A DNA stretch of 64,000 bases from Candidatus Spongiisociaceae bacterium (GTDB lineage: Bacteria; Actinomycetota; Acidimicrobiia; Spongiisociales; Spongiisociaceae). The notes under the pieces are model-generated. The model did no database searches, was not told the DNA's origin, and saw nothing but the letters and a program-made list of their open reading frames with translations. This document shows, piece by piece, positions 1-64,000 of this stretch (positions are counted from its first letter, which is position 1; each line of letters begins with the position of its first letter). The stretch spans positions 1,440,001 to 1,504,000 of the forward strand of contig OZ241841.1 of the NCBI GenBank assembly GCA_965202665.1, in the 5' to 3' direction. Both the position numbers and the translations under genes were made by a program.

Positions 1-1552
1 AAATGGCGCTCACCGCCCCGCACACCAGCAGAAACTTGAGGATGGCGGGCATGTTCCAGTCCCGCACCAGGGCCTGCCCGACGATGATCAACGGCAGGTG
101 GATGAGATACATCCAGTAGGAGGCGTCGGACAGGTAACGGGCGGCCGGCCAATCCCGGTTGAGGACCGCTTGGAACAGCCCGATGAGCCCGATGCACATC
201 CCCCACGCGTACAGAACCTGTCCGATGGAGGCCCACAGCCAGGCGGAATCCCCCAGCCATTCGATGATCCCGGGGTCGAAGGTGAAGAAGAGGGCCGTTG
301 GGAAAATCACGAAGAACGTCGCCGGCAGGACGGCCCACCATCGCTTGCCCAAAGTTTCCACCCGCGGGGCGCCGGTGCGTCCGGTCTGGTCGTAGAGCAG
401 GCATCCGAAAGCGAAAAACAGGGCGTAGTAGGCCAGCACGTGCCACAGCGGAACCCAGCCGGTGGAAGTGTCGGGGCCGAACACCGGGATTTCCCCGCCG
501 CCGCCCATCAGCAACTGGGGGATCAGGGTGAGGGGGAGCATCAGCCACATCACCGTCCGCAACGCCGGCCGGCGGGCGCGGGCCGCCGACTCTTCCCCCG
601 AGCCGCCGCTTCTTCGCCGGGCCAGGGCGTCGGCCGCCCAGGCGATCAGACCGAACCCGGCTACCAGCCACAGCAGGAACCACAAAAACCACAGGTGATG
701 GAACGTTAGCAGCCACGATTCCAGCCCGACGTCCTCCTGCGGGTCCGGGGCCGCCTCCGCCCCGGCGTTCCAGTAGGGGGTGTCCGTCCAGGCCATGCCC
801 GGCTCCCGGGGGTCGCTCGCTCCGTTGGCCGTCAGCAGGTCGGCTATTCTTTCCCGCCCGAAGAACACCGCGTAGATGACCGGCGTGTCGCCGTTTAGGT
901 TATCGACGTCCGGTTTGGCCCCCCGGGCCAGCAGGTGGGCGGCCACCTCCACATTGCCGGTGTAGGCGGCCAGGTGCAGGGCGGTTTCTCCCAAGCTGGC
1001 GTATTCCGTCCTCCTGTTCAGGTTGATGTCCGCTCCCTGTTCCAGCAGCTCGTCGATGGCGGGGAGGTTGCCGGCCAGGGCCGCGATCCGCACATCGCCC
1101 GTTTCCACCAGTTCGGCCACCGTCCCGGAGCCGACGGCCCACCCGTAGGCCAAGTTCATGACCGGGATGATGGTCGCCAACCCGAGGGCCAGCGGCAGGG
1201 CGATGCGGCGCAGGCGGTGGTGTATCAGATAGCCCAGTCCCCGCCGCCGCCACAGCATGGCGGTGAAAAACCCGCTCATCAGGAAAAAGACCGGCATGCG
1301 GAATCCGTGCACCGCCACCAGGAACTCATCGAACAGACCGTCGTAGCCGGCCCGGTTGTCCTGCACCGGCCAGAATCCGGGCAGAAAAGTCAAGGCGGCG
1401 TGCAGGCCGATGCCCAGCAACATGGCGAAACCCCGCAACCCGTCCAACCCATGCAGGCGGCGGGCGGGGGACGGTCCGAGGGGGGCGGGCGGCGCCGGGG
1501 GCTGGCCGAGGCCGTTCGTATCCTCCCAGGTTGCGGGGCGTATTTCGGTCAC
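1..1552 (-). CDS. Acyltransferase-3 (OpgC/MdoC-like) membrane O-acyltransferase with an internal ankyrin-repeat insert; 3' end runs off the window
   Basis: Absent from the ORF track; translated by hand. GTG at 1552 overlaps the manC stop (GTGA). Motifs RLHGLDGLRGFAMLLG, HGFRMPVFFLMSGFF, HHLWFLWFLL and RYLSDASYWMYLIHLP; ankyrin motifs GETALHLAAYTGNVEVAAHLLARGA and GDTPVIYAVFFG. Confidence 0.88.
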   Translation of the reverse strand, partial: MTEIRPATWEDTNGLGQPPAPPAPLGPSPARRLHGLDGLRGFAMLLGIGLHAALTFLPGFWPVQDNRAGYDGLFDEFLVAVHGFRMPVFFLMSGFFTAMLWRRRGLGYLIHHRLRRIALPLALGLATIIPVMNLAYGWAVGSGTVAELVETGDVRIAALAGNLPAIDELLEQGADINLNRRTEYASLGETALHLAAYTGNVEVAAHLLARGAKPDVDNLNGDTPVIYAVFFGRERIADLLTANGASDPREPGMAWTDTPYWNAGAEAAPDPQEDVGLESWLLTFHHLWFLWFLLWLVAGFGLIAWAADALARRRSGGSGEESAARARRPALRTVMWLMLPLTLIPQLLMGGGGEIPVFGPDTSTGWVPLWHVLAYYALFFAFGCLLYDQTGRTGAPRVETLGKRWWAVLPATFFVIFPTALFFTFDPGIIEWLGDSAWLWASIGQVLYAWGMCIGLIGLFQAVLNRDWPAARYLSDASYWMYLIHLPLIIVGQALVRDWNMPAILKFLLVCGAVSAI

Positions 1553-2604
1553 GGGTTTTCCTCCTCCAAACGGGAGGCTATCCGATTAACCTCTTCGGCG
1601 CGGGACATGTCCGCCACCAACACCGCGCCGCCCGCGTCCACCACTATCACCCCTTCCAGGCCGATCACCGCCACCGGGCGCTCCCCGGCCCGGACGTAAC
1701 TTCCGGCCACCCCCCGCAGGCGGGCGTTGCCTGACACCGCGTTGCCCTGCGGGTCTTTGTCGGCCATCTCCCACAGGGCGGGCCAGGAACCCACATCGCT
1801 CCATCCGGCGTCCAACTTGACCATCGCCCCCCGGTCGGTGTTTTCCATGACCGCGTTGTCGATGGATTCCGCCGGGCAGGAGCGGCGTGCCTCCTCCTCC
1901 AACAGCAGGCCGCCCTCCCGGGCGGTCGCTCCGGCCAGCGACCGGCGCACGGCCTCGGTCATTTCCGGCCGGTGGGTGGACAGTTCCTCTATAAAAGTTC
2001 CCGCCCGGAACAGGAACATGCCCGAATTCCAGAAACGGCCGCCATCGGCCAAATACCGCTCCGCGGTCGCCGCATCGGGTTTTTCCAAGAACTCTTCGAT
2101 CCGGTAGGCGCTTTCCCCCGCGTCCAAAGGGGGCCCCGGTTTTATGTAGCCGAATCCGGTCTTGGGTTGGCCGGGGGTGACTCCCAAGGCGACCAGCCAT
2201 TTCCGCCGGGCGCAACCGGCGGCTATTTCCGTCGCTTTGCGCCAGGCCGCCAAATCGGCCACCGCATGGTCGGCGGGCATAACGGCCAACACTTCGTCTT
2301 CGTCCGCCGCCAGTGCGGCGGCCGCCGCGGCCGGAGCGGTGCCCCGCCCCGTCTGCTCGGTGATGATCATCCGCAACTCCGCGCCCGCCTCCCGAACTTG
2401 GCGGAGAACCTCCTCCCCGTGTTTTTCGGCGCACACCACCATCGGAGGGGAGGCTTCCGCCAGGGACGCCGCCCGGAGCAGGGTTTCCTGCAACAGGGTA
2501 AGGCGGCTGACCAGGGGGAGCAACGGCTTGGGCCGGTCGGAGCGGGACAGGGGCCACAACCGGGTTCCCGCCCCGCCCGCCAGAATCACCGGAACCGGTC
2601 CCAC
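1549..2604 (-). CDS. manC: Mannose-1-phosphate guanylyltransferase (no PMI domain)
   Basis: PVILAGGAGTRLWPLSR..PK, GRGTAPA, MPADH, FLEKPD, WNSGMF, SIDNAVME, WSDVGSW. Confidence 0.92.
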   Translation of the reverse strand: MGPVPVILAGGAGTRLWPLSRSDRPKPLLPLVSRLTLLQETLLRAASLAEASPPMVVCAEKHGEEVLRQVREAGAELRMIITEQTGRGTAPAAAAAALAADEDEVLAVMPADHAVADLAAWRKATEIAAGCARRKWLVALGVTPGQPKTGFGYIKPGPPLDAGESAYRIEEFLEKPDAATAERYLADGGRFWNSGMFLFRAGTFIEELSTHRPEMTEAVRRSLAGATAREGGLLLEEEARRSCPAESIDNAVMENTDRGAMVKLDAGWSDVGSWPALWEMADKDPQGNAVSGNARLRGVAGSYVRAGERPVAVIGLEGVIVVDAGGAVLVADMSRAEEVNRIASRLEEENP

Positions 2605-2611
2605 CGTCCGC

Positions 2612-3439
2612 CTACCCGCCTGTGAAATGCGGGGGGCGGCCTTCCATCTGGGCGGCCACTCCTTCCGCCAGGTCCGCCGACCGCAGAAACGCGGCGCTCC
2701 ACAGGGCGGCGTAGTCCAGATGGCGGCCGGTGGCTTCCTCCCGCATGGAGGTCAAAATCCGTTTGGAACCCTGCACCGCCGCCGGGGAGTTGGCGGCGAT
2801 TTCCAAAGCCAGTTCCCGGGCTCCGCCGAAGAGGGCTTCCCGGTCCGGGTACACCCGGTTGACCAGTCCCATCTCTTGGGCGTGGCGGGCGTCGCAGTCC
2901 CGGCCGGTGTAGACCAGTTCCGCCGCTTGGCCCGCCCCCACCAGGTGGGGGAGCCGTTGCAGGGTTCCCACATCGGCCGCCATCCCCAGCCGGGTTTCCC
3001 GCACCGAAAAAACCGCTCCTTCCGCGGCCAGCCGCACATCGGCGGCGGTGATCAGATCCATCCCCCCGCCCAGGCAGTGTCCGTGGACGGCGGCGATCAC
3101 CGGTTGCGGAATGCGGGCCGCCGAACTGACGGCGTGTTGCATTGTCTTAACGGTCTCGTACAGGGCAAAGTTTTGCTCATAGGGATAGGCGGGGGTTTCC
3201 GGCGGGTTCAGCTCCCCGAACAGCGCCAAATCCAAGCCGACCGTGAAAGACGCCCCCCGCCCTTGGAGAACCACCGCCCGCACCGACCGGTCCCCGCCCA
3301 AGCCGTCCATCGCCAAAGGGAAATCGGCCCAAAAATCCGCCCCCAAAGCGTTGCGCTTCTCCGGCCGGTTCAACCAAACCGTCGCCACGCCGTCGGAGAT
3401 TTCCACCTCCAACACCGCCGACTCAAAACCCTCAGTCAC
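2612..3439 (-). CDS. Crotonase/enoyl-CoA hydratase family (dienoyl-CoA isomerase-like)
   Basis: LNRPEKRNA, FTVGLDL, AVHGHCLGGGMDL, ETRLGMAADVGTLQRL. Confidence 0.9.
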   Translation of the reverse strand: MTEGFESAVLEVEISDGVATVWLNRPEKRNALGADFWADFPLAMDGLGGDRSVRAVVLQGRGASFTVGLDLALFGELNPPETPAYPYEQNFALYETVKTMQHAVSSAARIPQPVIAAVHGHCLGGGMDLITAADVRLAAEGAVFSVRETRLGMAADVGTLQRLPHLVGAGQAAELVYTGRDCDARHAQEMGLVNRVYPDREALFGGARELALEIAANSPAAVQGSKRILTSMREEATGRHLDYAALWSAAFLRSADLAEGVAAQMEGRPPHFTGG

Positions 3440-3565
3440 CAGATCCCCCTAGGAGGGCGACACCCGGCGCAAGACGGGATGAAACACTCCTCAGCCGCTT
3501 TTGGTTTCATTTTTGGGTAACGTCCATGCTCGCAGGATAACACTTGCGAATGGTCCGGACAATGA

Positions 3566-4444
3566 TTATACCTCATCGAAAAATTCCTTTTGCACGGTTA
3601 CATTTTCTTCACCTTCTTCTCCCAGTGCTTGGACCCCTAAATTATATTCTTTTAGCAAAAGGCAAAGATAATCTCCATCTATTAGGTCGATAGGCTGGGC
3701 TCCGTCTCGGGCGGCTTCGTCTTTTGCTTGCTCAGTGAAAGTCCCCGTAGTAATAAATAGCCCGCTACCGCCTCTCCCGCCCATGACGCCTTGGAATTTC
3801 CTAATATCGTCAACTCCAACTTTATCTTTGTAACGTTTGCATTGAATATAGACGCGAGTGCTTATGAGATTGAGTTTATAAACGCCAACCCCATCGATTC
3901 CCCCATCACCCGACCGTTTGGTTTGTTGCAGATCGCTAAATCCTGATGCTCTTAGCAACAGAAGAGAGAGCCTTTCAAAGGCGTGCGCTTCCATACTTTT
4001 GAGAATATCCAGCAGGTTGTCTTTCCAGGCGGATTCCATTTCCGGGTAACCCTGCTCACCGGCTTTACGTTGCGTTTTCTTAGATCTGCCTTCCTGGGAA
4101 TCTTTTATCAAGATTTCCATCGCTTCCCCTTCTTCAATTAATAGACAGCTCCGCCCTTTGGGGGTTATAGTCCAGATTCCTCGTTTAGGATTTGCCAGGA
4201 ATCCGCCAAATTTCAAATAAGAGATGGCGAACTCTATCCGGTTTGCTACCTTGGGTTCTCCGGATAATCTAGAATCAGGCCCGAATGACGCAGACAGATG
4301 TTGCGGCGGTATATGGGTAAGAACCTCTCGTATGAGCTCTTGACGGGTGGCTGACCCCCCCAGGTTTTCAACCGCTTGCAGAGTGGGGTGCATTAACTGC
4401 TTGTAGGTGGGAAGGTCGTCCGCGGCGGGGGCGTCGGCGGTCAT
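3566..4444 (-). CDS. mrr: Mrr-family (type IV) restriction endonuclease
   Basis: N-terminal Mrr_N (LPTYKQLMHPTL...RGIWTIT) and catalytic domain (FERL, SGDGGIDG, IQCKRY, GLFITTGTFT, IDLIDG); visibly lower GC than its flanks. Confidence 0.9.
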   Translation of the reverse strand: MTADAPAADDLPTYKQLMHPTLQAVENLGGSATRQELIREVLTHIPPQHLSASFGPDSRLSGEPKVANRIEFAISYLKFGGFLANPKRGIWTITPKGRSCLLIEEGEAMEILIKDSQEGRSKKTQRKAGEQGYPEMESAWKDNLLDILKSMEAHAFERLSLLLLRASGFSDLQQTKRSGDGGIDGVGVYKLNLISTRVYIQCKRYKDKVGVDDIRKFQGVMGGRGGSGLFITTGTFTEQAKDEAARDGAQPIDLIDGDYLCLLLKEYNLGVQALGEEGEENVTVQKEFFDEV

Positions 4445-4457
4445 ATGTTCGCTTGGG

Positions 4458-5477
4458 TTATCCGAAGAGGTGTTGGTGGGTTTTTATGGCGAAGCGGTCG
4501 GTCATTCCCGAAACGTAGTCCACCGCCCGCACTAGGGCCGTTTCGGAGTCGGGCGGGTCCGGCGGCGGGTCGCTGGGGATTTGCTCCGGGCGGGCCTCGA
4601 AGTGGCGCACCAGGTCTTGGACGGTGCCGATGGCCCGCCGCCGCTCCGGTTCGTGTTCGGGGCGCAGGTACACCCGGACGAACATGAAGTCGCGCAACTC
4701 GCTGAAAGCCTCCTCTATTTCCGGGTCCATTATCACCGCCCCCGCCTCCAAGGACTCGTCCACCACCGCGTGCACCATGGTGGTCACCCACTGGCCGTGC
4801 CGGTCGCCCAACAGGGCCTGCACCCGGAACGGAATGTCCCGGTAACTGATAAGCCCGGCCCGCATGGCGTCCATCAGGTCGTGCGTCAGGTAGGCGATGC
4901 GGTCGGCGAACCGGCACAGCATCCCCTCCGGGGCGGCGGGCGGCGGCTCCACTTTCCAAGTGTGGGCTCGGATGCCGTCCAAAGTTTCCCACATCAGATT
5001 GAGCGGTTCCAGCACCGACAGCACCCGCACCGACTGTTCGGAATGCAGCCACCCGCCCGGCACCAGTTCCGCCAGCGCGTCCTCCCCCACGTGTCCGAAC
5101 GGGGCGTGGCCGATGTCGTGCCCCAGGCAGATGGCTTCCGTCAAGGCCTCGTTCAAGCCCAAAGCGACCGCCATGGAACGCCCGATCTGGGCCACCTGCA
5201 GGGTGTGGGTGAGGCGGGTCACGAAATGGTCGCCCTCTGGGTTGATGAACACTTGAGTTTTGTGGGCCAAGCGCCGGATGGCGTTGCAGTGGATGATGCG
5301 GTCCCGGTCCCGCTCGAAGGCGGTTCGCAACGGATCCGGTTCCTCCGGCTGGGCCCGCCCCCGCGAGTCGGTGGAGCGGGTCGCCAACTGCCCCAGTTCC
5401 CGATATTCGGCCATCTCCCGGTCCAGCCGGTCGCTTTTTTTCAAAGTGTCCCAAGGTTTGGGCATGCCGTTCGCCAT
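4458..5477 (-). CDS. dgt: Deoxyguanosinetriphosphate triphosphohydrolase-like HD protein
   Basis: RTAFERDRDRI, RRLAHKTQVF, TRLTHTL, GHDIGHAPFGHVGE, ADRIAY..HD, DYVSGMTDRFA. Start moved to ATG 5477, which follows a TATCCT -10. Confidence 0.9.
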   Translation of the reverse strand: MANGMPKPWDTLKKSDRLDREMAEYRELGQLATRSTDSRGRAQPEEPDPLRTAFERDRDRIIHCNAIRRLAHKTQVFINPEGDHFVTRLTHTLQVAQIGRSMAVALGLNEALTEAICLGHDIGHAPFGHVGEDALAELVPGGWLHSEQSVRVLSVLEPLNLMWETLDGIRAHTWKVEPPPAAPEGMLCRFADRIAYLTHDLMDAMRAGLISYRDIPFRVQALLGDRHGQWVTTMVHAVVDESLEAGAVIMDPEIEEAFSELRDFMFVRVYLRPEHEPERRRAIGTVQDLVRHFEARPEQIPSDPPPDPPDSETALVRAVDYVSGMTDRFAIKTHQHLFG

Positions 5478-5553
5478 AGCTATGAGGATAGCCGCCCTCC
5501 GGGGGTAGCAAACGAGACGACCGCCGGGTGCGGCGATTCGAGCGGGCTCCAAT

Positions 5554-5582
5554 TTGACAACGGATGAAAGCGTATTCATACT
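5554..5582 (+). promoter_or_regulatory. Sigma70-type promoter (TTGACA-17-CATACT) with an overlapping LacI-type operator ATGAAAGCGTATTCAT (5564-5579)
   Basis: Perfect -35, 17-bp spacer, and -10 ending 6 nt before the LacI ATG (leaderless). Palindrome with ATGAA/TTCAT arms and a central CG, typical of LacI sites. Confidence 0.7.
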
Positions 5583-5588
5583 AAGGAT

Positions 5589-6614
5589 ATGAAAGACGAC
5601 GAAGCCATTCACCGGCACCGGTCCGTCACCTCGTTGGATGTGGCCCGCGCGGCCCGCGTCTCCCAAGCCACGGTCTCCCGGGCCTTCAACTCCCCGAGCC
5701 GGGTGACTCCCGATAAGCGGGAGCGCGTCTACGAGTCCGCATCCGAATTAGGATATGTTCCCAACGCAATCGGACGCAGCCTGTCGCTCCAGTCCAGCCG
5801 TATCATTGCGGTGGTGGTTCCCGCCGCCAGCGAGTACTACCAGCACGCCCTAGGAGCCTTGGCCCGCCATGTGATACCCAAGGATTACCAACTGTTGCTG
5901 TTCGAATCGTTTGAAGCGGAACACCTTGAAGTCGTATTCACATCAATTCCCCGCTATCACGTGGATGGGGTGATCGTGGCCTCCAGCCTGGTCCCGGTGG
6001 TGGAGGTGCAGTCCCTGGTGACGCGTGGATTGCCGGTCCTGATGTTCAACCAGGAGGTCGACTCCGGGAACGCCGCTTCGGTGAGTATCGACAACGAGGC
6101 GGGAATGCGGCAGCTGGCCGGGCACCTCGTAGAAACCGGCCACCGGTCGGTATGTTTCGTGGGAGGAATGAGGGCCGCCGGCACCGATCGGGCCCGCTAC
6201 CGGGGGGCTTGCGAGCGGTTGGCGGAGGCGGGAGTAGCTTGTCGTTACCTGTTGGCCGGGGCCTATACCTATGAAGCCGGTTTGGCGGCGGCGGAGCGGA
6301 TGGCCGAACGAGACGAATGGCCGGAGGCGGTGATGGCCGCTAGCGACGCCTTGGCTTTCGGAGTGATGGACGGGTTGCGCGAGCGGGGGCTGGCCGTCCC
6401 CGATGATATTTCGGTCACCGGATTCGACGGCCTGCCGCAGGCGGCTTGGAACTCCTATCGGCTCACCACCATCGAACAGCCCATGGACGACTTGGCCCGG
6501 CTGGGGGTGGAAACTTTGGTGGACCGGATCGAGAACTCGCACTCTACCGCCGCCGGCCACCGGCGCCTGACCGGCCGGTTGGCAATGCGCGACACGGTGG
6601 CCGACCGGAGATAA
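5589..6614 (+). CDS. LacI-family transcriptional regulator
   Basis: VTSLDVARAARVSQATVSRAF HTH, LGYVPN, VPDDISVTGFD, LTTIEQP. Confidence 0.95.
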   Translation: MKDDEAIHRHRSVTSLDVARAARVSQATVSRAFNSPSRVTPDKRERVYESASELGYVPNAIGRSLSLQSSRIIAVVVPAASEYYQHALGALARHVIPKDYQLLLFESFEAEHLEVVFTSIPRYHVDGVIVASSLVPVVEVQSLVTRGLPVLMFNQEVDSGNAASVSIDNEAGMRQLAGHLVETGHRSVCFVGGMRAAGTDRARYRGACERLAEAGVACRYLLAGAYTYEAGLAAAERMAERDEWPEAVMAASDALAFGVMDGLRERGLAVPDDISVTGFDGLPQAAWNSYRLTTIEQPMDDLARLGVETLVDRIENSHSTAAGHRRLTGRLAMRDTVADRR

Positions 6615-6616
6615 AG

Positions 6617-7825
6617 ATGCAGCCAGCCCCCTATCACGAGCCGGACGTTTCTTTAGCGGCTTCCGTTGCGGATGATCCGGTGCCGGCGGCTCCCGCCCGC
6701 GACATCGGGGCCTTCTTCGCCGATGACGGCAAGCGTCGCCAAGACATCGCCGGATTCGAGGACATGTACGCCGACATCGTCCACTACATCATTCGTTGCA
6801 CGCACCGGATTTGGGAGGAGGGCGGGATCGGCCTGCTTTACACCCACTACGCCCACAACCTGCCTTTTCATACCACCGAAGGCACCGTCTACGGCCGGGA
6901 TGCGGTGATAGCCTCCACCCAGCGCGCCCAGGCCGCTTACCCCGACCTGCGGCTGTTCGGCGACGAAGTGGTGTGGGCGCCAACCGGGGAGGCCTATCAT
7001 TCTTCGCATCGGCTCACCCACTCCGGAACGAATCTGGGTTGGTCGGTTTACGGGCCGCCCACCGGCCGCCGATTCCGGCGCTTGGCCGTCGCCCACTGCG
7101 TGGTGCGGGACAACTTCATCGTTGAAGAATGGCTGGCGCGCGACGAATTAGCGCTGATCCGGGCCCTTGGTTTGGACGAGGAGGAGTTGGCCCGGCGTTT
7201 GGGCGCGGCGGAACTGGAGGCGAAAGGCGGACCCCGGCCGGTCCCGGCGGAAGTGGCCCGGTTGCGGGGCCAGCTGCCGCCGGAGGAGCACCCGGAGGAA
7301 ACTCCGGAGGGCATGGACCCGGCCGAGCATTTGGTGCGGGCCATGTTTCACCGCGTTTGGAACTGGCGCCGGTTGGACCTCATCGGGGATTACTACAGCC
7401 CGGCGGCGGTGATTGAAACCTCCACTGCCCGTAAGTTGCACGGCCCGCGGGCTCTGCGTCATCATATTCTGGAATGGCTGGGCGGTTTCAGCGACATCGC
7501 CCTGACCGTTTGCCACACGATGAGCAACAAGCGGGCGGGCGGGGCGATGGTGGCCACCCGTTGGCGGTTGGACGGAATCCACGACGGACCGGGCCGCTGG
7601 GGCGAGCCGACCGGGCGGAGGATCAGCCTGCTCGGGTTCTCCCATCATTTGGTTGCGGAGGATCGAATCAGCGCCGAATGGACGGTGTTCGATGAGTTCG
7701 CCCTCCTTAAGCAGATTCACGCCCCTGATCCGCTGTTGACCGCCGACCCCTCCGCTCCGCCGCCCGACGAACCCCCGGTTGCAGATGACATCCCCGCTCC
7801 GTTACCGGAGGACGCCGATGAATGA
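6617..7825 (+). CDS. Tandem SnoaL-like/ester cyclase (NTF2-fold) protein
   Basis: Two SnoaL-like halves (YGPPTGRR...IVEEWLARDE; WGEPTGRR...ISAEWTVFDE); ATG 2 nt after the LacI stop. Confidence 0.8.
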   Translation: MQPAPYHEPDVSLAASVADDPVPAAPARDIGAFFADDGKRRQDIAGFEDMYADIVHYIIRCTHRIWEEGGIGLLYTHYAHNLPFHTTEGTVYGRDAVIASTQRAQAAYPDLRLFGDEVVWAPTGEAYHSSHRLTHSGTNLGWSVYGPPTGRRFRRLAVAHCVVRDNFIVEEWLARDELALIRALGLDEEELARRLGAAELEAKGGPRPVPAEVARLRGQLPPEEHPEETPEGMDPAEHLVRAMFHRVWNWRRLDLIGDYYSPAAVIETSTARKLHGPRALRHHILEWLGGFSDIALTVCHTMSNKRAGGAMVATRWRLDGIHDGPGRWGEPTGRRISLLGFSHHLVAEDRISAEWTVFDEFALLKQIHAPDPLLTADPSAPPPDEPPVADDIPAPLPEDADE

Positions 7826-8945
7826 GCGGATTCTCACTCCGTCCGAAGCGGATGACCGAATCATCCCCCCGGATCGGTTCGTCCCCGACGACCAGGCCTT
7901 CGTGGATGTGCGTTTGCCCGACTCGGCTGGCAAAGACAACTACTCCATGATCGGCCCGGGCGTCTCCCAAAACCCCGACGGGCACATCAATCTGCCCGAA
8001 CCCCATGGATTTAATGTGGGAGCGGCGGGCGTCCCGGCGGGTGGGGTTAACAACCAACATCTGCATTTCACCGCCGAAGTGTTCGTGTCCGTCGCCGCCC
8101 AATGGGAGTTCCGCGTCGGATTGGACTGCGAGCAAACCTTGATCGCCCCTCCCGGTTCGGTGATCTCCATTCCCACTTGGATTTTTCGGGGGTTCCGCAA
8201 CCTGTCCGACGACTACGCCATGCTGTATGCGGTGTTGGGCGGCGATGACACGGGTGGAATCATCTGGTCCCCCAAAGTGTTGCAACAGGCCGCGCTGACC
8301 GGCCTCTACCTGCGCTTGGACAACACCCTTTTGGACACCGCCGCCGGAGACGAGTTGAACGGCGCCCCGCTGGCGGCTCCCATGTCCGAGGAGGATATGG
8401 CCGGCCTGCGCGCTTACACCGATGCGGAGTTGCGGGGTCGCTTGGTCACGCAGGAGGACTTGGAGTGGAGCGAACGGGCGTTGTTGGATTCCGTCCTGCC
8501 CGGCCACTCCGCCCAGTTGGCCCCCGTGTTGGGATGGGGGATGACCATGGATCGCGATCACGTCCCGCCCATGGTCAACCCGCACACTTTCAGCATCGAA
8601 TGGCTGTGGGCGCCGTCCGGCAGCCGGGTGGGGGCGCACCGGCACGATGAAACCCAGGTTCTGATGGCGGTGAAAGGCGAATGGGAGGTTATCTTCAACA
8701 GGGGTGAGAATTTGGTGGAACGCCGCATCGGTCCGGAAACCTTGGTTTCGGTTCCGCCCGGGGTGTGGCGCTCCCTGCGGTCGGTAGGGGGGGAGGGCCT
8801 AATGCTGGTGGTGAACGGGGGCGATTCCCGCAACCTTTTGGAATGGGAGCCGCAGATCGCGGAACAGGCCCGCGTGGCCGGGTGGGCGGTGGATGCGGGC
8901 GGATACATAGCCCCGGAACGGGTGTTGCTCAGGCAGGCCAAGTGA
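7818..8945 (+). CDS. Bicupin protein
   Basis: Two cupin motifs (NNQHLHFTAEVF...ISIPTWIFRGF; GAHRHDETQVL...VSVPPGVWRSL); GGAGG RBS. Confidence 0.75.
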   Translation: MNERILTPSEADDRIIPPDRFVPDDQAFVDVRLPDSAGKDNYSMIGPGVSQNPDGHINLPEPHGFNVGAAGVPAGGVNNQHLHFTAEVFVSVAAQWEFRVGLDCEQTLIAPPGSVISIPTWIFRGFRNLSDDYAMLYAVLGGDDTGGIIWSPKVLQQAALTGLYLRLDNTLLDTAAGDELNGAPLAAPMSEEDMAGLRAYTDAELRGRLVTQEDLEWSERALLDSVLPGHSAQLAPVLGWGMTMDRDHVPPMVNPHTFSIEWLWAPSGSRVGAHRHDETQVLMAVKGEWEVIFNRGENLVERRIGPETLVSVPPGVWRSLRSVGGEGLMLVVNGGDSRNLLEWEPQIAEQARVAGWAVDAGGYIAPERVLLRQAK

Positions 8946-9676
8946 TGAATCAGCTGGTGCTTCTCCCCGGAACCTTGTGCGATCACCGGCTGTTCGCCGG
9001 ACAGGTTCCCGCCTTGCGGGAAGCGGATTGGGATACGGCCGTCGGGGATCTGACTCGCGATGATTCCATCGGCGGCATGGCGGAACGGATACTGGATTGG
9101 GCCCCGGATCGTTTCGCCTTGGCCGGGTTGTCGCTGGGCGGGGTGGCGGCCATGGAGATTTGCCGCCGCGCCCCGGAACGGGTTATCGGACTGGCCCTTT
9201 TGGACACCAACCACCGGCCGGTCACCGACTCCCAACGCGCCGCTTGGCGCCGGTGGGCGGCCTTGGTGGGGGAAGGACGGTTCGACGAGGTGAGGGGCGA
9301 GGTGGCCGGGTTGATGTCCGCCCGCTTGGACGAAGAACCAATACGCCGGTTGATCGACGACATGGCCCGTTCAGTGGGCCCGCAAGCGTTTCTGAGACAG
9401 AACGCCGCTCAGGACACCCGTTCCGACAACCGGGCGTTCCTGGCCGCGTTGACCGTTCCCACCCTGGTGTTGTGCGGGGAACGGGACGAGGTGTGTCCCG
9501 TTTCCACCCACCGGGAGATGGCGGAGCTAATTCCCGGAGCGGAGTTGGCGGTGGTGGCGGGGGCCGGACATTTGTCCCCCATCGACCGCCCGCGCCCCGT
9601 GACCGAAGCCCTCCGGGGATGGTTGCGGAAGATTCCAACCCCGATTCCGGCGGGATCCCGATCCGGAAGAAACTGA
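8945..9676 (+). CDS. Alpha/beta-fold hydrolase
   Basis: LLPGTLCD, nucleophile elbow GLSLGG, PTLVLCGERD, GAGHLSP. Confidence 0.88.
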   Translation: MNQLVLLPGTLCDHRLFAGQVPALREADWDTAVGDLTRDDSIGGMAERILDWAPDRFALAGLSLGGVAAMEICRRAPERVIGLALLDTNHRPVTDSQRAAWRRWAALVGEGRFDEVRGEVAGLMSARLDEEPIRRLIDDMARSVGPQAFLRQNAAQDTRSDNRAFLAALTVPTLVLCGERDEVCPVSTHREMAELIPGAELAVVAGAGHLSPIDRPRPVTEALRGWLRKIPTPIPAGSRSGRN

Positions 9677-9722
9677 AAACAAGATTCGCCGCAACCAAAT
9701 GCGGCGGGAAAAGGAGAAAACC

Positions 9723-11192
9723 ATGAAACACTTCAAAGCAGCAAAGGTCCTGGGCCTGGTGTTGGCGTTGGCGATGGTAGCGGCCGCTTGCGGCGGCGAC
9801 GACGCCTCGCCGACCACCACCGCGTCCCAGACCACCACCGCCGCGCCGACCACCACCGCGGCGGCGACCACCACGGCGGCTATGGACGACGCGGAGGAGA
9901 CCACCACCACCGCCGCGCCGACCACTACCGCCGCGCCCACTACCACCGAGGCCCCGATGATGATGGTGAGCGACGAATGCCAAATCGGGGCTCCGGAAAG
10001 CGCGGTGACGATCAACATGATCGGCTGGACCTTCGACATCATGGAGTTCTACGCCGACGAGTTGGAGAAATGCAACGGCGAGAACTTGGAAGTCAACACC
10101 CAGCTGTTGCAGTACCAGGACGCGCGGGACCAGATGTTGCTGGACCTGACCTCCGGTGGTACTTCGGCTTATGAGATCGTGCACGGCGCCAACGGCGAGA
10201 TTTCCGAATTCGGATCTCAGGGCTTGGTTGTCAGGCTGAACGATTTGGTGGAGAAATACTGGGATGAGTACGACTTGGGCGACATTTCCCAGACCGCCTG
10301 GAACGGCGCTACTTTCGATGAGGGCATTTACGGCATCCCGGTGGTGTCCAACACCCAGCATTTGATGTACCGGCCCGACCTGTATGAAAAGTACGGTTTG
10401 TCGGTGCCCGCCAACTACGACGAGGTGATCAACTCCTGCAACGTCATGCGGGACGAAGCATCCATTGATTTGCCGTTTGTGATGAACTTGCACGCCGGTT
10501 CCGCCTGGGATGTGTGGTTTCTGCACTTCTTCCGCGGTTTCGGGGGCGGTAACTATTTGAACCCGGACAACACCCCGGCCGTGGCCAGCCCGGAGGGGGT
10601 GGCCGCCGTCGCCAAAATCAAGGAAGTCATCGACGCCTGCATGGGGGCGCAAGGCCTCACCTACGATTACAACGCGGTGCAGTTGGGCTTGCAGACCGGC
10701 GGCGTGGCCTCCTCCACTTTGTGGGCCAGCCGGGCGGCGGCCATGGACGACCCCGATGAGTCGCTGTTTGTAAACGGGATCGAATTCGCGGTCGCCCCTT
10801 CGCCCATGCCGGGCGGTCCGGCGGGGTCTTCCGCTTGGAACGACTTCCTGATGATTCCGGCCAGCGCCGACGTTGATCCGGAGCTGATTTTCAAGATCAT
10901 CATGGAGGCCACCGACGCGGAGAGCCAGCTGGGCGCGGCGGTGGTGGGCATTCCCACCCGGGGTTCGGCGGCCGCCGCCGGCGTAGGCGGACGTTATCTT
11001 CCCGCGGCGGCGGAATCAGTGGCCAACGGGATCGGCATCTTCGCTCCCAACCCGGCGGTCCGGTTGATGCGCAATGCTTTGGGCAACCAGCTCCCGTTGG
11101 TGGGAACCGGTGAGAAAACCCCCGAACAGGCGTTGAACGACGCAGTGGAAGAATACTTGGTCGAGGCGACAGCCCAAGGCTTCGTGTCCTAG
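9723..11192 (+). CDS. Carbohydrate (CUT1) ABC transporter substrate-binding lipoprotein
   Basis: Lipobox MVAAAC, Thr/Ala-rich linker, GIYGIP, LMYRPDL..KYGLSVP; AGGAG RBS. Confidence 0.88.
   Translation: MKHFKAAKVLGLVLALAMVAAACGGDDASPTTTASQTTTAAPTTTAAATTTAAMDDAEETTTTAAPTTTAAPTTTEAPMMMVSDECQIGAPESAVTINMIGWTFDIMEFYADELEKCNGENLEVNTQLLQYQDARDQMLLDLTSGGTSAYEIVHGANGEISEFGSQGLVVRLNDLVEKYWDEYDLGDISQTAWNGATFDEGIYGIPVVSNTQHLMYRPDLYEKYGLSVPANYDEVINSCNVMRDEASIDLPFVMNLHAGSAWDVWFLHFFRGFGGGNYLNPDNTPAVASPEGVAAVAKIKEVIDACMGAQGLTYDYNAVQLGLQTGGVASSTLWASRAAAMDDPDESLFVNGIEFAVAPSPMPGGPAGSSAWNDFLMIPASADVDPELIFKIIMEATDAESQLGAAVVGIPTRGSAAAAGVGGRYLPAAAESVANGIGIFAPNPAVRLMRNALGNQLPLVGTGEKTPEQALNDAVEEYLVEATAQGFVS
9812..9950 (+). 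repeat. Low-complexity (P)TTTAA coding repeats (lipoprotein linker)
   Basis: Repeated accaccaccgccgcg(ccg) units. Confidence 0.7.
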
Positions 11193-11206
11193 ACGTCGAC
11201 TAGGTT

Positions 11207-11236
11207 GCGGGGGCCGTCGGCGCGACGGCCCCCGTA
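11207..11236 (+). terminator. GC-rich stem-loop after the SBP gene (terminator or mRNA-stabilising hairpin)
   Basis: gcgggggccgtcg-gcg-cgacggcccccgt. Confidence 0.65.
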
Positions 11237-11258
11237 GCCCTAATATAGGATTTCAGTT

Positions 11259-12122
11259 ATGCAACGAAAAACTTTTTACGGATTTAGCGCTCCCAGCTTG
11301 GTGATGATGGCCGCCTTGATGGCGTTTCCGCTCATTATGTCAATTTGGCTGGGGATGAATTTTATGACCTTCCGCAACATCCGGACTCCCGAATTTATCT
11401 GGTTTCGCAACTTCGGGGAGGTGCTGACCGACGTCCAGTTTTGGCAATCCATGCGTTTTACGCTCATATATATGGCGGTGACCATCCCCATCCAGTTGGG
11501 AGTGGGGTTCGCCATAGCCTTGCTGTTGGATCAGGTGACCCGTTTGCGGGGATTGTTCATGGCGGCCCTGCTTCTGCCTTTTATCGTGGTTCCGGTAGTG
11601 GGGGCTATGCTGTTCCGCTCCATGTTCGACCCCTCCGGGATTATTACCTGGTTTTTTCGAGATATTCTGGACCAGAGGTTCTATTTCACAGAAGGTTCTA
11701 TAAAAGCGGTAATCATAATCCACGCCCTTTGGTATATCACACCGTTTGTGGTAGTGGTTTTGTTCGCAGGTTTGCAATCTTTGCCTAGCGATCAAATAGA
11801 GGCCGCCGAAGTAGATGGCGCCAAATGGTATCAAAGCATTAGATATGTTGTAATACCTCATTTGCGTTCTCTCTTATTATTCATTTCCTTGATGTTGATT
11901 ATGGATGCCTATCGAGTGTTTGATAGCGTATTTGTTTTAACTGGAAATAATCCTATATTTAAGGCAGACACCGTTCAGGTGTATAATTTCGAAGTAGGGT
12001 TACAGGTGCAACGGCTGGGTAAAGCTAATGCTATGGCGATTTTGACGGTTATAGGTGTGTTGATAGTGCTAATTCCGTTTTTGATTATCACCTACCGTAA
12101 TCAGATTGCGGAACGCGAATGA
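11259..12122 (+). CDS. Carbohydrate ABC transporter permease (MalF-like)
   Basis: Multiple TM helices; EAA loop AGLQSLP..QIEAAEVDGA. Confidence 0.92.
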   Translation: MQRKTFYGFSAPSLVMMAALMAFPLIMSIWLGMNFMTFRNIRTPEFIWFRNFGEVLTDVQFWQSMRFTLIYMAVTIPIQLGVGFAIALLLDQVTRLRGLFMAALLLPFIVVPVVGAMLFRSMFDPSGIITWFFRDILDQRFYFTEGSIKAVIIIHALWYITPFVVVVLFAGLQSLPSDQIEAAEVDGAKWYQSIRYVVIPHLRSLLLFISLMLIMDAYRVFDSVFVLTGNNPIFKADTVQVYNFEVGLQVQRLGKANAMAILTVIGVLIVLIPFLIITYRNQIAERE

Positions 12123-13123
12123 GACGGACACGGAACCCGTTCATTCGCGCTGGCATATACTTGGCGTTGAGTTTGGTCGCCGCGTATTCCATATTCCCTT
12201 TTCTGTGGACTTTTCTGCAGTCTATAAAGACGGTACGGGATGCCAACTCGCGCACCCCTCTCTGGTTTTTTGAGGTTACCTGGGAAAACTATTCCACCTT
12301 ATGGCTGGAATCCACCCCCGAAAATCTGACCACTCTCTCCTTGACTTTGCTGGTTATTATCGGCGCGGTGGTGACGGCTATGGTGTTCGCCGAGCGTCTC
12401 CCAATTCCCAGGTGGGTGGTGTATTGGCTGGGTATGGCGGTGTTTGCTTTCATCTTATGGCAGATACCGAGGATCGTAGACACCGCCGAATTTTATGACT
12501 ACTTCCTCAACACTGTTATCGTTACCGTCGGGACCCTGATTGTTTCTATCACGATCGGTTGCCTAGCCGGATATGCGTTGGCTCGCTACGGGGGAATGGC
12601 GGGGGCGATTATTCTTATCGCCGCCTTGGCTTTCCGGGCTTTGCCCAGACTGGCGTTTATTTTCCCGTACCTGTGGATCGGCCAGGTCACTGGTTTGATA
12701 AACACGCATTTATTACTGATTGTAACTTTGGTAGCGATAAACCAGCCTTTTACCATTTGGATGCTACGGAGCTTTTTTAGGGATGTTCCCCGGGAGTTGG
12801 AAGAGTCCGCTATGGTGGACGGAGCCAGCAGGCTGACCGCCTTTCGCAAGGTGGTGGTTCCCATCGTATGGCCGGGGATAATCTCAACTTCCTTGTTTAC
12901 CTTGCTGTTGGCCTATAACGAGTTTTTGCTCCCCCGAGTCCTCACCCAAACCAACTGGACGTTACCGGTGGCTATATCCCAATTCGCGGGCGGAGAGGAC
13001 CCCGCCCATATAACGTTGGCGGCGGCGGGAGCCGTTTCCATAACGTTGCCTATTATTTTTGTTATTATATTTTTCCAGCGGCAACTAGTACGCGGATTGG
13101 CCGCTGGAGCAGTGAAAGGATAA
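12119..13123 (+). CDS. Carbohydrate ABC transporter permease (MalG-like)
   Basis: ELEESAMVDGA, AYNEFL, FFQRQLVRGLAAGAVKG; ATGA overlap. Confidence 0.92.
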   Translation: MRRTRNPFIRAGIYLALSLVAAYSIFPFLWTFLQSIKTVRDANSRTPLWFFEVTWENYSTLWLESTPENLTTLSLTLLVIIGAVVTAMVFAERLPIPRWVVYWLGMAVFAFILWQIPRIVDTAEFYDYFLNTVIVTVGTLIVSITIGCLAGYALARYGGMAGAIILIAALAFRALPRLAFIFPYLWIGQVTGLINTHLLLIVTLVAINQPFTIWMLRSFFRDVPRELEESAMVDGASRLTAFRKVVVPIVWPGIISTSLFTLLLAYNEFLLPRVLTQTNWTLPVAISQFAGGEDPAHITLAAAGAVSITLPIIFVIIFFQRQLVRGLAAGAVKG

Positions 13124-13187
13124 GTTGCCGATGCGACGCCGACGAGTTGGTTCGGAACGCCCTGATAAGGCATGAAAGGACACCAAT

Positions 13188-14255
13188 ATGGGTAAGCACC
13201 TGCAGAACAAACTCCGGATTCGGGATGGACTGAACGCCATCACCGACTCTTCCGCCGAACAGGTGGGGGAGGCCTTGCGCAGCCTCTATCATCCGCAGGC
13301 CGAATGGAAGAGCTCCCATCCGATTAACACGGTATCGGGCGTCGGTGATATTGAACGGACGGTTTGGCGCCCGCTTCTCACCTCTTTTCCAGACTTGGAA
13401 AGACGGGACCTCATCCTGATCGGCGGCTCCTACGACGGATCGCGGGGTGAAATGCACAACCAGCAGGGGCCGGTAGTCCGCCGCATTCACGAGGGGGGCG
13501 ATTATGTGGCTGCCCTGGGTCATTTAGCCGGAACCTTCGTGCGGGACTGGTTGGGCCTTCCCGCCACCGGCCGCACCCTCTATTTGCGTTACGGAGAGGT
13601 GCATAAAGTGGTAGAAGGAAAAATTTCCCAAAGCGTCGTGCTGATCGACGTACTGGACGCCATCCGACAGGCCGGGTTTTGGCCGGTGGCTCCCAGTTTG
13701 GGGGTGGAGGAAATGTGGCCCGGTCCTATTCACGCGGACGGGATCGTTTTAGAGGAAAGCGACCCGGCCGTTTCCGCCGCCACCCTGCAGGTCTGCCTGG
13801 ACATGCAGGCGGCTTTGGGCAAAGGCCCGATGAGCCGGGACGAGTTGTTGAACGGGCCCCAGAAGCCGCACTGGCACCCCAAAATGATGTACTACGCCGG
13901 AGCCGGGATAGGAACTTGCCGCGGGTTGCCGGGGTTCGTCGATCACCATCAGGTTCCATTTCGGGTTTCTTTCCCGGATCGGATGGGGGACCACGAATTC
14001 GAAATAGCCGACGGCAAATATGCGGTCACCGGCGGCTACCCATGCGTTTCCGCCACCCATGGAGGGGGAGTTTGGATGGGTTTGCCTCCCACCGGCCGCC
14101 AATTGGAAATGCGGGTAATGGATTTTTATTTGGTTGATGAGGGAACCGTTAGGGAGAACTGGCTTCCCATCGACATTGTTCACATTTTGCATCAGATGGA
14201 TGTCGATGTTTTGGCCAGGGTTCGCCACCAGTTCGGCGGCCAGCCCTACCTGTAA
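13188..14255 (+). CDS. Tandem SnoaL-like/ester cyclase protein
   Basis: SFPDLERRD, WLGLPATGR, WMGLPPTGR..MRVMDF...ENWLPID. Confidence 0.8.
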   Translation: MGKHLQNKLRIRDGLNAITDSSAEQVGEALRSLYHPQAEWKSSHPINTVSGVGDIERTVWRPLLTSFPDLERRDLILIGGSYDGSRGEMHNQQGPVVRRIHEGGDYVAALGHLAGTFVRDWLGLPATGRTLYLRYGEVHKVVEGKISQSVVLIDVLDAIRQAGFWPVAPSLGVEEMWPGPIHADGIVLEESDPAVSAATLQVCLDMQAALGKGPMSRDELLNGPQKPHWHPKMMYYAGAGIGTCRGLPGFVDHHQVPFRVSFPDRMGDHEFEIADGKYAVTGGYPCVSATHGGGVWMGLPPTGRQLEMRVMDFYLVDEGTVRENWLPIDIVHILHQMDVDVLARVRHQFGGQPYL

Positions 14256-14275
14256 ACGGAAAGGAAAGGAAAAAA

Positions 14276-14770
14276 ATGAGCGACAAAGATCCGACTAAGC
14301 GCACCGCATTGGAGGTGGTCCGGCAAATGGCGGCCGCCTTGAACGACAATGTGGTGGAAGGCCAAGAGGCCTACTGGACTCCCGATATGGTGTGGCGCGG
14401 CCCGGCCGGAGTGGGCACCCGCCGCGGCCTGGGCGAGTTCGCCGACTACCGGGACGATTTCATCCGCGCCTTCCCCGACAAATATTTTGAGGATTGGGTC
14501 CACTTCGGGGACGGAGGGGATTATGTGGCGGCGGCCGGGGTGCAACACGCCACCCATAAGGGGGAGTGGCTGGGCATCCCGGCCAGCGGCCGACGGGTGC
14601 AGGTGAAGTACATGGACATTTGGCGGGCGGAAAACGGGTTTTTGGCCGAAAACTGGGTGATGTTGGACATCCTGGATTTCTTGGAGCAGCTGGGATACGA
14701 CGTAGCCAAGGTGCTGGCCTACATCGGCTCCAAAGGTCCGGAGTATTTCGACCGGGCGGCGGGCGACTGA
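14276..14770 (+). CDS. SnoaL-like ester cyclase
   Basis: AFPD, ATHKGEWLGIPASGRRV, MDIWR..GFLAENWVMLDIL. Confidence 0.85.
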   Translation: MSDKDPTKRTALEVVRQMAAALNDNVVEGQEAYWTPDMVWRGPAGVGTRRGLGEFADYRDDFIRAFPDKYFEDWVHFGDGGDYVAAAGVQHATHKGEWLGIPASGRRVQVKYMDIWRAENGFLAENWVMLDILDFLEQLGYDVAKVLAYIGSKGPEYFDRAAGD

Positions 14771-14795
14771 ACCGGGACGGAAACGGAGGCCGGCC

Positions 14796-16079
14796 ATGGA
14801 ATATCTGAAGCAACCCAAAAAATCCCAGCAACAGATAACCGCTGAGATACGGGATACCGTGTCGGAGATCCTGCGGGATGTGGAAACCGGGGGCATGGCC
14901 GCGATCCGCAAATATTCGGAACGGTTCGACGGATGGAGCCCCCCTTCCTTCCGAGTTCCGCCGGAGGCCGTCGAACGGGCCTACGAGGAGATGGAACCGG
15001 AAGTGGAGGCTTCCGGTCAGTTTCTGATCGATCAGGTGGTCAACTTCGCCCGCCTGCAACGGGAAACCCTGGTCGATTTCGAAGCGGAAACATTGCCCGG
15101 GGTGACTTTGGGGCAACGTCATATTCCGGTGCAGAACGTGGGGGCCTACTCGCCGGGCGGCCGGTATCCGCTGATCGCGTCGGCGGTGATGACCGCGGCC
15201 ACCGCCAAAACGGCCGGGGTTCCCCGGGTGCTGGGCGCGGCCCCGCCCCGCGACGAGGCGGGCATGCACCGGCCCCAGTTGTGGGCCATGCACCGTTCCG
15301 GAGCCGATGAGATTTTCTGCGTGGGCGGGGTGCAGGCCTTGGCCGGGATGGCCTTCGGCATGGAGGACGCGGCGCCGGTGGATATGATCGTAGGGCCGGG
15401 CAACGCTTACGTGGCGGAGGCCAAGCGGCAACTGTTCGGGCGGGTGGGAATCGACCTTTTGGCAGGGCCGACTGAGATTATGATCATCGCCGATTCCTCC
15501 GCCGATCCGGCGGTGCTGGCCTGCGACCTGCTGGGCCAAGCCGAACACGGTCCCACCTCCCCGGCCATTTTGGCCACCACCTCCGAGGAGGTCGGCCGTC
15601 TCGCCATTCGGGAGGTGGGGCGATGGCTGGAAACCTGGCCCACCGCCGAGGTTTCCCGGGCCGCCTGGGAGGACTACGGAACGGTCATCCTGTGCGGGGA
15701 CGATCGGGAGATGTTGGAAACCGCCAACCGGGCCGCCCCCGAACATCTGGAGGTGCACACCTCCGACCCGGACTGGTTTGCGGAACGGCTCACCGCCTAC
15801 GGCAGCCTGTTCATCGGAACCAACGCCACCGTGGCCTACAGCGACAAGGCGATCGGCACCAACCACACTTTGCCCACCATGGGGGCCGCCCGCTACACCG
15901 GCGGGTTGTGGGTGGGCAAGTTCCTGCGTACGGTGACCACCCAGCGTTGCACCCCCGAAGGCGACCGGGCGGTGGCCGAGCATGCGGCGACGGTGGCGGA
16001 CGCCGAGTTGATGTTCGGTCACGCCGTTTCCGCCCGCCTGCGCCTCAACCCGGAGTTTTTCCCGGAGGCGATGGCGTGA
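14796..16079 (+). CDS. Histidinol-dehydrogenase-family paralog, sulfopropanediol 3-dehydrogenase (HpsN)-like
   Basis: PGGRYPLIASA, GPGNAYVAEAKRQLFGRVGID, DLLGQAEHG, APEH, DKAIGTNHTLPT.GAARYTGGLWVGKF. These fit the HpsN-type clade rather than biosynthetic HisD; no his genes nearby. Confidence 0.8.
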   Translation: MEYLKQPKKSQQQITAEIRDTVSEILRDVETGGMAAIRKYSERFDGWSPPSFRVPPEAVERAYEEMEPEVEASGQFLIDQVVNFARLQRETLVDFEAETLPGVTLGQRHIPVQNVGAYSPGGRYPLIASAVMTAATAKTAGVPRVLGAAPPRDEAGMHRPQLWAMHRSGADEIFCVGGVQALAGMAFGMEDAAPVDMIVGPGNAYVAEAKRQLFGRVGIDLLAGPTEIMIIADSSADPAVLACDLLGQAEHGPTSPAILATTSEEVGRLAIREVGRWLETWPTAEVSRAAWEDYGTVILCGDDREMLETANRAAPEHLEVHTSDPDWFAERLTAYGSLFIGTNATVAYSDKAIGTNHTLPTMGAARYTGGLWVGKFLRTVTTQRCTPEGDRAVAEHAATVADAELMFGHAVSARLRLNPEFFPEAMA

Positions 16080-16846
16080 AACCGACGGCGGCGGTGACCG
16101 GGGCCGGGCGGGGAATAGGCCGGGTAATCGCCCTGGCTTTCGCCGAAGCGGGATACGACTTGGCGCTGGCCGCCCGCAACCGCCCCGCTTTGGAGGAGAC
16201 GGCCCGCCTGGCCGCCGACCGGGGGGCGGATTCGCTGGTGGTCCCCACCGACGTGGCTGACCGCGGGCAGGTGGAGTCCATGGCCGGCCGGGTGCGGGGT
16301 CGTTTCGGGCGGGTGGACGCGCTGGTGAACAACAGCGGCGCGGCCGGTCCCAGCGCCCCCCTGTGGGAGGTGGAGGCCGATGCCTGGGAGGAGACGTTTG
16401 CGGTGAACGTGAGAGGGGTTTTTCTGGTCACTAAGGCTTTGCTTCCCATGATGCTGGAACAGCGGAGCGGTTCGGTTATCGTGATCGGCTCCATCAGCGG
16501 CAAACGTCCGCTGGCGGGGCGCTCCCCCTACGCGGCTTCCAAACTGGCCCTGGTGGGTTTGGTGCGAACCCTGGCTTTGGAGGCCGGGCCCTACGGGGTG
16601 CGGGTTAACCTGATTTCCCCCGGTTTTGTAAGCGGGCCCCGCATTGAATGGGTGATCGAAGCGCAGGCCGAGGAGCGGGGGGCGAGCCGGGAGGAGATAC
16701 GGGCCGAGTTCGGCGCCGCTTCCCCGTTGGGACGTTTTACGGAAGCGGAGGAGGTGGCGCAGGGATGCGTTTTCTTAGCCTCCGCGGCCGCCTCCGCCGT
16801 CACCGGCATCGACCTGAATGTCAACGCCGGCGTGGTGATGTACTGA
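16076..16846 (+). CDS. SDR-family oxidoreductase
   Basis: TGAGRGIG, LVNNSG, YAASK; GTGA overlap with the previous stop. Confidence 0.92.
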   Translation: MKPTAAVTGAGRGIGRVIALAFAEAGYDLALAARNRPALEETARLAADRGADSLVVPTDVADRGQVESMAGRVRGRFGRVDALVNNSGAAGPSAPLWEVEADAWEETFAVNVRGVFLVTKALLPMMLEQRSGSVIVIGSISGKRPLAGRSPYAASKLALVGLVRTLALEAGPYGVRVNLISPGFVSGPRIEWVIEAQAEERGASREEIRAEFGAASPLGRFTEAEEVAQGCVFLASAAASAVTGIDLNVNAGVVMY

Positions 16847-16922
16847 CCGGCGCTTGCGAGAGGCGCAAGGTTTTCCATAGACGGGGGCCGGGGCGGGTAG
16901 GATGAAAGCCGCCCGTAGTGCA

Positions 16923-17711
16923 ATGACGAACATACTTCAACCTAAACTCACCGCTCCCCTTTACCGCCTGTATGAGCGGCGGTTGCGGAGGAGCCTGCGC
17001 CGGGAGCGCATGCCCCGGCATGTGGGGGTAATTTTGGACGGCCATCGCCGCTACGCCCGGGCGGAAGGTTTGCAGACCTACACCGACAGTTACCGGGCCG
17101 GGATGCGGCGGTTTGAGGAGTTTTCCGGCTGGGCGGCCGAACTTTCCATCCCTTCCATCACCGCCTGGGTGCTTTCCACGGAGAACCTGCGCCGCCCCGC
17201 CGAGGAAATCTCCCCCTATTTCGAGGTGCTCGGCGAACTGTTCGCCCGCCTGCCCGACCTGTCCCGCCGCCACGGATTCGGGCTGAAAGTCATCGGCAGC
17301 CTGGATCTGCTCCCGGCCGGTTTGACTTCGGCGGCCAAACAGGCGGTGGAAGAGTCGGAGGAAGGCTCCCGGCAGTTGACCATCGCCATGGGTTACGGGG
17401 GGCGCCAGGAGATCATCGACGCCTGCCGCCATCTGGTGGAAGAGTTGATCGGGCGGGGGGTGGACGCGGAGCAGTTGGCCGGCTACATAGACGCCCAAGG
17501 GTTGGCCGCCCACTTGTACGAGCCGGACCAGCCCGACCCGGATTTGATAATCCGCACCTCCGGGGAGTCCCGCCTGTCCGGGTTTCTGCTGTGGCAGGCC
17601 GCCTACGCCGAATATGCGTTCGTGGATGTGTTTTGGCCCGCTTTCCGCCGGGTGGATTTTCTGCGGGCTTTGCGCGACTACACGGCCACCGAACGCCGGT
17701 TCGGCCGCTGA
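16923..17711 (+). CDS. cis-isoprenyl diphosphate synthase (UppS family, short-chain Rv1086-like)
   Basis: PRHVGVILDGHRR, LSTENL.R, GYGGRQEI, PDPDLIIRTSGESRLSGF, ERRFGR. Confidence 0.9.
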   Translation: MTNILQPKLTAPLYRLYERRLRRSLRRERMPRHVGVILDGHRRYARAEGLQTYTDSYRAGMRRFEEFSGWAAELSIPSITAWVLSTENLRRPAEEISPYFEVLGELFARLPDLSRRHGFGLKVIGSLDLLPAGLTSAAKQAVEESEEGSRQLTIAMGYGGRQEIIDACRHLVEELIGRGVDAEQLAGYIDAQGLAAHLYEPDQPDPDLIIRTSGESRLSGFLLWQAAYAEYAFVDVFWPAFRRVDFLRALRDYTATERRFGR

Positions 17712-17962
17712 CCCTTCAGCCGGGGCGGTGGTGATGGGAGCCCGGACCGGGCCCGTCGGGGCCCACTCAGCAACCGGGATGCCCGTGATTGCCGCAACAG
17801 GTTTGCCGCCGTCGGATTTTCAGCAGATTGTTGCGCAAGGCGGCCGTCAGTTTGTCCCGCGCCCGTCCGGGGCCCCGCCAGTTGGCGAAGAAGGCTCGGG
17901 GGGATGGCCGGGTCATATCCCCAGCCTACACCCGCCCGACAGCGGCCGGGGCTCGCTACCCT

Positions 17963-18529
17963 ATGCCTGAAATGGACTCCGCCTCCCCGCTCGACGCCCT
18001 GCTCGACCACCTGCGCCAAAATGCGGTGCGCACCGACGGCCCCTTCACCCTCCGCTCCGGCGCCACATCCGACTGGTACATCGACGCCCGGCGGACCACT
18101 TTCAGCGGATACGGGGCCCGCCTGGTGGGAGAGGCCGTTTACGAAAGGTTGCGCCCGGAGGTGCGGACGGTGGGGGGGATGACGATGGGGGCCGACCCGA
18201 TTGCCGTGGCCACCGCCGTTTACGCCGCCGGGCGGGGGAGCGAGCTGCGGGCTTTTTCGGTGCGCAAGCGGGAGAAGGAGCACGGGCTGGCCGGACGGCT
18301 GGCCGGACCGGTGGAGGAGGGGGATCCGGCCGCCATAGTGGAGGACACGGCAACCACCGGCGGGGCGATGGCCGAAGCGGTGGAGGCGGCTAGGGAGGCA
18401 GGGCTGCAAGTTATACAGATCGTGGTTCTGGTGGATCGCTCAGCGGGGGCGGCGGAGGCCCGGGCCGCCGAATGGGGCATTCCCTATCAGGCGCTGGCCT
18501 CCCCCGCCGACCTGGGAGTGGGCCCGTGA
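17963..18529 (+). CDS. pyrE: Orotate phosphoribosyltransferase
   Basis: FTLRSG..SDWYID, GGMTMGADP, VRKREKEHG, IVEDTATTGG. Confidence 0.92.
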   Translation: MPEMDSASPLDALLDHLRQNAVRTDGPFTLRSGATSDWYIDARRTTFSGYGARLVGEAVYERLRPEVRTVGGMTMGADPIAVATAVYAAGRGSELRAFSVRKREKEHGLAGRLAGPVEEGDPAAIVEDTATTGGAMAEAVEAAREAGLQVIQIVVLVDRSAGAAEARAAEWGIPYQALASPADLGVGP

Positions 18530-19287
18530 GCAGATGGAACCCGCCCTTTTTCCCTCCCGAGGAGGCGCCGCCGCCCGTCTCGGATCAACCAACGCCGGAA
18601 CCGGAGGCGCCGGAGCGGGAGCCGTCCGCTCCGTCGTCGGAGGAGGAGGTTGCGCCGCCTGAGGAGGAGCCGCAACCGGAGGAGGGGGAGGCCCGGCCGG
18701 ACTTGGCGCGCTCCAATGTGCTGGTGGTACGCAACCGCACCTGGGGGTTGCGGCTGTTCGGATGGCTGGGCGTCCCCATGGTTTTATACGGGGCGGGGGT
18801 GCTGTTCGGCCTGCAGCCGTTTTCTTACCTTTTGGACCTTTTATATCCGGGGGAGAGCAACAATCCGCCCGCCGTTGAAACCCGCGACCGGTTGTGGGGG
18901 TGGATGTTGCTGATAGTGGGGGCGCTGTTGCTGATCGGCATGTTGTGGAAGATTTTGGTTTCCCACCCGGCCTTGGAAGTGGACGCCCTGGGCATTCTGT
19001 TGCCGGTGAACGGCCCCGGTTTTTCCCGGCGCATCCCCTGGGAGTGGGTGGATGAGATCTACGCCGATGAATACGTCCGGGAAACAGACCGGTATCCGGC
19101 GCTGTGCCTGCGCCTGAACGAACAGGCGCGACTGCCCCGCTACCCGTGGGCGGTACGGGTGGGGCCGGACGGGGAGCTGGCCATACCCGCCGGGGAGTGG
19201 AACATCAGCCTGTCGTTCGTGGTGCAGTGGTTGCGGGCCGCCTCCCAGGGCCTGCCCACCGGCGAATCCCCGACCAAGAAGCCGTAG
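18526..19287 (+). CDS. Hypothetical membrane protein (Pro/Glu-rich N-terminus, 2 TM, possibly PH-like C-terminus)
   Basis: GTGA overlap with pyrE, abuts nfo, two hydrophobic segments. Confidence 0.6.
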   Translation: MSRWNPPFFPPEEAPPPVSDQPTPEPEAPEREPSAPSSEEEVAPPEEEPQPEEGEARPDLARSNVLVVRNRTWGLRLFGWLGVPMVLYGAGVLFGLQPFSYLLDLLYPGESNNPPAVETRDRLWGWMLLIVGALLLIGMLWKILVSHPALEVDALGILLPVNGPGFSRRIPWEWVDEIYADEYVRETDRYPALCLRLNEQARLPRYPWAVRVGPDGELAIPAGEWNISLSFVVQWLRAASQGLPTGESPTKKP

Positions 19288-20067
19288 ATGTTGCTGGGCG
19301 CCCACGTTTCCGCCGACGATCCGTTGCGACGGGCCCGGGAGCGGGGGGCGGAACTAGTTCAGTTTTTCCTCGGCAATCCCCAGTCATGGAAGCAGGCCCC
19401 GCCCCGTTCCGACGCCGAACAGCTGCGGGCCTCGCCCATCCCCGTCTACGTGCACGCCCCCTATCTCATCAACGTGGCCAATCCTTCCAGCCGCATCCGC
19501 ATCCCCAGCCGGAAAATTCTGGCCCACACCCTGGCCGGGGCGGAGGCGATCGGCGCGGCGGGGGTGATAGTGCACGGCGGTCACGTAACCGACGGCGAAC
19601 ATCCCAAAGAAGGGTTCGACCGGTGGCGGAAAGCGTTGGAGCAAGTTGAGTCGGAGGTTCCGATCCTGATTGAAAACACGGCGGGAGGGGACGGGGCGCA
19701 GGCCCGTCGGCTGGATGTGCTGGCCGCCCTATGGGAGGTGATCGGCGACTACGGGCCGGGTTTCTGCTTGGACACCTGCCATGCTTGGGCGGGCGGCGAG
19801 CCGCTGGAGGGCCTGGCGGACCGGGTGCGGGCCGCCACCGGCCGCATCGACTTGGTGCATCTAAACGATTCCCGCGACCCGTTCGATTCCCGCCGCGACC
19901 GCCACGCCAACCTGGGCCAAGGCCAAATCCCGCCCGACCTGCTGGCGGAGGTGGTGCGGGAAGCCGGGGCCCCCGCCCTGGTCGAAACCCCGGGCGATGT
20001 CCCCGAACACCAAGCCGACCTGGCCTGGATGAGGAACCGTTTGGCCGCCGTCGCGCCGGGCGGTTAG
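19288..20067 (+). CDS. nfo: Endonuclease IV (AP endonuclease)
   Basis: [42 protein letters not shown]. Confidence 0.93.
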
Positions 20068-20077
20068 TGTCGTCGCT

Positions 20078-20437
20078 ATGGAGAAGGTCAGGATTCCCCG
20101 TGATTGCGAGTTGGCTTACTCCACCTTGCGGGCAATAGAAAAAAGAGGCGGGTCAGTTCGAACCGGGGAGTTGAACGACGCCGTGTCGGAGATAACCGGC
20201 CTTACCGAAGAACAGTTGGCATCCGTTAACATCGAGTCGGTCAAGATGCAGATGGGTTGGGCGAGAAGCGGGCTCAAAACCTCCGGTCATCTGGACAACA
20301 GCCAGTGGGGCGTCTGGTCCCTCACGCAACTGGGCCGGGACCTGCTGGAACTTGAACCCGCCGAAGCCGAACGGCTGGCGAAAAAGGCGTGTGATTACGG
20401 TTGGGAAGTCCGGTTTGCGGCAAAGGCCCGCCGCTAG
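20078..20437 (+). CDS. Stand-alone Mrr N-terminal (winged-helix) domain protein
   Basis: TLRAIEKRGGS...MGWARSGLK..GHLDNSQWGVWSLTQLG matches the Mrr_N pattern; no catalytic domain. Confidence 0.75.
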   Translation: MEKVRIPRDCELAYSTLRAIEKRGGSVRTGELNDAVSEITGLTEEQLASVNIESVKMQMGWARSGLKTSGHLDNSQWGVWSLTQLGRDLLELEPAEAERLAKKACDYGWEVRFAAKARR

Positions 20438-20523
20438 GCACAGTCGGACCGCCGCTGGTTCCGAAAAGCCGCCAGATCTCGGCCTTAGGCGTAGGGCGTG
20501 TAGGGCGGGGGTTTGGGATTGAC

Positions 20524-20551
20524 TTGACAAATTGGGGGGGGGGGTTAGCGT
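20524..20551 (+). promoter_or_regulatory. Promoter of SLH gene 1: TTGACA, 16-bp spacer containing G11, TAGCGT
   Basis: ttgaca aatt G11 t tagcgt; poly-G at 20534-20544. Confidence 0.75.
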
Positions 20552-20635
20552 TTTTGCCCGTTCGTGTTGCGGCTGTTGGGTTGCCCGCTATGGCCGTGCG
20601 TAAGGATTTCCGGGCGTTTGGAAGGAGGCGTGGCA

Positions 20636-23600
20636 ATGGTACGCGTGTCGGGGAAGGTTTGGCTTGTGGGTTTGTTGGTGTTGGGTTTGATAGCGAGTTT
20701 GTTGGGTGCGGCTCCGCCGGGTGCGGTGGGGACGCATGGGGATGATGCGGATGTGGATTATGAGCCGTCGTATTCGGCCTGTGTGGGGGCGGCGACGGAG
20801 TCTTTCGGGTTTGAGGACACGGAAGGGTCGTTCGCGGAGGGGGCGATTGATTGTTTGGCGCATTATGGGATAACGACCGGACGGTCGGCGACCATGTTTG
20901 CTCCCAATGATTCGGTGTTGCGGTGGCAGATGGCCCTGTTTTTGGCGAGGGCGGCCGCGGCGGCGGGGATCGTGTTGGCGAACCCGGCTGCCGATCAGGG
21001 GTTTACGGATGTGGGGGCGGTGTCGGGGGAGGCCCGCAACGCCATCAACGGTTTAGCGGCGGCGGGAATCATGCCCGGCATGTCGCAGACCACGTTTTCG
21101 CCGAATGCGTCGGTGACGCGCGGTTCAATGGCTGTGTTGTTGGACGCTTTCCTGGCGCGGGCGACTCCGGGGGCGGGGGCGTTTGGGGGTGAGATTGAGA
21201 AGTATTCGGATGTGATGGTGGATAGTTCCGATGTTTTCAATGATATTAGTGGGGTGTCGTTGAATACTTATAATGCGATTTATCGTATTTATGAGGTGGG
21301 GGTGACGCAGGGGGTGGGGGATCATCAGTTCGGGCCGGGTCGTAATGTGACGCGGGCGCAGATGGCGGCCTTCATAACCCGGGCGTTTGCGCATACGGTG
21401 GCCCGTCCGGCGGGGGTGTCGATTCAGGCGGAGCGGGATTCGGTGTTGGGGGAGTCGTCGGTGCAGTTGATTGTGTCGGTGCGGGATGCGATGTTTCAGC
21501 CGGTGGTGGATGCGTCGGTGGATGTGTTCCGTTCCACCGACCCTGACAACGCTTTGAATGATGATGGCAGGTGTAATGCGGCCAGTGTTAGTCCGGTGGC
21601 TGGTATTGGCCGGGCGGCGTGTGAGGTGGATACGGGGGATGAAACGACGGACGCGGCGGGGGATGTCACCGCCTTGCAACTGCAGGTGTCGGATGCGGAT
21701 GTGACGGTGTGGGCGTGGACGGGGGACCGGGATGACAAGTTCGATTCCGATGACACCACCGCCGCCCAGTTGACCGTCGGGTTTTCCAAGGCGGCCAGCC
21801 AGCTGTTGGTTACTGACAATTTGGAGGAGGGGCAAACCCATCTGCAGTTCGGGGAGACGGCCACGCTGACGGTGCAGGTGGCTAATGAGGATGATGAGCC
21901 GGTGGCGGAGAAGGGGGTGGGGGTGAAGGTCGCCCAGGTTACTACCCCGGATGTGAGCAAGCCGACGGAGACCAACTCGTCCACCAACACCTATACCACT
22001 GATGCGTCGGGGAAGTTTCAGTTGTCGTTCACCCTGACTGATCCCAGTTCCGGTGATGATGAGGACGCTACGGTGGTGGTTACTTTGAGCGAACCGTCCT
22101 CCTATACCCTCCAAGACGAAGACGGGACCGCGTTCTCCTCCAAGACCTACACCTGGTCCGACGATACGGGGGTGCCCGCCATGTTGATGGTGTCGGCCCG
22201 CACCAACTTCGGGAAGGCGACCGATAAGTTGGCCGGGGCTGTGAACGCGGTTACCGCCACTTTGACCGACCAGTTCGGCAATCCGATTCGGGGCAAGAGC
22301 GTCAGTTTCTTCTCCGACACCCAGTGCACCCCGGAAGAGGGGGAGACGGAATGTTCCACGTTGGGGATTGGCGCAAAAATGACAGGCGTTTCCGCGGGGA
22401 CATCGAGCGGAAAGAGGGTTTTGACCGGGGAAGCCCGGTTTACGCGCACCACCAGAGGTGACGGCCGGGCCAGCCTCAACTACAACTACGATTCCACCGA
22501 CGGCGTAATCGAGTCCATCTGGGCCGTTTACACCTTCGCCGGGACTGAAGGGGTACGGGGCTTTGCGGATACCGTCGTTCAGTGCGGCGAGGACGGGGCG
22601 TTGGCGGCGGGGAGTTGCCGCCCGGCGGATGACCCGGAGGACGAAACAGCCCTCACCGCTGATCGCATCCACCATTATTGGGCGGAGGACCCGACCGGGG
22701 TTCCGTTCTTGGGGCGCATTCTGGTCAAAGACGTCGAAAACAACCAGCTGGTGGTGGCGGCGGGGGAACGGGTGATGCTGGTCGAATACGACTCCAACGA
22801 CCAGTTCACCGACTTGGAGGGTCCGGCGCTGATGTCCGAATTCGAAAAGGATTTGGGCGACAACGCCGACCCGGCGGCGGCTCATCTGCGGGTCGACACC
22901 TACCAGGAAGAGTCCGGCAAAGTGAGCGACCTGGTCCTCCGTCCGGAATGGGCCCGCTTGGACCACCCCGACGGGCAAAAAGAGGGCGCCGCCGCCTGGT
23001 TCGGGGCCGCCTTGGCGGTAGACAAAGGGGTGATGGTAGTGGGCGCTCCCCGTGACAATTTGAAAACGGTGGACCCGGACACCGGAGTGAATGATGTGGA
23101 CGCCGACGCAGATACGACCAACGACGCAACTGATGATTACATGGTGTCGGGCATGGTTTACATCTATCCGAACGGTATGGGAACAGAGGCCGGTAACATT
23201 GTCAAACTGTCTCCCCCCGCCACCTCAAACGCGCCCCCGGCCTGGTCGGCGCGCAACGGCTACTTCGGATGGGATGTGGACATCGACGATGACACGATCG
23301 TGGTCGGAACCAGAGTGGGCAAAGAAGTCTACATTTACGTGCGTAACAACGGAACGTGGGGTCCGGATCCCACCGCCACCCTTACCCGGACGGCTGATTT
23401 TCGTTTCGGCGAGGGGGTGGCCATCTCCGGCGATGGGAGCACCATTGCGGTGGCCATGACCAACGCGTGGGGCATCTTTGACCCCGATATCCCGGTGGGT
23501 TCGAACTCGGGGCGGCATAACGGGCGGGTGATCGTCTACGAAAAGCCCGGCGGGGGTTGGGCGGATGACAGCAACGCCGCCGACAACCCGCAACTGAAAG

Positions 23601-24322
23601 ATTCCAGCCACCCGGTCTTGCGCCAGCTGGTGCGGGCGGTGGCCCTTTCCAACGATGGTTCGGTGATTGTCAGCGGGATGTGCGAGTGGAGTTGGAGCGT
23701 TGGTTGCGAAGGGGCGGTCAATGTGCATGTCCGACCGGGCGCTTTTGGCACCTGGGTGGACGCGGCGAACGCCGATGCCACTTTGGTGGCTAAAGGCGGT
23801 CCGAAGGCGGCGCAGAGCATGGGCAAATACGTGGCCATCGACGACGACGGAAACACCATCGTCGCTTCCGGGAGTTTCCACGCCGGGTTTGCCAACGAGC
23901 CGGGCGTGGCTTACGTGTTCAACAAACCCTCCGGAGGCTGGTCGGCTTTGGACGAGCAAAACGACGCGGCGGTTGAGCTGAGCGCCTCCCGACCCCGGAT
24001 CGACGACGTGTTCGGCCAGTACATCGCCATTTCCAGCGACGGCTCGGAGATCGCGGCCGGTCGTCACTATCGGCAGGAAGGCGACTTCCGGGGTTCGGTG
24101 GCGGTGTTCAAAAAGCCCTCCGCCGGTGCCTGGGTCGACGATGCCTCCCCCGATGAGGAATATTTGGGGGATGCTCCCAACGCCCGGTTGGGCTGGCAAC
24201 CCGCCTTCGATCGGGAAGACGGCGCCCTTTACGCTGGGATATTCGACGACACCCGGCCTAAAGACAGGGTTTCCGGAAGCGTGTTGTGGTCCATTTACAA
24301 GATCGACCGTTTTGCCCCATAA
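20636..24322 (+). CDS. Large S-layer-homology (SLH) surface protein 1 with Ig-like stalk and C-terminal FG-GAP-like beta-propeller
   Basis: GGAGG RBS, signal peptide, three SLH motifs (FAPNDSVLRWQMALFL, FSPNASVTRGSMA, FGPGRNVTRAQMAAFI), repeats of type FG..VAISGDG.TIAV / VYIY..P..GW. Confidence 0.88.
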   Translation: MVRVSGKVWLVGLLVLGLIASLLGAAPPGAVGTHGDDADVDYEPSYSACVGAATESFGFEDTEGSFAEGAIDCLAHYGITTGRSATMFAPNDSVLRWQMALFLARAAAAAGIVLANPAADQGFTDVGAVSGEARNAINGLAAAGIMPGMSQTTFSPNASVTRGSMAVLLDAFLARATPGAGAFGGEIEKYSDVMVDSSDVFNDISGVSLNTYNAIYRIYEVGVTQGVGDHQFGPGRNVTRAQMAAFITRAFAHTVARPAGVSIQAERDSVLGESSVQLIVSVRDAMFQPVVDASVDVFRSTDPDNALNDDGRCNAASVSPVAGIGRAACEVDTGDETTDAAGDVTALQLQVSDADVTVWAWTGDRDDKFDSDDTTAAQLTVGFSKAASQLLVTDNLEEGQTHLQFGETATLTVQVANEDDEPVAEKGVGVKVAQVTTPDVSKPTETNSSTNTYTTDASGKFQLSFTLTDPSSGDDEDATVVVTLSEPSSYTLQDEDGTAFSSKTYTWSDDTGVPAMLMVSARTNFGKATDKLAGAVNAVTATLTDQFGNPIRGKSVSFFSDTQCTPEEGETECSTLGIGAKMTGVSAGTSSGKRVLTGEARFTRTTRGDGRASLNYNYDSTDGVIESIWAVYTFAGTEGVRGFADTVVQCGEDGALAAGSCRPADDPEDETALTADRIHHYWAEDPTGVPFLGRILVKDVENNQLVVAAGERVMLVEYDSNDQFTDLEGPALMSEFEKDLGDNADPAAAHLRVDTYQEESGKVSDLVLRPEWARLDHPDGQKEGAAAWFGAALAVDKGVMVVGAPRDNLKTVDPDTGVNDVDADADTTNDATDDYMVSGMVYIYPNGMGTEAGNIVKLSPPATSNAPPAWSARNGYFGWDVDIDDDTIVVGTRVGKEVYIYVRNNGTWGPDPTATLTRTADFRFGEGVAISGDGSTIAVAMTNAWGIFDPDIPVGSNSGRHNGRVIVYEKPGGGWADDSNAADNPQLKDSSHPVLRQLVRAVALSNDGSVIVSGMCEWSWSVGCEGAVNVHVRPGAFGTWVDAANADATLVAKGGPKAAQSMGKYVAIDDDGNTIVASGSFHAGFANEPGVAYVFNKPSGGWSALDEQNDAAVELSASRPRIDDVFGQYIAISSDGSEIAAGRHYRQEGDFRGSVAVFKKPSAGAWVDDASPDEEYLGDAPNARLGWQPAFDREDGALYAGIFDDTRPKDRVSGSVLWSIYKIDRFAP

Positions 24323-24346
24323 GCTGTTTCACGCAACCCAACACGC

Positions 24347-24386
24347 CAGGAAGCCCCCCCGCCCAAGCAGGGGGGCTTCCTGTTTT
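24347..24386 (+). terminator. Rho-independent terminator
   Basis: caggaagcccccc...ggggggcttcctg followed by tttt. Confidence 0.85.
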
Positions 24387-24425
24387 ACCCCCGATTCGGC
24401 GGGCGGTCGGGTTAAATTCGCTTTG

Positions 24426-24434
24426 TGGTATAAT
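24426..24434 (+). promoter_or_regulatory. Extended -10 promoter (TGnTATAAT)
   Basis: tggtataat upstream of the two-gene NTase cassette. Confidence 0.55.
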
Positions 24435-24604
24435 GCGGTGACCGGGTTGTTAGGGGACCCTGTGGTGAGAGTTTGGAGGTCGTGTTGGCGGCGACGGTAA
24501 TGCTATCTGATGATGTTCGGGATGGTTCTGTAGGCGTGTTTGATCCGTCGGGGTGGAACGGGGCGTGGCGGCGGTTGGGGTGGAATTTCTGTTGGCGGGA
24601 GGGC

Positions 24605-25261
24605 ATGGGGGAGACTTTTCCGCATTCTTCCCAGTTTTTGGACGGCCTGCCGGGGCGGGTGCGTGGTTACCTGCTGGCGCGGGGGGCGCCGGAGGAGGAG
24701 GCGGCTGAGGTGTCGGAGTGGGTGAGGCCGCAGTATGAAAAGCATCGTCAATGGAGGGAGCGTCCGCGTTTGAGTTACGAGGAGCGCACGAGGCGGTTGG
24801 GTCGTCCTCCTATGTTTCGCAGTACGTTTCAGGTGGTGCCGGAGTTGCCTGCGTTGATGCGCCGTCCGGATGGCCGGGGAGGTTCCCGGGATTTGGTGCA
24901 GTTCTCTAAAGACTGGGCTACTCAACCGGCGGATCGGATGACGATGATGGCCGATCCTCCGCCCGTCGGGACCGAAGTGGGGATTGCTTGCAGTATCGCG
25001 ACGGTGGTGCATGCGTTGTGCGATCTGGATGAGATGGTCCCGCCGGACTGGGTGTTTGAGTATCGGTCGCCGGAGACGATGTTGGTGTGGGGCATGCAGG
25101 CTTTGGACAGGGCAAGGTTGCGGAGGATGGTCATCGCCAAGTCGCCGCCTGCTTGCGAGTTTCATCGTGTCTTTTTCGAGCGGTCGTTTATAGAGGGCCC
25201 GTTGTGGATAAACACTCCCAGTATTAGTAGACCTGCCGAAAAGTCGGCTTCTGACCAGTGA
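24605..25261 (+). CDS. Hypothetical protein, putative antitoxin-like partner of the downstream nucleotidyltransferase
   Basis: GGAGG RBS before ATG 24605; C-terminal A.VVHALC...PPDWV...SPPA...HRVF pattern; overlaps the next gene (GTGA). Confidence 0.55.
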   Translation: MGETFPHSSQFLDGLPGRVRGYLLARGAPEEEAAEVSEWVRPQYEKHRQWRERPRLSYEERTRRLGRPPMFRSTFQVVPELPALMRRPDGRGGSRDLVQFSKDWATQPADRMTMMADPPPVGTEVGIACSIATVVHALCDLDEMVPPDWVFEYRSPETMLVWGMQALDRARLRRMVIAKSPPACEFHRVFFERSFIEGPLWINTPSISRPAEKSASDQ

Positions 25262-25923
25262 CGGAGATAACTTCCATCTCTGATCCTACTGATCTTAACG
25301 GGCCGCGTATACTCAGTTTGTTTAGACTGCTGGACGAGGTTCTGGAGGAACCTACCTCTATTTTAGTGGTCGGCGGGGCGGCTCTGGCGGTGCACTGGCA
25401 TGAACAGAATATCCGCCAGCGGTCAACGAGGGATATTGATTTCGCCCCTATTGCATACCATGATTTCCCGGAGCACAGTACTTACACGGTTGACATTGCT
25501 ACCCCGTCAATGCCTGCTCATATTATGAATGCATCTGAAATAATTGCTGAACGGGAAACCGTTGAACCCGATTGGTTGAACAATAAAGTTATAAATGTGA
25601 TGGCGCCGGATGTGGAATATGAACCGACGGAGATATTCTGCGGACACCGGCTGGATGTTTACCGTCCCAGTCTTAAAGTGCTGTTGGCTATGAAACTTAA
25701 GGCGAGGCGGGAAGCTAAAGACTTATCCGATGCCATTCAGTTGGCCCTTGAAACTGGTATAGATTCTACTGAGAAGATGTTGCTTTTGGTGGAGGATACT
25801 TTTGGGGAAGAGCATATTGCTTTTGATGTTCAAGATTTCATATCTGATGTGGAATACAGGTATCGGTTGTTGCACGGGCGGGAAAGCGGTGCTTTTTCTG
25901 AACGCGATTTCGGTTTGCAATGA
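25258..25923 (+). CDS. Pol-beta-like nucleotidyltransferase (DUF6036/AbiEii-like), putative toxin
   Basis: VVGGAAL...RSTRDIDF, PDWLN, LLAMKL.A.R..KDL.D; low GC. Confidence 0.78.
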   Translation: MTEITSISDPTDLNGPRILSLFRLLDEVLEEPTSILVVGGAALAVHWHEQNIRQRSTRDIDFAPIAYHDFPEHSTYTVDIATPSMPAHIMNASEIIAERETVEPDWLNNKVINVMAPDVEYEPTEIFCGHRLDVYRPSLKVLLAMKLKARREAKDLSDAIQLALETGIDSTEKMLLLVEDTFGEEHIAFDVQDFISDVEYRYRLLHGRESGAFSERDFGLQ

Positions 25924-26117
25924 GTTTGTCCGTCCGCCGGCGCCTCGGTCCAACCACCTTTACAAGAGGCTCCAGCCGGGTCGCAGGTTCCCGCCAGAGT
26001 TGCCAACCGCACCTAAACACAGCGGGCGGCAACATCCCCCAAGGCCTCAAAATGGCTAGGGAGGGGGCGGCCCTGCCCGCTGTGCCGAGCGACCGGCCAA
26101 GAATCACCAAAGCCGAT

Positions 26118-26170
26118 TTGACAGGGGGAGGCAGCAGCGTTTTTGTCATCGCGGCCGGTTGGTTGCCCGA
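26118..26170 (+). promoter_or_regulatory. Degenerate third copy of the SLH promoter/leader (spacer collapsed to 11 bp)
   Basis: gatttgaca gggggaggcag cagcgtttttg ... gcggccggttggttgcccg aligns with 20521-20587. Confidence 0.5.
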
Positions 26171-26356
26171 TCGGCGGTTGCAAGTTGATAGGCTTCGGGC
26201 GTTAGGAGTAAGGAGGAATGTTGATCCCCGACGGCCGGGAAGCCGGGAGGCCCCCCGCCCGCTTCGGGCAGGCGGCGGCGGCCAAGCGAGCGCCGGTTGC
26301 ACCGAACGGATGGTATGGCGCGCTCCGGGCGGATGCGTCGGGGGGCAGGGATTGAT

Positions 26357-26385
26357 TTGACAAAATAGGGGGGGGGGGGTAAGAT
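26357..26385 (+). promoter_or_regulatory. Promoter of SLH gene 2: TTGACA, 17-bp spacer containing G12, TAAGAT
   Basis: ttgaca aaata G12 taagat; poly-G at 26368-26379. Confidence 0.8.
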
Positions 26386-26470
26386 TTGGGGCGTTGGGTT
26401 GCGGCTGTACGGGTTGCACGCCGAGATCTGCGCGCAAGGATAATGCCTGGACTATAAGGAGGAAGAGATA

Positions 26471-29400
26471 ATGCCCCGCGTTGCGGAAAAGCGTTGGTTG
26501 ATACTGGTAGTGATGCTGGGCCTGGTGGCCGGGCTGTTGGGCGTTGACGACCAGCGGGCGGTTGCGACGCATGGGACGGACCCAGATGTGGATTTCGAGG
26601 CCACCTATTCGGCCTGCGTGGGAGCGGCCACCGACCCGGCGGGGTTTGAGGACACGGCGGGATCCTTTGCGGAGGACGCCATCAACTGCTTGGCCCATTT
26701 CGGGGTGACCCAGGGCCGCACCCCCACCACCTACGCCCCCAACGATTCGGTTTTGCGGTGGCAGATGGCCCTTTTCCTGGCCCGGGCGGCCGGTCCGGCG
26801 GGCATCGTGCTGGAAAACCCGGCCACCGACCAGGGCTTCACCGATGTCGGCGGCCTGTCCGACTCGGCCCGCAACGCCATCAACGGCTTGGCGGCGGCGG
26901 GGATAATGCCCGGGGCTACGGCTGCCACCTTCACTCCCAATCAGCCGGTGACCAGGGCTTCCATGGCAATGTTGATAGACGCTTTCCTCCGGGAGGCGCG
27001 TCCCGGAACCGGCGCTTTCGGGTCCGAAGCCTCCAAGTATTCGGAGGTGGTTTCGGACAGCAACGCGGTTTTCAACGACCTAACCGGGGTTTCCATCCTG
27101 GAATTCAACGCCATCGGACGTATTTACGAGTTGGGGATAACCAGGGGGGTGGGGGACCACCAGTTCGGTCCCCAAGGCTTTGTGACCCGGGCGCAGATGG
27201 CCGCCTTCATCACCCGGGCTTTGGCCCACACCGTCGCCCGCCCCGCCGGGGTGTCGGTGCAGATCTCCCAAGACACCGTCAAAGGAGCGGGGTCCTCGAC
27301 GGAGCTGTTGATTTCGGTGCGGGACGCCGCTTTCGAGCCGTTGGCTGATGCGACGGTGGATGTGTTCAGCTCCGCCGACGCTCCCGCCGCCTTCGCCTCC
27401 GACGGCTCCTGCGCCACCGGAAAAGTCACCGGGGTGATCGGCGCCTTCGCCTGCCAGGTGGACCGGAACGACGAGGTAACCGACATTACGGGGGATATCA
27501 CCGATTTGACTTTGGACAACATTTCCGCCGCCACCACGGTGTGGGCGTGGACCGGCGAGGTGGGTGACAAATACGGTTCTGAAACCGACGCCTCTTCGGC
27601 GACGGTCGGTTTCGTCAAAGCCCCGGCCAAGGTTTTGGTGTCGGACGATCTAAAATCCGACCAGCAGCTGTTATCGCTGGGCCAGACCATCAAATTCACG
27701 TTGCAGGTGGCGGATGAGGACGACAATCCGGCGACGGAGCCCGGATGGCGAATTCCCATTACCATCAGCGAAACCACTGGAGCCGGCGCGACGACCGGCA
27801 GTTCCTCCACTCATCTCACGGACGACCAAGGGCGGGTGGAATTGTCGTTTACCAAGACCGGAACCAGCGCCCCCGGGGAAACGGCCAAAGTGACCCTTCA
27901 GATCGGAGCCTCCGCCGCCGTCAGCGATGATGTGGCCGTCAAACCGGGAGTGTCCGGCAACTTGCCGGTGGTGGACATGACCACCAACAAAGTGGAGACC
28001 GTGGGTGATGACGCGGGCAAATACGTGGCTCGTTGGTCTGAAGAAGCCTCGGAGCCTACCACTTTGACCATCAGTCCCAACAATCCGTTTACTTTGGCTT
28101 CAGATACGGGTCGGGGGGCGGTCAACATGGTTACCGCCACTTTGACCGACCAGTACGGGGCGGGGGTGCGGGGGGCCAGAATCGCCTTCCGCTCCGATGA
28201 TCAGAACGGCGTCGGAGGCGCCGGCGACGGTCTCAACGTGACCATCTCCCGAGAGGCTCCACCGCGGGGAGGATTTAATGTTCATGCTATCGCTTTGGAG
28301 GTTTCCCCGGCCTTCATAACCACTGGGACATCCGAGGTGGAGTTTACCATCACCGCCCGCCGTACCTCCGGCGTTTCGGTCGGTTATGATTTACCGATCA
28401 ATTACGCTATCGATCTGGCCTATGGAGTCACCGCTACGCCCGAAGCCCTTTCCGGGGTTCTGGTCATTCCTAGAGATTATGTGAGCGGTTCCGTCGTCCA
28501 CCCGTCCATGACACTGTCCGTTCCGGAAGACGCGGTGGGTCTCAGTATATTCATCGGAAGAGTCGGTGCCTTGCCTACCGGGCCTCCCATCACCGTCGGT
28601 AGGACCCAAGTGGATATTGTGGAAGGCGAAGGCGGGGAAACGGTACATTCTGACATTGTTTCCCAAGGGGGTGTCCTGAAGATTGTTCCGTGTCAGTTCC
28701 CGAGGCTGGTGGGTAGCGATCTCCTGCCGGGAGGGGTGACTCCGGTGCGTTGTTTGACCGGTGAGCCCCGTAACAACAATTACCGTACCACCAATCGCTC
28801 CGGGAAGGCTATTTTCTCTTACAGTCGAGATGACGACAGCGGCGGTTTGGAAACCATCTGGGCTTCCTATCTGCTAAGAGACACCGGAGACATTACAGAA
28901 AGCTTGTTGTCTGACCGCCTCTACCACCCCTGGGCGGAGGAAACGGACGGGAACGTCAGCGGTCAAATTCTGGTGGCGGACGCCGACAACGATCAGGCGG
29001 TGATACTCTCCGGGTCGGGCTATGCTCCTCAGTTGGTCAAATACGACAGCAACGATCAGTTGAGTAGCTTGGACGGGTTGGACATCTACGCCAATTTTGA
29101 CAAGCACATGGGTCGGGTGGAAGGTGAGCGGTTACCCGGATATATGACGGTGGGGTCCTATTCGGGCACTGCTAGCGGAGTTAGCCAAATTTCCCTTTAT
29201 GGCCGATCCACCTATCAGCCCCCCAGGCACATCGCCGAGGCTATGGATGATAAAGCCGCCATAGCCGTCTCTGGCAACGGGGTGGTGGTGATCGGCGTTC
29301 CGGATAGAAATGCGGCGTACGTGTATAGCGGCCTTGGGGATCGCACACCGCAAACCTTGACCCTTAACAATCGTACCGTATCTGAGATAGATGATAACGG

Positions 29401-30679
29401 ACTAAGCGGTAGTGGCGGCAATATTCGCACACGCGTTCGGGCCACGACTGCTTCCTCCTTCGGGACGGATGTGGCTATCAGTGATGACGGGAACACGATT
29501 GTGGTCGGCGATCCCCAACGGAACCACCCCGATCGCCAACTTACTGCAGTTCACCATGGGGCGGCTTACGTTTATACCCGAGGTTCGGGCGGGCAATACC
29601 AGCTGGCCGCCCTCTTGTCCAACGATTATTATTTTCATCAAGACAATCCCTATCACGGGTCTAATTTCAAAAGCCTTAATTTCGGGGCCGGGGTTGATAT
29701 TTCCGGGGATGGGAATACCATAGCCGTGGCCTCGCCCGGTGGCGGTTACAAGCCGCCGCATCCGGGTATGATTGGCCATGCTTGCCACCCGTCATCCGGC
29801 AACGATTGCGAGGTTGGATACATACATGTGTACCCCAAACCGGATGGCGGATGGCGAGACGACCACGGTTTCTACCGGGTCGCTTCCGCCGAGTTGGTTC
29901 CGCAGACATCTAGTACCTTGGGCACACCTATCTACCCCAATGATATTGACCTTGGCAAATACCGGAGCGTGAGCGTTTCCTATGACGGTTCGGTGGTGTC
30001 AGCCGGGGCTCCATTGACCTATATTCTTTACCCCGACCCCAACAACCCGGGCGACACGATTGAGCGCGAAGAATCTGGCGGGGTTTTTGTATGGGAAAGG
30101 CCGGATGACGGATGGTCCACCTCTGAGCCAACTGTTTACAACGCACTTCTGGGGTTGACCTTCGAGGACTCGGAAGATTTCGGGTGGATAGGAGGGGGGG
30201 CGCGGCTGTCCGCTGACGGTTCTACAGTGGTGTTTTCAGGTAATCATCCGGAGGCAGGCGATCCAAAAGCGGAGTTGTACGTTTTCCGCAAACCCGCCAC
30301 TGGCTGGGCCATTAGCGTCACTTACCAAACCTTGTCCCTTCCCGATTTGCAAAATAGAGGTAGTGCCACTTATACCATTAACGGAGTAGAAGTACAACGA
30401 CAGTTTATACCATCACAAGCGGCGTTCGGCCAGTGGGTTGATGTAAGTTGGGACGGCTCGGAAGTGATAACCAACCGCCATCTGCAATCACTAGGCGATT
30501 ATCGCGGGGGCGTGGTAGTGTTCGCCCGTTCCGCCGACGGAAGTTGGGAACCGGCTGGCGGTTTCCTCGGTGACGCCGGAAGCGGGTTCGGCCGCTACGC
30601 CGCCGTCGGAGGCGACGATTCCGTGGTGGGTGCCGACCAGTTTGGAGGTAAAGTAACCTGGATCAGCCGTCCCCGCTGA
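26471..30679 (+). CDS. Large SLH surface protein 2 (paralog of 20636-24322) with FG-GAP-like propeller
   Basis: AAGGAGG RBS, signal peptide, SLH motifs YAPNDSVLRWQMALFL and FGPQGFVTRAQMAAFI, repeats FGTDVAISDDGNTIVVG and FGAGVDISGDGNTIAV. Confidence 0.88.
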   Translation: MPRVAEKRWLILVVMLGLVAGLLGVDDQRAVATHGTDPDVDFEATYSACVGAATDPAGFEDTAGSFAEDAINCLAHFGVTQGRTPTTYAPNDSVLRWQMALFLARAAGPAGIVLENPATDQGFTDVGGLSDSARNAINGLAAAGIMPGATAATFTPNQPVTRASMAMLIDAFLREARPGTGAFGSEASKYSEVVSDSNAVFNDLTGVSILEFNAIGRIYELGITRGVGDHQFGPQGFVTRAQMAAFITRALAHTVARPAGVSVQISQDTVKGAGSSTELLISVRDAAFEPLADATVDVFSSADAPAAFASDGSCATGKVTGVIGAFACQVDRNDEVTDITGDITDLTLDNISAATTVWAWTGEVGDKYGSETDASSATVGFVKAPAKVLVSDDLKSDQQLLSLGQTIKFTLQVADEDDNPATEPGWRIPITISETTGAGATTGSSSTHLTDDQGRVELSFTKTGTSAPGETAKVTLQIGASAAVSDDVAVKPGVSGNLPVVDMTTNKVETVGDDAGKYVARWSEEASEPTTLTISPNNPFTLASDTGRGAVNMVTATLTDQYGAGVRGARIAFRSDDQNGVGGAGDGLNVTISREAPPRGGFNVHAIALEVSPAFITTGTSEVEFTITARRTSGVSVGYDLPINYAIDLAYGVTATPEALSGVLVIPRDYVSGSVVHPSMTLSVPEDAVGLSIFIGRVGALPTGPPITVGRTQVDIVEGEGGETVHSDIVSQGGVLKIVPCQFPRLVGSDLLPGGVTPVRCLTGEPRNNNYRTTNRSGKAIFSYSRDDDSGGLETIWASYLLRDTGDITESLLSDRLYHPWAEETDGNVSGQILVADADNDQAVILSGSGYAPQLVKYDSNDQLSSLDGLDIYANFDKHMGRVEGERLPGYMTVGSYSGTASGVSQISLYGRSTYQPPRHIAEAMDDKAAIAVSGNGVVVIGVPDRNAAYVYSGLGDRTPQTLTLNNRTVSEIDDNGLSGSGGNIRTRVRATTASSFGTDVAISDDGNTIVVGDPQRNHPDRQLTAVHHGAAYVYTRGSGGQYQLAALLSNDYYFHQDNPYHGSNFKSLNFGAGVDISGDGNTIAVASPGGGYKPPHPGMIGHACHPSSGNDCEVGYIHVYPKPDGGWRDDHGFYRVASAELVPQTSSTLGTPIYPNDIDLGKYRSVSVSYDGSVVSAGAPLTYILYPDPNNPGDTIEREESGGVFVWERPDDGWSTSEPTVYNALLGLTFEDSEDFGWIGGGARLSADGSTVVFSGNHPEAGDPKAELYVFRKPATGWAISVTYQTLSLPDLQNRGSATYTINGVEVQRQFIPSQAAFGQWVDVSWDGSEVITNRHLQSLGDYRGGVVVFARSADGSWEPAGGFLGDAGSGFGRYAAVGGDDSVVGADQFGGKVTWISRPR

Positions 30680-30703
30680 TCTAATATGAAAGGCAAGTCT
30701 TTA

Positions 30704-30737
30704 GGGGTGGCCCCGAACGTGACCACGGGGCCGCCCC
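30704..30737 (+). terminator. Stem-loop downstream of SLH gene 2
   Basis: ggggtggccccg...cggggccgcccc. Confidence 0.6.
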
Positions 30738-30760
30738 AACCTTCTCCGGTTTCCTACGGG

Positions 30761-30922
30761 TTATGACAGCAGGGCGGCTGTGAAAATGAGTAGCCGTACA
30801 AGTGGTGTCCAAAATCCGCCATCAATGATTAGTGTGATCTTTGTGTTTTTTCTTGCTAGTCGACATCCGTCTTTTTCTTCCCATAGTTTGCTTTCTCGTT
30901 CATAGTGAAATGTAACGGCCAT
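30761..30922 (-). CDS. Small hypothetical protein (53 aa, hydrophobic C-terminus)
   Basis: GAAGGGAG RBS before ATG 30922; low-GC patch. Confidence 0.35.
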   Translation of the reverse strand: MAVTFHYERESKLWEEKDGCRLARKNTKITLIIDGGFWTPLVRLLIFTAALLS

Positions 30923-31009
30923 TGCCGTTCTCCCTTCACTCGGAGCGGGGTTTTCCTGCTGTTGATGACAACATACGGGATTTTTCCCAAATGTCAACCT
31001 AAAAGGGTT

Positions 31010-31852
31010 TTAGGAGTTGGGCGGGGCGGTTTCCGCTCCTAGTTGGCGGGAGCGTTCGGTTCCGGCCGCCACCGCCTGTAGAATCAGCTCGGCGAAGCCG
31101 CCTTCTTCCATCACTCGCAAGGCGGCTTCGGTTACCCCTTGCGGGGAGGTGACCCGCCTTCGCAACTCGGACGGATGTTCGGAGGAGGCGGCCATCATCG
31201 CCCCCGCCCCTTTGATGGTTTGGGTAGCCAGCAACAGGGCGGTTTCGGGGTTCAGGCCCGCCCGTTCCCCCGCCTCCGCCATCGCTTCCGCCAGCCGGTA
31301 GGCGTAGGCGGGGCCGGAGCCGGACAGGGCGGTTACTGCGTCCAGCAACGGTTCGGACACTTCCACCACCTCCCCCACTGCGGCCAGCACGGTGCGGGCC
31401 GTCCGTATATGGACGGTGCGGGCCAGGGAACCGGGGGCGCATCCGGTTATCCCCTCCCCCAGCAGGGCGGGAGTGTTGGGCATGGCGCGGATCACCGGAA
31501 CCCCGGGCAGGGCCGCCTCGTAGCGGGTAATCCGCACCCCGGCCACCAGCGCGATCAGCAACGATTCGGGGGTGACGGCCCCCGCCAACTGTTCCAAAGC
31601 CGGATCTATATGTTGCGGTTTTACGGCCAGGACCACCGCCCGCCGGCCGACGATCCCGTCCGCCGGGCTTGACACGGTTAGGCAACCGGTGGTTTCCCGC
31701 AGTTCCTCCGCCCGCGGCGGGTGGGATTCCACCAGGGTGATTTCCTCCGGGGCCCAACCGGAGTTGAGCAGGCCGTGCAACAACGCCCCGCCCATGGCCC
31801 CCACCCCCATGATGGCCAAATCGGGACGTTCGGGCGGCGGTTGATGCTCCAT
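31010..31852 (-). CDS. proC: Pyrroline-5-carboxylate reductase
   Basis: GVGAMG, VLAVKP, IRAMPNTP, DAVTALSGSGPAY, VTSPQGVT; TATACT -10 6 nt before the ATG. Confidence 0.95.
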   Translation of the reverse strand: MEHQPPPERPDLAIMGVGAMGGALLHGLLNSGWAPEEITLVESHPPRAEELRETTGCLTVSSPADGIVGRRAVVLAVKPQHIDPALEQLAGAVTPESLLIALVAGVRITRYEAALPGVPVIRAMPNTPALLGEGITGCAPGSLARTVHIRTARTVLAAVGEVVEVSEPLLDAVTALSGSGPAYAYRLAEAMAEAGERAGLNPETALLLATQTIKGAGAMMAASSEHPSELRRRVTSPQGVTEAALRVMEEGGFAELILQAVAAGTERSRQLGAETAPPNS

Positions 31853-31911
31853 ACGGGGAGTATACAAATCACCCGCCTTACGGCAGGCGGTCGGGTCGGG
31901 GGAGCGACCGC

Positions 31912-32604
31912 TCATCCGCCCCTTTCCGCGCCGGGCGCCGGGGCGGTGAGTCGGCGGACCGTTTCCCGAACTACGGCGAGCAACGCCTCCACCGCCGCCC
32001 GGTTGTCCCCTCCCCGGGGGATTATCAGGTCGGCGCACCGCCGGGAAGGCTCCACGAACCGCAGATGCATGGGGCGCACGGTGGCGTGATATTGGCCGAC
32101 CACCGACTCCAATGAGCGTCCCCGCTCCCGGATGTCCCGCACCACCCGTCGCAGGGCGCGGATGTCGGGATCGGCGTCCGCGAACACTTTCAGATCCATC
32201 GCCCGGCGCAGTTCGGCGTCCGCTAAGACCAGTATTCCTTCCAACAGGATCACCGGGCGGGGAAAGACCGGGACGGTCCGTTCGTTGCGCAGATGGCGGG
32301 TGAAGTCGTACGTCGGTTGCGCGATGGTTTTGCCGGCCGCCAGATCGGCCAGGTGGGTAAGCAACAGTTCGGTTTCCAGCGAATCGGGGTGGTCGTAGTT
32401 GACCCCGGCGCGTTCCTCGGGGGTGAGGTCCGGCCGGTGACGGTAATAGGCGTCGTGGGCGATGAGGGCCGCCCCGTCCGGGCCCGCCTGTTCCACGATG
32501 GCGGAGGCGATGGTGGTTTTGCCGGAACAGCTGCCTCCGGCCAGGCCGATCACAAACGGGCGGACTCCCGGGAGGAGCGGGCGAGGCTCCGGGGGGTCGC
32601 TCAC
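31912..32604 (-). CDS. udk: Uridine kinase
   Basis: IGLAGGSCSGKTT, HDAYY, NYDHP, YDF, LEGIL, RDIRERGR, VRPMH.FVEPS. Confidence 0.95.
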   Translation of the reverse strand: MSDPPEPRPLLPGVRPFVIGLAGGSCSGKTTIASAIVEQAGPDGAALIAHDAYYRHRPDLTPEERAGVNYDHPDSLETELLLTHLADLAAGKTIAQPTYDFTRHLRNERTVPVFPRPVILLEGILVLADAELRRAMDLKVFADADPDIRALRRVVRDIRERGRSLESVVGQYHATVRPMHLRFVEPSRRCADLIIPRGGDNRAAVEALLAVVRETVRRLTAPAPGAERGG

Positions 32605-33167
32605 TGCTTGGCTTCGGCCTTCATTCGGGCTTTGTGCTCCCGCAGATCCTCGATTTGCTCAAACTCGGCGACGTCGGCGATGGAAGGCCAGTCGGCGGCC
32701 GCTTTCTCCCACCCCACCGGGCCTTCCCGCAGTCGTTTGCCCACCACCCCGGCGAAAATCCGGGCTTTGGCGTCACCGAAACCGGGCAGGGCTTTCAAAC
32801 GGCGCAACAGGTCGGGGCCGTCCGCGGCCCCCCGCCAGACGGCGGCCGCATCCCCCTCGTAGTCGGCGGCGATGGCCGCGCACAGGGCCCCGGTGCGACG
32901 GGCCATGGAGTTGGGAAAACGGTGCAAGGCGGGCGGGCCGCGGAAGATTTCCTCCAACTCTTCCTCGGGAAGGGAAGCAATGTGGGCGGCGTCCAAAGGA
33001 CGGCCCAACCGCTGTTCCAGAACATAGGGGGAATGGAAAGCCCACTCCATCTTGAACTGCTGGTCCAGCAACATCCCGATTAGCAAAGCCAAAGGACGTT
33101 CGGCTAGCAACCGGTTGGCCTCCTCCGACTGCGTCCAATTCAATGACTGCGGAGCCCCTTCGCTCAT
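32601..33167 (-). CDS. HhH-GPD-type base-excision DNA repair protein
   Basis: PLALLIGMLLDQQ..MEWAF, PALHRFP.SMA.R, LPGFG..KA.IF. Confidence 0.88.
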   Translation of the reverse strand: MSEGAPQSLNWTQSEEANRLLAERPLALLIGMLLDQQFKMEWAFHSPYVLEQRLGRPLDAAHIASLPEEELEEIFRGPPALHRFPNSMARRTGALCAAIAADYEGDAAAVWRGAADGPDLLRRLKALPGFGDAKARIFAGVVGKRLREGPVGWEKAAADWPSIADVAEFEQIEDLREHKARMKAEAKQ

Positions 33168-33218
33168 GCCCCCATCCTAGTAGATCCCCCGCTGGCCGGA
33201 CATGCGATAATTCGAGGC

Positions 33219-34232
33219 ATGGGCGATGCGGAACCCGTCGACGGCCTGTCCGAGGGGCGGAGCTGGAATTGGATATGGCCGGCGGGGGCGGCGGCGCTGC
33301 TGGCCGTGGCCGGGTGGCTGGTGTGGATGGCGGTCGGTTCCGGGGGGGAAGGGCCGGGCGGAGAATACCGGATCGTCTACGACTCCTACCATCCGGACGA
33401 CAACCGGGAGGGCGGGGCGCGGGTGTTGGACGCCGATGGGAGCAACCACCGCTCCCTGTCCGAAGAAGGCTGGGATCCGCGTTGGTCGCCGGACGGTTCC
33501 CGCGTGGCCTTCTCCGGCCCGGACGGCGCCGGGATATGGGTGGCGGACGCCGCCGCCGGCCAACCCCGCCGCCTGACCGACGAAGGGTGGGGGCCGGTTT
33601 GGTCGCCGGACGGTTCCCGCCTCGCCTATCACTCCTATCTGGCCCCCGACCGGGACGGGATATGGCTGATAAACGCCGACGGGACGGCTCACCGGCAGCT
33701 GACGGAAGGCGGGGAATGGGCGGAATGGGCGCCGGACGGTTCCCGCCTGGCTTATTTCCTGAAGATCATCGACGGGGGCGGGGTGTGGGTGGCGGACGTC
33801 GGGGGCGGCGAACCCCGCCTGGCGGCGGAGGCGGGGGTGTGGCCGGAATGGTCGCCGGACGGAAGCCGGATCGCCTTCACGAGGGTAGACGGCGGGGTGT
33901 GGGTGGTGGATGCGGAGGGCGGCGAACCCCGCCGGCTGTTCGCGGTGGGGGAATGGCCGCAGTGGTCGCCGGACGGTTCCCAACTTGCCTTTCAACATCC
34001 GCAGGGCGGGGTGTGGGTGGTGGATGTCGGGGGCGGCGAACCCCGCCGATTGACGACCATGGGAAGAGGTCCCTCTTGGTCTCCGGACGGCTCCTACTTG
34101 GCGTTTTTCCGCGCTTTTGAAGACGGGGGCGGGGTGTGGGTGATGTCCGCCGCGGGCGGCGAGCCCCGTCAACTAACCGAAACCGGAGGTTGGCCGCGAT
34201 GGTCCCCCCGCCTTTTCGAAAGCGGCGGCTGA
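33219..34232 (+). CDS. Membrane-anchored TolB-like beta-propeller (PD40 repeats)
   Basis: N-terminal TM; about 7 repeats of P.WSPDGS.LAF...G.VWV.D..GG.PRRLT. Confidence 0.85.
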   Translation: MGDAEPVDGLSEGRSWNWIWPAGAAALLAVAGWLVWMAVGSGGEGPGGEYRIVYDSYHPDDNREGGARVLDADGSNHRSLSEEGWDPRWSPDGSRVAFSGPDGAGIWVADAAAGQPRRLTDEGWGPVWSPDGSRLAYHSYLAPDRDGIWLINADGTAHRQLTEGGEWAEWAPDGSRLAYFLKIIDGGGVWVADVGGGEPRLAAEAGVWPEWSPDGSRIAFTRVDGGVWVVDAEGGEPRRLFAVGEWPQWSPDGSQLAFQHPQGGVWVVDVGGGEPRRLTTMGRGPSWSPDGSYLAFFRAFEDGGGVWVMSAAGGEPRQLTETGGWPRWSPRLFESGG

Positions 34233-34421
34233 AAGTTGGTTCCCGACACGGGGGCGTTGTTTGACAGACCCTCAACAGAATGTATATATTGCGACTGTTC
34301 CCCCAACCGGGGTTGGTCTAGTGCATACCCGAATGGGTCGCAACCGGCATGGCGGCATAGGGCGGGTTCTCCCGAGGCGGGCTATTCTGGGGTTATGAAT
34401 TCGCCCGTCCGCCGCCGGTAA

Positions 34422-35348
34422 ATGTCCATCCTGCTCAACCCCACTTTTCATCCGCAAGAGTGGTTGGAGGCGTTGTCGGAACTGTTGCCGGATATTCCCA
34501 TTTGTATGTGGCCGAAAGTGGGCGACCCGCAGGAAGTGGAATACGCGGTGGTGTGGAAGCACGACCCGGCCGACCTGCGCCGTTATCCGAACCTGCGGGC
34601 TATTTTGTCGGTCACGGTGGGGATGGAACAGTTTCTGAAAGGCGGCTACCCAAAGGTGCCCATCGTGCGGCTGGTGGACGAGGCGATGACTGAGGAGATG
34701 GCCCTGTTCGCCTTGCATTGGGTGATCCATTTCCAACGCCGCATCGACCGGCATTTGGCCGGACGGGCCCGCCGGGCGTGGGACACCCCCGTCACCCCTT
34801 TGCCCGCCGAATACCCGGTGGGGTTGCTCGGATACGGGACCATCGGGCGGAGGATAGGGGAGGCGCTGGCCGGGCTGGGCTACCCGGTTCGCGCCTGGCG
34901 CCGCACCGACCGGGGCGGAGAGGAGGGGGAAACGGCCTTCCATCACGGGTCGTCCGGGTTGGATGAGATGTTGGGGGCTTGCGCGGCGGTGATCAACATT
35001 CTGCCCCGCACCCCGGCCACGGAGGGCCTGATGAACCGGCGCCGGTTTGCGGCCTGCCGCCCGGGGGCGGTCTACATTTCCCTGGGGAGGGGGGCCACCA
35101 CCGTGGAAGAAGACTTGGTGCGGGCCTTGGACGACGGGCCGTTGCGGGCGGCCGCTTTGGACGTGACCGCCCGGGAGCCGTTGCCGGAAGACTCGCCCCT
35201 GTGGGATCATCCCCATGTTCACATCACCCCCCACGTTTCCGGCCAGTTGCGTCCCGCCACTTCCGCGCCGCATGTGGCGGCCAACATCCGCCGCCTGCAA
35301 AACGGCCAAAACCCCCGCCCGCTGTTCGACCCGGCCTTGGGCTACTGA
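34422..35348 (+). CDS. ghrA: Glyoxylate/hydroxypyruvate reductase A (D-2-hydroxyacid dehydrogenase)
   Basis: PIVRLVD, GLLGYGTIG, ILP.TPAT, GRG, LDV...EPLP..SPLW.HP.V.ITPHVS. Confidence 0.85.
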   Translation: MSILLNPTFHPQEWLEALSELLPDIPICMWPKVGDPQEVEYAVVWKHDPADLRRYPNLRAILSVTVGMEQFLKGGYPKVPIVRLVDEAMTEEMALFALHWVIHFQRRIDRHLAGRARRAWDTPVTPLPAEYPVGLLGYGTIGRRIGEALAGLGYPVRAWRRTDRGGEEGETAFHHGSSGLDEMLGACAAVINILPRTPATEGLMNRRRFAACRPGAVYISLGRGATTVEEDLVRALDDGPLRAAALDVTAREPLPEDSPLWDHPHVHITPHVSGQLRPATSAPHVAANIRRLQNGQNPRPLFDPALGY

Positions 35349-36070
35349 TTCCCCGGGGCGGGGTCGGGGGTGAAGGCGGCTATTTCCAGGCCCATTTGGC
35401 GGGCGGCGGCCAGGAACTTTCCGGCGGGGTCGGCGGGGCGGTTCCAACCGGGCGGATATTCCCCCCGGGCGGCGGTGAGGGCGGCCGCGGCCAGGAAAAC
35501 GCCCCGCAGGAAGTCGGCGTCGTCGGCGACCGCCGCCGTCTGGCCGCCCGCCTCGGCGTACAGGCCCATCCAGGGGCCGTCGGTGGGGGCGGCCAGGTAA
35601 ACGGCCGGTTCGGGGAGGGCGGAGCCTTGCGCCCGTCCCGCCCACAACGGCCCCATCGGGAGCGGGAAGTTCACCGCCTCCCCGCCCCCCAAAGGAGGGC
35701 CGGGCGCGGTCCAGGCCAAGCGGACCGCCGCCGACCGGTCCGCCTCCTTCAGCGCCCCCAGCAGGGCGGCGGCCAGGTTCTCCCCCGCCAGGACGCCGGA
35801 TACGACGGCTGCCTGTTGCGGGGGAGGGCGCCGGTCCCATCCGGCGGGCGGCGGGGAGGCGAGAACCGCCGGCGCGCCCCCCGCCAGCGACCAATCCCAC
35901 CAGGGGAGGGCGGCGGGGGAAAGTTCCTGAAAAGCCAGGGCGTCCCATTCGCCCTCCGGCGTCCGCCCCTCCTCCAACAGTTCCACGGTCAACCCCGGTT
36001 GGGCGGCCAAGGCGCGAAAGGCGCGCCGCGGCGACTCCCCACCAGCCAGCACCCCGATGCGGGCGCTCAT
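35342..36070 (-). CDS. Hypothetical protein
   Basis: 242-aa ORF with genome-typical codon use, convergent with ghrA. Confidence 0.55.
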   Translation of the reverse strand: MSARIGVLAGGESPRRAFRALAAQPGLTVELLEEGRTPEGEWDALAFQELSPAALPWWDWSLAGGAPAVLASPPPAGWDRRPPPQQAAVVSGVLAGENLAAALLGALKEADRSAAVRLAWTAPGPPLGGGEAVNFPLPMGPLWAGRAQGSALPEPAVYLAAPTDGPWMGLYAEAGGQTAAVADDADFLRGVFLAAAALTAARGEYPPGWNRPADPAGKFLAAARQMGLEIAAFTPDPAPGNQ

Positions 36071-36080
36071 CGGCGGCGGG

Positions 36081-36218
36081 TCACGTTGAGCGGGGGAGCG
36101 GAGCCCAGGTTCCCGCCGGGGCGGGGGGCGGGACGATGGGGGGCGACCGGCGGGCGGCCAGCGCGGCTATCGCCGCCGTAGCCGCTATCGCCGCCGTCAA
36201 CCAGAGCAGGGTTTTCAC
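36081..36218 (-). CDS. Small membrane protein (45 aa, MKTLLWLTAAIAATAAIAALAARR...)
   Basis: Below the ORF-track cutoff; TACACT -10 6 nt before the GTG (leaderless); single TM. Confidence 0.55.
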   Translation of the reverse strand: MKTLLWLTAAIAATAAIAALAARRSPPIVPPPAPAGTWAPLPRST

Positions 36219-36246
36219 AAGGCAAGTGTAGGGGAAGCCGGCGCGC

Positions 36247-36816
36247 TCAGAAGTCGATGCCTTTCATAGCGGATACGCCCGCCTGGTAGGCGTGTTTGAC
36301 GGAGGTCATCTCGGTTACCGTATCCGCGGCCGCTATCAGCTCCGGGGGGGCGTCCCGTCCGGTGGCCACCACGTTAACCTGCGGCGGCCGCTCCTCAATC
36401 ACCCGCACCACCTCGGCGGCGTCGATCCACCCCCAGTTCATGGGGTACGTGATTTCATCCAGGATCACCAGCTGATGCCCGCCGGCGGTGATGCGCTCCC
36501 GGGCCAGCCGCCAAGCCGAACGGGCCGTCGCCTCCGACTCTCCCAAGTCTTCGCTGTCCCAGGAAAAACCGTCCCCCTCCGTGTCCCAGTCCGCTCCCAG
36601 GCGGCGGGCGATTTTTTCCTCCCCCACCTTCCACTCCTCCGATTTGATGAACTGCACCACCGCGCACCGCCATCCCCGCGCTACCGCCCGCATCAGGATC
36701 CCCATGGCGGCGGTGGTTTTGCCTTTGCCGTGGCCGGTGTTGACTATCACCAGCGATTGCGCCCGGCGCAAACCCCCCGGCCGGGGATCTTCAGTCGGCG
36801 GCCCTCCCTCCGTCAT
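36247..36816 (-). CDS. cobO: Cob(I)yrinic acid a,c-diamide adenosyltransferase
   Basis: VNTGHGKGKTTAAMG, VQFIK, ILDEI, ATGR.AP, ADTVTEM..VKH.Y. Confidence 0.93.
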   Translation of the reverse strand: MTEGGPPTEDPRPGGLRRAQSLVIVNTGHGKGKTTAAMGILMRAVARGWRCAVVQFIKSEEWKVGEEKIARRLGADWDTEGDGFSWDSEDLGESEATARSAWRLARERITAGGHQLVILDEITYPMNWGWIDAAEVVRVIEERPPQVNVVATGRDAPPELIAAADTVTEMTSVKHAYQAGVSAMKGIDF

Positions 36817-37589
36817 GCTCCCCCCCGCACCGGAACTATCGCCACCCCGTTGTCCATAGTCAGCACCTCCACGGTCGCCTGGTAATAGTCGCGAATGCAT
36901 TCCGCGGTCAGGACCTCCGCCGCCGGGCCCTGCGCCGCCACCCGCCCCTCGGACAGCAACGCCAGATGATCGGAGAACTGCCCGGCCAAAGTCAGGTCGT
37001 GCATGGCGGTGACGATGGTCATCGGCTGCCGGCGCCGCAACGAGCCTATCAACTCTAAAGCGTTCTGCCCTTGGCCGATGTCAAGGGAGCTGGTCGGTTC
37101 GTCCAGCAGGAGCAGGCCGGGTTGCTGGGCCAAAGCCCGGGCCAGGGCCGCCCGTCGTCGCTCCCCCCCGCTCAGGTCGGACAGGGACCGTTCCGCCAGC
37201 TCCTCCAAGTTCAGCATTTCCATGGCCCGGCGGGCGCATCGCACGTCGTTTGCGGTTTCCCAGCCCAAAAAAGAAAGGTAGGGGGTGCGCCCCAGCAGCA
37301 CGTATTCGGTTACGCTCATCCCCTCCGGCATAATCGGCTCCTGGGGGACGAAGGCCACCTCCCGGGCCCGCTCCCGGCGGGGCATGCGGGCCGGGTCGCG
37401 TCCGTTTACCAGGATGGTCCCCTGATGTTCCACCAGCCCGGCGATGGCCCGCAACAGGGTGGATTTGCCCGCCCCATTGGGTCCTAGAAGGCCCAGCCAC
37501 TGGTTGCGCCCCGCCCCCAAAGTCACGTTGTCCAACACCGGCCGCCCCGGTTGGTAAGCCACCGAAACCCCCTCCGCCAGCAGGCTCAT
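36813..37589 (-). CDS. Cobalamin/Fe-chelate ABC transporter ATPase (BtuD-like)
   Basis: GPNGAGKST, GRTPY, LSGGE, LLLDEPT, MHDL. Confidence 0.9.
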   Translation of the reverse strand: MSLLAEGVSVAYQPGRPVLDNVTLGAGRNQWLGLLGPNGAGKSTLLRAIAGLVEHQGTILVNGRDPARMPRRERAREVAFVPQEPIMPEGMSVTEYVLLGRTPYLSFLGWETANDVRCARRAMEMLNLEELAERSLSDLSGGERRRAALARALAQQPGLLLLDEPTSSLDIGQGQNALELIGSLRRRQPMTIVTAMHDLTLAGQFSDHLALLSEGRVAAQGPAAEVLTAECIRDYYQATVEVLTMDNGVAIVPVRGGA

Positions 37590-38644
37590 ACCGCGTACCC
37601 CCGGCTGGTGCGCAACACCACCATGAAAAACGGGGCCCCCACGAAGGCGGTGACCACCCCGATCGGCAACTCGGCCGGGCTGACGATGGTGCGGGCCGCC
37701 AGATCGGCCAGAATCATAAAAGCCGCCCCCGCCGCCGCCGACAGCGGAATCAGCGAACGGTAGCTGGCCCCGGCCAGCAGGCGCACCGTGTGCGGAACCA
37801 CGATTCCCACAAAGGCGATCAGGCCGGCCACGGCCACCGCCGCCGCCGTCGCCAAAGTGGCGAACACCACCACCGCCCCCCGCACTCCTACTGCGGAAAC
37901 CCCCAGGCTGGAGGCCTCCTCGTCCCCCACGCTCATCACGTCCAACAACCTGCGCAAGGCGAACAGCGCCCCGCCGCACACCGCGAAGTAGGGGAGGAGC
38001 GTCAACACCTCATCCCAGCCGTTGGTGGCCAGCCGTCCCAAAATCCAGGAGTAAACCTGGCGGACGGCGTCGGTGTTGCGTTGCTGGATGTAGGTTTGCA
38101 CGGCGGTGAAAAAGGCCCCCACCGCCACCCCGGCCAAGATGAGCGACACCGCGCTGCGCCCCCCCGCCGCCCGGCCCACCAGGTAGGTGATGGCCGCCGC
38201 CGCCAAACCCCCGGCGAAGGCGGCCGCGGGAACCAGGCCGGAAGCGGCGGCCGGGAGCAGGGCGATGACGATGGTCGCCCCCAGTCCGCCCCCCGCCGCC
38301 ACGCCCAGCAAATAAGGGTCGGCCAGCGGATTGCGGAACACCCCCTGGTAGGCCGCCCCCGCCATGGCCAGCAGGGCCCCCACCAGGCCGCCCAGGACCA
38401 CCCGCGGCGCCCGGATTTGCCACAGGATGGCCTGTTGCGTTTCGCTCAAAGCCGGGGCGGAGTCCAGCAAGGCCAGCCCGCTGATCTGACGCAGGGCCTG
38501 CCCCGGGTGAATGTCGGCCGGTCCCAGCAGGAACCCGGCGGCGGCCGCCGCCGCCAGGGCCAGCAAAATGGCCGCCATCCACCCCCACCGCATCCGGGCG
38601 GGCGGGGCGGCCGCCGCCGCCGGGGAAACCGCGCCGGGGGGCAA
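37586..38644 (-). CDS. Cobalamin ABC transporter permease (FecCD/BtuC)
   Basis: IRAPR, QGVFRNPLADPYLLG, IAFVGIVVPH, ELPIGVVTAFVGAPFF. Confidence 0.92.
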   Translation of the reverse strand: MPPGAVSPAAAAAPPARMRWGWMAAILLALAAAAAAGFLLGPADIHPGQALRQISGLALLDSAPALSETQQAILWQIRAPRVVLGGLVGALLAMAGAAYQGVFRNPLADPYLLGVAAGGGLGATIVIALLPAAASGLVPAAAFAGGLAAAAITYLVGRAAGGRSAVSLILAGVAVGAFFTAVQTYIQQRNTDAVRQVYSWILGRLATNGWDEVLTLLPYFAVCGGALFALRRLLDVMSVGDEEASSLGVSAVGVRGAVVVFATLATAAAVAVAGLIAFVGIVVPHTVRLLAGASYRSLIPLSAAAGAAFMILADLAARTIVSPAELPIGVVTAFVGAPFFMVVLRTSRGYAV

Positions 38645-38645
38645 A

Positions 38646-40505
38646 TCAGCCCTGGTCGGGGAGGGACTCGCCGACCAGTTGCACGAACTCCGCCAGACGC
38701 GGCCCCCAGCGGCTGGAAACGTCGGCGTCCAAGGCGATGATGTCGCCGTTTCGCACCGCTGTTATGGAATCCCACCCCTCCCGGGCGGAGATGCTTTCCG
38801 CGGTGGTGGTGCAGAACTCCCCGCACCCGAAGAAAATAATGTCCGGGTCGCTTTCCACGATGTGTTCGGCGGACAGTTGCGGATAGTCCCCCGCCGCCTC
38901 CTGCCCGTCGGCGATGTTCTCCAAACCGAACAGCGCGAACACTTGGCCTTGGATGGTGGAGGAAGTGGCCGAATAGTGGGCGTCGTCCAACTCGTAATAG
39001 AAGGTGAGGCCCGCGCCCGCCGGTCCATACTGCTCCGCCAACCGGTCGATCCGGGCCTGCATCTGTTCGCTCAACTCCTCCGCCTGCTCCAAATGACCGG
39101 TGGCCGCTCCCAGCTGCCGGAGTTGTTCGTAAACCTGGTCCAGGTCGGAGGCGGCGCCTTGGATGATGACCGGGATGTCCAACGTTCCCAAAGAGTCCGC
39201 CAACCCGCCCGGGTCGTAGGAGACGACCACCAGGTCCGGTTCGTAGGCGGCGATGGCCTCCACGTTGGGCTGCCAGCCGCTCAAATCGGTGACCGGAACC
39301 CCCTCCGGGTAGTCGGACTGGTCGTCCACCGCCGTAACTTGGCCGCCCGCCCCGATGGCGAACAGCATTTCGGTGGCGGTGGGGGACAGGGAAATAACCG
39401 CCTCCGGCCGCTCCGGCAAGGTGACCGAAAAACCGGTCCCCGACACGGTCACCGGAAAATCGGGTTCCGCCACCTCCTCCTCCGAGCCGTCCCCGGCCGC
39501 CCCCTCCGGATCTACGGGCGGGGGGATGGATTCGCCCACCAGCCGCACCAAATCCACCAGGCGGGGACCCCAGCGGTCGGCCAGTTCGGCGTCCAGGCCG
39601 ATGATATGGCCGTTGCGCACCGCGTTGATGGAGCCCCATCCGTCCCGGTCGGCGATGGCCTGGGCGACGGTCCCGCAATCCTTCTCGCAACTGAAGAAAA
39701 TGATGTCCGGGTTCTGCTCGGCTATGTATTCGGCGGTCAGTTGCGGGTAGTAGCCTTGCGCGGTCAGCAACAGATCGGCTATGTTCACCAACCCGAGAAT
39801 GGCCGCCGCCTCGCCTTGCACGGTTTGGGAAGTGACCGAAAACAGATCTTCGTCCAACTCGTAGTAGTAGGTGCGCTTCTCCCCCGGGGTGCGGAGCCGT
39901 TCACCCACCGCCTCGATTTCCCCCCGCATCCGGTCGCTAAGGGCCACCGCCTCCGTTTCATGGCCGGTGGCGATCCCCAGCTGCAGCATCTGGTCGTAAG
40001 CTTGGTCGATGCTGGGGGCGGGACCTTGGATGATGACCGGGATGCCCATCGCCTCCAAGGCTTCCAAAAGACCGCCCGGATCGTAGGAGATCACCACCAG
40101 GTCCGGTTGGTAGGCGGCGATGTCCTCCGCGGTGGCGTTTTGCCCGTCCAAGTCGGTGGTCGGCGCTTCGGCGGGAAAGTCGGACTGGCGGTCCGCCGCC
40201 GCCACCTGGCCGCCCGCGCCGATGGCGAACAAAATTTCGGTGGCGGTGGGGGACAGGGAAACGATCGCCTCCGGCCTTTCCTCCAAATAAATACTGAACC
40301 CCACCCCTTCCAGCGAAGCCGGAAAGTCGGGGAGGGCGGTGGAGGCGGGGGCGTCGTCCGCCGCGCCGCCCGCGGCCGAAGTCGGCGCCGCCGGTTGGGA
40401 GAGGGGCTCAGTCCCCTGATCGACCGGGGCGGCGTCGGGTTCCGAAGAACCGCAGGCGGCGGCCATCACCGCCATGGCTAGCAAGAAGGAGATTTTTCTC
40501 CGCAT
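38646..40505 (-). CDS. Cobalamin-binding lipoprotein with two tandem BtuF-like domains
   Basis: Lipobox MAAAC; ERPEA..SLSPTATE.LFAIGAGGQV...RWGPRL occurs twice. Confidence 0.88.
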   Translation of the reverse strand: MRRKISFLLAMAVMAAACGSSEPDAAPVDQGTEPLSQPAAPTSAAGGAADDAPASTALPDFPASLEGVGFSIYLEERPEAIVSLSPTATEILFAIGAGGQVAAADRQSDFPAEAPTTDLDGQNATAEDIAAYQPDLVVISYDPGGLLEALEAMGIPVIIQGPAPSIDQAYDQMLQLGIATGHETEAVALSDRMRGEIEAVGERLRTPGEKRTYYYELDEDLFSVTSQTVQGEAAAILGLVNIADLLLTAQGYYPQLTAEYIAEQNPDIIFFSCEKDCGTVAQAIADRDGWGSINAVRNGHIIGLDAELADRWGPRLVDLVRLVGESIPPPVDPEGAAGDGSEEEVAEPDFPVTVSGTGFSVTLPERPEAVISLSPTATEMLFAIGAGGQVTAVDDQSDYPEGVPVTDLSGWQPNVEAIAAYEPDLVVVSYDPGGLADSLGTLDIPVIIQGAASDLDQVYEQLRQLGAATGHLEQAEELSEQMQARIDRLAEQYGPAGAGLTFYYELDDAHYSATSSTIQGQVFALFGLENIADGQEAAGDYPQLSAEHIVESDPDIIFFGCGEFCTTTAESISAREGWDSITAVRNGDIIALDADVSSRWGPRLAEFVQLVGESLPDQG

Positions 40506-40598
40506 AGAACATCCTCCGAAAGTTTCGGGGATGAAGAGAGATCGGGCTAAGTCGCTGGGACCGGCACGATCAACCCTTCGTCCGAGAGCTGATACGCG

Positions 40599-40696
40599 AC
40601 CGCAGGCGCAGGCGTCCTGGCTCGTCCCCCCAGGGGGGCTTGACAGTTGCGGGACAGCGCCGGGCTCGCACCGGACTTCGCTGCTTACTGCGGCGC
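40599..40696 (-). ncRNA. Cobalamin riboswitch
   Basis: Minus strand reads GAAGTCCGGTGCGAGCCCGGCGCTGTCCCGCAACTGT...GAGCCAGGACGCCTGC (B12 box); TATACT -10 at 40724-40729; upstream of btuFCD-cobO. Confidence 0.9.
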
Positions 40697-40788
40697 CCGG
40701 TTGTCTCCCCGGGCCGTAACCCCAGTATAGCGCCTCCCCGGCGACGGTTGGCGAATAGGGCTGCCAAGTGGTGTAATATGGCCTTCCC

Positions 40789-40863
40789 GGGCCCATAGCT
40801 CAGTCTGGTTAGAGCGCATCCCTGATAAGGATGAGGTCCCTGGTTCAAATCCAGGTGGGCCCA
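40789..40863 (+). tRNA. tRNA-Ile(GAT)
   Basis: Cloverleaf GGGCCCA/TGGGCCC; anticodon arm CATCC-CTGATAA-GGATG; GGTTCAAATCC; CCA not encoded. Confidence 0.97.
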
Positions 40864-40918
40864 CCCCCGGCCTCGGCGCGGCGGACGCCCCTCCGTTTTA
40901 TGTAGAATGAGGCGACCG

Positions 40919-40992
40919 GGGGGTGTAGCTCAGCAAGGCAGAGCGCCTGGTTTGCAACCAGGAGGCCGTCGGTTCGAATCCGATCACCTCCA
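40919..40992 (+). tRNA. tRNA-Ala(TGC)
   Basis: G3:U70 pair; anticodon arm CCTGG-TTTGCAA-CCAGG; GGTTCGAATCC. Confidence 0.97.
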
Positions 40993-41018
40993 CGCACCCA
41001 AACTCGGAGGAGGCAACC

Positions 41019-42197
41019 ATGCACAGCGCAGTAATAGTGGATGCGGTTAGAACGCCGGTCGGCAAGCGGGACGGCAAGCTGAAAGGGTTCCACCCGGTTG
41101 ATTTGGCCGCCAAGCCTTTGGCCGCCCTGGCGGAACGCAACGACTTGGACCCCGAACTGGTGGAAGACGTGATCATGGGATGCGTGATGCAGACCGGGGA
41201 GCAGAGCGTCAACGTGGGACGCAACGCCGCCCTGGCCGCTGGTTTTCCGGAGACGGTGGTGGGGACCACCGTGGACCGGCAGTGCGGCTCCGGCCAGCAG
41301 GCCGCCCATTTCGCCGCCCAGGGGGTGATGGCGGGGGCCTACCAGGTGGTGGTGGCGGCCGGGGTGGAATCCATGACCCGGGTGCCGATGGGGATCACCG
41401 CCTCCCAGGGGCCGGGCAAACCCTTCGGCCCGCTGATGAAAGAACGTTACGCGCAGGGGCTGGTGCCGCAGGGCATCTCCGCCGAGTTGATCGCCGAAAA
41501 GTGGGGCCTCGCCCGCCAGGCCTTGGACAAGATCGCCTGCGACTCCCATATGCGGGCGGCGCGGGCGACCGAAGAGGGCCGGTTTGAACGGGAGATTGTT
41601 CCGGTGACCATCACCTTGGAGGACGGCTCCTCGGAGGTGATGTCCAAAGACGAGGGGGTCCGCCCGGGGACCACCATGGAAATTCTGGCCGGCTTGCGTC
41701 CGGTGTTCAAACCGGACGGGGTGATAACCGCCGGCAACTCGTCGCAGATTTCCGATGGGGCGGCGGCCCTCCTGATCATGTCCGAGGAGCGCGCCGAAAG
41801 CCTGGGCTTGCAGCCGATGGCCCGCTTCGTCGGGTTCGCCATGGCCGGGGTGGACCCGGTCACCATGCTCACCGGTCCCATTCCGGCCACCTCCAAAGTT
41901 TTGGAGCGCACCGGCCTTTCCTCCGACGACATTGATCTGTTCGAAGTCAACGAAGCCTTCGCCTCGGTCATCGGGGCCTGGTTGGCCGAACACGGCGGAA
42001 CCGATCCGGACGGACTGTGGAAGCGCACCAACGTCAACGGGGGGGCCATTTCCATGGGTCATCCGCTGGGATGCTCGGGGGCCAAACTGACCACCACCCT
42101 GGTGCACGAAATGGAGCGCAGCGGGGCCCGCTACGGCCTGCAGACCATGTGCGAGGGGGGAGGCATGGCCAACGGGATGATCTTGGAGAGGATATAG
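41019..42197 (+). CDS. Acetyl-CoA C-acyltransferase (thiolase)
   Basis: VDRQCGSG, NEAFA, GHPLG.SG, CEGGG. Confidence 0.95.
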   Translation: MHSAVIVDAVRTPVGKRDGKLKGFHPVDLAAKPLAALAERNDLDPELVEDVIMGCVMQTGEQSVNVGRNAALAAGFPETVVGTTVDRQCGSGQQAAHFAAQGVMAGAYQVVVAAGVESMTRVPMGITASQGPGKPFGPLMKERYAQGLVPQGISAELIAEKWGLARQALDKIACDSHMRAARATEEGRFEREIVPVTITLEDGSSEVMSKDEGVRPGTTMEILAGLRPVFKPDGVITAGNSSQISDGAAALLIMSEERAESLGLQPMARFVGFAMAGVDPVTMLTGPIPATSKVLERTGLSSDDIDLFEVNEAFASVIGAWLAEHGGTDPDGLWKRTNVNGGAISMGHPLGCSGAKLTTTLVHEMERSGARYGLQTMCEGGGMANGMILERI

Positions 42198-42243
42198 CCC
42201 GGGCCTGTTATCCGGGGTCCAAGCGGCGGGGGAGGGCCCCCGG

Positions 42244-42486
42244 ATGAACCCGTTGAACATTCTCATCGCGGTGGCGATCGGGGTGGTCATTTGGAAGTTG
42301 TCCATGCTGGTGTTGCGGGCGGTGGCCAACCCTCCGCCCGACTTGGACCCGGAAGACACGGTGAGCGCCCGCCGCCGGTTCCGATGTTCGGTGTGCGGGG
42401 CGGAGGTGATTATGACCGTCGCCAACCGGGCCGAACCGCAGTCCCCCCGCCACTGCCGGGAGGAAATGGACGAAAAACCGGCATAG
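42244..42486 (+). CDS. Small membrane protein with Zn-ribbon-like motif
   Basis: N-terminal TM, CSVCG...PRHCREEM. Confidence 0.65.
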   Translation: MNPLNILIAVAIGVVIWKLSMLVLRAVANPPPDLDPEDTVSARRRFRCSVCGAEVIMTVANRAEPQSPRHCREEMDEKPA

Positions 42487-42510
42487 CCCGCCCGGGGCGG
42501 TAGGGCGGGG

Positions 42511-42756
42511 TTAGTGGTAGTTGATGGTCATCAGGAAGCCCGCCCCCATCGTTCCCAGGCCTCCCAGCACCATCCATCCGGAAAGTTCGAAAACGTAGCG
42601 GACGACCACTAGCAACACGCCCCCCGCCATCAGGCCGAACATTATCGCCTGATAGAGCTTGGAAGACTCTTTGGCCCCTTTGCCGCCATGAGCGCTTTTG
42701 GGCGGCGTGGGCCGGCTGACCGTCTTGGACTTGCGGCGTCCTTTGGATTGAGGCAT
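42511..42756 (-). CDS. crgA: Cell division protein CrgA
   Basis: MPQSKGRRK, two C-terminal TM helices ending GFLM; canonical position near trpG/pknB. Confidence 0.8.
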   Translation of the reverse strand: MPQSKGRRKSKTVSRPTPPKSAHGGKGAKESSKLYQAIMFGLMAGGVLLVVVRYVFELSGWMVLGGLGTMGAGFLMTINYH

Positions 42757-42832
42757 GCCGCCATTCTACCGGCTCCCAACCGGGCGCGCGCCGTTTGGGC
42801 GGAACGGGGGCCGGGGCGGGTAGGCTGGGGGC

Positions 42833-43393
42833 ATGCGGGTCTTGGTGTTGGACAACTACGACAGCTTCACTTTCAACCTGGTTCAGTATCTGGGCGAGTT
42901 GGGGGCGGAGCCCACCGTGGTGCGCAACGACCAACTCGACTCCGAACAGGCGGCCCGTCTGGGCCCGGAGCGGCTGGTCGTCTCCCCCGGTCCCGGAACC
43001 CCGCAGGAGGCGGGGCATTCCATCGACTACATCCGGCGGTTCTCAAGCGAAATACCGGTGTTGGGGGTGTGCCTGGGACATCAGGCGATCGTGGCCGCCT
43101 TCGGGGGCCGCGTTGAGCGGGCCCCGCGGGTCATGCACGGCAAAACCTCCGCGGTGCGCCACGACGGAAGGGGGATTTTCACCGGCCTGCCCAATCCTTT
43201 CACCGCCACCCGTTACCATTCACTGGCCGCCGCCACCGTCCCCTCCGTTCTGGAAACCTGCGCTTGGAGCGAAGACGATGTCATCCAGGGGGTGCGCCAC
43301 GTTGATTTGCCGGTGCACGGGGTGCAGTTTCACCCGGAGAGCGTGCTGACCACCGAAGGGATGGACATGTTGCGCAACTTCCTGGAGGGATGA
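42833..43393 (+). CDS. trpG: Anthranilate/aminodeoxychorismate synthase component II
   Basis: LDNYDSFTFNL, SPGPG, LGVCLGHQ, TRYHSL, GVQFHPES. Confidence 0.93.
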   Translation: MRVLVLDNYDSFTFNLVQYLGELGAEPTVVRNDQLDSEQAARLGPERLVVSPGPGTPQEAGHSIDYIRRFSSEIPVLGVCLGHQAIVAAFGGRVERAPRVMHGKTSAVRHDGRGIFTGLPNPFTATRYHSLAAATVPSVLETCAWSEDDVIQGVRHVDLPVHGVQFHPESVLTTEGMDMLRNFLEG

Positions 43394-43418
43394 CCGACTG
43401 AACTTCGGTTGCGGCCCG

Positions 43419-44279
43419 TCAGTTGTGGCCGTGCCGGTCGGGGCGGTGATGGATGTCGGACGGGTTCGGCTCCAAATGGATGGACCGTTCATGGGGATGG
43501 CCGGGGTCGGCTTGCCCGTGGTGGGAGTCGTCGAGGAGGTGATGCCCGGGGCCCACTTCCACCAGTTCCCGCTGGTAGGCGACGGCCAGGTTTTCCACCG
43601 TCAAAGCCCGATCGGGGGGGCCGGCGGCCACCACCCGCCCCGCCAGCAGGATTACGAAATCGGCCGCCCTGGCCTCGTCCAGATGATGGGTGGAGATCAC
43701 CACCGTGCGTCCCTGTTTTTTCTCCTGCCGTAACACTTCCCGGATGTCGTTAATGGAAGTTAAATCCAGGCCGGCCGCCGGTTCGTCCAACAACAACACG
43801 TCCAGCTGCGCGGCCAAGCCTTGGGCGAGGAGGGTGCGTTGCATTTCCCCCTCCGACAGGCGGGAGAAGGGCCGGCGGGCCAGATGGGTTACGCCGGTGC
43901 GCTCCATCGCCTCCGCCGCCGCCGCCCGGTCCCGGGCCCGGGCGGGCCGCATCATCATGCTTCCCGAATAGCGTCCCATCAGCACCACTTCCCGCACCGT
44001 CAACGGCAAGGATTCGTTAACTTTGGCGTTCTGCAGCACATAGGCCGCCCGTCGCCGTCCCACCGCTTTGGTATGGACGGTCACCGTTCCCGAATGGGGG
44101 GGAATCAGCCCGGCGATGCCGTTCAGCAAGGTGCTTTTGCCGGCCCCGTTGGGCCCCAGCAGGGCGGTGGCGGACCCCCGGGGTATGTCCACCGACACTT
44201 CCCGCAGGGCGGTGATCGGGCCGTATCGGAATTCGGCCCCGGCGATGGTGATGGCCGCCTCCGGGGACGGGGAGCTCAT
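43419..44279 (-). CDS. Metal (Zn/Mn) ABC transporter ATPase with His-rich tail
   Basis: GPNGAGKST, PLTVREVVLMGRY, LSEGE, LLLDEP, STHHL; C-terminal His cluster. Confidence 0.85.
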   Translation of the reverse strand: MSSPSPEAAITIAGAEFRYGPITALREVSVDIPRGSATALLGPNGAGKSTLLNGIAGLIPPHSGTVTVHTKAVGRRRAAYVLQNAKVNESLPLTVREVVLMGRYSGSMMMRPARARDRAAAAEAMERTGVTHLARRPFSRLSEGEMQRTLLAQGLAAQLDVLLLDEPAAGLDLTSINDIREVLRQEKKQGRTVVISTHHLDEARAADFVILLAGRVVAAGPPDRALTVENLAVAYQRELVEVGPGHHLLDDSHHGQADPGHPHERSIHLEPNPSDIHHRPDRHGHN

Positions 44280-46471
44280 TGCCCGTCCCCGGAGGCGCCC
44301 TCCCCGGCCGGCTCATCGGAGGAATCCTCTTCCGGTTCTTCGTACGTCCCCAAAGACACGGTCACCACCTGGCCGCGGGCGGCTTCCGTATCCGGGCCGG
44401 GGTTCTGCTCCACCACCGTGTCGGCCAAAGCAACGTCGGTCACCGGGGACGTCCCCACCGCTTCTATGCCCAGCCCCAGCAACTCCAGCTGTTCGGCCGC
44501 TTCCTGCAATGTCAGACCCGTCAACTCCGGCACGTTGACGATGGCGGGGCCGATCGACTCCACCAACGTCACCCTCCCGCCCAAGGCCACCTCCGATTCG
44601 GCGGGCGGGTCGGTGCGTATAACCTGTCCGGCCCCCGCCTCGGGATGATTTTCCCGCACCACTTCCACCATCAAACCCAACTCTTCCAAGACGGCCGCCG
44701 CCTGCTCGGCCGCGCTGTCGGCCAAGTCGGGAACCACCACCGTGTTCCGGCCCTGCGAGACCGTGATTTCCACTTGCGAGCCGGGCGCGGCTTCGGAGTC
44801 GGCGGCCGGGTTCTGCGCCGACACCAGGCCCTCCTCCACCTGGTCGGAGGTTTCCCGGCGGATATCCACTTCGAAACCCTGGCCTTCCAAAAGGCCGACG
44901 GCCCGCTCTTCGCTCATCCCGAACACCGACGGCACCACCGCCGGCACCGGGCCGATGGAAACGGTGAGGGTGATGACCGACCCCGGCGGAGCGTCTTCCC
45001 CGGCGGCCGGGGACTGGGCGATCACCTCCCCCACCCCCGCTTCGGAGTTGGCCGCCTCCACCGCCATGGCGAACCCTTGGCCGCGCAGTTGGGCGGCGGC
45101 CCTTTGCTGGGTGGAGCCGACCACGTTGGGCACCGCCACCAGGTCGGGACCGGCCGACACCACGATGGACACCACCGCCCCCTCCTCCGTTTCCAGCCCG
45201 GTGCGGGGTTCGGTGCGGATAACCAGGCCGGCCCCCACCGTTTCGCTGGTTTCCGCCACCGGGGTCACCCGGAATCCGTCTTCCTGCAACCGCTGACGGG
45301 CTTCTTCCTCGGTCAGGCCGGCCACGTCCGGCACCCGCAGGGAAACGGCCGGAGGCGGGACGGTGGCGGCGGGCGGGGCTTCGTTGGACAGGTTGTTGAG
45401 CAGAAAGTAGATGCCGAACACCAGGGCGGCCGCCACCGTCACCGAGCCGATGATGGCCGGCAGGTTGGCGGAGCGGCGCCGGGGCGGGGACATGCGGCGG
45501 TAGGCCTCCTCCGGGGAGACGGTGGGAGGGGGCAGGTCGGTGTAGGAGCGGCGGGAGGCGTTGTCCGCCCCCGGTTCCAACACCCGGGAGGGGGCCTCGG
45601 CGGAGTTTGGCTCGGCCGAGGAAGGGGGGGCGGCTACCGGGGCCGGTTCCCCCCGCAGGAAAAACAGCAAATCCCGCCGGATCTCATCCGCCGACTGGTA
45701 ACGATCGGCGGGGGTTTTCTGCAAGGCTTTGCCCACGATGGCGTCCAGCTCCGCCGGAACGTCCGGGTTGATGAGGCTGGGGGCGGGCGGTTCGGTCGCC
45801 ACATGCTGGTAAGCCACCGAAACCGGCGTTTCGCCGCTGAAGGGGGGGCGTCCGGTCAGCATCTCGTAGAGCACCACCCCCAGGCTGTAAATGTCCGACC
45901 GGCCGTCCGCCGATTCGCCCCGGGCCTGCTCCGGGCTGAAATAGGTGGCGGTTCCGATCACCGAACCGGTGCGGGTCAGTTCCTGCGAGTCGTCCCAAGC
46001 CCGGGCCACCCCGAAGTCGGTCACTTTCACCGTTCCGTCCGTCGCCAGCAAAATGTTGCCCGGCTTGTTGTCCCGGTGGATCACCCGGTTGCGATGGGCC
46101 ACTTCCAGGGCGGAGGCAACTTCCACCGCGATTTCCGCCGCCCGCCGGGGGAGCAGCAAACCCTCCTTTTTGAGAATTTCCCGCAACGACCGGCCCCGGA
46201 TTAATTCCATCACGATGAAATAGGTCCCGTCGTCCTCCCCCCAGTCGTAGATGGACACGATGTTGGGATGGGCCAGGTTGGCGGCCGCTTGCGCCTCCTT
46301 GCGGAACCGGGCCACGAAGGTTTCGGTGGAGGCGAACTGGGGATGGAGGATTTTCACCGCCACCTGCCGGTCCAGCATCAGGTCGCTGGCTTCGAACACA
46401 TCGGCCATGCCGCCCCGGGCGACGTGCGCCGTCAGTTGATAGCGGCCTGCCAATGCTTGTGACGTTTCCAT
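44276..46471 (-). CDS. pknB: Ser/Thr protein kinase with five PASTA domains
   Basis: GGMADV, VAVK, HRDNKPGN, VKVTDFG, GTATYFSPEQA, a TM helix, and five VPxxxG-type PASTA repeats. Confidence 0.93.
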   Translation of the reverse strand: METSQALAGRYQLTAHVARGGMADVFEASDLMLDRQVAVKILHPQFASTETFVARFRKEAQAAANLAHPNIVSIYDWGEDDGTYFIVMELIRGRSLREILKKEGLLLPRRAAEIAVEVASALEVAHRNRVIHRDNKPGNILLATDGTVKVTDFGVARAWDDSQELTRTGSVIGTATYFSPEQARGESADGRSDIYSLGVVLYEMLTGRPPFSGETPVSVAYQHVATEPPAPSLINPDVPAELDAIVGKALQKTPADRYQSADEIRRDLLFFLRGEPAPVAAPPSSAEPNSAEAPSRVLEPGADNASRRSYTDLPPPTVSPEEAYRRMSPPRRRSANLPAIIGSVTVAAALVFGIYFLLNNLSNEAPPAATVPPPAVSLRVPDVAGLTEEEARQRLQEDGFRVTPVAETSETVGAGLVIRTEPRTGLETEEGAVVSIVVSAGPDLVAVPNVVGSTQQRAAAQLRGQGFAMAVEAANSEAGVGEVIAQSPAAGEDAPPGSVITLTVSIGPVPAVVPSVFGMSEERAVGLLEGQGFEVDIRRETSDQVEEGLVSAQNPAADSEAAPGSQVEITVSQGRNTVVVPDLADSAAEQAAAVLEELGLMVEVVRENHPEAGAGQVIRTDPPAESEVALGGRVTLVESIGPAIVNVPELTGLTLQEAAEQLELLGLGIEAVGTSPVTDVALADTVVEQNPGPDTEAARGQVVTVSLGTYEEPEEDSSDEPAGEGASGDGQ

Positions 46472-46552
46472 CTGAATGCTCCAAAATCTAGTGAGCGCGG
46501 GCGGTTATCGGGGACATCTCCCGCGCTTGCCGCCGCCGTCGGCCACGGATGC

Positions 46553-47968
46553 TCAACCGGCCCGCCCCCGCAACCAGAATTCCATCAGTTGGGCGGCGAT
46601 GGGGGCGGCCGCCGAACCGCCCGGGGAGCCTTCTTCGCCGCCCGCCTCCACCACCACCGCCACCGCTATCTCCGGATAATCAGCCGGGGCGAACCCGATG
46701 AACCAGGAGACCGGCCCCCCGTCCGGAGCGGAGGCCGTACCGGTTTTGCCCGCCACCCGCACCCCCGGAATGCGGGCCCGTACTCCGCCGCCCCGGGCCA
46801 CCGCCCGCTCCATCATCGCCGTCAGGGCCAAGGCGGAATCCAACCGCAACGGCTCTGAAAAAACCCGGGGGGCGAACTGGAAAGCGATCTCGCCGCCGGC
46901 GTCGAATATGCGGGCCACCAGTTGCGGTTCCATCAACTTCCCCTCGTTGGCCGTCGCCGCCGCTACCAGGGCCATCTGCAGGGCGGTGGCCCGCACTCCC
47001 CGTTGCCCGAGGGCTGTCTGCGCCGTCGCGGCCGGGTCGCCCGCCGCCGGGAGGGTGGAAGGAAGCAGGGGAATGTCCAAAGGCAGGGGACGGTTGAAAC
47101 CGAAACGCTCGGCCGTTTCCGCCAACGCCTCCCCCCCGGCGTCCGCCGCCAGTTGCGCCAGGGTCTCGTCGCACGACCATATAAAAGCCTCCTCCAAGGT
47201 GATAAGATTCCGCTCCGCCGGGCCGCACTCCGCTTCCCCTCCGGGCGGGGAACGGGCGGGCAGCAACGAGTCGGGGCGGGCCGTCTCCCGTTCCAAGGCC
47301 AAGGCCGCGGCCAGCACCGTGAAGACGGAACCGGGCGGGTAGGTTGCGCCCGTCGCCCGGTTTACCAGGGGCCGGGCCGGATCCGCCGACAGTTCCCCCC
47401 AGGCGGCGTCCGCCCCGGGCCCGACGACGGCGTTGGCGTCGAACCGGGGGGAGGAGGCCAAAGCCAGCACCGCCCCGGTGCGCGGGTCCAAGGCCGCCGC
47501 CGCCCCCGTCCGCCCGCCCAGGGCGCTGGCCGCCGCCCGGGTCAGGCCGTGGTGGAGGGTGAGTTGCAGGGAGCGGGCCCGCGTATCCTGGCCCAACAGG
47601 GCGTTCAGGGCCCCGGAGACGGTGAAATCCCGCCCCGAGGCCAACTGACCGGCGTAGGACTCTTCCAGCCCGTAGTCGCCGAACAAGGAGGAAAACCCCA
47701 CCGTGTGCGCGTACAGGTCGTCTTGCGGGTAGCGGCGGCGGAACCGGCGCGATTCATCGGGTTCCCTGACCGAATGGGCCAAGATCAGCCCTTCGGAGGA
47801 GCTGATCGACCCCCGTTGCCGGCCGGTGCGGGCGAGCAGGGCCCGGTCGTTGCGGGGGTCGTCCCGCAGACGGTCGGCGGCGAACACCTGCCAATAGGTG
47901 GCGGTAGCCGCCAATGCCAGGAAGGCGGCCAGCAAAACCAGGGCGGCCCGCCGAATCGGCCCGTTCAT
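46553..47968 (-). CDS. pbpA: Class B penicillin-binding protein PbpA (catalytic motifs degenerate)
   Basis: DPRTGAVLALAS, NRA..YPPGSVFT, SCD, GKTGTA, WFIGFAP; synteny with rodA/pknB. Confidence 0.85.
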   Translation of the reverse strand: MNGPIRRAALVLLAAFLALAATATYWQVFAADRLRDDPRNDRALLARTGRQRGSISSSEGLILAHSVREPDESRRFRRRYPQDDLYAHTVGFSSLFGDYGLEESYAGQLASGRDFTVSGALNALLGQDTRARSLQLTLHHGLTRAAASALGGRTGAAAALDPRTGAVLALASSPRFDANAVVGPGADAAWGELSADPARPLVNRATGATYPPGSVFTVLAAALALERETARPDSLLPARSPPGGEAECGPAERNLITLEEAFIWSCDETLAQLAADAGGEALAETAERFGFNRPLPLDIPLLPSTLPAAGDPAATAQTALGQRGVRATALQMALVAAATANEGKLMEPQLVARIFDAGGEIAFQFAPRVFSEPLRLDSALALTAMMERAVARGGGVRARIPGVRVAGKTGTASAPDGGPVSWFIGFAPADYPEIAVAVVVEAGGEEGSPGGSAAAPIAAQLMEFWLRGRAG

Positions 47969-49245
47969 GTCCGCTCCTCATGGCTGATGCGGATCAGCAG
48001 GGCGATGAGCAGGAAGTTGGCCAGCAGGGAAGCCCCGCCGTAGGACATGAACGGGGCGGGGAGGGCGGTGGCCGGCGCCAGGCGCAACACTCCGGCCAGG
48101 GACAGGAACGCCTGCAGCCCCAGGCCCAGGGACAGGCCGGCGGCCAGCATTTTGCGGAACAGGTCGCGGGCCCGCAGGGCGATGCCGAATCCGCCCGCCG
48201 TTAGCAGGCCGAAAGCGGCGATTATCACCATCGTGCCCGCCAAGCCGGTTTCCTCGGCCAGGGCCGCGAACACGTAATCGGTCGCCGCGGCCGGAATCAG
48301 ATCAGGCCGGCCCAACCCCAGGCCCGCCCCCGACAGGCTCCCCTCCCCCAAAGCGAACATCCCCTGCGCCGTCTGGTAGCCGCTCCCGGCGAAGTCGGCC
48401 CACGGGTTCAGCCAGCCGTCGATCCGCATCCGGAAACGGGGAAGGGTGAAATAGAACAGAACCGCCCCCAGTCCGAACAGGCCGGCCCCCGCCGCCGGGT
48501 AGAACGGCCGGTCGGCGGCCATGTACAGCATGAGGGCGAAAATCGCCAGCAACAGGGCGGCCGCCCCCGCGTCCCGCCAGAAGGCCAGCAGGCCGACCGC
48601 GGCCGCCCCTCCCGCCGCGGCCAGCCCCGCCGGAAGGGGTTGGGGGAGGCCCCGCCGCCCGCCTCCGGCCAGCAAAGTCTGGTTTTCCGCCAACCAGGTG
48701 GCCAAAAAGACCACCAGCAAAAGTTTGGCTATCTCCCCCGGTTGGAAACGGGCGGTCAGTCCGGCGTTCCATTCCACCCACAGCCGGGAGCCGTTCACCT
48801 CCCGGCCTTGCAAAGGCAACGGTCCCCCGGCGGGCAACAGGGGAGCGGCCCAGGCCGCCAGCGCCGCCGCCGCCAACGGCCAGCGATAGCGGCGCAGTAT
48901 GCGCAGGCCGCCCGACTGCAGGGCGTAAAGGAGAAGGCAAGCCCCCCCCGCTCCGATCAGCAGCCACCAGCGCTGCAGGGCCGCCAAGTCCCGGTCCAGG
49001 CGGTACACCAGCACGAACCCGACCGCGGCCAGGGTGGCCGCCAGCGGAACCAGAAAAGCGACCGTCGCCGGGGCCCAGAGCCGAACCGCCGCCAGCAGGC
49101 TTCCGAAGGCGATGGCGAACACCAGAAAAGCCAGGGCGGTTTGGGCGTCTATTCCCCCTCCGTTCGCAAAATTGACCAGGGCCGTCCCGAAGCCGGCCAA
49201 GCCGGCGGCGGCCGCCGTCAGAACCGTTTCCGCCAGCCGGTTCAC
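47965..49245 (-). CDS. rodA: SEDS family protein RodA/FtsW
   Basis: NGSRLW, FQPGEIAK, YQ..Q, G.GLG.G, TDYVFA..AEE.G, PFMSYGG. Confidence 0.88.
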   Translation of the reverse strand: MNRLAETVLTAAAAGLAGFGTALVNFANGGGIDAQTALAFLVFAIAFGSLLAAVRLWAPATVAFLVPLAATLAAVGFVLVYRLDRDLAALQRWWLLIGAGGACLLLYALQSGGLRILRRYRWPLAAAALAAWAAPLLPAGGPLPLQGREVNGSRLWVEWNAGLTARFQPGEIAKLLLVVFLATWLAENQTLLAGGGRRGLPQPLPAGLAAAGGAAAVGLLAFWRDAGAAALLLAIFALMLYMAADRPFYPAAGAGLFGLGAVLFYFTLPRFRMRIDGWLNPWADFAGSGYQTAQGMFALGEGSLSGAGLGLGRPDLIPAAATDYVFAALAEETGLAGTMVIIAAFGLLTAGGFGIALRARDLFRKMLAAGLSLGLGLQAFLSLAGVLRLAPATALPAPFMSYGGASLLANFLLIALLIRISHEERT

Positions 49246-49949
49246 GCGTTTACGGAAACGACCACCGCCGACACGTTGTCGCGCCCCCCGGCCTGGTTGG
49301 CGGCCCCCACCAGGCTCCACACCGCCTCCGAAGGCGGGCCCTCCGCCAACAACAGGGCGATTTCGTCTTCGGGGAGCATCCGGCTCAGTCCGTCCGAACA
49401 GATCAACAGGCGGTCATCGGGTTGCAGGCGGGCCCGGTGGATGTCCACGTCCACGGTGCGGGACATTCCCAAAACCCGCAGCAGATGGGCCCGGTAGGGG
49501 TGGCGGCGGGCCTCCTCTTTGGTGAGTCGGCCGGCCCGTATCTCCTGCCTGACGAAGGTGTGGTCAATGGTCAGTTGCATCAGGCCCCTTTTGCGCAGCA
49601 GGTAGGCCCGGCTGTCCCCCACATGCCCGATGGTCAGTCTGCCGTTGGGGTTGAGGTCGGCCAGGGTGAGAGTGGTGCCTATTCCCGCCAAACGGGGGGT
49701 TTGGTAAACCAGGTTGAGGACGGCGTCGTTGGCCGCCCGGATGCGCCGCGTCGGTTTCCCGCCCGCGGCCACCGCCGCCCGCATGGCCTCCCGGCTGGCG
49801 ATTTCCCCTCCTTCGGGGATGCTCATCCCGTCCGCCACCGCCGCAATTAGCCGTTGCGAGGTGCGGCCGTCCGCTTCCGGATGGACGCTGTCCTGGTTGA
49901 CATTGCGCACCATTCCGATGTGGGTGGCGCTGGCCCAGACGAAATTCAC
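49242..49949 (-). CDS. pstP: PP2C-family Ser/Thr phosphatase (cytoplasmic domain only)
   Basis: R.VNQD, VADGM, GTT, HVGDSRAY, DH, CSDGL, GGRDN. Confidence 0.88.
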   Translation of the reverse strand: MNFVWASATHIGMVRNVNQDSVHPEADGRTSQRLIAAVADGMSIPEGGEIASREAMRAAVAAGGKPTRRIRAANDAVLNLVYQTPRLAGIGTTLTLADLNPNGRLTIGHVGDSRAYLLRKRGLMQLTIDHTFVRQEIRAGRLTKEEARRHPYRAHLLRVLGMSRTVDVDIHRARLQPDDRLLICSDGLSRMLPEDEIALLLAEGPPSEAVWSLVGAANQAGGRDNVSAVVVSVNA

Positions 49950-50359
49950 GTGACTTCCAACACGGTGGTCCCGATCTGCACCGAATCCCCCTGGTTCAGC
50001 TCCTGGGGGGCGATCACCCTCCGGCCGTTGACGTAGGTGCCGTTGGCGCTCCCCAGATCCAGCAGGGACAAAGCCCCCGATTGGTTGGTGATACGGATGT
50101 GGAAGTCGGAGGCGTAGGGGTCGTCGATCACCAGGTCGGCCCCGTCGTTGCGTCCCACCACCACCGAATCCCGCACTTCCACCGACTCCCCGGCGCGGTT
50201 TTCACTGCGCACCACGGTTAGCCCCGCTCCCGCCCGGGCCCGGGTACGGGAATAGCCGGTTCCCACTTGGGCGACCGCCGACTTGGCGATCTGCCAGACG
50301 AAAAGATAGATGTAGGCCACGAAAATAATCTTGAGGGCCACCAAGATGATTACCGGCAT
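49946..50359 (-). CDS. fhaB: Membrane FHA-domain protein
   Basis: N-terminal TM, VGR, DPYAS..H, DLGSANGT; synteny. Confidence 0.85.
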   Translation of the reverse strand: MPVIILVALKIIFVAYIYLFVWQIAKSAVAQVGTGYSRTRARAGAGLTVVRSENRAGESVEVRDSVVVGRNDGADLVIDDPYASDFHIRITNQSGALSLLDLGSANGTYVNGRRVIAPQELNQGDSVQIGTTVLEVT

Positions 50360-50363
50360 CGGA

Positions 50364-51017
50364 TCACCGCCTTTCCAGCCGGTATTCAAGGGCCCCGAAA
50401 GATATTTTCCCGCCGGGGGGGATTTCGGCCCGGCCGGTTATCCGCAGGCCGTCCACGAAGGTCCCGTCCGCCGAAGCCCGATCCTCGGCCCAGACCCCTC
50501 CTCCCTCCTGCCAGAGCAGGGCGTGGTCGTTGCTTACCGAAGGATGGTCGATGGCCAGGTCGGCCCCGCCGCCGCGTCCGATCAGGCAACGGTTGACGGT
50601 GAGCGGCAGCTGCCGGTCCGCTCGGCGGAGGACGGCCCACGGCGGCCGCCGCCCCGGACGGATAGCGGATTCCACCTTGACGGTTTCCGGGGCCAGGGAC
50701 GGGTCGGTTTCCATCCGCACCCGGGCCGGACCGGCCAGCCGCCATCCCCTTTCCCGGGCCGTTTCCTCCACCGCCTGCTCCAAGGCCCGGGTTACCGCCC
50801 GCGTTACGGGGAGGGAGGGCGGGGCGGCCGCGGGCAGGCGCACTGCGAACCGGTTGGGGGCGAGGGGTCCGGTGGGTCCCGGGCGGCAGGCCAAGCCGGA
50901 TTCCCGCGTAAGGAGGGCCGCTATCTCGGCGGGGTGGACCGCGCCCGGCAAGACCCGTCCGTCCGCCCCCGCTCCCAGCTGTTGCAACCGGCTTTCAAGG
51001 TCCCGCGCCAAACTCAC
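50364..51017 (-). CDS. fhaA: DUF3662 + FHA protein
   Basis: LESRL...VHPAEIA...APNRFAV; IGRG..DL.I.HPSVS..HA; first gene of the cluster. Confidence 0.8.
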   Translation of the reverse strand: MSLARDLESRLQQLGAGADGRVLPGAVHPAEIAALLTRESGLACRPGPTGPLAPNRFAVRLPAAAPPSLPVTRAVTRALEQAVEETARERGWRLAGPARVRMETDPSLAPETVKVESAIRPGRRPPWAVLRRADRQLPLTVNRCLIGRGGGADLAIDHPSVSNDHALLWQEGGGVWAEDRASADGTFVDGLRITGRAEIPPGGKISFGALEYRLERR

Positions 51018-51028
51018 GATCCCCTATT

Positions 51029-52060
51029 CTAAAGGCCCTCGGGTTGGGTTACTGATTTCCTTGCCCGGGGCGGGAGAATCACCGTTTCCCCCCGGTCGAT
51101 GGACTCCCAGGCGGCCAGTCCGACGGCCACCGCCCGGCTGGCCGCGAAGCCGTCCGCCATCTCCTCCCCGCCCCCCCGTACCGCTCTGGCGAAAGCCTCC
51201 AACTGGTTGCGCACCCCGGCCCGCGTAAAATCCTCCGCTTCCGCGCCCCCCACCTCCCGCAACCCCGCTCGGTCGCCGATCAGCAAACGGCCCTGGGGCA
51301 GGCCGTTCGCAAACAGGGCCCCCTCCGAGCCCAGTATTTCGGTGCGCACGTCGTCCCCGTAACGGCAGTTGCGGGACAGGTCGATGATTCCCGCCGCTCC
51401 GCCCTCCAACTCCGCCTCTATGAGGCAGTTGTCCACATCCCCGGCGGCGGCCACCTCCCGGTTTACCGCGGGCAGCGCCCGGGCCCGCACGCTGGTCGGG
51501 CTCTTTTCCAGCAGGAACTCGATCAGTTCAAACTCGTGCACTCCGCAGTCGATGGGCAGGCCGCCGCTCACCTCCCGGGAGCAGAAAGAAGGAGGCGGGG
51601 GATGGGCGTCCCACTGCGACAGTCGGATGAACAACGGCTCCCCGATGGCCCCGGCGCGGAGCAGGCGGCGGGCGGCCGCCCACGGCGGGGAAAAGCGCCG
51701 CCAGAATCCCACCGCCAAAGTCAGTCCGGCGGCGGCCGCCTGTTCGGCCAGACGGGCGGAGACCGCCGGGTCGAACGAAAGCGGTTTTTCGCACAGTACC
51801 GGGCGCCCCGACTGCAGGACGGCTTCGGTTATGGCGGCATGGAAGGGGGTGGGGGAGGCCACCGCCACCGCCTCCACTTCCGGCAGTTCCAGAGCATCCT
51901 CCACCCGGGTGAACACCGGCGCTCCCCCGGCGGCGGCGCGGGCGGCCTCCTCGTTGACGTCCACCACCGCCCGCAGCTCCGCGGTCGCCGAATGGCGCAT
52001 CGCCTCGGCGTGCACCGCGCCCATTCGCCCCGCTCCCACCAGCGCCATCCCCACCCTCAT
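51029..52060 (-). CDS. Gfo/Idh/MocA oxidoreductase (inositol 2-dehydrogenase-like)
   Basis: GAGRMG.VH, SPT..H, CEKP, VGF.RRF, SGG..ID.GVHE, YGDD.RTE. Confidence 0.88.
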   Translation of the reverse strand: MRVGMALVGAGRMGAVHAEAMRHSATAELRAVVDVNEEAARAAAGGAPVFTRVEDALELPEVEAVAVASPTPFHAAITEAVLQSGRPVLCEKPLSFDPAVSARLAEQAAAAGLTLAVGFWRRFSPPWAAARRLLRAGAIGEPLFIRLSQWDAHPPPPSFCSREVSGGLPIDCGVHEFELIEFLLEKSPTSVRARALPAVNREVAAAGDVDNCLIEAELEGGAAGIIDLSRNCRYGDDVRTEILGSEGALFANGLPQGRLLIGDRAGLREVGGAEAEDFTRAGVRNQLEAFARAVRGGGEEMADGFAASRAVAVGLAAWESIDRGETVILPPRARKSVTQPEGL

Positions 52061-53418
52061 CAGCTTTTCCCGCCGTCGGCGATGTAGGAGGCGAACCAGC
52101 GGGCGCTGTCCTTCCAGATTCTTTCCTGCGTTTGATGGTCCACCCGGATAAGGCCGAACCGTTGCGAGAAGCCCAGGGCCCACTCAAAGTTGTCCAACAA
52201 AGTCCACACGAAAAAGCCGCGCAGGGCAACCCCCGCCTGCAGGGCTTGGCGGGCGGCCCTGAAATGGGCTTCCAGAAAATCCCGCCGGGACCGGTCGCGC
52301 ACCGCCCCCTCTTCCACCCGGTCGGGGAAGGCGGCCCCGTTTTCGGTGATGAACACCGGGGGCAGGCGGTAGTCATCGTTGAAACGGAGCAAAAGGTCCC
52401 GCAGGCCGTCCGGGTAAATCTCCCAGCCCATCGTGGTGCGGGGCAGGTCGGCTTCGGTTATCGGCGACGGGCGTTCCCGGTCGGGCAGGGCCGGGTCGGC
52501 CGCCACCTCCCGGAAGTAGTAGTTGATTCCCAGATGATCCAGCGGCTGGGAGATAATTTCCAGATCTCCGTCCCGCAGGGCTTTTTGATCCCACTGGTAA
52601 TGGTCCAGGGCGGCGGGCGGGTAACGGCTCAGCAACACCGGATCCATGTACCACCGGTTGCCGAGGGCGTGGGCCATTTCGGCGGCGGCCAGGTCGGAGG
52701 GGTGGGCGGAACGGGGAACGTGGGCGTCCACGTTCAGCGCCGGCCCGACCCGGCTGTCCGGGGAAACCTGTTTGACGGCCGCCGTTCCCAAGCCGTGGGC
52801 CAGCAACACATGGTGGGCGGCGTCCAGCCAGGCCCGCGGTTCGCGGCGGCCGGGGGCGTGCCGGCCGTGCCGGTAGCCGTGTTCGGCCACGCACCGCGGC
52901 TCGTTGATCGTCCACCAGTTTTTAACCCGGTCGCCCAGCCGTTCGGCGACGACCGCCGCGTAGTCGGCGAAAGCGTAGGCGGTGGGGCGGTGCGGCCACC
53001 CCCCTTCGTCTTCCAGCGCGGCGGGCAAATCCCAGTGATACAAGGTGGGATAGGGGACGATGCCCGCCTGCAGCAGGCCGTCCACCAGCCGGTCGTAGAA
53101 GTCCAGGCCGGCTTGGTTCACCCGCCCCCGCCCGTCGGGGAGCACCCGCGGCCAGGCGATGGAAAACCGATAGCCGGAGACGCCCAGGCGCCGCATTATT
53201 TCTATGTCCTCCGGCCAGCGGTGAAAGTGGTCGCAGGCCGTATCCGCCGTGTCGCCGTTGAGAATGTTCCCCGGGATGCGCGAGAAACGATCCCAGATGC
53301 TTTCCCCCCGCCCGTCGGCGTCGACCGCCCCCTCCACCTGAAAGGAGGCGGTGGCCGTTCCCCAAACAAAATTTTCCGGCCAGTTCATCGGAGGCGAGGG
53401 CGGGAAGGGGTCGGGCAT
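52060..53418 (-). CDS. GH1 beta-glucosidase
   Basis: FVWGTATASFQVEG, RFSIAWPR, TINEP, GINYY, ITENG, LLDNFEWA.G. Confidence 0.95.
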   Translation of the reverse strand: MPDPFPPSPPMNWPENFVWGTATASFQVEGAVDADGRGESIWDRFSRIPGNILNGDTADTACDHFHRWPEDIEIMRRLGVSGYRFSIAWPRVLPDGRGRVNQAGLDFYDRLVDGLLQAGIVPYPTLYHWDLPAALEDEGGWPHRPTAYAFADYAAVVAERLGDRVKNWWTINEPRCVAEHGYRHGRHAPGRREPRAWLDAAHHVLLAHGLGTAAVKQVSPDSRVGPALNVDAHVPRSAHPSDLAAAEMAHALGNRWYMDPVLLSRYPPAALDHYQWDQKALRDGDLEIISQPLDHLGINYYFREVAADPALPDRERPSPITEADLPRTTMGWEIYPDGLRDLLLRFNDDYRLPPVFITENGAAFPDRVEEGAVRDRSRRDFLEAHFRAARQALQAGVALRGFFVWTLLDNFEWALGFSQRFGLIRVDHQTQERIWKDSARWFASYIADGGKS

Positions 53419-53494
53419 ATGCGTCAATTTTAGTTGTTTGCTACGCGCCAAGATAGTTGGTGGCTACGCGCCAAATTAGTTGTTTGCTACGCGC
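53419..53494. repeat. 23-bp tandem direct repeat (~3.3 copies)
   Basis: tagttgtttgctacgcgccaaga / tagttggtggctacgcgccaaat / tagttgtttgctacgcgc, preceded by a partial atgcgtcaattt. Confidence 0.85.
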
Positions 53495-53550
53495 GGCCGG
53501 GGCGACCTTTTCGAATAGGCGAGGGGAGGGGCGGACGCTATTCTTGGCCT

Positions 53551-54321
53551 ATGGAAATACGGGACCGGGTGTGCGTGATAACCGGCGGGGCCAGCGGAAT
53601 CGGGGCCGGCCTGGCCCGGCGGTTCGCGGAAGAAGGGGCGGCGGCGGTGGTCATCGCCGACCTGGACCAGCATCGCACCGACGAGGCGGCTGAGGAGATG
53701 GGCGCGGTAGGGGTGGAATGCGACGCCACCGACCCGGCGGCGGTGCAGGGGCTGGTGGATTGGACCGCAGACGAATTCGGGCCCATCGACCTGTTCGTCT
53801 CCAACGCCGGGACTTCCATCGACGGCGGCTTGGAAGTGGACGATGAAGGATGGCGGTCTTTGTGGGAGTTGCATGTGATGGCGCATGTCTACGCCGCGCG
53901 GGCGGTGATCCCCGGAATGCAAGCCGCCGGGGGCGGGTATTTGTTGCAGACCGTGTCCGCCGCCGGGTTGCTGGCCTCGCTGACCAGCCTCCCCTACACG
54001 GTCACCAAAACCGCTTCGCTGTCGCTGGCGGAATGGCTGGCTATTACCTATCGGCGTTCCAACATCCGCGTGTCGGCCCTGTGTCCGATGGTGGTGGACA
54101 CGCCGCTGGTGGACCGGTTCAACCTGGACGCCGCAAACTCCGAAATTCTGACCCCGGCGCAAGTAGCCGAAGCAACGGTGGAGGGACTGCGGGAAGAAAC
54201 TTTTCTAATCCTGCCCCACCCCGAAGTGTCCGAATACATGGCCCGCAAAGCAGACGACCGCGACCGCTGGCTACGGGGAATGTCCCGCCTCTGGGAACAA
54301 CTGGGCCCAACCGCCGTCTAA
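53551..54321 (+). CDS. SDR-family oxidoreductase
   Basis: TGGASGIG, FVSNAG, YTVTK; TATTCT -10 6 nt before the ATG. Confidence 0.9.
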   Translation: MEIRDRVCVITGGASGIGAGLARRFAEEGAAAVVIADLDQHRTDEAAEEMGAVGVECDATDPAAVQGLVDWTADEFGPIDLFVSNAGTSIDGGLEVDDEGWRSLWELHVMAHVYAARAVIPGMQAAGGGYLLQTVSAAGLLASLTSLPYTVTKTASLSLAEWLAITYRRSNIRVSALCPMVVDTPLVDRFNLDAANSEILTPAQVAEATVEGLREETFLILPHPEVSEYMARKADDRDRWLRGMSRLWEQLGPTAV

Positions 54322-54334
54322 CCCCCGGCGCGCA

Positions 54335-54832
54335 TCAGGCGGCTACGTAACTCAAGGCTTTGTTCCTCCACCGGGCGGCGTCTTCTATCTGTTGTGGAGT
54401 TAGCCGATAGCCTTCTAAAATCCGCAGTCCTTGTTCGGAACGGGCTTCTTTCCCGACGAACATGGCTTCTATGCGTGTGCCTCTTATCGTCGGAGTCCCG
54501 GACATGCACTCGGGATCTACGCTGATGTGCTCCAAGTCCCCTAGTTCCACATAGGCCCAGCCGCCTTTTGACAGATCCTCCTCGACGGCAGACAATCGCC
54601 CCACGGCTTCCTTCGATACCCCTGTTTCGAATCCCGCTTCCAGTAATTTGCGGACCGCCATCGCCTCGGCGATGTCACGGTAGGAAAACACGCGTCGCCC
54701 GCCGTCCAAACCGGAGGGTATGTAACCCCGCCTCGTCCATTGCCCGAGACGGCGGGGGGTTAAGCCGGACAGATGCGAAGCTTCCCGGGAGGTATACACG
54801 CGGCGGCAACGAGGGTCGGCGACGGTTGGCAT
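54335..54832 (-). CDS. MerR-like HTH + DUF433 protein (VapB45-like antitoxin)
   Basis: YTSREASHLSGLTPRRLGQW...FSYRD; VDPECMSGTPTIRGTRI...YRLTPQQIEDA. Confidence 0.78.
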   Translation of the reverse strand: MPTVADPRCRRVYTSREASHLSGLTPRRLGQWTRRGYIPSGLDGGRRVFSYRDIAEAMAVRKLLEAGFETGVSKEAVGRLSAVEEDLSKGGWAYVELGDLEHISVDPECMSGTPTIRGTRIEAMFVGKEARSEQGLRILEGYRLTPQQIEDAARWRNKALSYVAA

Positions 54833-54914
54833 GTCTCTGACATTAGACCTTTATTGATTTTTCGGCGTCGGCCCGGCGCCCGGCGGTGGCTATCGTTGGT
54901 TGTGAATGAAGAAG

Positions 54915-55184
54915 ATGGACGACCAGCCTGGCGGGGCTTCTCTTGTTCTCACTGAGGACGAGGAAGCCTTTTATCAGCAGTTGTCTGATGATTTTTCGTC
55001 AATCTCCGGCGAAATGTGGGATGCGGTGCTTTCCCAGTTGGCTGAGATGTTGCCCGACGGTTACACGTTAAATGAGGACAGTCGCATCGTTCGCTTGGAT
55101 CCGTGCCTGCCCGACTACGTTGAACTGGATGGCGTCTACGGCAAGATTCGGGTTCCGGCCTTCGAAGTGCGGTCCGGCCGGTAG
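54915..55184 (+). CDS. Small acidic hypothetical protein
   Basis: ~89-aa ORF filling the intergenic space; no recognised motif; start uncertain. Confidence 0.4.
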   Translation: MDDQPGGASLVLTEDEEAFYQQLSDDFSSISGEMWDAVLSQLAEMLPDGYTLNEDSRIVRLDPCLPDYVELDGVYGKIRVPAFEVRSGR

Positions 55185-55241
55185 CCCGGATTCGGTAGCG
55201 GGGGCGCCGGGGGTTCCATCGCGGCATATAATTTACGAGAC

Positions 55242-56066
55242 GTGACCGGCCCTCAAAACGAACCCCCCGCCATCGACCTGCGCGGCGTGACCGTCCTCAA
55301 ATCGGGCCGTCGTTTGCTGTCGGAGGTGGACTGGCGGGCGGAGGCGGGGGAGAGGTGGGTGGTGTTCGGACCCAACGGGGCGGGCAAAACCACCCTGTTG
55401 CAGGTGGTTTCCACCTACCAGTTCCCCACCTCCGGGGCGGCCCGCATCCTGGGGGAGCAGATGGGCCGCACCGATGTCCGGAACCTCCGTCCCCGCATCG
55501 GGTATGTGGGGGCGGCCCCCGCCGCGCTGGTGCGCCGCCGCCTGCCCTGCCGCACCATAGTGGTCACCGGCCTCCGCGCCGTTTTCACCGACGTCCGCCG
55601 GTTGCCCTACGCGGAGGCCGACTGGGAACGGGCCGGCCAACGTTTGGACGCGATGGGGATGTCCGACTTCGCCGACCGGGAGTTCGCCACCCTGTCGGAG
55701 GGGGAAATGAAGCGGGTGTTGATCGCCCGGGCTTTGATGGCCGACCCGGAGTTGCTGTTGTTAGACGAGCCGGGGGCGGGGTTGGACTTGGGGGCGCGGG
55801 AGCGCCTCATCGCCTCCCTGTCGGAAATGGCGGAGCGGGAGCGGGGGACCACCGTGGTTTTAGTCACCCATCATGTGGAGGAAATCCCCCCCGGGTTCCG
55901 CCGAATCCTGATGTTGGACCGGGGCCGGGCGACCGCTTGCGGCGACATACGGGAAGCTTTGACCAGCCGCGCCCTGAGCGAACTCTACGATTACCCGTTG
56001 CAAGTGGAATATCGGGAGGGCCGTTTCCAAGCCGTGGGAGGGTCCACAGGCTGGGGGAGTCTTTAG
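55242..56066 (+). CDS. ABC transporter ATP-binding protein (ModF/YlmA-like)
   Basis: [33 protein letters not shown]. Confidence 0.88.
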
Positions 56067-56299
56067 TATTTGACCCCGCGTCGGCGCATATCGGCCAGAA
56101 CCGCGTCGATTCCTTTGCGGTCGATGGTTTTCATCCCTTTGGCGCTGACGGTGAGGGTCACATGGCGCCGTTCCGAAGCAACCCAGTAGCGCCGTTTGTG
56201 GACGTTGGGCGTCCAGCGGCGGTTGGCCCGTTTATGGGAAAACGAGACTTTTTTGCCGAAAGTCGGTTTCTTGCCGGTAACCATGCAGATGTTGGACAT
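56063..56299 (-). CDS. rpmB: 50S ribosomal protein L28 (78-aa, Zn-ribbon-less form)
   Basis: [24 protein letters not shown]...VSAKG.KTID. Confidence 0.95.
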
Positions 56300-56374
56300 T
56301 GTCAGACCCCGTTGCCGAATCCAAGGGAACCCCGCCATTGTAAACCGGATCCCCCCGGCGCGCAAGACGAACCC

Positions 56375-57613
56375 CTATTCGGGTTCCACCGCCGGGTCGT
56401 CCACATCGCGGTCCATGCCCGGCCCTCCCGCCGCCAGCCAATGGGCGTACGCCTCGTCGTTTCCCACATCCCGGTCCTGTTCCACCGCCATCAGAAAACG
56501 ATGATGCAGAAAATCCGTGTAGCGCTGCAACGGGTCCTGTTCGGGAAAATCCCCGGCCAGCCGTTCCAGCAACGGCTGCAGAACCTCCACCCGCCAGCGG
56601 ATGGCGGCCAGGGCCGCCCCGGCCGGTTCGCCGCCCGCCTCCGGCCCGGCCAAACTGGCCTGGAAATAGCGCAGGTCGCGGATAATCCAGCGGGCCTGAT
56701 GCTCGGACGCCTCCACCCGGGCCAACTCCCACAGCCGGTTGGAATGGTAGCTGCGGCCGCCCACCGCCACCCGGAAGCGGGCCTCGGTTCCATCCCCGGA
56801 CGGAGCGGGGCGGAACTGCAGGTCGGTGATGTGAAACCCCAGGTCATGCAACCGGGTGACCTTTTCCGTAACCCGGTAACGTTCGTTGCCCCCGAACCGC
56901 ACCGGTTCCGACAATTCCGCCCACAACGCGCGGTAGCGGGCGATGATGTCATCCCCCAAGGCCAGGTCGGCCTTCTCCCAAGAAAGGCCCTGCGCGGCGG
57001 CTGCATCGGCCATTCCCCCCGCCACGTTTTCCCGCATAATTTCCAGGTCGTGGTTGCGCTGGCCGTCGGACAGGCGGTCGTGCATCTCCACCGTCTCGGC
57101 GTCGATCATTATCGCCTGAATGGAGTTGGCGTCCCACCGGTAAAGCACGTTGGACAGGGAACAGTCCCCCCAGAAGCATCCCACCAGATGCAGTTCCGCC
57201 AGCAGGCCGGCGAAGGCGTCCAGCATCCGCCCCCGGTTGCGCCCGAACCCCCCCGCCTCCACCAACTCCCGGTAGGGGAACCCGTAACGGACGTATTCGG
57301 TGATCACCGCCGCCGCCCACTCCTCGGCTGGGTCCGCCCAGCTCCGCTCCACGATCCCCGCCACATGCGAAGAGGAACGGGTTTTGTCCTCCAACTCCCG
57401 TAGCACGTCCCGCTCGTGCCGGGCCAGATGCAACGGCAACTCTTTGATGGCGTAGATGCGCTCCCCGTAGGCTACGAAACGCACCACGTGGCGGTGGACG
57501 CCGGTGGGGACCTCCACCAACCTGCCCCCGCTCCAACTTTCCAGGGGGTTTTCCCAGTCCAGATCCAGGAAGTCGGGATGCCCGGAACGGATGGTGATCA
57601 CCGGTTGCGCCAT
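56375..57613 (-). CDS. DUF4032 domain protein (kinase-like fold)
   Basis: GVHRHVVRF, YAIKE, LHL.G.FWGDCSLSN.L, IDAET. Confidence 0.85.
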   Translation of the reverse strand: MAQPVITIRSGHPDFLDLDWENPLESWSGGRLVEVPTGVHRHVVRFVAYGERIYAIKELPLHLARHERDVLRELEDKTRSSSHVAGIVERSWADPAEEWAAAVITEYVRYGFPYRELVEAGGFGRNRGRMLDAFAGLLAELHLVGCFWGDCSLSNVLYRWDANSIQAIMIDAETVEMHDRLSDGQRNHDLEIMRENVAGGMADAAAAQGLSWEKADLALGDDIIARYRALWAELSEPVRFGGNERYRVTEKVTRLHDLGFHITDLQFRPAPSGDGTEARFRVAVGGRSYHSNRLWELARVEASEHQARWIIRDLRYFQASLAGPEAGGEPAGAALAAIRWRVEVLQPLLERLAGDFPEQDPLQRYTDFLHHRFLMAVEQDRDVGNDEAYAHWLAAGGPGMDRDVDDPAVEPE

Positions 57614-57656
57614 CAGGCCGGTCCGCGCCCGCCGCCGCTGAACCCCGGTGGGCGGC

Positions 57657-58634
57657 TCAGGGGACCGTCAGGGCGATTTTGCCCACCGCGCTCCGGTCGG
57701 CGAAGGCGGCCAAGGCTTGCCGGGCTTCGGCCAGCGGGTAGACGGCTGAGACGACCGGGTTGATTTTTCCCTCCGCCAACCAGTCCAGCAACTGCTCGAA
57801 GTTGGCCCGGTTGCGTTGCGGGGCGCGGGAGGTGAACGCCCCCCAGAACACCCCCACCACCGAACATCCTTTCAGCAGGGGCAGGTTGGTGGGGGCGGCG
57901 GCGATTTCCCCGGAGGTGAAACCGACCACCAGGATGCGCCCCTCCCAGTTGACGCAGCGCAGGCATTCCAAAAAAACATCGCCCCCCACCACCTCGAAGA
58001 TGACATCCGCCCCCCGCCCGTCGGTCAGCTCTTTGACCCGTCCTTTCAGGGACTCGCGGGAATAGTCGACGGTCTCGTCCGCCCCCGCCGCCCGCGCCGC
58101 TTCCGCTTTGGCTTCGGAGCCGACGGCGGCGATCACCCTCGCCCCCATCGTCTTGCCCAGTTGCACGGCCGCGCTCCCCGTCCCCCCGGCCGCTCCGGTG
58201 ACCAGCAACGTCTCCCCCGCCTGCAGGCGGGCCCGGTCCGCCAAGGCGTGGTATCCGGTGCCGTAGGTCATGGACAGGCAGGCCCCGGCGGCCATGGACG
58301 CCCCTTCGGGCAGGCGGAACACGTTGGAGGCGGGGGCGGCGAACTTTTCCGCCATCGCCCCATGCAGGCCGGAGCCGATCACCCGGTCGCCCACCTCCAC
58401 GCCGGTCACTCCCTCCCCCACCGCCAGCGCCCTCCCCGCCGCTTCCGCCCCGGGTACGAACGGGAGGTCGGGCCGGTGCTGATATTTGCCTTCGATCATC
58501 AGCAGGTCGGGGAAGTTGAGTCCCGCCGCCTCCACGCCGATCAGCACCTGCCCGGCCTGCGCGACCGGCTCCTCGAAATCCTGATAGGCCAGGTTTTGCA
58601 ACGGACCGAACTCGTGAACCACTTGCGCTTTCAT
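57657..58634 (-). CDS. NADPH:quinone oxidoreductase family (MDR)
   Basis: AAGLNFPD, PFVPGAE, TGAAGGTG, VVGF.SG, GK.AL. Confidence 0.92.
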   Translation of the reverse strand: MKAQVVHEFGPLQNLAYQDFEEPVAQAGQVLIGVEAAGLNFPDLLMIEGKYQHRPDLPFVPGAEAAGRALAVGEGVTGVEVGDRVIGSGLHGAMAEKFAAPASNVFRLPEGASMAAGACLSMTYGTGYHALADRARLQAGETLLVTGAAGGTGSAAVQLGKTMGARVIAAVGSEAKAEAARAAGADETVDYSRESLKGRVKELTDGRGADVIFEVVGGDVFLECLRCVNWEGRILVVGFTSGEIAAAPTNLPLLKGCSVVGVFWGAFTSRAPQRNRANFEQLLDWLAEGKINPVVSAVYPLAEARQALAAFADRSAVGKIALTVP

Positions 58635-58662
58635 ATTCCCTCCCTTAGGCGCGCGTGCCGCC

Positions 58663-61600
58663 TCATTTTACGGGTTTATCGGACGAGGGTACCGCCAGTT
58701 GGATGAGCCTGGCCGCGCCCCCTTCTATGACATAGCCCCGGCCGGGAAAGGGGCCGGTGCGGGGGGCGGGGAGCCGGACGCCGAACAGGTCTCCGTCGGC
58801 GCGGTCGGAGGGGGAAAGGATCACTCCCCGCCGCCGGTTTCGCAACAGGGAAGTCCAGTGGCGGTGGGCGGTGCGCAACACATCGGTTCGTCCGGCGGCT
58901 ATCACCGTTATGCCCCCCGTCCGTCGCTCTATGACGGGTTCCGCGGGGCCGTGGTCGGGGGTTTCCTCGGCGTCGTCTATGAGAAGGATGAGACGTTTGC
59001 CGTCCGTCCGGTCGTTGAGCAGGGGTTCCGCATCCTCCAAGCGGCGGAACACCGCCTCCAAGCCGGGGTGGTCGGCCAACGGGGAGGGGCGGGGGCAAAC
59101 GGCCGCCAGCGCCGTCCGCGGACAGAGGATGCGCACCGCGGAGGCCGCCGTCAGCAGGGCGGTGGAACGTCCGGAGCGGTTCGGGCCGGCGATGAGCAGA
59201 TGATCGCCCCCGTGCAAGGTGATGGCCGTCGGCTGCAGAGAAGCCCCGTCCATGCCGAGGGGCAAAGCCCACTCCAGGTCGGTCATGGAGCCGGCCTGCG
59301 CCGTTTGACGCAGGGAAACCCGGCGGGGCAAAACGGGGATGGGAGGGGCCGGAGGGCCGTCCGCCGCCTGTTGCGCGGTTCGTTTTACATCGGCCTCCGC
59401 CACCGCCGCCACCTGCACGTAATCCCCGGTGCGGGGGTCCGCCGCCCGCCGCGGGGGCAGACCGTCCATACCGGGCCGCATCCCCAGCATGGACCAGTCC
59501 AAAGGGTCGGCCAGGGAAAAAACCAGCCTGGCCCCGAAAGCCGACGACAGGGAAGGGGGGACGGCCCGGGCCTGGTCGGCGGCCGCGGCCGTCGCCACCC
59601 GGCGGGCCGGTCCCCCCCGGCATATCTCCCCGAACAGGTCCTCCAATCCGGTTTCCGCCAAGGCGGTCCGCAACTCGCCCAAATCGTCGACCAGCAAAAT
59701 CAGCCACGGTTGGGACGGCGGGGGCGGGCTTTGCCCCACCCGGTCCCGGAGCATCGCCAGCAGGCGCTCCAAACGTTCGGCGTCGCTCAGCGGGACGACG
59801 GAGCCGGTGTGCGGCAGATGTTCCAGCTCCGCCAGCCTTCCCCGCCCGCTGTCCAGCCCGTAGATGCGCAACCGGTCGGGACCGCGGGCGGAGGCCAGCG
59901 AACAGGCCGCTCCCAGCAACCCGTCTTGGGTTCCCGACCCCGCCTGTCCCATCAGCAACAGGTTGCCGTGGGAGGCGGGGAGCCAACTCCAAGGAACCTG
60001 ACGTTGCCGGTCGGGTTGGTCGGCTGCGCCCAGCGTCGCCTGCGGGGCCCCGTCCGGGGGCGGGTCGGGGAGGGACGTTTCCCCGAAGGCCAGGTCGGGG
60101 CGCAGAGGCGGGGCCCAGGGCCGGCGGGGGGCGGGGCGCCCCATTCCCTCCCAGACGCGGGAGGCGGCCGCCGCCAGCCGGGTCAGATCGGTTTCTTCCC
60201 GGCGGGCGGGTTCCGGGTCCGGGGAGGCGGGCGGGACCGGTTGGATCATGCCGAACAGGAACGGGGAAACCCGGATCTGCGGGCCCGTCTCCCCGCAACC
60301 CGAAACCAGGGCCGTTTGAAAAGGGATCGGCTCCTCCGGGCCGCGTCTTATAAAACCCCGCCCGGGGAGGGTGGGGGGCAACCCGGCCGCCAGCCCGGCC
60401 CCCGGGCCCGCTCCCAGCACGTCTTTGGAATCGGCCGTGGTTTGCACCCGCAGGCAGATGCGCAGGTTGACATTGGCCCGGATGGAATCTTTGACCACCC
60501 CGGCCGGTTGCTGGGTGGCCAGCGCCAGGTGCACCCCCAGGCTGCGTCCCCGCTGGGCTATGTCCACCAAGGTTTCCATAAAGCCGGGCAGCTCCCGGGC
60601 CAGCAGGGCGAACTCGTCGACGATCACCGCCAGCCGGGGCAGGGGTTGGCCGGGGGCGGTCCGCCGCAGTTGATCCAGGTCGGCCGCCCCCGCCTCCCGC
60701 AACCGCTCCTCCCGCCGGGCCAGTTCCGCTTCCAAAGAACGCAGGGCGCGTTCCCCCAGGCTTTCGTCCAAGTCGGTCACCAGTCCCACCGCGTGCGGCA
60801 GGTCGGCGCAGGCGTCGAAAGCCGCCCCGCCTTTGTAGTCGATCAGGACAAAGTTGAGAAAATCGGGGCTGTAACGGGCGGCCAAAGAGGCGATGAGGGT
60901 GCGCAGCAGTTCGCTTTTGCCGGAACCGGTGGTGCCCGCCAGCAGGCAGTGCGGCCCGTCCGCCGCCAGATCCACCAGCAACGGGCCGGCTTCGCCGACT
61001 CCGATGGGGGCGGACAGGCCGGCGGGCGGGGAGTTGGCCGACCATCGGGCGGCGATGGCGGACGCTAAGCCGTCGACATCGTCTCCTTCGGCGGGCGCTT
61101 TCGGCAAATCCAGCAGGCGAACCCGTTCCGGCAGCCGGGAGCCGGGGGCGGCCGCCTCCGGATCTTCCAGGCGGGCCAGGTTGCGGGCCGCCGCCTCCGC
61201 CACCCCCTCCGCTACGCCGGCCGTTTCCAAGGCCACCGCCGCCGCTCCCCGGCCGGGACGGCGCAGACGGGCGGGGGGACCCGTTTCCACCACCTCCGCG
61301 CACCCGGCCGGCAGCAACTCCGGCTTCTCCTCCAGCCACAGCCCCGCTGCGGGCCGTCCCGCTCCCAAAAGAATTTCCCGCAAGGCGCGACGATGTTCCT
61401 CCGGCAGACGGGGATGGTCCGCGGTGATAATCGTCACCGGGGCGGAACCGGCCGGGGCGGGGACGGCCAAGGCCGACAGCAAAGACTCGATCTCCGTCGC
61501 GGAGCAGGCCAGCAACCGGAGATCGGAGCGGGAGCCGGCCAAAGTATGCGGGGCCCATTTGATCCAATCCCATTGGCGGGGGCGGTCGGTTATGACGCCC

Positions 61601-62778
61601 ATCCGCACATCGGCCGGGCCGTGGGCGGCGGCCAGCTGGCATAGGACGGCCCCGGCCAAAGCGGCGCCCTCCCCGCGCCGGCCGGCGATGCCCAGGATGC
61701 TTCCCGGAGTCAGGCGGGCGGTTACCGGAATCCCGGTCATCGCCCCCCTCCGGCGGAGCAGGTCGGCCGCCTCCGGTTCCTCCTCTCCGGTCGGGCCGGG
61801 GGCCCAGCGCCCCGATCCGTAGCCGAGCGCGGCCCGCAGGAAGTCGGGATGGGCGGGGCGCCGCTCCCAGATGCGTCGGGAGCCGGTTTCCGCCCGGGCC
61901 AGCAACTCCCCGACCGACGGGTCGTCCAACAGGGCCTGGGCCCGCTCAACGCGCCGCCGCTTGCGCAACAGGCGGTCGAACTCCCGCAGGTCGGCGGCGA
62001 ACTTTTGCCCGGCGCCGCGGGTTTCCCGGCGACGGCGCCGCCGGTCTTCTATGAACTGCCCCGCCATCAGCAAAGGACTCATCAGGGCGAAGGCCAGAAA
62101 TATCATCCGCCCGAAAAAGAGGGCCATTCCCGCACCGGCCAATACGGGGAGGGCGAAGGCGGTCGCCCCCAACCGGCGCGGTTTGCCGTCCACCCGCTCC
62201 CGCTTCGGCGGCGGGGGAGCGGCGGCGGAACGTTGCGGGAGGTGGCGGGGCGGACGGTTGAAGAAACTTCGCGGCCCGGGCGGAGAAGGCGCGGGGCCGT
62301 CCGGCCAGGGGGCGACCCGCAGACGGTGCGGTCCGACGCACAGGCTGTCCGCTGGAAACGGCTTTCCGTTCCAAGACGCCCGGCCCCGTTCGTCCACCGC
62401 CAAAAAGGCGGGCGTTGTCCCCTCCAGCCGTATGTCCGCCTGCGAACCGCCCCCCGTTGCGTAGCGGCCCGGGGACAGTTTCCACACCCGCCCCGCCTGC
62501 GGTCCGGACAGCGCGTAGAGGGCGGCCGCCGGATCCGCCTCCGCCGTTTCGCCCCCCGGATTGGGATTTTGCAAGGAAACAATCGATCCGTCCCGGACCG
62601 AGCGGAACAGCGGCTCGCCCGGCTGGGCCGGGTTTCCGTCAATCAGCAAATCCCCCGGTTGGGGGTCGGCGCCCGCCGCGCGCAACAGATCGGCGATGAC
62701 CGCGTCTTCCGGCAGGCCGGTCACTTCCAGATCGCGGGATCGCCTCCCGTCCCGTACGGTGATGCGCAAAGGTTTCAT
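58663..62778 (-). CDS. FtsK/SpoIIIE-domain type VII secretion ATPase (EccC/EssC-like)
   Basis: FNRPPR, 2 TM helices, IWERR, DGPH.L.AGTTGSGKSELL, DYKGG, VDEFA, GRSLGVHL.LATQ; two further degenerate ATPase domains; PGRG. Confidence 0.88.
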   Translation of the reverse strand: MKPLRITVRDGRRSRDLEVTGLPEDAVIADLLRAAGADPQPGDLLIDGNPAQPGEPLFRSVRDGSIVSLQNPNPGGETAEADPAAALYALSGPQAGRVWKLSPGRYATGGGSQADIRLEGTTPAFLAVDERGRASWNGKPFPADSLCVGPHRLRVAPWPDGPAPSPPGPRSFFNRPPRHLPQRSAAAPPPPKRERVDGKPRRLGATAFALPVLAGAGMALFFGRMIFLAFALMSPLLMAGQFIEDRRRRRRETRGAGQKFAADLREFDRLLRKRRRVERAQALLDDPSVGELLARAETGSRRIWERRPAHPDFLRAALGYGSGRWAPGPTGEEEPEAADLLRRRGAMTGIPVTARLTPGSILGIAGRRGEGAALAGAVLCQLAAAHGPADVRMGVITDRPRQWDWIKWAPHTLAGSRSDLRLLACSATEIESLLSALAVPAPAGSAPVTIITADHPRLPEEHRRALREILLGAGRPAAGLWLEEKPELLPAGCAEVVETGPPARLRRPGRGAAAVALETAGVAEGVAEAAARNLARLEDPEAAAPGSRLPERVRLLDLPKAPAEGDDVDGLASAIAARWSANSPPAGLSAPIGVGEAGPLLVDLAADGPHCLLAGTTGSGKSELLRTLIASLAARYSPDFLNFVLIDYKGGAAFDACADLPHAVGLVTDLDESLGERALRSLEAELARREERLREAGAADLDQLRRTAPGQPLPRLAVIVDEFALLARELPGFMETLVDIAQRGRSLGVHLALATQQPAGVVKDSIRANVNLRICLRVQTTADSKDVLGAGPGAGLAAGLPPTLPGRGFIRRGPEEPIPFQTALVSGCGETGPQIRVSPFLFGMIQPVPPASPDPEPARREETDLTRLAAAASRVWEGMGRPAPRRPWAPPLRPDLAFGETSLPDPPPDGAPQATLGAADQPDRQRQVPWSWLPASHGNLLLMGQAGSGTQDGLLGAACSLASARGPDRLRIYGLDSGRGRLAELEHLPHTGSVVPLSDAERLERLLAMLRDRVGQSPPPPSQPWLILLVDDLGELRTALAETGLEDLFGEICRGGPARRVATAAAADQARAVPPSLSSAFGARLVFSLADPLDWSMLGMRPGMDGLPPRRAADPRTGDYVQVAAVAEADVKRTAQQAADGPPAPPIPVLPRRVSLRQTAQAGSMTDLEWALPLGMDGASLQPTAITLHGGDHLLIAGPNRSGRSTALLTAASAVRILCPRTALAAVCPRPSPLADHPGLEAVFRRLEDAEPLLNDRTDGKRLILLIDDAEETPDHGPAEPVIERRTGGITVIAAGRTDVLRTAHRHWTSLLRNRRRGVILSPSDRADGDLFGVRLPAPRTGPFPGRGYVIEGGAARLIQLAVPSSDKPVK

Positions 62779-62821
62779 AACATGCCGGGGGGCGGAGGCG
62801 GTTTCATCTTGCGCAGGCTGG

Positions 62822-63232
62822 TCAGGAGCTTACGGCTCGGATGCGGGCCAGCAGGTCCATCTCCGGGAAATCCCCGTCATCCGTGAAAACGCCGTCCGAA
62901 TCGTCGGTCTCTTCCAGCCAGCCGTTCGCAACCGGTTCGCCGCCGAAAGTCGGTTGCGGCGGGGGCGGGGCGGCCGCCAGGGCTTCGGCCGCTTCCAAAG
63001 CCCGGGCTATGCGCTCGGCGGCGGCCGCCCCCTCCTCCAAAAGACGGGCGGCCGCCGCCAACTCCCGGCTGCATTGCGCCAAGCGGTCGGCGGGGAAACC
63101 GGCGGCGGCCCCCGACAGAACTTCCAAGAGCCGCTCCAGGGCGCCCAGCGCATATTGCCGGTTGACGGCCGTTATTTGCCGCCCGATTTCCTCCATCCGT
63201 CCGGCCGCCGTCCGGTATTCCCCAGAGGTCAC
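62822..63232 (-). CDS. WXG100-like helical protein with Pro-rich/acidic tail
   Basis: Helical hairpin with central LSGAAA..F at the WxG position; lies between the WXG100 gene and FtsK. Confidence 0.5.
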   Translation of the reverse strand: MTSGEYRTAAGRMEEIGRQITAVNRQYALGALERLLEVLSGAAAGFPADRLAQCSRELAAAARLLEEGAAAAERIARALEAAEALAAAPPPPQPTFGGEPVANGWLEETDDSDGVFTDDGDFPEMDLLARIRAVSS

Positions 63233-63252
63233 CGCGCCGCCCGTCCGGCCCG

Positions 63253-63537
63253 TCAGCCCGCCGACACGTAATAGGTGTCGGCCATGTAGTTGAGGTCGGT
63301 TCCGTAGCGGACCAGCCCGTCCGAGTGGGTCTGCATGAACTCGGCCAGGCCCCGCAGGTGGGGCAGGGCCTCGTCCACCATGGCCCGGAAGTCGAGGGCC
63401 GACTTCGACTCCCAGCTGTCCTGCAAGGTGGTCACCGCGGCGGTGACCGAGTTCAGCAGGCCCTCCATTTCCCTGCTCCACGCGGCGAAGCTTTGCCCCA
63501 CCTCGATAATCCGGTTCCCATCGGCGCGTATCGGCAT
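63253..63537 (-). CDS. WXG100/ESAT-6 family protein
   Basis: 94 aa, central L..SWES.SA..F, AAGGAGG RBS, upstream of the EccC-like ATPase. Confidence 0.75.
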   Translation of the reverse strand: MPIRADGNRIIEVGQSFAAWSREMEGLLNSVTAAVTTLQDSWESKSALDFRAMVDEALPHLRGLAEFMQTHSDGLVRYGTDLNYMADTYYVSAG

Positions 63538-63705
63538 TTTCGCCTCCTTTCGGCTTGTTTGATTGCGCTTGCTCCTTTCCGGAGGGACGCTCTGTTTAAC
63601 AAGATACGAATTTTTTCCGCCGATTCAAGGGGGTTGTTTTCGGGCGCCGCGGAGAACCCCCGGCGGGGCGGCCGGGGGCGATTTGGGAGGGAGGGACGGG
63701 TTGGG

Positions 63706-64000
63706 TTAGAGGAACATCGGTTGGGCCAACGGGTTCTTGATACGGGGACGGTATTCCTCCGCGTCGTAGAAGGCCTCCACATCCACCGTGCGCGCCCCGG
63801 CGGTCAGAACCGACAGGTCGGCGAGGTCGTAGACGCCGTCCCGCAGGGCGGTCATCAGCCCGTAGCTCCCGCTGGCTACCATATCCGCCGCCATAATGCC
63901 GAAGTTGAAACCGGCCATCAGATCCAGGGTGTCGGGCGGGCCGCTGCGCATCAGGTATCCGACTTGTTGATTCATGATTTCGATGCCGGTGCGGGACTTG
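63706..64000 (-). CDS. 6-phosphofructokinase family, C-terminal part (5' end outside window)
   Basis: GYLMRSG.PD.LD...FG..A...VDV..FYD...YRP. Confidence 0.75.
   Translation of the reverse strand, partial: KSRTGIEIMNQQVGYLMRSGPPDTLDLMAGFNFGIMAADMVASGSYGLMTALRDGVYDLADLSVLTAGARTVDVEAFYDAEEYRPRIKNPLAQPMFL

Follow-up and report, generated by a model that had tools for sequence, protein, structure and literature searches.

Two SLH genes and the sites upstream of them

The window, a 64-kb stretch of DNA, contains two genes for giant SLH proteins, each with a promoter-like site from which the gene start lies ~85-90 nt downstream (Table 1). PF00395 (SLH) matched both proteins at residues ~55-170 (87.3 and 87.1 bits, cut-off 20.8), and a hydrophobic segment at the N-terminus is seen in the translations of the SLH proteins. 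Pairwise comparison showed that gene 2 is 53% identical to gene 1 across the first 587 aa and 28% identical across the remainder. The closest relative of gene 1, including its promoter, is a copy at genome position 2094042 and not the neighbouring gene 2; with this paralog (genome 2094072) it shares ~99% identity over the first ~400 aa and is mosaic beyond. In the PDB, no solved relative of gene 2 was detected by sequence.

Both sites have the layout described in the earlier note, in which TTGACA is followed by a pure G tract and a TANNNT box, and GGGATTGA(C/T) lies 5' of each. In site 1, AATT precedes the tract of 11 G and a single T follows it, giving a 16-bp spacer, while in site 2 AAATA precedes 12 G that run directly into TAAGAT, giving a spacer of 17 bp. 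AAGGAGG, the ribosome-binding site, is found ~70-76 nt 3' of both sites (20622-20628 and 26456-26462), and the leader is ~79 nt long at each. Apart from these two tracts, no G/C run in the window reaches a length of 9, the runner-up being one C8, so the statement that no comparable G run occurs elsewhere in it also holds. A generic promoter scan of 11 kb placed site 2 among the top two sigma-70-like sites, with 10/12 matches; site 1 was missing from its list because the weak -10 box TAGCGT agrees with TATAAT at only 3/6 positions. Consensus and conservation suggest that both sites are promoters, and the data support the view that two SLH paralogs have promoter-like sites in which the G tract fills the -35/-10 spacer. 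Rfam matched no family over 20000-27000, and a G-quadruplex formed from the tract alone was dropped as a candidate because a single run cannot fold by itself.

The two overlapping ORFs between the SLH genes have no part in the proposed switch. Further downstream lies a gene-less relic of the same promoter family, in which TTGACA (26118-26123) is followed by an interrupted tract, GGGGGAGGCAGC (26124-26135), with 3 substitutions at positions aligned to the G tract, and then by CAGCGT. Its leader is homologous to that of the paralog at genome 1947357 and retains AAGGAGG (26210-26216) and ATG (26218), 3' of which no real-looking ORF was found. An ORF at 25920-26360 runs into the -35 box of site 2 and ends there; it was not accepted as a gene, since its translation is Arg/Gly/Pro-rich and it contains the relic leader.

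Table 1. Features of the two SLH loci, in window coordinates
Feature	Position	Strand	Basis and remarks
-35 box TTGACA, gene 1 promoter	20524..20529	+	preceded by conserved GGGATTGAC; invariant across 9 aligned paralogous promoters
G11 tract, gene 1 promoter spacer (16 bp)	20534..20544	+	sequence; gapless in run X5 contig
-10 box TAGCGT (TANNNT type), gene 1	20546..20551	+	predicted transcription start near 20558
Gene 1, 1228 aa, ATG start	20636..24322	+	SLH (Pfam, E 6e-25), Big_1-like stretch, FG-GAP repeat; N-terminal signal-like segment
Two overlapping ORFs between the SLH genes	24473-25261, 25258-25923	+	second weakly nucleotidyltransferase-like (DUF6036/AbiEii, below threshold)
Relic family promoter and leader, gene-less	26118..26220	+	alignment to paralog at genome 1947357
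-35 box TTGACA, gene 2 promoter	26357..26362	+	sequence, promoter scan, paralog alignment
G12 tract, gene 2 promoter spacer (17 bp)	26368..26379	+	sequence; run X2 contig; G12 in sister-species positional ortholog
-10 box TAAGAT, gene 2	26380..26385	+	predicted transcription start near 26392
Gene 2, 1402 aa, N-terminal SLH protein, ATG start	26471..30679	+	Pfam, pairwise comparison

A family of poly-G promoters and a genome-wide excess of long tracts

The genome has 76 G/C runs of at least 9, of which 24 have TTGACA 4-5 nt upstream; for 23 of these 24 poly-G promoters, an ORF of 1175 to ~4500 aa starts ~100 nt or less away. The 23 giant secreted products comprise 9 N-terminal-SLH proteins, 11 C-terminal-SLH proteins and 3 without a Pfam match, and the remaining promoter stands before a small ORF and a methylase-HNH gene. 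When the 9 N-terminal-SLH paralogs were aligned, the conserved island was exactly GGATTGAYTTGACAAA, the tract and TAGCGTTTT, and the sequence further upstream was unrelated. The tracts are uninterrupted in all 24 promoters despite divergence of the leaders, whose mean column identity in the 9-paralog alignment is 67%. Identical flanks carry G11, G12 or G13 in this genome, paralogs differing by only one or two bases, and tract length is the main variable among paralogous promoters.

The scan for TTGACA, poly-G and TANNNT before SLH genes proposed in the earlier note was productive in relatives too, with 42 distinct promoters in the sister species G001 carrying G11 (20), G12 (17) and one each of G13, G14, G15, G18 and G19, and with spacers ranging from 15 to 23 bp. 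In G001 the positional ortholog of gene 2 likewise has G12 and a 17-bp spacer, and no syntenic counterpart of site 1 was found there, the upstream genes mapping to 3.05 Mb, where they are not followed by an SLH gene. The G tract and the promoter are conserved together in two genera. In genus g4, three SLH paralogs of one genome (G009) have a second tract 3' of the signal peptide, which is G11 and in frame in two and G12 and frameshifted in one. Among the matches listed in a contig scan for TTGACA-N4-5-G11, with records near this genome left out, were scattered singles in many phyla, and the single contig matched in a metagenome scan was AT-rich and unrelated.

The earlier note had read the two sites as a paired, reciprocal switch, in which single-base slips flip the coat between neighbouring paralogs. 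The genes are indeed adjacent, have a common N-terminal anchor and differ in their spacers (16 and 17 bp). However, the tracts are separate, lie 5.8 kb apart and would slip independently, 22 more promoters of the same design occur elsewhere in the genome, and gene 1 together with its promoter is most closely related to a distant copy. Sites 1 and 2 are two of 24 independent promoters with nothing linking their tracts, and a coupled toggle is thus highly improbable.

Long G/C repeats are over-represented relative to composition in this genome, which has a GC content of 64%. The counts by run length are 865 (7), 96 (8), 1 (9), 0 (10), 24 (11), 28 (12) and 14 (13), a bimodal distribution with a gap at 9-10 and an excess from 11, and in total 75 runs of 11 or more were found against ~1.3 expected from log-linear extrapolation of the run-length counts. 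For the window, counting plain words shows no enrichment, with 7 occurrences of G9 versus 15.7 in dinucleotide shuffles. One third of the long tracts fall in the single promoter cassette. As judged from the 24 promoter tracts and the restriction-modification and defence-like cases, which are part of the long tracts, these appear to occur mainly at genes for surface proteins and for restriction-modification, copies of which are in differing frame states, as in known phasomes.

Within genes, three Type ISP restriction-modification genes stand in tandem, one of them intact, with 1613 aa and four tracts in frame, and the other two stopping just past a tract; removal of one G restores ~1600 aa in these. 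Splits at tracts were likewise seen in a SNF2/NOV_C gene and in a Type III-like methylase gene. These frame states indicate that tracts of the class found in the promoters do change by one base. No MutS_V match was found in the genome, and NucS was found; NucS-type repair leaves short indels uncorrected (PMC8228993).

Spacer length and the putative switching of expression

The spacers of the 24 poly-G promoters are 15 bp (8), 16 bp (11) or 17 bp (5) long, and none has 18 or 19 bp, whereas the counts of TTGACA-Nx-TANNNT sites without a G tract are 2 (x = 15), 6 (16), 22 (17), 22 (18) and 10 (19). Ordinary sites in this genome therefore seem to prefer 17-18 bp, a preference expressed in motif counts and not in mapped promoters. 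The earlier note had taken G12 as on and G11 as low or off. The first part agrees with these counts, 17 bp falling within the native 17-18 bp and 16 bp being rare, while for the 16-bp spacer of gene 1 reduced expression is more likely than absent expression. A spacer made of G only may differ in geometry from mixed sequence, and the spacing optimum could therefore be shifted.

Judging from sequence comparison, we propose that the poly-G spacers of the two SLH-gene promoters, among at least 24 of one design, probably act as slipped-strand mutational dimmers. Replication slippage would add or remove one G in the spacer tract, the altered number of G would change how far apart the -35 and -10 boxes stand, and this would change transcription. 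The 24 promoters would act independently, each before a giant secreted protein that is mostly SLH-anchored (in one case before the methylase-HNH operon). At the common G11-12, the spacers amount to 15-16 bp and fall short of the usual 17-18 bp by one or two, so that expression would be low or off in most family members and on in a changing minority at 17 bp, gene 2 included. The outcome would be a differing set of surface proteins per cell. This scheme presumes that the sites are active promoters, that the tracts slip at a high rate and that transcription tracks spacer length, all of which we infer. Slippage is favoured indirectly by tract length as the main variable among paralogous promoters, by the purity of all 24 tracts against the interrupted one of the gene-less relic, by frameshifts located exactly at tracts in restriction-modification and defence-like genes, and by the lack of a MutS match beside NucS.

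Long homopolymers are error-prone on most sequencing platforms, and homopolymer lengths in the assembly are possibly off by one. Should the tracts be real but their exact lengths unreliable consensus calls, the assignment of 16 versus 17 bp, and with it the on/off reading, would be void, and in favour of this reading all paralog differences here amount to one or two bases. Assembled Logan contigs were compared with the sites, those of run X5 being from another study and those of X2 possibly from the source sample. An X5 contig spans site 1 with G11 and an X2 contig spans site 2 with G12, both gapless and in agreement with the assembly; site 2 is without contig cover in runs X1, X4 and X5. In addition, four tracts lie in frame in the intact 1613-aa ORF, and the sharp gap at lengths 9-10 would not be expected from random length error; a consensus artefact is consequently a poor candidate. 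Contigs of X1, X2 and X5 terminate exactly at the tract of site 1, which was rejected as a sign of length heterogeneity because 31-mers there are shared with paralogous promoters. Contigs shorter by one base, found in X4 at depth 2.35 and in X5 at depth 6.2, seemingly represent the paralog at genome 2094042 or a minor variant, too weak a signal for use.

Alternatively, the G tract might be a fixed, structural or factor-binding element of a family-specific promoter, such as the site at which a lineage-specific regulator binds, or a rigid spacer on which promoter strength depends, with length differences between copies reflecting slow drift and not switching within the population. Conservation of the tract with the promoter across two genera, the identical G12 and 17-bp spacer of gene 2 and its positional ortholog, and the agreement of the spanning contigs with the assembly are all compatible with a stable element, and the last two count against slippage. 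On the other hand, the spacer varies from 15 to 17 bp here and from 15 to 23 bp in G001, with flanking bases that do not compensate for tract length, and tracts of the same length class cause plus/minus-one frameshifts in unrelated restriction-modification and defence-like genes, where no role as a promoter element fits. A fixed element is thus unlikely, and slippage in the spacers is the reading that we prefer.

Implications and related systems

If the tracts switch, population-level heterogeneity of the surface would matter in sponge-microbe symbiosis, and tract length at each promoter would be a sequence-readable marker of the surface proteins expressed in situ. For annotators, it is a warning that the expression state of such giant genes is unreadable from a single consensus assembly. 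The 24 poly-G promoters concern ~5% of the coding capacity of the genome (an estimate from ORF lengths), with the restriction-modification genes in addition. Most known cases of homopolymer phase variation are in animal pathogens and commensals that are exposed to adaptive immunity; here the same design occurs at large scale in an uncultured, GC-rich sponge symbiont without detected MutS. It is conceivable, as a tentative extension, that sponge-symbiont Acidimicrobiia have a family-wide poly-G phasome, with ~75 tracts per genome at a mutational equilibrium of G11-13 that would keep most of at least two dozen giant surface-protein promoters one or two bases below working spacing. Each cell would then make a random small subset of the coat, restriction-modification enzymes would flip in parallel, and the resulting stochastic individuality of surface and defence in a mutualist would be directed at phagocytosis by the host or at phages, not at adaptive immunity.

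The mechanism itself is already known, and what is new is the lineage and the scale. A poly-G spacer in the porA promoter was reportedly described by van der Ende in 1995, as cited in PMC5084427. Neisseria meningitidis porA and Treponema pallidum tp0126 both have a poly-G spacer with best expression at 17 bp (PMC7864442). As in these, the surface-protein gene at both sites studied here has a -35/-10 spacer formed by a pure G run, a layout recognised by sequence. However, porA and tp0126, for which length variation and reporter data have been shown, are each one gene in a Gram-negative or a spirochaete pathogen, while the present case comprises 24 promoters with tracts of 11-13 before giant, SLH-type proteins of an uncultured sponge-associated member of the Acidimicrobiia, known from sequence alone. 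In Mycoplasma hyorhinis, a poly-A tract lies in the promoter of each vlp family member and gives combinatorial on/off patterns. That system is likewise a multigene family of surface proteins with a spacer homopolymer for each member, but it involves poly-A, small lipoproteins (here 1200-4500 aa) and a wall-less, low-GC organism.

Among actinobacteria, the accessible part of a study on Gardnerella spp. reports long G/C tracts in large number, most of them lying no more than 300 bp upstream of ORFs and several before surface proteins, with length variation between colonies (PMC11287997). Gardnerella thus resembles the present genome as an actinobacterium with abundant long G/C tracts upstream of surface-protein genes, and differs in belonging to the Bifidobacteriales, in being human-associated and in tracts counted from 8, while that part of the study does not report a shared promoter cassette or SLH proteins (PMC11287997). 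The claim that no such system was known in actinobacteria has to be narrowed in view of these variable tracts (PMC11287997); for SLH proteins or Acidimicrobiia, nothing of the kind was found in the literature searched.

The present genome also shares with the Campylobacter and Helicobacter phasome a genome-wide excess of long G/C tracts, concentrated in genes for surface structures and restriction-modification, of which some copies are in an on frame and others in an off frame. In those low-GC organisms, the poly-G/C contingency loci, which include phase-variable restriction-modification genes, have mostly intragenic tracts 8-13 long, while here the GC content is 64%, lengths of 9-10 are virtually absent (one 9) and a third of the tracts belong to one promoter cassette. 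In Campylobacter fetus, sap variation of the S-layer proceeds by DNA inversion and recombination around one promoter, and its effect, a change in which S-layer or SLH-type paralog is made, is the one proposed here, though by inversion at one promoter and not by a homopolymer in each.

Promoter-like sites and SLH genes in the window

The earlier note had placed a -35 box, a poly-G spacer and a -10 box in front of each of two SLH surface-protein genes, and this layout was borne out when the boxes, the tracts and the 16- and 17-bp spacers were re-read in the sequence. Assuming that transcription starts ~7 nt past the -10 box, the leader is ~79 nt at both sites. The remark that no other G run in the window is so long also proved correct, the two tracts being the only G/C runs of at least 9, followed by one C8. 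G9 words were not enriched in the window (7 versus 15.7 in dinucleotide shuffles), thus the case against chance lies in run lengths and placement and not in word frequency.

Features of the two promoter sites and of related loci (window coordinates unless stated otherwise)
Feature	Position	Description
Site 1		GGGATTGAC-TTGACA(20524-20529)-AATT-G11(20534-20544)-T-TAGCGT(20546-20551); spacer 16 bp; from sequence
Ribosome-binding site, site 1	20622-20628	AAGGAGG, 3' of leader
Gene 1	20636-24322	start codon ATG at 20636; 1228 aa; N-terminal SLH domains, FG-GAP repeat, Big_1-like stretch (Pfam)
Two overlapping ORFs	24473-25923	between gene 1 and gene 2
Relic	26118-26220	promoter and leader without a gene, ~240 nt 5' of the gene 2 promoter
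Site 2		GGGATTGAT-TTGACA(26357-26362)-AAATA-G12(26368-26379)-TAAGAT(26380-26385); spacer 17 bp; from sequence
Ribosome-binding site, site 2	26456-26462	AAGGAGG, 3' of leader
Gene 2	26471-30679	start codon ATG at 26471; 1402 aa; N-terminal SLH domains (Pfam)
Type ISP genes (locus L221)	source genome 1215.7-1232.9 kb	three tandem restriction-modification genes; single-chain nuclease-helicase-methylase

The SLH domains of both proteins scored 87 bits against a cut-off of 20.8, and the two share 53% identity across the first 587 residues and 28% across the remainder. A paralog at genome position 2094072, rather than gene 2, is the closest relative of gene 1: it is ~99% identical in the first ~400 residues and mosaic beyond, and its promoter and leader almost match those of gene 1. 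Neither ORF between the two genes matched a family above threshold; the second (221 aa) weakly resembles DUF6036/AbiEii nucleotidyltransferases in sub-threshold matches, and the two may form a toxin-antitoxin-like pair. The relic retains TTGACA, an interrupted G tract, CAGCGT instead of TAGCGT, AAGGAGG and an ATG with no real-looking ORF behind it, and its leader is homologous to that of the paralog at genome 1947357. Directly 5' of the site 1 -35 box lies a G-rich stretch, GGG-N6-GGG-N-GGGGG-N3-GGG (20494-20517), and comparable stretches precede several paralogous promoters in the promoter alignment.

A genome-wide family of poly-G-spacer promoters

The source genome is a single contig of 2,768,541 bp with 64% GC. 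Scanning it for further poly-G promoters near SLH genes, as the earlier note had suggested, yielded 24 promoters of the same type (TTGACA 4-5 nt 5' of the tract, T(T)AG(C/G)GT or TAAGAT immediately 3'), and these account for 24 of the 76 G/C runs of at least 9. All except one have an ORF of 1175 to ~4500 aa starting within ~100 nt: nine precede N-terminal-SLH proteins of ~1250 aa, gene 1 and gene 2 included, 11 precede C-terminal-SLH proteins, which measure 1840-2400 aa and in some cases contain Calx-beta (Pfam), with five of these genes in tandem at 486-514 kb, and three precede ORFs of ~4500 aa in which no Pfam match was found. The exception (846185-846205, locus L008, spacer 15) precedes no surface protein but a small ORF of ~90 aa and then a 512-aa N6/N4 DNA methylase-HNH fusion; the sister species has a promoter and leader resembling these (L191). 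Alignment of the nine N-terminal-SLH promoters revealed a conserved island, GGATTGAYTTGACAAA plus tract plus TAGCGTTTT, with unrelated sequence upstream and an invariant ribosome-binding site. A coupled toggle between two genes, as first proposed, is therefore not supported, the promoters forming a family rather than a pair.

Poly-C tracts also occupy a promoter-like position 5' of giant genes of 10398, 12727 and 1528 aa. The promoter of an SLH paralog at 1775999 (+), GATTTTGACTTGACAAG-TTTTTTGGGGACGC-TAATGT, resembles those of the family except that its spacer is not homopolymeric, and it looks like a 'locked' variant. At 1783935-1783967, adjoining G14 and G15 tracts with CGGC between them run directly into the 5' end of an SLH paralog copy, which has no start and begins within the signal peptide.

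The run-length distribution of the genome is discontinuous: G/C runs number 865, 96, 1 and 0 at lengths 7 to 10, then 24, 28, 14, 2, 3 and 2 at lengths 11 to 16, with one each of 19 and 33. By a log-linear fit, 75 runs of at least 11 stand against ~1.3 expected, and lengths 9 and 10 are depleted (1 and 0 observed versus 25 and 5 expected). Family tracts are G11 (13), G12 (10) or G13 (1), and the remaining 52 tracts peak at length 12-13. Two outliers are a G33 at 640404-640436 and a C12 directly followed by A13 at 2473121-2473145.

TTGACA-Nx-TANNNT sites without a G tract number 2, 6, 22, 22 and 10 for x = 15 to 19, with the highest counts at 17 and 18, thus the usual spacing of the organism is 17-18 bp. 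Family spacers measure 15 bp (8), 16 bp (11) or 17 bp (5) and never 18 bp, so that 19 of the 24 fall short of it. The earlier note had inferred that G12 is on and G11 low or off; judged from spacing, gene 2 would be at working distance and gene 1 one base short, which supports that assignment as an inference. TAGCGT at site 1 is a weak -10 box.

Possible tract lability

Length lability of the family tracts is indicated indirectly, by sequence comparison. Identical flanks carry G11, G12 or G13 with no compensation in the flanking bases, hence the spacer is not constant. None of the 24 tracts is interrupted despite diverged leaders (67% mean column identity), and in the gene-less relic the pure tract of the paralogs is replaced by the interrupted GGGGGAGGCAGC. 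The sister species (same genus, one contig) has 43 sites of the family type, 42 distinct after de-duplication, with G11 in 20, G12 in 17 and one each of G13, 14, 15, 18 and 19; the spacers span 15-23 bp, and an element of fixed geometry would not easily accommodate those of 22-23 bp. On the other side, spanning contigs of public runs agree with the assembly, with G11 at site 1 in a contig of X5, from a different study, and G12 at site 2 in one of X2, which may be the source sample; other contigs break at site 1 because of k-mers common to the paralogs. The positional ortholog of gene 2 in the sister species, with the same downstream flank, again has G12 and 17 bp, although its spacer sequence and -10 box differ, which fits selection for the 'on' state and a stable element equally well. 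As for repair, a search of the genome (94% complete by marker genes) for MutS domain V gave no match, and NucS is present; short indels are not corrected by NucS-type repair (PMC8228993).

Tracts of the same class break reading frames by one base at other loci of the genome. Each Type ISP gene contains 3-4 poly-G tracts grouped around the C-terminal specificity domain; one copy is intact at 1613 aa, its four tracts being in frame, and the other two stop 6-8 codons past a tract and regain ~1600 aa with one G less. This array is a candidate for phase variation, possibly switching specificity. Between its genes lie extra ORFs whose products comprise only the latter half of the specificity domain. 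A C11 at 1927360 (L222) separates an SNF2-helicase ORF (630 aa) from a NOV_C ORF (432 aa), which one added base joins into a single ORF of 1069 aa, and a Type III-like N6/N4 methylase gene adjoining a ResIII gene is broken by a G12 at 2443138 (L223), where removal of one base gives 829 aa.

Known systems and related genomes

The best reading is a putative multi-locus system of promoter-spacer poly-G tracts, of the same mechanism type as porA and tp0126 and organised like the vlp family, in which each member would slip independently. At the common tract lengths, most promoters would fall below working spacing by one or two bases, so that at a given moment only a minority of these giant surface proteins would be expressed. 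In porA and tp0126 such a spacer mechanism is already established (PMC7864442 and references in PMC5084427), and abundant variable G/C tracts 5' of surface-protein genes are described in the actinobacterium Gardnerella (PMC11287997). In the open-access literature searched we found no report that ties sponge symbionts to phase variation and homopolymers, and the titles and abstract openings of papers on phase variation with S-layers or with Acidimicrobiia and sponges pointed to no such system. The mechanism is thus known, and what is notable is the lineage, the scale and the link with SLH giants.

Of 41 related genomes, many of them fragmented such that a missing match does not equal absence, five contain the TTGACA-N3-6-G9 pattern: the source genome, the sister species, two of related genus g4, and G011, whose single match is probably due to chance. 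Within the family, 22 of 24 other genomes contain runs of at least G11, versus 4 of 16 from other families of the order, a count that depends in part on G039, flagged as unpublished; the listed matches of G039 and G035, two of these four, lie at contig ends. The geometry in g4 (G004, L211-L219; G009, L202, L204 and L205) is unlike that of the source genome: in its SLH paralogs, G12-16 separates a TTGC/TTGAC element from a TGnTATAAT box. Three of the paralogs in G009 have a second tract, placed just past or within the signal-peptide region, G11 in frame in two and G12 frameshifted in one. Public sequencing runs containing the sequence are labelled 'sponge metagenome', which indirectly supports a sponge association of the organism.
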